Source of the DNA: an uncultured archaeon
GTDB lineage: Archaea > Asgardarchaeota > Thorarchaeia > Thorarchaeales > CAZPUN01
Assembly (NCBI GenBank): GCA_964589775.1
Contig: CAZPUN010000021.1
Coordinates: forward strand, 146,629-178,628
Reading direction: 5' to 3'
Length of the DNA stretch: 32,000 nucleotides
The notes beneath the pieces are model-generated. The model had not been told where the DNA came from and made no database searches. It was given only the letters and a program-made list of their open reading frames with translations. Numbering within the stretch: the stretch's first letter is position 1; each line of letters begins with the position of its first letter. Positions 1-32,000 of the stretch are shown here, piece by piece. Position numbers and translations under genes: made by a program.

Positions 1-3
1 GGC

Positions 4-3000
4 TTGAGAATTATTGTCCGCGTTATATACACTTCTGTAGATTCTCCTGATTATCCTCAAGTTGTAACTCCATACGGTGTAAATGTTCAAATAAGTTTGA
101 CATACCATGATGAAGACCATAGCACAGTCATTTCAGGTGGTTCTGTGGTTTCTAATGCTTCATTAGATAGTCAAACTGATAATGGTGATGGTACTTATAC
201 TGTCGTTATTGATGTAAGTAGTTATGGAATTGGCACTCATGTATTCTACTTCAATGTGTCGAAATCCAATTATGATACTGCTACGATTGTAATCCGTATT
301 GTGATACGTCGCTATTTAACAACCCTTACTTATGACCAGATCAATGCAGTACCGTCTGGTGATGATCTTGTCATTACTCTTCATTACACAGTGTCTGACT
401 CTGAAAGTGGACATGATGGTGAATATATCATAGGAGCTACAATTATTACAAACTATTCACAATCTGATTATACCTTCTCATGGGATTCTACGAATCATGT
501 ATACATTCTTACAATCTATGGGTCTGCGATTTCATCCGTGGGTGTTCACTGGATAATTATTAATGCGACCACTGCTGGCTCTGCAAGTGATATTTATGCA
601 AATGCTACTACTAATGCAATTTCATTTACAGTTCGTGCAATCTCTACTACAACAACTTCGCCTGACTATCCTAGAGTTGTAGTTCCCTATGGCAATAATG
701 TTAATGTATCAGTAACTTACAAAGATCTAGACCATAATACAGTTATCTCCTCCGCATCTGTAAGTGCAAATGTTTCTATACAATGGACCGATAATGGTGA
801 CGGAACATATTCGATTAGAATTTTGTCGAACAGTTATAATCTTGGAACATATCATGTTAATATAACACTTACAAAAGCAAACCACGATTCATCATCTATT
901 GTGATCGATGTGCAGGTCCGAAGATATTACACGTCTCTAACTTATGATGCTATTTCCGAAACGCCGTATGATGAGAATGTTACCATTATTATTCATTATG
1001 TTGTTGATGATGCTGAAAGTGGACATGATGGTGAAGGTATTACGGGACTTGCATCGAATGTCTGGTGTAATTATACGTTCACAGCTTATGAATTGGGGAA
1101 CGGAGACTACAAGATCGTTATTTCAAAATCCGATCTAACCAGTCTTGGGCGTTATTATGTTACAATTGAAATAAACTCAACTGGTACTAGTCCGGACATC
1201 TATACGGCTCAAACATTAACTAGTGTGCCGTTTACAATTCGTAGAATTTACACATCTCTTACATACGAAGGTGTCGGCACAATACCGACTGGTGAAGATG
1301 TAGTTATTACAATTCATTATACCGTATTAGATTCAGCTAGTAGTCACAATGGTGAAGGCCTTACAGGTCTATCATCACACATATGGTGTAATTATAGTTC
1401 ATATACCGTAACTGAAGTTGGAAGTGGTACATATAGAATAACAATTTCAGCATCAGAAGTTTCAACAATTGGTACTTATGGTGTATTAATTGAAGCAAAT
1501 ACCACTGGAACTACAAATGATGTCTACCAAGCACAGCAATTAGATAGTGTAAGTTTCGAGATTAGAAGATTACATACGGTTCTTACATATGATCCCATTC
1601 AGAATACTCCATGGGGCGAAAATGTCACAATTCGTGTTAGATATAAAGTTGTAGATTCTTCTTCCTCACATGATGGCGAATATATTAACATTCCAACTTC
1701 CGGTATCACTACAAATGCTTCTGTTTATACGGTTATTCAAGTGAGTACTGGCATATTTGATATTGAAATAAACGCATCTGTATTTGATAGTATTGGCACT
1801 TATCATATATTTGTGCAAGCGACAAGTTCAGGTAGTGGAAATGATATTTATGACACTGCAACAATTGAATATGCTCTTGTAAATATTCGCCGTATTGAAA
1901 CAAGATTGATATATAGTAGTATTCCATCGATTCCATGGGATCAAGACGTATCGATTACAGTCCTATTCAAAGTTGATGATTCTGCAAGCGCTCATGATGG
2001 CGAAGGACTTGCCGGCTATGCAAGCTATTTTGCTTCTAACTTCACAATAAAATCCGTAACCGATAAAGTAAATGGTTATTACGAAGTTGTACTATCAAAG
2101 AGTGGATTTGCCAGTATTGGTTCGTACGTTGTTCTGATTCAAGTTGATGCAGAAAGTGCAAGTCCGAGTGTCTATGCAAATTCTGAAATCACTGTAAGTG
2201 TCTCAATCCGTGAGCGATATAGTCGTCTTGATTATGATCCTCCTGCAAGTACACCATACCTCGACAATGTTACATTTACAGTCTACTTTATTGATGATGA
2301 TAACGGAACTTATGTTGATGCTACTACGTGGAAATTAAATGATTCACTCGTTGAAGGTGTGGATTACTGGATAATTCGGCAGTCTCGTGGTGTATTTGTC
2401 GTCAAAATAAATACAACAAATCTTTCTTATGGTAGTTGTTATGTTGAATTAAACTTCACTCGAGCAAATTATGCGTGGGCATCACGTAATGTGTCTTTCA
2501 CAATTCGTCTAATTTATACAGATGCGATACCCTCCGTGTCCAGTCTATCAATTCCAATGGGCGAATCGATGTCATTCACAGTTGATTTCACGGATCGAGA
2601 CCATGACACGCCAATTTCCGGAGCTACCGTTATTGCTAATTGGACATATTTCCATTCTTCCGGTGAGGCAAACTATACCTACTCATATAATTCTGTTACC
2701 GGTAAATACACTATTACAATCTACACTGAAAGTGACGATCCACTCGGTACGTGGGAAGTTGTCTTTAACTTTACAAAGAGTAATTATGTAAATGGAACCT
2801 TCTCAATTAAAGTAACTATACGCACGCATTCCACATCATTTTCATTAGATACCGCTGCAATACCTACAAGCTATTCTTCAAGCTTCAAAGTTAATGTATC
2901 ATATTACGATGAAGATTTATCCGCAGGAATTGGAAATAGCTCCGGCTATGTAATGATGTATGCAAAGAACGCTTCTGGTAATATTTTATTCACCGTGGGA

Positions 3001-6000
3001 GCGAATTCAGATCTTGGTACCGGTCATTACACATTTGTAATTCCTGCAGATCAATGGCATGTAATTGGAAAGTTCTCAGTTGTATTGTATGTGAATTGGA
3101 CAGGCCCCACGCCTAAATATTATAATTTGACATTGAACATCACACTTACGGTTCGTGGCTCTGCAACATCTCTATCTATTTCAGAAGGTGCTCAACCTGC
3201 TCAATACTACGAAAACATATCCTTTGTGATTTACTATGAGGATAGTGATAATAATACTGGAATAACCAATTCATCAGCATATGGTGCAAATGTACATATC
3301 TATATTCAGTGCTTAACAGAATCAGTAGATGTATCATTAATCGATATAATAGAAATAAACCCGACGACAGACCCCGGTTTATACCGTATTCAATTTAATA
3401 CATCCATTCTGTCCAAGTTTGGCTACTTCGAATTTCGTGTCTGGGCGAATTGGACTCGTGGAGCAATGCCATTATATGAAAACCAGACTTTAGTTATTGG
3501 AATCCGTGTCACATCGCGGCAGACATCAGTATCTTACGTGCCGCCATATACAACTGCGTATGCCGAAATTGCTGCTTTCAATTTCTCATATCATGATGTC
3601 TTGAAGGACAATGCGTATATCGGTAATAGTTCTAGTATGCATATTCAGTTGAACGGAATAGATCCACAGTACTACAATATTACGTATTTCAGCTCTGACA
3701 AAGTCTTCAGAATTACAATTAATACAACTGTGTTCGGTGTGGGCGACTTTACAATGTATCTAAATATAACTTGGACTGGTGTTCCATATTATTACAACCA
3801 GACCTCGGTATCCGTACCTATTACTGTTCGATATCGTAATTCCTATCTTGACTCGCAAGCTACAGAACCGGTTCGATATTCTGATAATATTACGCTAGTA
3901 TTTACTTATACTGACCTCGATGATATGGTTGATATAAGTGGAAGCAATCTATCAATTTCATGTACCGGTCAGAACCTTGAAGGATATTATACAATTTACG
4001 ATAATGGTGATGGTACGTATAATGTCGTATTGGATACTGACGCATTTACTGAGCCCGGTACATATACAATTCATGCAGTCATGATTTATAATGGAAATAG
4101 ATATTTGTCTAATGCAACACGGGATGTACAAATTCGGGTGCTGTACCGATTCTCAGTTGCAACTGCAGATCCAAGTGGTCAACTTCCATATGGTTTAACA
4201 TTTACGATTTATCTGCATTTCTATGATGGTGATACAACTAATGCCATTACAAATAGTTCAGGACATGTTGGATTCTATATTACATCACCCGCAAATCTCA
4301 ATTATAGTATAGCTTGGTGGTATAGCGACATTTACAATTTAACAATCTATGACTCCGATTTGCCTCTTGGTAGTACTACTATGAATATCACATTCACATA
4401 TGATCATATTAGTCCGTTTTATAGTAGTGCAAATGCGGTCTTTACAATAACAATTCGTGCTAGAACATCCGACTTTGGCGTTTCCGACAGTCCATTACCA
4501 ACATCCTATCTTGAACTGCTTAACTTCTCAGTAACATATATAGATCTTGATACCTCAGAAGGAATTTCCGGAGCTACAATATCTCTTATCGGTATTGGGA
4601 CTTCCGAAACTTTGACTGAAAATGTAAACTATTGGATACATTATGCAGGTAATGGCGTTTATGAAATTTCAATCAATACTACTGCACTTGGTGCTCCCGG
4701 AGACTATAACGTAAATGTGACTGCAAGTTGGAGTGGAGCTCCTTATTACGCATCACGGCACGTGATTGTAGTCACAACGGTATCTCAAAGGGATAGCTCA
4801 CTTCTATTTGGAATAAGTCCTGTAGATACTCAATATCTTGATAATGTAACCTTTACAGTTCGATTCCTTGATGGTATTACTCATGAGCCCATCGATATTG
4901 CAACATCAAACTTTGAAATCCGAGTAGGACCAAGCCAGCGATTGCTAGCATCAAACGAATTTACTATTGTAAAATCTGATGGTTATTACACAATCCAAAT
5001 AAATACAACAGTTTTAAGCTCAAACCTTGTGTCCGACTATATGATAAATGTTACTGCAGTATGGCCTTCTGGAGATGCACCATATTACTTCTCTGATTGG
5101 ATCGCTACAACAATTTCAACAAAGGGCCGTAATTCCGAATTGAAATTTGAAAATGTTGCAGGAACGCCTATCGGAGATAATATTACAATTGTATTCCGTG
5201 TGACAGATGCCGAGCGTGGAACTGGTATCTCTAATGCAAACATAACTTTAATTTGTCTCAATAGAACTGTACAATATTGGCTTAGCGTTAATAATGGTAC
5301 GTATACAATTCTCGTAAATACTAGCGACTTTAATGAACTTGGAATATATCATTTCAAGATTAATATCACGTGGGATGAAGGTGTTCCTCCATTCTATTCA
5401 AGTTATTATAATAATCCAGTTCAGGGAACTGTGAAAGGAATTTCAACTAGGCTCTCAGCGGATGCTGCCAATCCCGGAAATGTACCATATTCAGATAATA
5501 CTACTATCACAGTACACTTCCTGGATATCGATCATAATCTCAGAGGTGTAACTGGTGCTACAATTTCAATCAATTATACGGGCCCATGGACGTTCTATTC
5601 ACTTGGTGGTGGAGATTACCTGATTCGTATTAATACTACTCAGATCACAACAAATGGTCTGACCAAGATTGTAATTACTGCAAGTCGGCAATTCTATGAA
5701 AATCAATCTGTTATGGTTGCATTCAATGTACGTGATATTTACACATTACTATCATGGGAAATCAAATCCGACCTTATTGCTGGTGATAATGTAACTGTAA
5801 TTCTAACGTACAAAGATCTCGACCATACTGGAGTGTATCTTGGCACCGCAGATTTAACATGCGATTGGACAAACACAACCGGAAAACCATACACGATTAT
5901 CAATTATGGAAATGGCACGTATAAGCTCACATTAGTGACTGCTAGTCTCGGAGTACAAGTCATTACGGTACACGTTATTGCAAAGCTCGCACACTATGCG

Positions 6001-8643
6001 GATGGAACTGCTGGATTTGATATTGCATTAAAGAACGTTCCAACTTCGCTTACACCTTACAAAGACGTACTTCGTGTAATTTGGGGAGAACAAGTACAAA
6101 TTGGTGTAATCTTCAATGATACTTATCATAATGTATTTGTTTCAAGCGCAAATGTGACATTTACGTGGAATGGAACACTAAGGCAAATGAGTGAAATATC
6201 CGCCGGTAATTATTCATACATTGTAGATACAACCGAATCACCATTTGGTACATATGTACTTTCAGTATCTGCACAATTAACAAATTATGAGACTAGTGTT
6301 GTAATAATCACATTAATCGTAGATCGTGTGCCTACAGAATTAATTGAAGTTGAAAATCATTATTCGATAACAGTTACAACTGTAGGTAGTTTTGACTTAA
6401 TATTCCTTTACAATGATACTCATAACGGCATTCCAATTGGAAGTGCGACTTTATCATATTCTTGGGAAAATGCACAAGGTACAATTCCATCTAATGGCAC
6501 TAATGGATTCTACGCTATTAGCTTGACTGCATTGGGTGTTCCTGTAGGTACTTATACATTGATAGTTACAGCAACTCGTGATAATTACGAATCTGCTAAC
6601 GCGTATATTGCAGTTACTGTAATTGTCACACCTACACAGATTATATTAGAAAACAACCCCCAAACTGTTAATTATCGTGATGTTGCTAACTTTACTGTAC
6701 AATTCCTCACGATGGATGGTATACCGATCACAGGTGCTCAAGTAAGCTATACTACTGTTGGTATCTCTGGAAACTTGACAGAAATAGGTAATGGTTGGTA
6801 CCAGTTATACTTTAATACGTCTGCGATTTCCGTCGGATCTTTCAGTGTAACCATAGTTGCAAAGGCTGAAGGATTCAAGACTTCATTTGATAATTATGTG
6901 CTTCAAATTACACCAATATCGACTACATTAAGTGGATTTGAAAGTTCTGTATCTCAGATCTATGGTGATGTTGTAATTGTAGACTTTAACTTCTCAGAAT
7001 CTTCTACAGGACGCGCAATTGTCGGTGCTATCGCAACGTATGAAGGTGCAGCAGGAAGCGGAAACTTAATCGAAATAGATAATGGTATCTATCGAATGAT
7101 ACTTAATACTACGGCAGTTACACCCGGTCAATACAAAGTTTCACTACAATTCCGCAAACTGAACTTCCAGACACAAAGAGTTACGATTGACCTGATTGTA
7201 AATCCAGTGCCCACTGAAGCTCGCGGTCCCACTGTCTTCGTCACACCAATTGGTGATTCTATGCAAATTCATATACAATTCTGGGATACGCACAATGATG
7301 TTGTAATTCGTGGAGCTACTATTGCAGGTTCTTGGAAGTATGGTCCAGTTAGCTTTGATGAGGATCCCAATGCTCCAGGAAATTACACATTTACCGTTGA
7401 AGGTAATATACCAATTGGAAGTTATGAGATGCGTCTATCTCTCTACAAAGAAAACTACTCATTAGTTGAAACCACTCTAACTATTGTTGTACGACCTATT
7501 CATACGCAAATTACTTCAGAAATGCCCGTACTAAACTTAATCTCATTACAATCAACATCCATTACAATTCGATATATGGATATAGACCATAATATTCCAA
7601 TTATAGGTGCTAACATCAGTGATTTCCAAGCTGTTGAATTTGTCAGTAATGAAATTGTCACAGATCAATTTACAGACTTGCACATTACCGAATTAGGAAA
7701 CGGATACTATAACATATCGTTCAAAGTTCCAGAAGTAACCCAAGATGTCATGACATATTCATTGAACATAACCTTCTATAAAGAGAACTATGATGCTGCT
7801 TCCATCGTATTCACAATAAACGTAAAAAGTCCTACATCAGACACTATGCGAACCATTATCATGACTGGTGGAATTATTGTTGCGGCATTTATTGTTCTAT
7901 TCGGAATAGTGTATGTTAAAGTTCTCAATGTTCCTAAGAAGATACGTGTCATTAACACATTGGTAAAATCACTATCTAAGAACAAGATTCCTAAAGCCCC
8001 ATCTGGAGTTCCACAACGAAATGAAATAATCTCAGGACTATGGAATGACCTGCTTGAACCATTTGAAATCCAAAAGGATGCATCTCAAATTCCGATGGAA
8101 AGCGTTCCAGTCGATGTTCCAGAACTTGGAGAACTATTGATCAAATTAGTTGAGCTCACAGGAATTACTCCAGAAGAACTTGAAGACTTCCAGGCTGAAA
8201 TTGCAAAGATGCGGCCAAGTGAACGTATCAACTTCGTAAAAGAAGTCATTCGCCAAGAAGCAGTACGAAAAGCAAAAGCGGCTGGTAAAGACTTGGATGA
8301 ATTCTTACAAGAATTAGAAGAACGTACCGCTCGTAAGATTTCTCGCGAACATGGTACTTTACCCTCAACTACAACAAAGCCAAAAGAAGAACCTGAAGAA
8401 ATTATCCCTGTTGAACTAGAAAAAGAACCCGAAGAGGCACCAGAAAAGATCGAATATATCCCTGAGCACGAAACAGAAAAGTTAACCGAATTTGAGCTCC
8501 AAAACTTACGAAAGGAACTAGAAGAGATGGGAATCGAGCCAGGTGAACTTGATATTATTATGACACAAGCCAGAAATCTATCTCGCGATCTTGTTGATGA
8601 ACTTATCAAGACTCTTAAGGAACGCATGAAAAAGGATGAGTAA
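4..8643 (+). CDS. Giant single-pass membrane surface protein with many tandem ~100-aa Ig-like beta-sandwich repeats; probably 5'-truncated by the window edge
   Basis: 2879-aa ORF open from the window edge with no signal peptide visible. Repeated motifs include Y-x-D-x-D-H, DNGDGTY and S-x-HDGE. It is T/S/N/Y-rich with many N-x-S/T sequons. One TM helix (IIMTGGIIVAAFIVLFGIVYV, ~7855-7917) precedes a ~240-aa charged cytoplasmic tail. Confidence 0.9.
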   Translation: MRIIVRVIYTSVDSPDYPQVVTPYGVNVQISLTYHDEDHSTVISGGSVVSNASLDSQTDNGDGTYTVVIDVSSYGIGTHVFYFNVSKSNYDTATIVIRIVIRRYLTTLTYDQINAVPSGDDLVITLHYTVSDSESGHDGEYIIGATIITNYSQSDYTFSWDSTNHVYILTIYGSAISSVGVHWIIINATTAGSASDIYANATTNAISFTVRAISTTTTSPDYPRVVVPYGNNVNVSVTYKDLDHNTVISSASVSANVSIQWTDNGDGTYSIRILSNSYNLGTYHVNITLTKANHDSSSIVIDVQVRRYYTSLTYDAISETPYDENVTIIIHYVVDDAESGHDGEGITGLASNVWCNYTFTAYELGNGDYKIVISKSDLTSLGRYYVTIEINSTGTSPDIYTAQTLTSVPFTIRRIYTSLTYEGVGTIPTGEDVVITIHYTVLDSASSHNGEGLTGLSSHIWCNYSSYTVTEVGSGTYRITISASEVSTIGTYGVLIEANTTGTTNDVYQAQQLDSVSFEIRRLHTVLTYDPIQNTPWGENVTIRVRYKVVDSSSSHDGEYINIPTSGITTNASVYTVIQVSTGIFDIEINASVFDSIGTYHIFVQATSSGSGNDIYDTATIEYALVNIRRIETRLIYSSIPSIPWDQDVSITVLFKVDDSASAHDGEGLAGYASYFASNFTIKSVTDKVNGYYEVVLSKSGFASIGSYVVLIQVDAESASPSVYANSEITVSVSIRERYSRLDYDPPASTPYLDNVTFTVYFIDDDNGTYVDATTWKLNDSLVEGVDYWIIRQSRGVFVVKINTTNLSYGSCYVELNFTRANYAWASRNVSFTIRLIYTDAIPSVSSLSIPMGESMSFTVDFTDRDHDTPISGATVIANWTYFHSSGEANYTYSYNSVTGKYTITIYTESDDPLGTWEVVFNFTKSNYVNGTFSIKVTIRTHSTSFSLDTAAIPTSYSSSFKVNVSYYDEDLSAGIGNSSGYVMMYAKNASGNILFTVGANSDLGTGHYTFVIPADQWHVIGKFSVVLYVNWTGPTPKYYNLTLNITLTVRGSATSLSISEGAQPAQYYENISFVIYYEDSDNNTGITNSSAYGANVHIYIQCLTESVDVSLIDIIEINPTTDPGLYRIQFNTSILSKFGYFEFRVWANWTRGAMPLYENQTLVIGIRVTSRQTSVSYVPPYTTAYAEIAAFNFSYHDVLKDNAYIGNSSSMHIQLNGIDPQYYNITYFSSDKVFRITINTTVFGVGDFTMYLNITWTGVPYYYNQTSVSVPITVRYRNSYLDSQATEPVRYSDNITLVFTYTDLDDMVDISGSNLSISCTGQNLEGYYTIYDNGDGTYNVVLDTDAFTEPGTYTIHAVMIYNGNRYLSNATRDVQIRVLYRFSVATADPSGQLPYGLTFTIYLHFYDGDTTNAITNSSGHVGFYITSPANLNYSIAWWYSDIYNLTIYDSDLPLGSTTMNITFTYDHISPFYSSANAVFTITIRARTSDFGVSDSPLPTSYLELLNFSVTYIDLDTSEGISGATISLIGIGTSETLTENVNYWIHYAGNGVYEISINTTALGAPGDYNVNVTASWSGAPYYASRHVIVVTTVSQRDSSLLFGISPVDTQYLDNVTFTVRFLDGITHEPIDIATSNFEIRVGPSQRLLASNEFTIVKSDGYYTIQINTTVLSSNLVSDYMINVTAVWPSGDAPYYFSDWIATTISTKGRNSELKFENVAGTPIGDNITIVFRVTDAERGTGISNANITLICLNRTVQYWLSVNNGTYTILVNTSDFNELGIYHFKINITWDEGVPPFYSSYYNNPVQGTVKGISTRLSADAANPGNVPYSDNTTITVHFLDIDHNLRGVTGATISINYTGPWTFYSLGGGDYLIRINTTQITTNGLTKIVITASRQFYENQSVMVAFNVRDIYTLLSWEIKSDLIAGDNVTVILTYKDLDHTGVYLGTADLTCDWTNTTGKPYTIINYGNGTYKLTLVTASLGVQVITVHVIAKLAHYADGTAGFDIALKNVPTSLTPYKDVLRVIWGEQVQIGVIFNDTYHNVFVSSANVTFTWNGTLRQMSEISAGNYSYIVDTTESPFGTYVLSVSAQLTNYETSVVIITLIVDRVPTELIEVENHYSITVTTVGSFDLIFLYNDTHNGIPIGSATLSYSWENAQGTIPSNGTNGFYAISLTALGVPVGTYTLIVTATRDNYESANAYIAVTVIVTPTQIILENNPQTVNYRDVANFTVQFLTMDGIPITGAQVSYTTVGISGNLTEIGNGWYQLYFNTSAISVGSFSVTIVAKAEGFKTSFDNYVLQITPISTTLSGFESSVSQIYGDVVIVDFNFSESSTGRAIVGAIATYEGAAGSGNLIEIDNGIYRMILNTTAVTPGQYKVSLQFRKLNFQTQRVTIDLIVNPVPTEARGPTVFVTPIGDSMQIHIQFWDTHNDVVIRGATIAGSWKYGPVSFDEDPNAPGNYTFTVEGNIPIGSYEMRLSLYKENYSLVETTLTIVVRPIHTQITSEMPVLNLISLQSTSITIRYMDIDHNIPIIGANISDFQAVEFVSNEIVTDQFTDLHITELGNGYYNISFKVPEVTQDVMTYSLNITFYKENYDAASIVFTINVKSPTSDTMRTIIMTGGIIVAAFIVLFGIVYVKVLNVPKKIRVINTLVKSLSKNKIPKAPSGVPQRNEIISGLWNDLLEPFEIQKDASQIPMESVPVDVPELGELLIKLVELTGITPEELEDFQAEIAKMRPSERINFVKEVIRQEAVRKAKAAGKDLDEFLQELEERTARKISREHGTLPSTTTKPKEEPEEIIPVELEKEPEEAPEKIEYIPEHETEKLTEFELQNLRKELEEMGIEPGELDIIMTQARNLSRDLVDELIKTLKERMKKDE

Positions 8644-8654
8644 TACCTCTCATC

Positions 8655-8795
8655 TTTAATTTTTATTTTGTACCTTATTTTTGTGAGCATTCAACTTGAA
8701 ATTAATGCAAAATGTGAGTTCTCTTTAATTGAGCATATAAATAAAATAAAAATAAGTAAATTAGGGCATAGACCATTACGGTCTCTTTCCCTTAA
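8655..8795. terminator. Convergent termination region
   Basis: T-tracts follow the stop at 8643, A-tracts (T on the minus strand) lie at ~8738-8752, and there is a small hairpin AGACC-attac-GGTCT near 8770-8784. Confidence 0.4.
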
Positions 8796-8796
8796 C

Positions 8797-9756
8797 TTAT
8801 GCTACTTTAGTACCACAGCTTGGACAGAACTTGGTTCCGGGCGGTAACTTTGTACCGCAATTTGGACAGAATTGAGGTGTTCCGCCTCCGCCACCACCGC
8901 TTGCAGGACCTAATCGAGCACCACAGCTCGGACAGAATTTAGCACCTGCATCTACATGCGCACCACAGCTCGGACAGATTACTTTTGCGCCGCCACTTGC
9001 TAATGTCTGACCAATAATAGCGGCTGCACCAAAACCTGCACCTGGGCTTCTGCCAAGTGAGTCTGCTGCACTTTCAGTAGCTTCCATGGTTCTTAATCGA
9101 TCTCCAGCGACTCCTCCAGTTCTGAGCCAGAATAATCGCTCACGATACTTCTCAGTTGTATCAATACCCTCAAACTTGAGATCAATTAGTTCAAGTCCAA
9201 TTCTCTCGAATGCGCGGCGTACTGCAACCTTGACTTTCAATGATGTTTCATCAAGTTGTGTGAATACTGCTTGAAGATCATAATGTGCAAATTCATCAAT
9301 TACTTTCTCATTAATGAATGATCGCAGAAAGTCATTTACGGCATCACTGGTATATGCTCGCTGATTTCCGACAACTTCATTTGTGAATACTTTCTCTTCT
9401 TCTACCCTGTACCAGAAATTACCATGAAACATCAAAGGTGCGAGGTCAGATGTCTGTCCCCTACCACCAAACTTTCCTTGGAATTGTGACTTGGAAATGA
9501 AGATAACTTCTGATGTAAACGGATTCTTATCGTATCCCTTGATCTTACGTAGAATACCAGTCAGTATCGGTAGGTTCTTAGTGGTAAGTGTGTACTTACC
9601 CGGCCCAAATGTATCAAGGGCCTTACCATCGCGGTAGAATATTGCTACTTGATTCTCTTGCACAATTAGCTGGGCGCCCCACTTGAGTTCAGTATCTGGG
9701 AATCGCCAGACAATTTCATCAGGGCCTGCGCCACGCCACTCTATAACTTGAGGCAT
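8797..9756 (-). CDS. SPFH/band-7 domain protein (YdjI-like) with C-terminal double zinc ribbons
   Basis: N-terminal IVWRFP..AQLIVQENQVAIFYRDGKALDTFGPGKYTLTTKNLP is typical of YdjI/SPFH_2. The C-terminus has four CPxCG motifs separated by a Gly linker. Start moved to ATG (MPQVIEW) at 9756. Confidence 0.88.
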   Translation of the reverse strand: MPQVIEWRGAGPDEIVWRFPDTELKWGAQLIVQENQVAIFYRDGKALDTFGPGKYTLTTKNLPILTGILRKIKGYDKNPFTSEVIFISKSQFQGKFGGRGQTSDLAPLMFHGNFWYRVEEEKVFTNEVVGNQRAYTSDAVNDFLRSFINEKVIDEFAHYDLQAVFTQLDETSLKVKVAVRRAFERIGLELIDLKFEGIDTTEKYRERLFWLRTGGVAGDRLRTMEATESAADSLGRSPGAGFGAAAIIGQTLASGGAKVICPSCGAHVDAGAKFCPSCGARLGPASGGGGGGTPQFCPNCGTKLPPGTKFCPSCGTKVA

Positions 9757-10039
9757 CTTTAATCCCTTTCCATTTCTTTTGCACAAAATTTAGTGCCTAT
9801 TTACTCTTTCGTTAAAAATGCTTTTAACCCTATCGGAGAAATTCATTCCGAAAGTCCCAATCTATATTACGAATTATACTATTTTATATTTTTCGTATTC
9901 CTAGTACGTTTTTGTATTGTTATTTCGCTTTCTTGATACAAATTATCAAAATAATTGCCTGTTTTTACTAGACCAATCAGCTCGGTATCTGTAACATTTT
10001 ATTGTAGCCCATACAATAGATCATAGAAAATTAGATGGT

Positions 10040-10132
10040 TGGTCCCGCCCGCCGGATTTGAACCAGCAACACGCGGATTTCTGTCTTCAACGGACTACAG
10101 TCCGCTGCTCTACCAGATTGAGCTAGGGCGGG
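10040..10132 (-). tRNA. tRNA-Tyr(GTA) with a 16-nt intron at 37/38 (10079-10094) and encoded CCA
   Basis: Reverse complement reads CCCGCCC TAGCTCAATCTGGTAGAGC A GCGGA CT GTA G [TCCGTTGAAGACAGAA] A TCCGC ... GGTTCAAATCC GGC GGGCGGG A CCA. C1:G72 is the archaeal Tyr identity element. CTGT/ACAG forms the central BHB helix. Confidence 0.97.
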
Positions 10133-10372
10133 TAATATTTCGAAACTATTTTCGTATAATTCATTTTTCACATTTAAACATATCGTTTGATGTTAATTCT
10201 GCCCGTGGTATGCCTAATATTTTTTATAAATTTTGTTTGTGTAAATAGATAATCATTATATCAATCATAATACCAAATTTGCTAAAAGGGCGCTGATTTC
10301 AGTAAAAAATAGTATTAAGAATGGTTATTAAAAAGTAATATTTATATGTGTATTTACTACATGTTTTAAACA

Positions 10373-10459
10373 GGTGAAGGGTTGGGTCTGTTTTTCGTAT
10401 GTAATTGCCCTCAACAACAACGAAACTCCCCCCTCCTAACCGATCTCCCAACCCTCACC
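10373..10459. ncRNA. Candidate structured RNA (long interrupted hairpin)
   Basis: GGTGAAGGGTTGGG (10373-10386) pairs with CCCAACCCTCACC (10447-10459), with an inner TTTCGT/ACGAAA helix. It is a GC-rich island in AT-rich intergenic DNA, and TTTATA lies at 10341-10346. Confidence 0.4.
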
Positions 10460-10471
10460 AAATTATTACTT

Positions 10472-11230
10472 TTATAAATTGATTATTTGTTTATCAGTCC
10501 CAATAATAATATTACCAGAATAATGCTTTTGCAATGTTTCTAGTTCGTGTTCCTGTTCTGCGAACCACATTGGGTAAATGTGTACCAGAATCACGGATTT
10601 TGGATTTGCTTTTTCAAGAATTTCAGCCATCTGTGATGTAACTGTATGAACTGTAGATTTTTCTTTTAATGAGTCTGGGAATGCAAGTTCATGAATTAGA
10701 AGATCTATCCCCGTTGCTGCTTCGATTATTTCGTTTGTGGGTACGGTATCCCCGGAATACAGGACTCGCTTGTCATCGAAGCTAATCAAATATGCAAGAC
10801 TAGGTGTATCGCCATGTTTATTTTTTATTGTCTTGACCGTTATGCCGTTGAATTTGATTGCATCGCCGAGTTGAAGTGGATTTACTTTGATCTTTATTTT
10901 GTCTTTTAGATATGGATATACTCCATTAAAGACAGCGTCATACCATTGTGTAATGTTTTGAGGTCCATATATCTCAAGTGTGTCTGAAAAGTCCTCTAAC
11001 CACATAGTTTGGACTAACGTAGCAAAATCTGATGAATGATCCACATGGAAATGCGTAAAGAAAATTCTTTTAATCTTCTTAAAGTCAATTTCCAACTCCA
11101 TAAGGCGTCTTAATGCTCCAGAGCCAATATCCAATAAGTTGAATTCGCCCTTGTGCTCAAATAAAATAGACATTTGTGCTCTATTCTTATCAGCCATAGA
11201 TGAACCTGTTCCAAGTAATGTGATCTTCAT
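10472..11230 (-). CDS. Metallo-beta-lactamase fold hydrolase, RNase Z/ElaC-like
   Basis: ITLLGTGS, LLDIGSG, THFHVDH (HxHxDH), YSGDT, LLIHE and LVH motifs. Confidence 0.88.
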   Translation of the reverse strand: MKITLLGTGSSMADKNRAQMSILFEHKGEFNLLDIGSGALRRLMELEIDFKKIKRIFFTHFHVDHSSDFATLVQTMWLEDFSDTLEIYGPQNITQWYDAVFNGVYPYLKDKIKIKVNPLQLGDAIKFNGITVKTIKNKHGDTPSLAYLISFDDKRVLYSGDTVPTNEIIEAATGIDLLIHELAFPDSLKEKSTVHTVTSQMAEILEKANPKSVILVHIYPMWFAEQEHELETLQKHYSGNIIIGTDKQIINL

Positions 11231-11273
11231 AGATGAATGTAAAATAAAAAGAGAGTATTAAGTACTTCGACTT

Positions 11274-11879
11274 TTAACCAATTGAAATCAGCCATAACTC
11301 CAGAGATAGTAATAGATTCGCCAATAGTGGGAAAATGAACCATACTGCGTAGTTTTTCGCAGGAGCATAAAATCTGTGTTTGTTTCTCCAAAGCCATAGC
11401 CTCTTCTTGTATGCGAGCGGCTCTAATATGATAAAGTCGAAAATCATACTTGACATTGCTGCGAGAATACTTACAGTCCATAACATTATTGAGGTTGGCT
11501 GATTATTTCCGATCAGCAAAATGTAGAACCCACTATAAGGTCCTGCAATCGAACCAATCCATAGGAACAAAATCGATATTGGAACAATACCAACATATAA
11601 AATGTGCCTTCCTGTATTATACGTATAGTGACCCTTGGATGATACAATGTTTTCGCCAACCAATGATACAAGCGTAATAAAACCAATATAGGGTAGCAAA
11701 AGCTGCCCGAAATTGTAAAACATAATTATTAATCCCTGGATGGATAAAACAAAAAACGATGCTAAGAATCCAAGCCCATCCCTTTTCGAGGTAGTTAATA
11801 CCTCTCCCAATTGTGGAACTAACGTGATAATTTGCGATTGTACTTTTGAATATTGCTTCCTTATTAATGATAGAATCAT
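11274..11879 (-). CDS. Integral membrane protein, DUF422/CruF (carotenoid hydratase)-like
   Basis: Several TM segments. The motifs GE..G.YTY....VPI.I..LW and D..LEPLA....W.W....Y..A.NY..WF match the CruF/DUF422 pattern. Confidence 0.6.
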   Translation of the reverse strand: MILSLIRKQYSKVQSQIITLVPQLGEVLTTSKRDGLGFLASFFVLSIQGLIIMFYNFGQLLLPYIGFITLVSLVGENIVSSKGHYTYNTGRHILYVGIVPISILFLWIGSIAGPYSGFYILLIGNNQPTSIMLWTVSILAAMSSMIFDFIILEPLAYKKRLWLWRNKHRFYAPAKNYAVWFIFPLLANLLLSLELWLISIG

Positions 11880-12139
11880 ACTGATTCCTCTCTTATTTTG
11901 TTATATTTGAAATGACAAAAATATTTTGTTATTCTGAAAATATAAAAATTACGTTTTTCTTAAAATCGTAGTTGCGTGTTGTCATTAGAAATTAATTAAC
12001 TATTTGATTTTTTCATAGTGCAATCTTTCAGAAATATTTGCGTTGGTTAATTTATTACAATGAAATAATGTGTTAGAACAAAAAATATATTTTGTTAATT
12101 TGCGTATAACAAAAATGAAGAAGTAAAGGATGTGAACCC

Positions 12140-12499
12140 ATGTCCTCTGGAATAAAACTTGATGAACGGTCTATATTGCAGGCATTTATTGATTTAAAGG
12201 TGTCAGAGGTAATTGCGAAAATTTACATATATCTTGTCAAAGTAGGTGGTGCGACATCCAAGCAGATCATAGAAGGTACAAAGCTTTATCCATCAGCGGT
12301 ACGAAAGGCATTAAGTCAGATGTATCATGAGGGCTTTGTAAAGCGTATAAAATTAAGCAACGATAGAGTGGGGCGAAAGCCGTTTCTATTCAAGCCTGCG
12401 TCTCCGAAAGAAGTTATGGATCGATTGATGATACGTGTCAAGGAACGTTTTCAAAAGTTACAATATCTTAATCAATATTTTGAAAAAAGGAAAGATTAA
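12140..12499 (+). CDS. TrmB-family winged HTH transcriptional regulator
   Basis: AKIYIYLVKVGGATSKQIIEGTKLYPSAVRKALSQM..EGFVKR..GRKPFLFKPASP. AAGGA lies upstream. Confidence 0.85.
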   Translation: MSSGIKLDERSILQAFIDLKVSEVIAKIYIYLVKVGGATSKQIIEGTKLYPSAVRKALSQMYHEGFVKRIKLSNDRVGRKPFLFKPASPKEVMDRLMIRVKERFQKLQYLNQYFEKRKD

Positions 12500-13377
12500 T
12501 CGCTGACTGAATACACCCAATCAGCGCACTGTTCTATTGTTCCATTGTCATTTGCAAATATTAATGTCTGTCTATCAATTGTGATTGTTGTAAATATTTT
12601 TGCCAATTTTTTGGAGAAAATTTCGTTTGAAATGTCTGCCCAGCCATCCCATAGAAGTAATGTGCTATCTGTGTAATCTATTAATGACATGAGAAATGAA
12701 TATCCGAGCGTTATTCTTGTATCTCTATCTAATGTTTGCCAGTATTTCCATTCATTATCGATCATATAATCGACATCTATTGGTGGTATTGGGTCTGTAA
12801 TAATTTCGTTAGGTGGACAATTAATACGTAATTTGTAATTCTTATCCGTAATGCGATTCAGAATATGTTCTGCTTCGTTAATCAAATTTTGTTTGTTTGC
12901 CCGCAGTCTTTTGCAAATCAAATCTGTGAAGCTATTTACGAAATATTGCATTGGGTCTCCATAATGCGGTATTGCAACTACACGATCGATAAGTGAAATA
13001 CCAAACATAGCTCTTAGCGATCTTATGGCATCTTGATTTTTTTCTTCATTATCTACTTGCCATTTAATCTTATCAGGATATATTTCGGTATGTATCTGCG
13101 TTTCGTATTCGTCATAACCTACAAATAGATCAATTTCGGCTTTTTCTTTTTCTCCTATTATATCTTTCAAATTTCGTCCGACGATACGTTCGTCTGTAAC
13201 CCCTAACGCTATTGCAACAGCCTTAAAAATATCCGTTTTTCCGCTATACTGTTCGCCTTTAATTAATGTTATACCCGGTTGGAAATTATATTCGAGTTCG
13301 TCATATAAATATATATTCTTTAATCTTATCGTATTTATTACAAGCCCTGGTAGAACATTATCTGTTATTGTTGCCAT
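12496..13377 (-). CDS. SMC/Rad50-like ATPase head domain lacking a coiled coil; degenerate motifs
   Basis: IRLKN..F.PGITLIKGEQYSGKT (Walker A). The C-terminal half has LDRDTR in place of LSGGE and LLLWDG in place of hhhhDE. Start placed at ATG 13377 behind GGTGG, because the track's extension overlaps the next gene. Confidence 0.75.
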   Translation of the reverse strand: MATITDNVLPGLVINTIRLKNIYLYDELEYNFQPGITLIKGEQYSGKTDIFKAVAIALGVTDERIVGRNLKDIIGEKEKAEIDLFVGYDEYETQIHTEIYPDKIKWQVDNEEKNQDAIRSLRAMFGISLIDRVVAIPHYGDPMQYFVNSFTDLICKRLRANKQNLINEAEHILNRITDKNYKLRINCPPNEIITDPIPPIDVDYMIDNEWKYWQTLDRDTRITLGYSFLMSLIDYTDSTLLLWDGWADISNEIFSKKLAKIFTTITIDRQTLIFANDNGTIEQCADWVYSVSD

Positions 13378-13448
13378 AAATGGTCCACCCTCTTCAAGTT
13401 GAATACGAAATAAAATAATAGAGAAGTGGGTATGTGAATACCCTTCGC

Positions 13449-14009
13449 TTAATCTAAATATTTCATCATGAATTGTTTGCGCTGGTCCCACTTGCGCTCT
13501 AATCTCTGCAGTATTGTATAGATTCTGAAGGTGTATTCCCACGCCTTATCAAAGTGTCCTTGAGACATTTCATCTCTAAATTGTTCAACAACTTCATTAA
13601 TATTTGCCAAATCCTCAATAAGTGATGCGTCGAATTCCATTAATCTATCAAGTTCTTTATTGTCTATTTTCTGACTAGATCCCCAACTTGCATAACCATA
13701 ATCTGCATACTTGATCATACTAGTGATCTTTTCCTGTAGTGCCATAATATTCTCGAATGTTTCCCATGTGTTTGTTAGGTTGTATTGGACAACCATTTCT
13801 TGAAGAGTTGCTAAGTCATCTCCGATTTCGTCAAGCGTCTTTGCAAGAAAATCTCGAAGAACTTTATCTGATTCGCGTCGTTCTTCCTTCTCTTTATATC
13901 CATGATAAATTGGTATATAATGAGTTATCTTACCCAAAATACCGCTCTTAGTATCATGTGCTACCTTCTTACGCATACGCTTGGCAATTTCATCCATGTC
14001 CTTTCCCAT
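13449..14009 (-). CDS. Conserved helical hypothetical protein
   Basis: IP.Y.GYKEKEERRESDK.LRD and I.YADYGYA...L..L.EFD..L resemble a widespread uncharacterised archaeal/bacterial family. GGTGA RBS. Confidence 0.8.
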   Translation of the reverse strand: MGKDMDEIAKRMRKKVAHDTKSGILGKITHYIPIYHGYKEKEERRESDKVLRDFLAKTLDEIGDDLATLQEMVVQYNLTNTWETFENIMALQEKITSMIKYADYGYASWGSSQKIDNKELDRLMEFDASLIEDLANINEVVEQFRDEMSQGHFDKAWEYTFRIYTILQRLERKWDQRKQFMMKYLD

Positions 14010-14186
14010 TTAGTTTCACCCTAACTTGCGCGTCGTGCGCGCTTGTCAATACTATTTTCGAATCTTAGCCTTATAAATTATTAGTCTTGAGTGGTATAAT
14101 ATGTCGTTTCAATTGCATTTCAGCTGAATATATGAAAATATACTCCTACATGTATTAAAATTAAAAAAATATGGGATATTGAAGTC

Positions 14187-15266
14187 TCATACACCGCGTA
14201 GAAAGCCTAAATACTTTTTAACGAGTGCATTTGTTTCATTTTCGAATGTTTTTTCATCTTTTTCTTCCGTTATGATTTTTTCAATATTGTCTAATATGTT
14301 TGTTAGGCCATCTCTAAGTATTTTGCCGCCTCTGTTTGTAATTATGTATCCACCAATCTTTTCGCGTAATTCTAAAATTATTTTGTATTCTCCTGCCTCA
14401 ACTAGATCTATAGATTCCTTAGTTCCTAATGCATGTTTCATAAGTGTAGTAATTGCACTTAGAGCTCCTGTGAACACACTTTCATTTATGTCTACGCTCA
14501 TGAATTTATGTGTATATATTGGGACTCCTGTTTCATCTAGAATTCCGAGTAAGACAACATCATATGGTAAGATATATGCGACTCTTGGGTCTTTTGTGAA
14601 TGATATTGCGATTATGAACACTCCAATTGCGACTACTAGTAAAATCATAGAAGGCACAAAAAATATTTCCACCATGACAATAGCGATCATTGCACCATAA
14701 AAGGCAATAAATGAGCCTATGAGCAATAATAGTGGCTGCTGCTTATTTTTCACATCCGAATGCCTAAACATTTCATAGGTCATTTTCGTGAATTGTATTG
14801 CAACTGATAGCATAAATATTAATTGTAATATTATAAATGGGACTTGTGCTGCCGCATAATATCCAAAATCTGGTATTGTATTCATTGCAAATCCATTTGG
14901 TGGTGGGACTCTCGCTAGTAATAAGAACGAAATTGCACCAAATAGGGTTCCATAGACAAAACTCTTTGATACGCTTACAGAACCTTTTTTTGCACGTTCA
15001 ACAAATACGAAGACCATGAACATTCCAAAATAAGAAGCAATAACTCCAATTTCATACATAATGCATGCAGTATCAAGATCACTTACACTTGGATAGAGCG
15101 TTGAATGAACTGCCCATACTGCGAGTGAGATGTTTGCTATTGCAAGATATATTGAGATTCTTAATTTGTTTCCCATATATGATTTTAATAGTATTCCCGC
15201 TGAATACAACATTCCTAATGATGCAAATCCACCGATAATAAAATGAATCAACAGTGCATCTGACAA
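14187..15266 (-). CDS. Polytopic (~7 TM) membrane protein with C-terminal longin/sensor-like alpha-beta domain
   Basis: About seven hydrophobic segments, then LLGILDETGVPIYTHKF....ESVFTGALSAITTLMKHALG...IDLVEAGEYKIILE. TTG start with AGGAG RBS. Confidence 0.75.
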   Translation of the reverse strand: MSDALLIHFIIGGFASLGMLYSAGILLKSYMGNKLRISIYLAIANISLAVWAVHSTLYPSVSDLDTACIMYEIGVIASYFGMFMVFVFVERAKKGSVSVSKSFVYGTLFGAISFLLLARVPPPNGFAMNTIPDFGYYAAAQVPFIILQLIFMLSVAIQFTKMTYEMFRHSDVKNKQQPLLLLIGSFIAFYGAMIAIVMVEIFFVPSMILLVVAIGVFIIAISFTKDPRVAYILPYDVVLLGILDETGVPIYTHKFMSVDINESVFTGALSAITTLMKHALGTKESIDLVEAGEYKIILELREKIGGYIITNRGGKILRDGLTNILDNIEKIITEEKDEKTFENETNALVKKYLGFLRGV

Positions 15267-15379
15267 TTTATATTCTCCTTTTATTTGTACAAATATATAT
15301 TATTATATTATAAGCAATATTTTAGTATTTGCATCAAAAATCAAAAATCAAAACAAAAAAGAGAAAAAGAGTAAAGAAC

Positions 15380-16579
15380 TTACCATAATCTGTATTGTCT
15401 CTTGATAAAGCCTTCCCATACTTTTGGAAGTTTTTGTAGAGTCTCTTCGATAATGCCTTCGGCGGTCTTTCTGATTTTATCTACACCATTTGGAGAATGG
15501 ATTTCTAAGTTAACTTCAAATGGTTCAGTAATTGGTGCTCCGATCTGGCTCACTAAGTAGCAGTAGACTTGTTCAATGTCCGGTTCCTCTTTGATCAAGC
15601 GTTCTACAATTTCCTGAGCTGCTACATTGTATGTCTTTCCAACATGACTTACAGGATTCTTTCCAGCTGCCGCTTCAAGTGTCATTGGTCTATATGGTGT
15701 GATTAGACCATTTGCTCTATTTCCACGACCGACTTGTCCATCATCTCCGTGTTCTGCAGATGTACCAGTTACTGTTAGATAGTACAGTCCAACCTTTGGA
15801 TCGTCAGCATTATTCACAGTGACTGTTACGGGCTTATCGGTAATCTTTGGCGCAAGATCTAAAATTAAATCGTTAATTGTTTCCATGGTGTTTTGATATT
15901 CGTGGGGGTCTTTAACTTCGGTAGATATTATTGCAGCTGCTACTGTAAGATGTATATTATCGCCTCTTCGGACTCCCATGACTTTTATATCTTCACCGAT
16001 TTGTGGATATTTCTTTTTGGTCTTTGGGCTGTTTAATAATTGTTCGGCTTCAAATACAATTTTCTCAGTATCTGTAAGAGGTGCATATGCCACACCGAAA
16101 GATGTATCATTTGCTCGTGGGATTTCGATGTCCCCCTCAAAGTTTCCAACAAGATCTGTGCTTCCCTGACGAATCTTGTAGTCGATAATAATATCGCCAC
16201 TAACGTCGAGATGTGGTAAATCTTCTTTCAGCCATTCCTTTGTGTGTTGTACGGCAAATTTTCCAATTGGTACTTTGTTTTCGAGATTCTTACCGTAAAC
16301 ACCTACTGCTCTTCCTACAAGTAATAGATAAATTGGTTCTACAATCTCTCCATTACCAAATGTTGCATTTGATTGACCGCCTGCAATTACACATTTATCG
16401 ACATTGTGGTGTAATACTCGTCCGAAAGTTTCAAGGTAGAACTCGCTAAGCTTTATTGATAATTCTTCAGCTGCTTTGTCTGCTAAACTGTCTGGGTGTC
16501 CTTTTCCCTTTCGTTCAACAATTTCTACTCTCTTTCTGGCGACTGGTACGCCCTTTCCTTCGGTGATTTCAATATTCAT
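15380..16579 (-). CDS. mat: Archaeal S-adenosylmethionine synthetase
   Basis: [68 protein letters not shown]. Confidence 0.97.
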
Positions 16580-16838
16580 TGGGTATCAACTCGCTTAATT
16601 TTCTGAATTTTTCATCTTCAAAATGCTTTTTAATACTTTTCATAGTTACCAATTATAAAAATAACTCTCAGTTATATTTTTAATTTATGAAGAATTTTTA
16701 TTATTTTTTGTTCCACTTGAAAAATTGGCGGTTGTTTTTTGCTATATTTAAATCACTATCAGTTTTTTGCATATCATAAAGTATATTTAGAAATAAATTT
16801 CAAATCGAATATGTAGAATATATGAAGGGTACTCGAAA

Positions 16839-17378
16839 ATGATTATGATTACGGGTAGATTCCTAAAGCAGTTACGTGAAAAGGTCGGTATGACTCAGGA
16901 AGAATTAGCAAGAAAAGTCGGTGTATCACAAGCACATATTGCGAAAATCGAAACCGGTAAAGTGGATCCTAGACTTTCAGTAGTTAATAGAATTCTTCAG
17001 GTACTTCGGAATGAACAAGTTATCCTATTGAAAAATGTAATGACTCGTAGAATAATTACAGCTCGCCCTAACGACCCGTTGATTCGTGCCGCTGAACTTA
17101 TGAAAGAGCATGGAATTTCTCAGATTCCTATCATTGAAAAGGGCGTGTGCGTAGGTACTATAACGGAAAAGGATTTCATTAAGCATCTTGATAAGGATCT
17201 TGCAACGACTAAAATTTCTGAAATTATGGAGCCGCCCCTACCAATCTTTCCTGAAGATACACCCGTTCGAAGTATCTCGATGCTATTTGAAATTTACCCT
17301 GCAATTCTTGTTTCTGAGCATTCTACAGGCCGAATTGTTGGTATTGTCGCACGCTCAGACCTCGTGGGTACTGAATAA
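16839..17378 (+). CDS. XRE-HTH plus CBS-pair regulator
   Basis: LREKVGMTQEELARKVGVSQAHIAKIETGKVDPRLS followed by two CBS domains (ISQIPII, GIVARSD). Confidence 0.92.
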   Translation: MIMITGRFLKQLREKVGMTQEELARKVGVSQAHIAKIETGKVDPRLSVVNRILQVLRNEQVILLKNVMTRRIITARPNDPLIRAAELMKEHGISQIPIIEKGVCVGTITEKDFIKHLDKDLATTKISEIMEPPLPIFPEDTPVRSISMLFEIYPAILVSEHSTGRIVGIVARSDLVGTE

Positions 17379-17541
17379 CTATTTCAAGACGGAAATGCCT
17401 TGTGATAATCCTTATAATCATAGGGTTTATAGGTGTTGAACAATATCATACTGATAGAAAAATACTTAATAATCTAATTGATACAGAAGCGAAATGTTTT
17501 AAGTTATTTGTACCGTATTTTAAATTAGGGTGGTCATTTAT

Positions 17542-18192
17542 ATGCGCGATAGTTTAAAAATGTTGGAAAAGCTGCTCAGAGACCTCGACGTCTTCATAGA
17601 GCGTTGGGCAAAGATTCAGAACCGGTCCATCAGATCCATACAAATCGTTTCAAATAATCTGCTCCAACTAGAACATCTAAATGGGGACCTTGGCATATTT
17701 AATGATAATGAGGAAATTAGACAGCGCGCAAAAGATAAGTTGTATATTGTATTATTTGATAAGCTGATCCCCCAATTACAAGCCTCTGTACGTGAGTTTT
17801 CGACGCTTATGCGAATGACCGTTGCTATGCGAAATACTCTCTCGATTCTTGTCAACTTTGTGGAGTCTTTACGGTCTCTCGTAGAATTTGATAGGTCGCT
17901 CGAAAATATTCTTGGCTATTACGATATAATCTTAGATAACGTTGAGAAAGTTCTTGATATGTTTGAAACTGAATATGAAACGAAAATAGTTATTTATGAT
18001 GAGCTGAAGAATGGCGAACTAGATTTGCAAATCATCACAAATTATCTGACAATTTGGACTGTTGAACCAAATATCGAAGTTGATACATTGGAGAAATCAA
18101 TTCGCGATCTTGAAGAGAATTATGAAATTCTCCGAGCATCCTATGGGAAAGACCGTATCAAGTCTTCGAGTGTTTCATATATGCATGAATGA
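17542..18192 (+). CDS. Helical protein resembling the eukaryotic CINP/C1orf109 family
   Basis: 216-aa all-helical ORF with GGTGG RBS. C-terminal motif LDMFETEYETK......YLTIWTVEPNIE. The family call rests on recalled sequences. Confidence 0.55.
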   Translation: MRDSLKMLEKLLRDLDVFIERWAKIQNRSIRSIQIVSNNLLQLEHLNGDLGIFNDNEEIRQRAKDKLYIVLFDKLIPQLQASVREFSTLMRMTVAMRNTLSILVNFVESLRSLVEFDRSLENILGYYDIILDNVEKVLDMFETEYETKIVIYDELKNGELDLQIITNYLTIWTVEPNIEVDTLEKSIRDLEENYEILRASYGKDRIKSSSVSYMHE

Positions 18193-18210
18193 TATTGTGG
18201 TCTCTTTTTT

Positions 18211-19332
18211 TTAATTTTTATACGCCATCAGGAAGGCTTGCATATCGCCTATGAAAACTTTCGTGATGAATTGCAACTTAAAACTCTTGAACATTTTTAG
18301 AAATTTCTTATTCCCGACAATTACGCCTATCTTTAAATCCGGGTAGTCTCTGATAATCTTTGCTAATGCTCCATATATTGCATTAAGATTCACATTGCGA
18401 CCTATCCGTATTCCATATGGCGGATTTGTAATTACGAATTCCGTGTCCTCGGGCCATACGGCATCTCGAAAATCTGATTCTATGAATCTTATTGTATCGC
18501 TGGTAAATGATTTCTTCAGATTTAGTTTTCCACCCTCAATGTATTCATTTATTCGGTCGATGCCCACAAGATTTTCAGATTCCATATTTATTTTTCGAGT
18601 CAAGCTTTTCAGTACTCTACGGTACTTGTCTGGGTCAAACCATGGTAAATTTTTAAAATGAAAGTCATCACGAAATACTCCATTGTGTATGTTGCGAATC
18701 TTATGCGCAGCTTCGATCAAGATTGTTCCGGAGCCACAGAAAGGATCTACTATCGTTCCTCTTTGATAATCAGTAACCTCAAGGAGTGCTGCAGCTATAT
18801 TTGGCTTAATACCTGCTGGATGAAAGAATACCTTGTATCCTCTAAAATGAAGTGCATTACCTGTCGTTTCGATGGCAATTTGAATGTGATTATCGATCAT
18901 CCATGCGTTTACAATTATTTGTGGAAAATCTAGATTTACTGGCGGTCGATATCCATATGATAATTCGCACGAATTTTGTATCGCCTCTCCAATCGCTGCT
19001 GCTATATCCACACTTGTAAAATTATGTTCTCCCACACGTTCGACCCGAACTGCAAATGTTGTATGACGTCCGATGAATTTCCAATCAAATTCCCGTGTAA
19101 CCTTTTTTATATCCTCTAAGCTTTCTACGTGCTCGTCAATAAGAAGAATGTTAACCCGTTCTGCAGTTTTCAATCTTAGATTTAAATCATAAAATAAATT
19201 TGGTGGGCCGTCTATTATGATCCTCCCGGATAGCGAGCGCAGTACGTTGAATCCCTTTCGTTTAGCTTCCATTACTGTTATTTTTTCAATACCTCTCGTT
19301 GTGGTTACCAGATATTTCGTTATGTTGTACAT
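18211..19332 (-). CDS. trm14: THUMP-domain RNA m2G methyltransferase (Trm14-like)
   Basis: THUMP domain (TFAVRVERVGEHNFTS), ALHFRGY, VDPFCGSGTILIEAA and VITNPPYG. Confidence 0.85.
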   Translation of the reverse strand: MYNITKYLVTTTRGIEKITVMEAKRKGFNVLRSLSGRIIIDGPPNLFYDLNLRLKTAERVNILLIDEHVESLEDIKKVTREFDWKFIGRHTTFAVRVERVGEHNFTSVDIAAAIGEAIQNSCELSYGYRPPVNLDFPQIIVNAWMIDNHIQIAIETTGNALHFRGYKVFFHPAGIKPNIAAALLEVTDYQRGTIVDPFCGSGTILIEAAHKIRNIHNGVFRDDFHFKNLPWFDPDKYRRVLKSLTRKINMESENLVGIDRINEYIEGGKLNLKKSFTSDTIRFIESDFRDAVWPEDTEFVITNPPYGIRIGRNVNLNAIYGALAKIIRDYPDLKIGVIVGNKKFLKMFKSFKLQFITKVFIGDMQAFLMAYKN

Positions 19333-19639
19333 TTTGCATTCATTATCCTTTCGCGAGTTAGTTATTTATACTTTTGTAACTGGTCCCGTTTCATAAATTG
19401 TGTTTTTTAAATATATATTTGAAATAGATCTGTCATTATTATACGAAGTGAGCTTTCTAAATATGCAAGTTCTCTAATGGCAGCTCAAAGAATATAAAAA
19501 TATAAATTAAAAAAATCCTCGTAAAATCTTCGTTGTGTTTAAAAGTTAAACTTCGGCTTTAAGACGTTGATTTGGCATCATAAAACTTAAAATTTAATGT
19601 GATTTGTAAGTCTATAATTTTCAAGCACGAGGTGATCAT

Positions 19640-20797
19640 ATGTCTAATCGTAGTAATAATGAGGAAATGGTAGTTACGCCTTGGGAAGTTAAAGGCGATA
19701 TTGACTACATGAAATTGATCAAGCAGTTTGGGACTCAATTTATTACTCCCGAGCTTCGAAAGCGTTTGGCTTCGTATTCCAATGGCGAGGAACACATGTT
19801 CTTACGTCGTGGGTTATATTTCTCCCACAGAGACCTTGATTGGATTCTCGATATGTACGATAAAGGAAATAAGTTTGCATTATACACCGGGCGTGGTCCC
19901 AGTGGCAAGACTCACATTGGTCACCTCGTAGCTTGGCATCTTACAAAGTTTCTCCAAGACATATTTGACACAGAATTATATTTTCAAATAACTGATGATG
20001 AGAAATTTCTATTCAAAGAGCATTTGGGATTAGATGAGACAATTCAACTTGGGTATGACAATGCATTAGACGTAATTGCAATTGGCTTTGATCCTAAGAA
20101 GACCTATCTCATCCATGATGTTCGTGATATTGACTTGCTTTATCATACCGCATTACGGGTTGCAAAGAAGGTCACTTATTCCACAGTTCGAGCTGTATTT
20201 GGATTCAGGAATGATAGTAATATTGGTCAGATTTTCTTCCCAGCTATTGAAGCTGTGCCCGCTTTTCTTCCGTCGTTAGTTCATAAGCGTAAGGTTCCTG
20301 TACTGATTCCCAGTGCAATTGACCAAGATCCATTCTGGAGAGTTACTAGAGATATTGCTCACAAGCTTGGATTTTACAAGCCAGCTGCATTGCAAGGTAT
20401 GTTCCTTCCGGGTCTGTTAGAAGGTGGGAAGATGTCCTCATCCATAGAGGACTCTGCAATATTTACCACAGATACTCCGAAGGCAGCAAAGAAAAAGATT
20501 ATGCGAGCGTTTACGGGTGGACGTGTCTCCGTAGCCGAACAGAGAAAGCTCGGTGGTAATCCAGAAATATGCACAGTATTTCAGTATTTCAAATATCTAT
20601 TTGAGCCTGATGATAGAAAATTAGAGCAGATTGCGAACGAATGCCGTTCTGGTGCTCGGTTATGCGGTGAATGCAAGCTTGAGCTTGCTGATAGAGTTGG
20701 TAAATTCTTAATTGAGCATCAAGAGAGACGTGAAAAGGCAAAGGATATAATTGATGAATTTTCCTCGGATAAAATTAGAGAAAAATTAAGGGGATAA
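19640..20797 (+). CDS. trpS: Tryptophan--tRNA ligase
   Basis: VTPW, DYMKLIKQFG, LYTGRGPS..THIGH, AIDQDPF, KMSSS. GAGGTGA RBS. Confidence 0.97.
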   Translation: MSNRSNNEEMVVTPWEVKGDIDYMKLIKQFGTQFITPELRKRLASYSNGEEHMFLRRGLYFSHRDLDWILDMYDKGNKFALYTGRGPSGKTHIGHLVAWHLTKFLQDIFDTELYFQITDDEKFLFKEHLGLDETIQLGYDNALDVIAIGFDPKKTYLIHDVRDIDLLYHTALRVAKKVTYSTVRAVFGFRNDSNIGQIFFPAIEAVPAFLPSLVHKRKVPVLIPSAIDQDPFWRVTRDIAHKLGFYKPAALQGMFLPGLLEGGKMSSSIEDSAIFTTDTPKAAKKKIMRAFTGGRVSVAEQRKLGGNPEICTVFQYFKYLFEPDDRKLEQIANECRSGARLCGECKLELADRVGKFLIEHQERREKAKDIIDEFSSDKIREKLRG

Positions 20798-20819
20798 CAC
20801 CCCTACCTACCTTTATTTT

Positions 20820-21770
20820 TTAAGACGCTGTAGTGATTAGTTTCTTCTCATCTTTTGTAATGCCATATCGTTCGCCTGTCAAAATCAGGCTTGAAATTCG
20901 CGCATTGATCTTACTTTCAAGTTCTTCTAGGCGTTCATTTCTAAGTGCCGGGGGTAGTATCTTTACTTTCTTGAGTGAGGAATTCATTGCTTTGATGAAT
21001 GCTTTTGACTGCAATTTTTTCGGCTTTTTCTTTTTACTTTCTTTCTTTACAACATTAACCAAGAATTTAGTGATTTGTTCCTCTGCATGAGATTTCGCCA
21101 TCAGGTCGATGAAAAATTCAAAATTATTCAGTGCATCTTGTGAATCATTCTGTAAATTCTTTGCAGCTGTTCCAATAATATTACTAATCGTATCTGTGCC
21201 GACTGCAATTATTTCTTCGGGCGTAAATAGACAGATGCTCACATTAATTAATGAGCTTGGGATAAACGCTCTTGCCATAATACTAACGACTTCATCCATG
21301 TTTGTTATATCTAAATCTCTTCTTGCATATTTGTATGCGACATATGATAATGCAGATTCCCACATCCATGAGCTGTCTATTTCGTCCAATGTGTTTTCGA
21401 GTCCAGAATCTTTTTCAGCGTATTTATCAAATAGGCCAAGTTTCATTATTAGAAGTATCTTTTTACCTAATGATTCACGAGTCTGATGTATTTTCGGATT
21501 AAAGTATCTTAATGCAGCTGCAATTGCATAATCTCCTCCCGTGCGCACATCTTCTAGTTCTGTGCGTGAAGTCACTACATCTCTTAGGCTTTCTGCATTT
21601 TTATTGAGGAGTGTTTCAAGTGATTTTACTAATTTTGAAGATAGCTGTGAGATTTTGTCATTTTCCTTTTGGTCATACAAGTCTCTGACAACATTACTTA
21701 TCGTTTCATTTTTAGCTTTTAGAATTTCAAAGAAAGCTTCTTCAAAATTTGATATCTTTGCCTTGCTCAT
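20820..21770 (-). CDS. Hypothetical all-alpha protein
   Basis: 316-aa ORF with AGGAG RBS and a basic patch (KKESKKKKPKK); no recognised motif. Confidence 0.75.
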   Translation of the reverse strand: MSKAKISNFEEAFFEILKAKNETISNVVRDLYDQKENDKISQLSSKLVKSLETLLNKNAESLRDVVTSRTELEDVRTGGDYAIAAALRYFNPKIHQTRESLGKKILLIMKLGLFDKYAEKDSGLENTLDEIDSSWMWESALSYVAYKYARRDLDITNMDEVVSIMARAFIPSSLINVSICLFTPEEIIAVGTDTISNIIGTAAKNLQNDSQDALNNFEFFIDLMAKSHAEEQITKFLVNVVKKESKKKKPKKLQSKAFIKAMNSSLKKVKILPPALRNERLEELESKINARISSLILTGERYGITKDEKKLITTAS

Positions 21771-21854
21771 GGATATTTCTCCTTTTACTCTCTAAATCTA
21801 GTAATATAAATAAAAAACTAATATAAATGAATTCTGGTTACTTGTTTTTGTGCA

Positions 21855-22769
21855 TTAGTTCAAAAATAGTAGAATATTTGAATGCATTGGGACTCCTAAT
21901 ACTGCTGAAATAACTTCGCATTTTGTGCGTAAAATGTAAATTGTAGGTTTTCTAGTTTCTTTCTGAATTGCGGGAAAGGTTTCTAGATTTGCTTGCCCTT
22001 TACTGATAATGATATCCGCATTTTTCACTTCATTTATGAACTCTTTTGATACGTGAGTGATTGGTGTTCCCATAGTGGCAGCCCCTGTAGAAATGACCCG
22101 TGCAATTTTATTTAATCCTACAGATCTTGCATCTTCTAATGTGGCATCATTCATCATTGGACCACTCTTAACTGCTACTGTTACATCAATCCCTTGCTTT
22201 CTGAGAAATTCTATAAGAGGGATATCAAATACTATTTCTCCTGCGTTGTCCATTATGTACAAGAGATGCCTATATTTTTTCAAATTTGTAAGTATTTTAT
22301 CAGAATCATCTATTGTGAATCCTTGGCCCAATACGTCATGAAACACATTTTCTAGTTCTTCGAACTTAAAAACAAAACCACCCGTGGCAAAATCGATCAA
22401 ATTTCCTGTAATCGCTAAGGCGACATAGCATTCAAATCTTGCTTTGATATCTGATTGGTTGCATTCATTTTTCATTTTTGAGATAAGTTCCAAAGCTATT
22501 CTGTTTGACTTTTCTTTCAATTCCTTATAAGGGTCAATGTTTCCAGTTCTATCGCGAATATACTCTAATAGTTTAACAGAAATGGGTGCAGGTTCTATTC
22601 TATGTTCAAATCCTTGTGCAACTTCTTTAAGACAATATGATACGAGCTCAAATCGGAGTTCCGGATCTGTAGTTGAGTTATTAATTGCGTTAGTAAGTGC
22701 CTGCATTAAACATGTCGCACATTGTGGTTTTAATCGTACACGAATATCATCTATCGTAAGATTCTTCAT
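21855..22769 (-). CDS. DUF89/ARMT1-like damage-control phosphatase
   Basis: N-terminal CxxC, DPYKELK, GNLIDF, DNAGEIVFD, NDAT and ISKGQANLE. Confidence 0.92.
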   Translation of the reverse strand: MKNLTIDDIRVRLKPQCATCLMQALTNAINNSTTDPELRFELVSYCLKEVAQGFEHRIEPAPISVKLLEYIRDRTGNIDPYKELKEKSNRIALELISKMKNECNQSDIKARFECYVALAITGNLIDFATGGFVFKFEELENVFHDVLGQGFTIDDSDKILTNLKKYRHLLYIMDNAGEIVFDIPLIEFLRKQGIDVTVAVKSGPMMNDATLEDARSVGLNKIARVISTGAATMGTPITHVSKEFINEVKNADIIISKGQANLETFPAIQKETRKPTIYILRTKCEVISAVLGVPMHSNILLFLN

Positions 22770-22854
22770 GCATAGTACCCCATAGAATTCTAATGTACGC
22801 CATTTTGGATTATATATACTTTTAAAATTGTTCTTGAAGTATGCTTTTGCGATT

Positions 22855-23619
22855 CTATTTATTATTTAGCAATTTTTGCTCTACCATTGGAAAATCTTCA
22901 ATGACTCGCTCATCAATTGTATAGTAGTATTCCATTGTTATTGCTGCATCGTGATAGAAATTCTCAGGCTTAAGAATGACATTAAAATCAATATTTCCGA
23001 TATCAAATAATGGCATATGTTGTGCTTGTTCTATCCAATTTCCGAGATGATATATGCGAATTAGCTCCTTGTATTTTAGCATCATTGACAATACATCGTC
23101 TGTCTTTTTAAAAGTGTGGGAAGTATCAAAGCAAATTCCATGATGTTCTGTATTTTCTAATTCAAATTGCACAAAATGGGCAATTTCACCTACTGAATTA
23201 ACAATTCTTCTTTTGCCCGGAAAATTTTCCCATGCAATTAATATGTCATTATCTTCAAGAAATGGTGTAACCCGTTCCTTTATGAAGTCGATTGCTTTTT
23301 GCCTCTTGTTTACTGTTGATGGATGTATCACTATATAGCGACAATTATATTCGTGACATAAATCTGCACAAATTTCAAGTCCTTTCATAAATTCATCCAT
23401 TTTTCTTAGTTGTAAAGCTGGACCATGAATCGAATTTACAATTAGTTCTTTCTCTTGGATCTTTTGTTTTAATACGCTCATATCTGTATTGAAAAATTCG
23501 TCTCTTTTATGAAATGCTAATTCTATTTTCTTTACCTTTTCCAGAATTGTATCTTTTGCACCTGTAAGTATATTATTAGAGTCCATTCGAATCGATACTT
23601 TCAAGTAATTCACATCCAC
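22855..23619 (-). CDS. Sugar-phosphate isomerase/AP-endonuclease-2 family TIM barrel
   Basis: SIHGP, IVIHP, IAWEN, ICFDTSH, H..GN...QHMP..GNIDF and ITME. The start may be ATG 23586. Confidence 0.8.
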   Translation of the reverse strand: MDVNYLKVSIRMDSNNILTGAKDTILEKVKKIELAFHKRDEFFNTDMSVLKQKIQEKELIVNSIHGPALQLRKMDEFMKGLEICADLCHEYNCRYIVIHPSTVNKRQKAIDFIKERVTPFLEDNDILIAWENFPGKRRIVNSVGEIAHFVQFELENTEHHGICFDTSHTFKKTDDVLSMMLKYKELIRIYHLGNWIEQAQHMPLFDIGNIDFNVILKPENFYHDAAITMEYYYTIDERVIEDFPMVEQKLLNNK

Positions 23620-23788
23620 ATTACGTAGAGTACAATCAAAAATATATATCTAATATTACATGAATTTTATATAAATTTAATTTAGCACGTCTTTTATTTA
23701 TTAAATTAAAATGATTAAACAATAAGTCGCATTCATATCTTTTCGCATCCATTTTTATGTGCATGATCGAGATATTGTCCTCAACAAT

Positions 23789-25021
23789 TCAAATAAAGTC
23801 CAATAATGTTGTTTGTGTTAAAATTCCTTTCAATACATCGGATTTTGAAATCCATTCTTCTTTTGGAATTCTCAGTCTCCTTGTCATTTGTTCGATGGCT
23901 TCGTGTGCCGTGTTAAAGCGTTCTGGTGGTTTTGCCATTGCCCGCCTGATCGTTTCTCTTACTTCCCATACACCTACTGGAAGATAATATTCATCACTAA
24001 TTTCTCGTAGTATGACCGCTGTAGCAATCCGCCCTCTTTTGTATAATGCCTCTAGAACAGCCAGTCGCCCGGCATAATATCCTCCTGCCTCTTTAACGGC
24101 ATAATTGCTGCGACCACGTGCGCCCTCATTTTCAGCAACAATTACTGGCTTTTTCGCCATTGCGGTCCAGAGTCCGCCGGGCATCCATGCCTCAAGTTGT
24201 TCAAATGTCCAAGCGCCCGGTGCAAGTAGTATTTCGTAATGATTTCCAATATATTCCTCATGATATACTTCATAATCATTTATTGAAGATTTGTCCGCTA
24301 GCAATTTCATTAGTTTCTTTCCTATAATATCGTCAATTGCAGTTATTGACCATCGAGTCGGTACTAGCTTCTTATTCTTAAGACCCAATACACCTGCAGA
24401 AAACACTCTTGTTAGGTAATACACATCAAATCCATGCTTGTACAATTCCCAGACAGCTGTAGTAGCGCGTGTATCTCCCTCTGAAAGCATATCTACAGTT
24501 CTCGGAATCTTCGGATTACTCCCAAGTTTCACTTGGACAACTTCACCACTCGGTCCCATTGGTTGTGTAACTGCACTGTAAAAAATCGATACTTTCGGCG
24601 GCTTGCTCAATTCCAGCTCCGTATCCACTGAACGTACAGAAAGTGCAATATCCACAGATCGACTCCATACCTTATTTGAACTAGGATTCTTCACTCGTAC
24701 TTTTGTCATGCCTCGTACCATAACTGAACGTAACCTGATTATTTCATCAATTGGTTTTCCATACCATTCTGCAGGATTATCATACAATGGTGGATTGTCT
24801 ACATCCGCTGCAATTGTCATTGGTCCTGCAAAAACTGCTGGGTATCCTGTCCTACCTACAAATACCGATGGTGGCGATGGTCCGTATATGTCTCTATCCA
24901 TGTCTACTAAAATCGGCTGAAGTGCATTTAGCTTCTCCAGAATCGGACACTTTGGCCTACCACATAGATTCCTGCTCATCTTACAAACTATGCATAGTTC
25001 CGGAGTTATCGGAATGTTCAT
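23789..25021 (-). CDS. nreA: Archaeal DNA repair protein NreA with C-terminal PIP box
   Basis: CxxCK..R.LCG...CP, GPSPPSVFVGR.GYP, LVPTRWSITAIDD, GGYYA, PVGVW.VRE and terminal QTTLLDFI. Start at ATG 25021 behind GAGGTG. Confidence 0.93.
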   Translation of the reverse strand: MNIPITPELCIVCKMSRNLCGRPKCPILEKLNALQPILVDMDRDIYGPSPPSVFVGRTGYPAVFAGPMTIAADVDNPPLYDNPAEWYGKPIDEIIRLRSVMVRGMTKVRVKNPSSNKVWSRSVDIALSVRSVDTELELSKPPKVSIFYSAVTQPMGPSGEVVQVKLGSNPKIPRTVDMLSEGDTRATTAVWELYKHGFDVYYLTRVFSAGVLGLKNKKLVPTRWSITAIDDIIGKKLMKLLADKSSINDYEVYHEEYIGNHYEILLAPGAWTFEQLEAWMPGGLWTAMAKKPVIVAENEGARGRSNYAVKEAGGYYAGRLAVLEALYKRGRIATAVILREISDEYYLPVGVWEVRETIRRAMAKPPERFNTAHEAIEQMTRRLRIPKEEWISKSDVLKGILTQTTLLDFI

Positions 25022-25167
25022 CGTTCGCACTTCCACCTCTATTATGTGAATATACACTTAGCAATTTATGTCTTTGTTTAAATTTTTATTTAACTATATA
25101 TAAAAAAGTTTATATTGATTTATGTATTTATTATATCATGTAATCAAATATTTTGCGGGTGAAACCT

Positions 25168-26205
25168 ATGCAAATTGAACAGGTTGTTTGTAAGGATCTT
25201 GTCAAGGTATACAAGAAGAAGAAGCGACTTAGTTTACTTCCCCCTAGATCAGAAGTAACGGAGATTCATGCATTAGATGGATTAAGCTTTACAATCTATG
25301 AAGGCGAAATTTTTGGTTTATTGGGGCCTAACGGTGCGGGTAAGACGACCACGATTCAGATTATAGCGGGTCTTTTACTTCCAGATAGTGGAGAGGTTGA
25401 AGTTGCTGGAGTAGATGCAATTAGAAATCCTAATTTAGTTAAGCGGATTGTTGGTGTGGTTTCTGGGGGTAATCCGCGACAATTATACAATAAGCTTACG
25501 GCCTATGAGAATTTAGAATATTTTGGAAGGCTTTATGGTATTCCAGATAAGGAATTAAAGTCACGAATTCTAGAGCTGCTTGAGTTAGTTAAGTTAGCTG
25601 ACCGTTCAGATGAAGAAATTGAGAAGTTTAGTGCCGGTATGAAGCAGCGATTGTTAATTGCCAGAGGATTGCTTCATGATCCCGACGTACTTTTATTAGA
25701 CGAGCCCACAGTTGGTCTTGATCCTAAGTCTTCTCGGGATTTGCGAAAACTTATTCGCGATGAGATTGGGAAGAGGGAAGGTAAGGCAATTCTGCTTACA
25801 ACGCATGAAATGAATGTTGCTGAAGAGCTTTCTGATAGGATTGCAATTATCAACAGGGGTCGTCTGGTTGCATTAGATACGCCGTCTGGTCTCAAACAGA
25901 ATTTTAAGCTTGGTAGATTGATTGAAATAATTGTTGAGACTGATGATGGTATTCCAGTATCTCAGATGCAAAATATTAGCGGTGTTCGTTCGATTTCGGT
26001 TACAAGCATTGAGAATAGCATCAATCGCAAACGGGTTTTAATTGAGACCCTTAATGGCGACAATATTATTCCAGATTTAGTGGACCTATTAATTCGTCAA
26101 TATAACTATAAGATAATGAATCTGACTCAGAAAGAACCTAGTTTGGAAGATATTTTTATTATGGCGACATCTGAAACTGAGGAGGTCATGGCAATTGCTA
26201 AGTAA
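25168..26205 (+). CDS. ABC-2 (DrrA-like) exporter ATP-binding subunit
   Basis: GPNGAGKTT, FSAGMKQR, LLLDEPT and TTH. ATG at 25168 follows GGGTGA. Confidence 0.93.
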   Translation: MQIEQVVCKDLVKVYKKKKRLSLLPPRSEVTEIHALDGLSFTIYEGEIFGLLGPNGAGKTTTIQIIAGLLLPDSGEVEVAGVDAIRNPNLVKRIVGVVSGGNPRQLYNKLTAYENLEYFGRLYGIPDKELKSRILELLELVKLADRSDEEIEKFSAGMKQRLLIARGLLHDPDVLLLDEPTVGLDPKSSRDLRKLIRDEIGKREGKAILLTTHEMNVAEELSDRIAIINRGRLVALDTPSGLKQNFKLGRLIEIIVETDDGIPVSQMQNISGVRSISVTSIENSINRKRVLIETLNGDNIIPDLVDLLIRQYNYKIMNLTQKEPSLEDIFIMATSETEEVMAIAK

Positions 26206-27019
26206 GAATGTTGGTCCGGTTCATTGGTGGCAGATTACTAAGGGCACATTCAAGAAGGAAATGTTGTTCTTCTACAGATACAAAGGTTGGTTGATTTCCA
26301 GTATTATACAGCCAATAATTTGGATATTGCTGTTCGGTTATCTTGGCAAAGGATTTGGAATCAAGGAAACAAGTGCGGGCGTTGATTTTACATCTTATAT
26401 GATCCTTGGTGTTGTGAGCTTAATGTTGATCAGTCAGACCATGTGGGGTTCTGGGAATGCTCTACGAACCGAGCAGTATCGCGGCACTCTCGAATCTATT
26501 ATGACTGCTCCTTCAAATATAATCTCTATCCTCATTGGTTTCTCATTCGTTGATCTTGTACAGTCCGCATACATGATGGGGGTATCTGTATCATTTGGTT
26601 TGCTTATATTTGGTTTTGTGGGCAATCTTGTAGATTTTGTCGCGCTTATTGTTGTCATGGGCATGATCATTTTCAGTCTGTTCGGTTTTGGTCTCTTATT
26701 CGCTGGAATTACTTTAATGATCAAGCAATCCGGAGCGCTCATAAATCTGATACAGCCCATAATTTTCCTTCTGAGTGGGATGTTCTTTCCAGTATCTGCA
26801 CTACCTGAACCGGTTCGTACAATTGGTTTATCCTTGCCAATCACACAAGGATTAATGGCATTACAGGACGTTGTTCTTCGTGGTGCAACTCTGACTGATG
26901 TCGGGTTCCAGATATTCTATCTATTTGCGAGTGGTGTTGTGCTCGGACTGTTTGGATATTATGTATTACGAAGGCTCATGCAAAAAGCAAGGAAGCTTGG
27001 TCTCTATGGAACATTCTAG
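26195..27019 (+). CDS. ABC-2 type permease
   Basis: Six TM segments, E...GTLE.I..AP and LSGMFFPV..LP motifs; overlaps the end of the ATPase gene. Confidence 0.92.
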   Translation: MLSKNVGPVHWWQITKGTFKKEMLFFYRYKGWLISSIIQPIIWILLFGYLGKGFGIKETSAGVDFTSYMILGVVSLMLISQTMWGSGNALRTEQYRGTLESIMTAPSNIISILIGFSFVDLVQSAYMMGVSVSFGLLIFGFVGNLVDFVALIVVMGMIIFSLFGFGLLFAGITLMIKQSGALINLIQPIIFLLSGMFFPVSALPEPVRTIGLSLPITQGLMALQDVVLRGATLTDVGFQIFYLFASGVVLGLFGYYVLRRLMQKARKLGLYGTF

Positions 27020-27052
27020 TTAAAATATTTAAAGAGGTATGATATAGAGTAA

Positions 27053-27424
27053 TTGAAATTTATGGAGCTGCAAATCATGAGGATAGAGTTCAAGTCGCTC
27101 AAGGAACTTGCGGACACACTAAAAGTTCTCTCAAATGTGAAACGTCTTGCGTTATTGGCATCGCTAGCTGAAGGACGTAAGTTTCCCAAGGAACTGAGCG
27201 AAGAGCTTAACATGGCATATCCTATCGTGCATTTGCAGCTCAAAAATCTTGAAAAACGTGGTTTGGTTAAGTCCAATTATGAGGTTGGGACTGATAAATC
27301 TAGCCCTTATGTTAAGCGTTATTTTGAGTTAATCGATTTTGAAATTGTTGTAACCCCGGAACTTATCAAAGAACTTGCTAAGGTTACGGATAATAATGAA
27401 AGTAATAATGAAGAGGAGGATTAA
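27053..27424 (+). CDS. ArsR-family winged HTH regulator
   Basis: LKVLSNVKRLALLASL....ELSEEL.MAYP.VHLQLK.LEK.GLV...KRYF. Start uncertain. Confidence 0.85.
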   Translation: MKFMELQIMRIEFKSLKELADTLKVLSNVKRLALLASLAEGRKFPKELSEELNMAYPIVHLQLKNLEKRGLVKSNYEVGTDKSSPYVKRYFELIDFEIVVTPELIKELAKVTDNNESNNEEED

Positions 27425-27426
27425 AT

Positions 27427-27744
27427 ATGTCTGGACGTATAGCTGCTATGGCTGCTAGTGCGATTGCAATTGGCTTAGGCGTTCCTGCCCTACTTATATA
27501 TGCTGCTGCCGTATATCATCTCGATCTTATCTTTACGGGTATCATGATATTTCTTGCCTTGCTCGGTGCTGTTGGTGCACCTGCAGTGATTGGTGCTTTG
27601 TCTTATCAAGAAATGGATGATTCAAGCTATTTGCGAAGGCAAAACTCTATTTTGCGCTCGGGACTTGCCGAAGCCTTAAAGCAAATCGATGAATTAAATG
27701 ATAATCTTGAGAAATTGCTTGATATACTAAAGGCGGAGGTATAA
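27427..27744 (+). CDS. Small 2-TM protein with C-terminal coiled coil
   Basis: Two hydrophobic helices, then heptads (LAEALKQIDELNDNLEKLLDIL). GGAGG RBS. Confidence 0.8.
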   Translation: MSGRIAAMAASAIAIGLGVPALLIYAAAVYHLDLIFTGIMIFLALLGAVGAPAVIGALSYQEMDDSSYLRRQNSILRSGLAEALKQIDELNDNLEKLLDILKAEV

Positions 27745-27749
27745 TCCGT

Positions 27750-27890
27750 ATGGCATCCAATTATCCAGAAAATAAATATGAGCGTATGTCGATTGAACAG
27801 ATCGTGAGCGAGCTTAAGATAAAGTTACAACGCAGTAATGATCTCATGAAAGAAATCATTAAGACCTTTACAGAAATTAGAGGCGATTGA
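27750..27890 (+). CDS. 46-aa coiled-coil microprotein (not in the ORF track)
   Basis: MASNYPENKYERMSIEQIVSELKIKLQRSNDLMKEIIKTFTEIRGD*. GGAGGT RBS at 27735-27740, 5 nt after the upstream stop, with a T-tract following. Confidence 0.7.
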   Translation: MASNYPENKYERMSIEQIVSELKIKLQRSNDLMKEIIKTFTEIRGD

Positions 27891-27973
27891 TTTCTCATTT
27901 TTTCATATTTGATGATGTGTGCCTTCGCATTTTTTATCTATTTAAATAGCATCCCTTAAATTTAGTTCTATTT

Positions 27974-28167
27974 CTAACATACTCCCCGCATTGAGATGCG
28001 AGGGTTCTGCGTATAGGCTATCCAGCGGTAGCCATTTCGCGCTTATACTCGCCGTGTTCCGACGAGGAATCTTTGATTATCGCTCCAGCTCTTTAGTATG
28101 TTTAGTTCCATTAAGATTCGGATAATCTTCACTGTTTTGAAAAACGATGCTTTCTCGCAGAGTGTTT
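27974..28167 (-). mobile_element. Non-autonomous IS200/IS605-family mini-element (PATE-like), copy A, 194 bp
   Basis: Minus strand: TTAC|AAACACTCTGCGAG-AAAG-hairpin left end. Right end is GAAC-CCTCGCAT/ATGCGGGG-AGTATG-TTAG. Homologous to 29239-29510; no ORF. Confidence 0.85.
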
Positions 28168-28236
28168 GTAAAAGTTCTCAGTTATTCTAAAAAAAGTTGA
28201 AAGTTCTGAAATTTTACTTTATTTAACTGGCACTAA

Positions 28237-28270
28237 GAATGTCACCTTTTTAGATGCGGGAGAGTGTCAA
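28237..28270 (+). mobile_element. Orphan, degenerate IS200/IS605 right end
   Basis: GAAT...GCGGGAGAGTG-TCAA, 34 nt, with the same guide-to-cleavage spacing as copy B; the hairpin is decayed. Confidence 0.55.
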
Positions 28271-29025
28271 ACTGCTTTTGCAATTATTATTACTTGTGGT
28301 GAATTTTCTTGGTCAAAAGGATTTTCCTTAAAGTCACCATAAGCTTTTTCGATTCGGAATCCGACGCGTTCGAGAATGTCTTTTAGTTCATCATAGTATA
28401 TTGGTGTTAGTCTCGATATGTGTGTTTTCATTTCCCAAAATCCACTATTGTTAACAAGTTTGATTAAGTGTATTTCCGTCTCGTCATTTGATGATATGAA
28501 GAAGCGAACGAAAACGATCTCCCCATTCTCAGTAGTACGCGTAATTAATGGTAGATATCTTACTCTTTCTTTGCGTACCCACTTGAAATTTCGTAGATGT
28601 ATTATGATAATTCCATCTTTCTTAATATTACTTCTTAGCTCTCTGAGACAATCTGGTATTTCGTCTTTGTGATGGAGTGCAAGACTGTCTCCAAGACAAA
28701 TGGCTGCATCATATTCGCCCTTAATACTTTGGCTGATATCCTGACATTTAGAAACTGAAAACATAATTGTCAAATTTTCATTTCGTGCGAGATTCTTGGC
28801 TTTTTCAATCATAAAAGGATCTTCATCAATTCCACGAACCATATACCCTTTCTTCGCAAGTTCTACAATGTGTCTTCCAGTTCCGCAAGATGTATCTAAG
28901 ACCGTCTGCACATTATATTCCTTGAATACTTTTTCCAAAAATGGAATCTCTCTTTCTAATCGGCTTTTCCACGGTATTAATTGATCATAATCTTCTGGAT
29001 GTACCTGTGATTGCATTTTGGGCAC
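28267..29025 (-). CDS. Class I SAM-dependent methyltransferase (glycine/sarcosine N-methyltransferase-like fold)
   Basis: VLDTSCGTGRH, GID...MI..A, YDAAICLGDSL, and C-terminal GF....YGDF...PF. GGAG RBS. Confidence 0.88.
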   Translation of the reverse strand: MPKMQSQVHPEDYDQLIPWKSRLEREIPFLEKVFKEYNVQTVLDTSCGTGRHIVELAKKGYMVRGIDEDPFMIEKAKNLARNENLTIMFSVSKCQDISQSIKGEYDAAICLGDSLALHHKDEIPDCLRELRSNIKKDGIIIIHLRNFKWVRKERVRYLPLITRTTENGEIVFVRFFISSNDETEIHLIKLVNNSGFWEMKTHISRLTPIYYDELKDILERVGFRIEKAYGDFKENPFDQENSPQVIIIAKAV

Positions 29026-29238
29026 TCCTACTCGCGCTTGTGTATCATGCCCCTTATTTTGTGTACTTAAAATAATTTTGCATTATGCATTGAAAAGTGA
29101 TTCTTTATAATTGCATAAAAAAGTTTTATTTCACAGCTGCTATGGTCATTTTTGTCGATGAAAGAACAATTTTATTTTACTTAGAAAATACTTTTATCTC
29201 ATGGCGTACATATTATGTAGTATGAATTTATTTTTTAC

Positions 29239-29510
29239 AAACACTCTGCGAGAAAGCATCGCTTTAGAAAGCGGTGATGCATCACATAAAATAAAAGTTC
29301 ATTGTGTTTGTATTTATAATAAATCAAATAATTTGAGAATTTAGAATAAGTCGCGACTTGAATGCATGCGGCGCATCCACGGATTGCTTCCAAAAAGCTG
29401 GAGCGATAACAAGCTCCCTCATTGGAGCACGACGAGTATATGCGCGAAATGGCTACTCTTGAGTAGCTTATACATAGAATCCTCGCATATCACTGCGGGG
29501 AGTATATCAT
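29239..29510 (+). mobile_element. Non-autonomous IS200/IS605-family mini-element, copy B, 272 bp, with a tnpB 3' relic and omegaRNA-like region
   Basis: TTAC (29235-38)|..AAAG (29253-56), hairpin CATCGCTTT-AG-AAAGCGGTG, and ATAAGTCGCGACTTGAATGCA encoding I-S-R-D-L-N-A. Right end is GAAT (29477-80), hairpin, GGGGAGTATA-TCAT. Confidence 0.87.
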
Positions 29511-29527
29511 AAGAGGTGATGCTTACT

Positions 29528-29809
29528 ATGATGTCTCAAATACCTATTAACCTTGATAAGATTAAAAAGGAGGACATAGATAAAGAAATTCTCCGGGTTG
29601 GGATCATTGCAGAATTAGATGCAATTAATCTATACGAGCAAATGGCTGCACTTGCGCAAAATGACTACATTAAGAAAACATTATTGGATATTGCACGCGA
29701 AGAGAAAGCCCATGTTGGCGAATTTCACGCCCTCCTATTAAGACTTGATGAAGAGCAAAAAGACGAACTTGAAGAAGGCAAGAAGGAAGTCGATGAACTT
29801 TTTGAATGA
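29528..29809 (+). CDS. Short ferritin-like protein (encapsulated-ferritin/Flp type)
   Basis: DKEILR.GIIAELDAINLYEQMA...LLDIAREEKAHVGEF (E..E/ExxH ferroxidase half-site). GAGGTGA RBS at 29513-29519. Confidence 0.9.
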   Translation: MMSQIPINLDKIKKEDIDKEILRVGIIAELDAINLYEQMAALAQNDYIKKTLLDIAREEKAHVGEFHALLLRLDEEQKDELEEGKKEVDELFE

Positions 29810-29934
29810 AATATCTTATTCTCTTTTTTTTGTTTTTTTGACTATTTGGCATAATTCTACTATCAGTAAACTAAATAGTCTAAAGTTTTTTATGGGTTAG
29901 TTAGTAGAAATGATTATTGTAATCTTATAGAAGG

Positions 29935-30420
29935 GTGCTAATATTGAGTAAAAAAACAAAGCGTCAGGCAATAGGAAAAAAGACTGATTCTAAAAAGGAA
30001 AAGCCTATTGAGTCTAAGAAGTTTATCAAATACCGCTGGTCTCTTTATATTCTCTTAATTGGTGGAATTTTATCCATTGCTGGAGAATTTTTGCCAATTG
30101 AGGCGGTGCAACAAGTGTTCCATTTCAATTTATTCGAGACTTTTCTCATATCGCCAAATCTGTTCTTTATTCTTCCGATTATAGGCGGAGGCATTATGCT
30201 TGTTGCGGCTGTCTTTGCATACACTGAACCTAAATATACAATTCTGGGCATTGTCGGCGGAACGCTTACATTTTTTGTCGGTATTTATTTGATACAGGCT
30301 CTGGACTTCGCAAGGGCTGCATTTCCAAGCATGACCATACTTACAGGTGCCGCACCTATTGTACTGTTGATATCCGGTGGTCTCGGATTGCTCTCATATC
30401 TCATAAGAAATAAGGAGTAA
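29935..30420 (+). CDS. Hypothetical 4-TM membrane protein
   Basis: Lys-rich N-terminus followed by four hydrophobic helices; ends 6 nt before the rhomboid gene. Confidence 0.75.
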   Translation: MLILSKKTKRQAIGKKTDSKKEKPIESKKFIKYRWSLYILLIGGILSIAGEFLPIEAVQQVFHFNLFETFLISPNLFFILPIIGGGIMLVAAVFAYTEPKYTILGIVGGTLTFFVGIYLIQALDFARAAFPSMTILTGAAPIVLLISGGLGLLSYLIRNKE

Positions 30421-30426
30421 TTCAAA

Positions 30427-31065
30427 ATGTATGGATATTCTCATAGGTCTAGTATATTACGAGATCTCATGTATTATCGTGCTACAACATCATTACTCGT
30501 TATTAATATCGCTGCATATGTAATATTCTCAATTCTTTCCCTGAATCCAATAATTCTGAGTAACTCCGTGATCTTCATGTTTGCGGAAAATTCATTCATG
30601 GTTCTTCATGGTGCGTACTGGCAGCTTATTACAGCAATGTTCGTTCACTTCAATATAATTCATATCGCTGCAAACATGATTTTCCTTTACATTCTAGGTA
30701 CAAGACTCGAAGTTCATAGAGGAGGAAGCACCGTTATTATTGTATATTTCCTGACAGGTCTTCTGGGCAATGTACTATCGCTTTTACTACCTCTAAATAC
30801 GCTATCCGCCGGTGCTAGTGGTGCTATATTCGGATTGTTTGCATATCTTGCTGTTATTCTTGGTGGAAGACGCGAATTTTCACGAGCGGCAGGCACAGTG
30901 TTCATCTTCTGGGTGGCTTCAGTCGGACTAAATGTAAATATAATCGCTCACTTCGGTGGTATGATCGGCGGTCTTATTCTAGGCTGGCTGGATATTAATG
31001 GTGTTTATCGACTCCCAAGTAAGAAATATTTTGAAGAAGACTGGACCTATGGTTATGGATATTGA
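30427..31065 (+). CDS. Rhomboid-family intramembrane serine protease
   Basis: WQLITAMFVH...HI..NM, catalytic GASG, and AHFGG..GG. Confidence 0.95.
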   Translation: MYGYSHRSSILRDLMYYRATTSLLVINIAAYVIFSILSLNPIILSNSVIFMFAENSFMVLHGAYWQLITAMFVHFNIIHIAANMIFLYILGTRLEVHRGGSTVIIVYFLTGLLGNVLSLLLPLNTLSAGASGAIFGLFAYLAVILGGRREFSRAAGTVFIFWVASVGLNVNIIAHFGGMIGGLILGWLDINGVYRLPSKKYFEEDWTYGYGY

Positions 31066-31198
31066 AATTACTTTTTATACTATTTTTTGTTTTTTAAAAA
31101 AATTTATTAGTTACTTGTTATATATTTTTACCTAATCGGTTATGAGGTATTAAATGTCTGGGGCTAGACATTTTTACCTTTTAAATGGAGGCTTTCAT

Positions 31199-32000
31199 AT
31201 GTCTAAAAGGAACATAGGATTACTTATGATTCTATTTATGTTCATTTTGCCATTTGGCAGTATGGGTCTAAGCTATAATACTTCTAATAACATGTTGAAT
31301 AATAAATCCACTATTGCAAGTGTTAAACAAGTGACTCGGGAAGCTGAGTTTCATATTACAAAGAATTTCAATTTTAAAAATATTATTAATCCCGAGAACG
31401 CCTCAAAAAGGAATGTTGATGCTTTGCTAAGTGGTATTTCATCATTCTCTCCTAGTTTGAATTATGTATCCGACTTGGATGTATATGAATCATCTATTAC
31501 AATAAAAATTACAAAAATAAAGGTTATAGAGGATCGTGATTTTGGTCCTGGAGAAATCTATCTTAAAGTGAAACTGAATAATTATTATGAATACACTCTT
31601 AATAATAATGGACAGAATTATGTTGCAAATGATGGAGATATAGTATATACAAACATCAAAATTACAAAGTCAATTTATAGTATTACTAAGTATATCATAC
31701 GGATTGATGGATACGAAAGCGATGCAGATTTTGATGACTATATGGGTGGACTACAGTTATCCTATGATGCAGATAATACTTATGATACATCAAGCAGGTG
31801 GTTTTCACTAAATACATTTTCTCCAGATGGCGGAAATCATGATGTACAGTTAGAGGTTTATATGTCGATATCCTTTGATACGCATCACTATTCCTATCCG
31901 AATGATTTTTACCAACCATATGGTGATGGTTCATACTTAATCTCTCTAATTTATTCTCCAATTTTGTATTATGATACTTTTGATCGTGGTGATATTCCCG
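31199..32000 (+). CDS. Secreted/anchored protein with a C2-like domain, 3'-truncated (not in the ORF track)
   Basis: Frame open to the window end: MSKRNIGLLMILFMFILPFG (signal peptide) ... IKITKIKVIEDRDFGPGEIYLKV ... IRIDGYESDADFDDYMG. GGAGG RBS; an alternative in-frame ATG lies at 31154. Confidence 0.8.
   Translation, partial: MSKRNIGLLMILFMFILPFGSMGLSYNTSNNMLNNKSTIASVKQVTREAEFHITKNFNFKNIINPENASKRNVDALLSGISSFSPSLNYVSDLDVYESSITIKITKIKVIEDRDFGPGEIYLKVKLNNYYEYTLNNNGQNYVANDGDIVYTNIKITKSIYSITKYIIRIDGYESDADFDDYMGGLQLSYDADNTYDTSSRWFSLNTFSPDGGNHDVQLEVYMSISFDTHHYSYPNDFYQPYGDGSYLISLIYSPILYYDTFDRGDIP

Follow-up and report, generated by a model that had tools for sequence, protein, structure and literature searches.

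Two protein-less elements around a methyltransferase gene

The window, by which we mean the whole 32,000-nt stretch analyzed here (positions 146,629 to 178,628 of contig CAZPUN010000021.1, from an uncultured Asgard archaeon), carries two short elements, copy A and copy B. They are arranged back to back, with a methyltransferase gene between their left ends, and a ferritin-like gene lies just beyond B. Elsewhere in the window, a very long open reading frame (4-8643, forward strand, 2,879 aa) runs from the window start, and the region upstream of A (23789-27744) holds an archaeal Nre DNA-repair gene (reverse strand), an ABC transporter pair, an ArsR-type regulator, and a 105-aa open reading frame without a Pfam match. 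The features that concern us are as follows.

27974-28167, reverse strand: copy A, 194 nt, short subfamily (consensus, 220 nt), with an additional 23-nt deletion directly 3' of the left hairpin
28168-28171, reverse strand: TTAC target and left cleavage site of A, in the flank, outside the element
28150-28153, reverse strand: AAAG left guide of A, positions +15 to +18 (rule in PMC5934647)
28130-28149, reverse strand: left subterminal hairpin of A; T-A replaces C-G, one C-A mismatch, and the AT 3' of the hairpin is now AA
28092-28115, reverse strand: possible frameshifted trace of the TnpB C-terminal motif in A, LNGTKNILK-like if 2 nt are missing; not significant
27974-28088, reverse strand: shared right segment of A, stem-loops of the likely omegaRNA scaffold and then the right end
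28004-28007, reverse strand: GAAC guide of A, preceding the right hairpin
27984-28003, reverse strand: right hairpin of A
27974-27977, reverse strand: terminal TTAG of A (family consensus, TCAG)
28267-29025, reverse strand: class I SAM-dependent methyltransferase, 252 aa (PF13649, E = 4e-15), between the two left ends
29235-29238, forward strand: TTAC target and left cleavage site of B, in the flank
29239-29510, forward strand: copy B, 272 nt, long subfamily (consensus, 266 nt)
29253-29256, forward strand: AAAG left guide of B
29257-29276, forward strand: left hairpin of B
29352-29397, forward strand: likely tnpB 3'-end relic of B, with R-D-L-N-A readable
29398-29510, forward strand: shared right segment of B, likely omegaRNA scaffold
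29477-29480, forward strand: GAAT guide of B, preceding the right hairpin
29481-29500, forward strand: right hairpin of B
29507-29510, forward strand: terminal TCAT of B (family consensus, TCAG)
29528-29809, forward strand: ferritin-like gene (Rubrerythrin/EncFtn-like), whose likely ribosome-binding site AGAGGTGA begins 2 nt after the right end of B

The two copies share an identical 29-nt left segment, as the first-pass annotation had reported: the reverse complement of 28145-28173 is identical to 29233-29261, and the match extends no further. Within the elements lie 23 of these 29 nt, the remainder being the TTAC target and two flanking T residues. A repeat search delimited the arms as 28129-28173/29233-29277 (89% identity) and 27972-28073/29411-29512 (79%). 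The earlier by-eye estimate of about 80% identity in the right segment held up on alignment (92 of 114 aligned bases, 81%), a likeness far above chance (BLAST E of 1.7e-24 for the right part). Both copies are indeed protein-less, with no open reading frame of 80 aa in the 194 nt of A or the 272 nt of B.

The right hairpins fold better than shuffled sequences (z scores of −2.85 and −2.55). The left hairpin of A folds no better than shuffles (z of 0.34) because of its T-G ancestry at one pair and its extra C-A mismatch. The C-G/T-A change first read as compensatory is real (alignment column pair 33/43), but the short subfamily is already T-G at that column pair, making it a single event via a T-G intermediate.

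We found no support for a meaning of the inverted arrangement. Random placement in intergenic gaps gave 1.04 such close pairs, with a 0.65 probability of at least one, and three pairs this close were seen. In the single-strand mechanism of IS200/IS605 elements, cargo must sit between the left and right ends on one strand. Neither strand here has left end, gene, and right end in that order, so the methyltransferase gene is a neighbor and not cargo. We consider it highly improbable that the pair is a functional unit, whether as a composite element with the methyltransferase gene, as an inversion switch, or as the product of local inverted duplication. The identical 29-nt segment would suit such a unit, as would the back-to-back orientation of three of the five closest nontandem pairs in the genome. 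The order of the ends, however, is wrong for carrying the gene on either strand, and the shared 23 nt correspond to the family consensus, which 3 copies genome-wide reproduce exactly and 8 with at most two changes. The two copies also fall in different subfamilies, each nearer to a copy on another contig (for A, C23:117122, 88% identical; for B, C57:6091, 79%). Since such pairs are expected by chance and the geometry bars a composite element, we regard the inversion of A and B as incidental.

A genome-wide family with TTAC and TCAG boundaries

A and B belong to a family of 41 to 46 copies in the 2.16-Mb genome, as counted with BLAST, nhmmer, and a covariance model (which gave 41 matches). All are intergenic, none lying within a credible gene, and joining their flanks to restore interrupted genes produced no credible case (the frame on contig C25 begins after the junction). 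Of 28 left ends, 18 have TTAC where it should lie, compared with 0.8 expected by chance, and the right end has the consensus TCAG (T in 23, C in 22, A in 22, and G in 18 of 31 entries, one entry being counted twice). The flanks break at these two tetranucleotides, with information content rising at TTAC and falling after TCAG. No target duplication was found: among 17 complete copies, none had more than 2 nt when TTAC was included (3 nt when it was left out), and the mismatched controls likewise reached 2 nt. Subterminal palindromes are present at both ends, that of the left end being degraded in A, and there are no terminal inverted repeats. Copies followed by a second, tandem right end occur at C21:44145-44497 (L089) and C64:25946-26233 of this genome, and left-end-only remnants without a recognizable right end at C39:50107-50174, C39:61625-61742, and C59:20887-21053, as also at L069, L071, and L074.

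In IS608 of Helicobacter pylori, the left end is TTAC/AAAG and the right end TCAA/GAAT, A+16 pairs with T-3 and A+17 with T-4, and AT follows the hairpin (PMC5934647). The family left end is built alike, with AAAG at +15 to +18 (from +16 in IS608), 14 nt inside TTAC and just 5' of a 9-pair hairpin, and then AT in the family consensus. The right guide is also of the GAA type, but the consensus pairs a GAAC guide with a TCAG terminus in place of GAAT with TCAA, and no tnpA or tnpB is present. We take GAAC with TCAG to be the matching variant under the fourth-position pairing rule. Of the IS608-like ends described by the first-pass annotation, the TTAC target, the AAAG guide 5' of the left hairpin, the hairpins, and the GAAC (A) and GAAT (B) guides are all in place, whereas the right end does not follow the GAAT/TCAA rule. 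The combinations GAAC/TTAG in A and GAAT/TCAT in B had been read as following IS608 rules; both termini are mutated from the family consensus, and TTAG and TCAT are decay of TCAG.

A tnpA/tnpB parent had been anticipated. No direct parent was found, but homologous ends lie on tnpA+tnpB elements in two other Asgard genomes. The first (L133, G031:C338) is autonomous, 1,541 nt long, and encodes Y1_Tnp and TnpB. Its left end reads TTAC, 14 nt, AAAG, hairpin, GATGAAT and its right end GAAC, hairpin, GGAGTATGTCAG; the left end aligns to the family consensus with a score of 47 (shuffle maximum, 42), and model R1 matches the element essentially only at the right end (21 bits). In the second (L143, G313:C39), which is cut by the contig end, a family-type left end of nearly family sequence (GCGAGAAAGCA...GCGGTG.TGAATCGC) stands directly upstream of tnpA and a tnpB-like open reading frame. 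Both elements share the end layout of the family, but their RNA scaffolds differ, and we therefore regard them as sisters and not as the parent. Searches by DNA similarity, sequence pattern, and covariance model turned up no parent with the same scaffold; they covered 86 genomes of the same order and 400 of the same phylum, as well as GTDB genomes, viral contigs, plasmids, and phages. A metagenome scan returned matches only from the same organism. Empty sites were likewise not found; in the comparison set, this genome is the sole representative of its taxonomic family.

Three Lokiarchaeia genomes (G313, G206, and G319) contain a second protein-less family of about 240 nt (L046, L067, L068, L072, and L075), with 8 to 50 matches per genome. 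These minis have the same left end, a different scaffold, and a GAAT/TCAA right end, and TTAC precedes all of the 10 distinct sites inspected. An autonomous tnpA+tnpB element at G313:C39:10140 shares their left half. At the level of sequence, guide and cleavage site covary between the two families, GAAC/TCAG here and GAAT/TCAA in Lokiarchaeia. Found beneath one left-end type, the two combinations make a neat natural example of the guide rule; the family demonstrates no new mechanism.

Because of the family copies, the TTAC/TCAG boundaries, the lack of target duplication, and the end layout shared with tnpA+tnpB elements, we conclude that A and B are IS200/IS605-derived PATEs, a class that is already known. 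The class was defined from Haloquadratum walsbyi, among whose PATEs are heterogeneous families of a strain that has only broken tnpA genes (PMC3119063). The present family resembles them in having no coding capacity, no terminal inverted repeats, subterminal palindromes, a 4-nt target without duplication, many divergent copies, terminal-only fragments, and a host without intact tnpA. It differs in its Asgard host, its unrelated sequence, and its TTAC/TCAG ends, and strain-specific insertions are not demonstrable here. Protein-less, omegaRNA-encoding minis acted on in trans have been described in Geobacillus stearothermophilus (Meers et al., PMC10055086). Those ISGst minis likewise have both ends around an omegaRNA-like scaffold and covarying guide and cleavage motifs; TnpA and TnpB are present and were shown to be active there, whereas our assembly has neither gene. 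The available part of an archaea-wide survey reports IS200/IS605 elements in >65% of Asgard genomes and, within that part, gives no description of such minis (PMC13343696); the terms IS200, IS605, and TnpB are absent from two papers on Asgard mobile elements. The earlier remark that no description of PATE-like elements in Asgard archaea was known agrees with our finding no published account, although the class itself is published, and the family extends PATEs to these archaea.

Decay of the copies and the missing transposase

TnpA and TnpB were not found, either intact or as fragments, in the 96.75%-complete assembly (genes with PF01797, PF07282, or PF01385 are absent). A TSFICHGCG motif on contig C24 proved to be an off-frame reading of another gene. 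The relics, about 45 in number and roughly 0.5% of the DNA, thus sit in an assembly without a detectable IS200/IS605 gene; relics of this kind escape protein-based IS annotation and can pass for new noncoding RNAs.

Identity between a copy and its best neighbor ranges from 61 to 88%, and no pair exceeds 88%. Substitutions are mostly C>T and G>A (19% and 20%, respectively, for the long subfamily and 7% for the short one), a spectrum that suggests two past waves followed by drift. In the window, both copies are mutated at the right terminus; A in addition carries the hairpin mismatch and lacks the T that follows the left hairpin in the consensus. The first-pass annotation had thought the elements mobilizable in trans. 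Present mobility is unsupported, since the assembly contains no TnpA, TnpB, or parent and no copies more than 88% identical, and A and B are probably immobile at present.

We also weighed the idea that the family is still mobile, an unassembled tnpA/tnpB element moving the best-preserved copies in trans and their RNAs guiding TnpB, and we think it unlikely. The assembly is in 64 contigs and repeats often drop out of assemblies, so near-identical active copies and tnpA could be absent from it; moreover, genes with a TnpB domain occur in 34 of 40 genomes of the same order. Metagenome Ga0256914 contains two contigs (L065 and L066) of the same organism, which can be compared with C23 and C27. Five of the eight differences over 5.6 kb fall within two element copies, which make up 8% of the length, and all five point toward the family consensus, as collapsed reads from younger copies or gene conversion could produce. 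It is mainly on account of these differences that we keep hidden young copies in mind. Both metagenome copies, however, fill the same sites as in this genome, and continuing mobility is at odds with the lack of even fragmentary TnpA or TnpB, the 88% ceiling on identity, the mutated terminal tetranucleotides of A and B, and the damaged left hairpin of A.

Our preferred reading is that A and B are very probably copies of a non-autonomous IS200/IS605 mini-element (PATE) that inserted independently and have since decayed, and that they belong to a fossil family. Ancestral tnpB elements would have lost nearly all of their coding sequence, keeping the left end (TTAC target, AAAG guide, hairpin, and AT-rich stub), a scrap of the tnpB 3' end, an omegaRNA-like scaffold, and the right end (GAAC guide, hairpin, and TCAG). 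Single-stranded copies of these elements may then have been inserted at TTAC, with no duplication of the target, by a Y1 transposase acting in trans. There would have been two waves or more, the long form (B) spreading in an older one and the short form (A) in a younger one. The transposase would subsequently have been lost, the copies presumably drifting since.

Subfamilies, middles, and the RNA scaffold

The different middles of A and B reflect two subfamilies, one of about 266 nt (B) and one of about 220 nt (A, minus a further 23 nt). The two consensus sequences agree at 43 of 47 positions (91%) in the left end and at 105 of 114 (92%) in the right, and in the middle at 75% of the left stub (21 of 28 nt) and 59% of the relic (19 of 32). 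Because the middles differ so much more than the ends, the comparison favors two related parents, in line with the independent deletions first proposed, although the shortness of A is partly due to the later 23-nt deletion within its subfamily. Nested deletion of one mini-element is weakened by the same comparison but stays a serious rival: an origin of the short form by internal deletion of the long one, with one parent and without independent deletions, is in our judgment a real if less likely possibility. Its attractions are the collinear left stub in both forms, a middle-to-middle alignment bettered by only 3 of 2,000 shuffles, and a tree of the ends that does not separate the forms, being unresolved and of low support. 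The similarity of the ends next to so divergent a relic is harder to fit to it, as are several differences in the TnpB frame that look synonymous by eye (TTG/CTT, ATC/ATA, and CTC/CTA) and suggest divergence while the sequence was still coding.

In the long consensus, GFRMGCDLNA can be read, followed beyond a 5-nt duplication by SKNILKK; this resembles the DRDLNAxxNIL motif of TnpB. The consensus scored 18.6, compared with 10.2 ± 2.5 for shuffles (1 of 150 as high; p of about 0.01). In the profile test against shuffles, the TnpB zinc-finger part, the short-subfamily relic, and the single window copies were not significant, and 32 of 100 shuffles scored as high as the trace in A (28092-28115). 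The distance between relic and right end is 153 and 148 nt in the two subfamilies, compared with 163 nt in L133. This evidence is suggestive, and the middle is probably the 3' end of tnpB.

The right segment is probably an omegaRNA scaffold. Its predicted stems are 84% paired, with modest covariation slightly above that of shuffles, a signal that shared descent can also produce. The element had no match in Rfam, and guide targets at TTAC plus 12 nt were absent from the genome. Among viral contigs, the AT-rich 19-mer of A had five exact matches and that of B none, which we treated as chance. In the long subfamily, the relic (for example, L088:128-190 and window 29327-29397) can by eye be folded as nested stems (TTTGAGGAT/ATCCTCAAA and GCGA/TCGC), with a possible pseudoknot between a loop TTGAAT and the terminal ATGTCAG. 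Just 3' of the left hairpin, the family consensus (L096:~100-125) has a stretch, GAAAAGTTYATWAA, that resembles an archaeal BRE-TATA promoter; it is mostly removed by the 23-nt deletion in A and altered in B. A sigma-70 promoter scan, which does not cover archaeal promoters, was at chance level.

There is a slim chance that some copies were kept as expressed RNAs after the transposase and nuclease were lost, either as guides for an unassembled or incoming TnpB or, in the case of B, as a leader controlling the ferritin-like gene. Co-option of copies, B especially, to serve the next gene as a promoter, a leader, or a regulatory RNA seems to us similarly doubtful. The short distance between B and the likely ribosome-binding site, the position of B downstream of an AT-rich region with a palindrome, and the modest stem covariation speak for it. 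On the other side, the copies show no visible bias toward the orientation of the downstream gene (28 same and 16 opposite, most intergenic gaps of this genome being divergent or tandem), and the substitution spectrum resembles neutral drift. Co-option would be compatible with the fossil PATE explanation, as a side effect.

A perfect palindrome, TACATA-T-TATGTA (29207-29219), which may be bound by a regulator, lies just downstream of an AT-rich, TATA-like stretch in the gap between the divergent methyltransferase and ferritin-like genes. Copy B separates this palindrome from the ribosome-binding site of the ferritin-like gene.

Follow-up and report, generated by a model that had tools for sequence, protein, structure and literature searches.

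Two gene-less derivatives of an IS605 element, copies A and B, lie in the 32,000-nt stretch of a Thorarchaeales contig analysed here (the window, to which plain coordinates refer). Copy B (29239–29510, + strand, 272 nt) belongs to a long subfamily, and the target tetranucleotide TTAC (29235–29238, +) adjoins its left end on the outer side, as it does the left ends of the parent elements described below. The left-end subterminal hairpin (29257–29276, +), a putative TnpA site, is preceded by the guide tetranucleotide AAAG, an arrangement that we take to be of the IS608 type. A degraded BRE/TATA-like sequence (29293–29304, +), probably a promoter inherited from that of the parent tnpA, aligns with the parental TATA box, which lies 29–30 nt 5′ of the tnpA ATG. 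Further 3′, a remnant of the tnpB 3′ end (29329–29397, +) comprises the region of the last zinc-finger cysteine and the RuvC-III motif RDLN (29352–29363); an insert of 5 or 9 nt interrupts the remnant, which is out of frame 3′ of it. An earlier note on this DNA had assigned the ISRDLNA codons, starting at 29346, to RuvC-III of TnpB, and the tails of the parent TnpBs bear this out, showing the same motif before the scaffold. In the long-subfamily consensus, this remnant (29331–29395) folds into an additional hairpin of two parts, which the insert following the RDLN codons improves and which is decayed in copy B (z = +0.84).

The omegaRNA scaffold of copy B (29398–29510, +; covariance-model score 108.8 bits) contains hairpin 1 (29400–29417, +), hairpin 2 (29418–29436, +), a nested stem with a GGCTAC arm (29451–29467, +) and the right-end hairpin (29481–29500, +). 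It keeps 27 of 30 nested pairs (fold against shuffles, z = −2.4) and differs by 17% from the family consensus, the pseudoknot being half broken (two of four pairs left) and the right end reading TCAT where the family has TCAG. The loop of hairpin 1 (29405–29412) has a form longer by 5 nt that occurs in the long and short subfamilies of this genome and in minis of Thermoplasmatota, and in none of the tnpB-bearing parents that were read, where it would frameshift the TnpB tail. Minis may thus have recombined with one another or passed between hosts. The predicted guide of B (29511–29526, +) falls in the host-encoded 5′ leader, with a Shine–Dalgarno-like GAGGTGA, of a ferritin-like (rubrerythrin/EncFtn-like) gene (29528–29809, +) that is flanking DNA outside the element. 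Copy B ends 17 nt from the start codon of this gene, on the same strand and immediately 5′ of the Shine–Dalgarno-like site, and the insertion there (29511–29528) may lengthen or drive the mRNA.

Copy A (27974–28167, - strand) is preceded by TTAC (28168–28171, -) and belongs to a short subfamily of normally 212–220 nt; its 194 nt lack a segment of about 24 nt that contains the TATA box and one arm (3′) of the outer stem at the left end. At the subfamily's deletion junction (28091–28111, -), assigned by alignment with the parent L145, a TAAA microhomology connects the first tnpA codons with the NIL codons of tnpB. The scaffold (27974–28088, -; 130.4 bits) likewise keeps 27 of 30 nested pairs (z = −1.7 against shuffles), its pseudoknot has all four pairs (compensated), its right end is TTAG instead of TCAG and its distance from the family consensus is 10%, both A and B being among the best-preserved copies. 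The predicted guide (27958–27973, -) is AT-rich host intergenic DNA. Copies A and B are inverted, with arms at 27972–28073 and 29411–29512 that are 79% complementary, plus a left-end pair; the inverted pair of the earlier note is thus present, but its members are merely two of about 42–44 copies. Between them lies a host gene for a SAM methyltransferase (28267–29025, -), a bystander; a composite transposon carrying it was ruled out, since A and B come from different subfamilies and are about 81% alike. Elsewhere, the window holds a repetitive, 5′-open ORF of more than 2880 aa, probably for a surface protein (1–8643, +), and a 90-nt tRNA gene with an enlarged anticodon region, probably intron-containing (10043–10132, -), and the host genome carries an Nre gene, which marks it as archaeal, and a Rab-like GTPase gene, which suggests an Asgard archaeon.

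A family of internally deleted IS605 derivatives

Iterated HMM searches of the genome gave 44 scaffold matches, two of which are tandem duplicates, so that the family comprises about 42 dispersed loci; a covariance model of the scaffold found 40 copies. All are gene-less and, at 190–275 nt, too short for a transposase. The long subfamily has 29 copies of about 250–275 nt, and at least two junction types are shorter than the short subfamily (C64:25947 and C4:12979). TTAC, which is also the target of IS608, stands before A, before B and 5′ of 21 of the 30 alignable left ends, in agreement with the TTAC-type TAM predicted earlier, and the flanks of the copies are unrelated. Both ends of the minis align with those of tnpA–tnpB IS605 parents and have subterminal palindromes but no terminal inverted repeats. 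Ends, target site, size and dispersion fit PATEs, the gene-less IS200/IS605 derivatives, and A and B belong to this kind.

The deletions spared the left end, the promoter, the scaffold and the right end. A right-end-only profile run on the genome gave no credible case of a right end lacking the scaffold among the approximately 42 copies; left ends on their own were seen as about three fragments. In this genome at least four distinct junctions, plus those of sister minis elsewhere, all end at or upstream of hairpin 1. The region is therefore not lost at random, and the earlier observation that both deletions spared about 115 nt stands as far as non-random retention is concerned; the deletions themselves, however, are founder events of amplified subfamilies rather than private to A and B. 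The tnpB tail does adjoin the scaffold, as had been proposed, but the functional scaffold starts about 50 nt further 3′ than the RDLN codons, with hairpin 1 at 29400, and it is here that the shortest minis start.

None of the copies lies within a long ORF, as would be expected from purifying selection alone, and they show no orientation bias (among the 42 copies, upstream gene on the same strand in 20 and on the opposite strand in 19). The element had no match in Rfam, in 40, 86 and 150 related genomes (relatives, class and phylum, respectively; DNA and covariance-model searches) or, with two patterns, in viral contigs. Among the matches listed for the contigs of two sequencing runs, neither an empty site for A or B nor a loose end leading into tnpB was seen, though other minis were; the genome set searched for empty sites holds no close relative.

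Several copies are unusual in themselves. The right-end hairpin of G000:C21:44306-44488 (L062) is tandemly duplicated around a 36-nt spacer, and most of the scaffold of G000:C64:26041-26222 (L090) is tandemly duplicated, with a possible third degenerate hairpin, both having a repeat–spacer–repeat look. Scaffolds on a different-looking left end (L168, L179, L181 and G000:C61:22800-22981) suggest chimeras between IS605 families or nested insertions. A long-type copy from another organism of metagenome Ga0256914 (L093:2228-2500) overlaps the 3′ end of a 778-aa ORF, with a Cas2-like ORF near it. An unrelated GC-rich intergenic element with a long hairpin lies at G000:C27:31558-31663 (L094:520-625).

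Parent elements and sister minis in vent Thermoplasmatota

Scans of a genome collection gave no match with a first pattern, and a right-end pattern retrieved the parent family in MAGs of vent Thermoplasmatota/DHVE2, parents being present in metagenomes as well. Several matches are full IS605 elements with TTAC, left end, tnpA (Y1_Tnp, 139 aa), tnpB (402–407 aa) and the right end TCAG. The parent TnpB (407 aa) has HTH_OrfB, OrfB_IS605 and TNB domains and all of the RuvC residues D, E and D, and about 40 such proteins form a clear clade. Because the parents end in TCAG, right after which their copies diverge, guides would start at 29511 in B and 27973 in A, as predicted in the earlier note. The unnamed element at L131 (JAVRLK010000029.1) and L145 (GCA_053994715.1) has the same left end, promoter, TnpB tail, scaffold and right end as the minis; it differs from them in carrying tnpA (139 aa) and tnpB (402–407 aa) and in stems changed by compensation. 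The tails and stems of P0009 and P0007 are nearest to the consensus of this genome.

Intact parent TnpBs carry DRDLNASINILKRGLE immediately 5′ of the scaffold, their DNA aligns with the remnant in copy B, and the parental tail runs from RDLN over NIL through the entire scaffold of about 114 nt. In the long subfamily, tnpA codons 3–5 appear joined to the region of the last zinc-finger cysteine. Two members of the TnpB clade have another small gene in the place of tnpA 5′ of tnpB, an HTH_17/MerR gene at L148:703-2083 and an unannotated 46-aa gene at L143:444-1773.

The MAGs G211 and G212, with 34 and 14 scaffold matches, contain several full-length TnpB ORFs that are 91–92% identical to that of L131, and, among 24 scaffold matches read, about 15 minis without tnpB; ten gene-less minis with a complete left end measure 191–197 nt. 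Loci recorded in these two MAGs are L153, L157, L159, L162, L167, L172, L173, L175–L177 and L180, beside L160, L163, L166 and L170, and two further vent Thermoplasmatota MAGs, G226 and G227, have intact TnpB together with many young promoter-plus-omegaRNA minis of about 196 nt. The young Thermoplasmatota minis fall into several subfamilies, whose stems differ by compensatory changes. Of 16 gene-less sister copies, 14 have a TATA-like box 30 nt 5′ of hairpin 1 and one has it at 28 nt; the 30-nt spacing equals that between TATA box and tnpA ATG in the parents. Transcription of the sister minis would thus start at the first base of the scaffold, in keeping with selection for expression of an omegaRNA that TnpB uses in trans.

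Structure of the scaffold

Nested pairing is 95% in parent-type loci, 97% in young gene-less sisters and about 77% in this genome, compared with 34–54% in slid controls, counts that lean towards the structure because the alignments were fitted to it and their rows are related. Sister minis have changes on both sides (compensatory) in all five helices, and the pseudoknot, in which the GACA loop of hairpin 2 pairs with the terminal UGUC before the guide, occurs with GGCA/UGCC variants. In the parents the TnpB tail extends from RDLN through the scaffold, whose helices covary; the scaffold is therefore a TnpB omegaRNA, overlapping the tnpB 3′ end, ending at the right end and taking its guide from the flank. 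This overlap, the covariation and the lack of scaffold-less right ends confirm what had first been suspected, namely that an omegaRNA scaffold was retained after loss of tnpB.

The covarying stems and the pseudoknot are clear for the family and weak in the copies of this genome, for which RNAalifold gives almost no consensus fold. The earlier description of the individual helices holds in part. Both copies keep the helices with different sequences at 27 of 30 pairs, but the second helix of B has an A·C mismatch (6/7 pairs) that reflects decay and is uncompensated. The enclosing GTATA/TATAC helix is conserved but, being invariant across copies, lies beyond what covariation can address, and it is the enclosing helix TGCG/CGCA (GGGG/CCCT in sister elements) that has covariation support.

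Searches for tnpA, tnpB and guide targets

Pfam searches for PF07282, PF01385, PF12323 and PF01797, with positive controls that worked for these families, found neither tnpB nor tnpA in the genome, a MAG from a hydrothermal-vent metagenome with 64 contigs and 96.75% completeness, in which a young multicopy IS could easily be missing, as these often stay unassembled. The parent proteins matched this genome only in the minis' own tails, and clade HMMs run on six frames with stops read through revealed no tnpB or dead homologue beyond the minis. Two faint PF01385 matches (E about 0.01) proved to lie in ORFs of 628 and 678 aa lacking TnpB motifs. The IscB RRXRR search matched nothing in the genome, nor in its positive control. 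Among relatives, 34 of 40 genomes carry other TnpBs, the best being just 31–36% identical to the parent TnpB. None of the contigs terminates at an end of the element, which speaks against collapsed young copies, since these would tend to cause such breaks.

Matches to TTAC plus guide in the genome were no better than those of random 20-mers (seed 7.9 vs 7.4 nt; B 7, A 8), so the search for self-targets proposed in the earlier note yielded no excess. The guides are simply flanking host DNA, that of B being the leader of the ferritin-like gene. As for a TldR-type system, the assembly yielded no gene of the TnpB fold, RuvC-dead or otherwise, and the guides have no TAM-flanked targets beyond chance. 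The cognate effector that a standalone, trans-acting omegaRNA would need was found in G211 and G212 and not in this assembly.

Divergence and decay of the copies

Nearest neighbours among the copies are 62–88% identical and no two are more than 88% alike, which argues against recent movement; the copy tree is star-like, with a median terminal branch of 0.25. In the long subfamily, divergence at GC/AT sites was 0.33/0.19 for the scaffold, through which the copies had been found, 0.28/0.18 for the tnpB remnant and 0.36/0.21 for the promoter spacer. The scaffold decays no slower than the tnpB remnant and at close to the pace of the promoter spacer. At G–C stem pairs, changes that keep the stem as G·U (C>T, 81) and those that break it as A·C (G>A, 72) were about equally frequent (p = 0.52), and pairing in this genome (76.6%) was near that expected under independent decay scaled by copy age (75.1 ± 1.2%). 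The copies thus decay in a largely neutral-looking manner.

Double GC>AT changes in paired columns, however, occurred at an observed/expected ratio of 1.60, compared with 1.11 ± 0.13 for re-paired columns, and of 1.47 after removal of one subclade. This excess indicates that some structural constraint or palindrome-templated repair acted, and it counts against the explanation we prefer below. Given the strand symmetry of the single changes, we favour compensatory changes that became fixed during the active phase of the family, or repair templated by hairpins. From the excess of compensated pairs and the incomplete assembly it could also be argued that selection on structure persists in some orphan omegaRNAs among the best-preserved, which would load a TnpB missing from the assembly, or a host RNA-binding protein not recognised as such, and form a dispersed guide repertoire; we consider this quite unlikely. 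At a locus shared with a near-identical strain (L094:1741-1850 vs G000:C27:30333-30442; 2998/3004 positions identical), four of the six differences are confined to a 22-nt part of the scaffold. The cluster, at a single locus and perhaps an artefact of assembly, suggests rapid change rather than conservation; its possible causes are gene conversion between copies, mutagenesis at hairpins and mis-assembly.

Discussion

We interpret copies A and B, with a probability of about 80%, as relics of an omegaRNA-bearing PATE family that spread with TnpA and TnpB supplied in trans and is now orphaned and decaying. Internal deletions fused the first tnpA codons to the tnpB tail, with left end, promoter, scaffold and right end staying in place, and the family reached about 42 TTAC sites and then diverged. 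The following course of events may account for this. While an autonomous tnpA–tnpB element was present, TnpA would have mobilised the minis in trans, and the promoter inherited by each mini would have driven an RNA of scaffold plus flank-derived guide. Loaded in trans with this RNA, TnpB may have cut the empty donor site (TTAC plus right flank), the filled copy templating the repair, and such cutting and repair would have favoured derivatives that kept the scaffold. The minis would have spread in this way, and with the later loss of the autonomous element from the lineage selection may have lapsed, leaving immobile copies that decay by C>T and G>A drift. We infer trans use by TnpB as the best explanation of the spread of the family.

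The earlier note had gone further, proposing a TnpB or TldR-like protein, encoded elsewhere, into which the RNA is still loaded. Given the lack of any such gene in the assembly, the neutral-looking decay and the absence of self-targets, this proposal is not supported for this genome, and the note itself had named the absence of a cognate tnpB as evidence against it. In its strongest form, with the best-preserved copies as working guide cassettes for a TnpB or a dead TldR-like protein on an unassembled contig, plasmid or virus, it is unlikely: six kinds of search gave no homologue, no copies are more than 88% alike, hence no recent movement, A lacks the TATA box, the pseudoknot of B is half broken, TCAG is altered in both, G·U pairs are not preferred and the guides have no targets. 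These points weigh against the 27 of 30 pairs held by A and B, the excess of compensated pairs in the family, the coexistence of TnpB with intact minis in the Thermoplasmatota MAGs G211 and G212 and the incompleteness of the assembly, all of which speak for working cassettes.

Retention of the scaffold for reasons other than TnpB, either because TnpA needs or prefers a longer structured single-stranded right end or because hairpins favour breakpoints, would agree with the strand symmetry of the double-change excess (G·U = A·C), as expected of a process on DNA hairpins, and with the microhomology at the short-subfamily junction. Terminal-only PATEs of 52 bp appear mobile in Haloquadratum (PMC3119063), however, and the young sister minis keep RNA-level features, the TATA box 30 nt 5′ of hairpin 1 and the pseudoknot, so that we regard this as improbable too. 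Also very unlikely is exaptation by the host, independent of TnpB, in which B would promote transcription of the ferritin-like gene or form a structured 5′ leader of its mRNA and other copies would serve as terminators or small RNAs. The unbiased orientation over 42 copies and the degraded TATA-like box of B argue against it, as does the consideration that purifying selection alone predicts intergenic positions, although B does lie on the strand of the gene, 17 nt from its start codon and just before the Shine–Dalgarno-like site, and all copies are outside long ORFs.

If the copies are orphaned relics, one IS605 family is seen in three states: as autonomous tnpA–tnpB elements, as young minis beside TnpB in vent Thermoplasmatota and as orphaned, decaying minis in this genome. 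This pattern fits the idea that the scaffold stays intact through TnpB supplied in trans. From the minis, a natural minimal omegaRNA (about 114 nt) can be defined and a TTAC TAM predicted for an archaeal TnpB of about 405 aa, and the Thermoplasmatota minis beside intact TnpB offer a ready test system for the role of standalone omegaRNAs. A and B are a well-documented fossil of a known kind, whose value is comparative.

Meers et al. (10.1101/2023.03.14.532601) state that PATEs frequently carry omegaRNAs dependent on TnpB supplied in trans, and trans-dependent omegaRNA PATEs and standalone omegaRNAs are already described, so the idea is not new. Like the omegaRNA PATEs of Geobacillus stearothermophilus (10.1101/2023.03.14.532601), the minis are gene-less, have IS605 ends, keep the omegaRNA and would depend on TnpA and TnpB in trans, whereas the copies studied here are old, their host is an archaeon and tnpA and tnpB were not found in its assembly. 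[quoted passage not shown] The PATEs of Haloquadratum walsbyi, such as HqIRS71 (Dyall-Smith et al. 2011, PMC3119063), belong to another IS605 subfamily and were described in 2011, when the omegaRNA was not yet known, and yet share with the minis an archaeal host, subterminal palindromes, the lack of terminal inverted repeats, a fixed target oligonucleotide, divergent copies and, in some, a disrupted remnant of the tnpB C-terminus. The ISDra2 omegaRNA has a scaffold of 116 nt, with a pseudoknot between a hairpin loop and the last pre-guide bases (PMC10097598). The pseudoknot loop of the minis lies at about −80 instead of −105 and their right end is TCAG, the likeness drawn here being one of structural layout; in this layout, the minis resemble ISDra2 in having a scaffold of 113–115 nt that overlaps the tnpB 3′ end and forms the same kind of pseudoknot.
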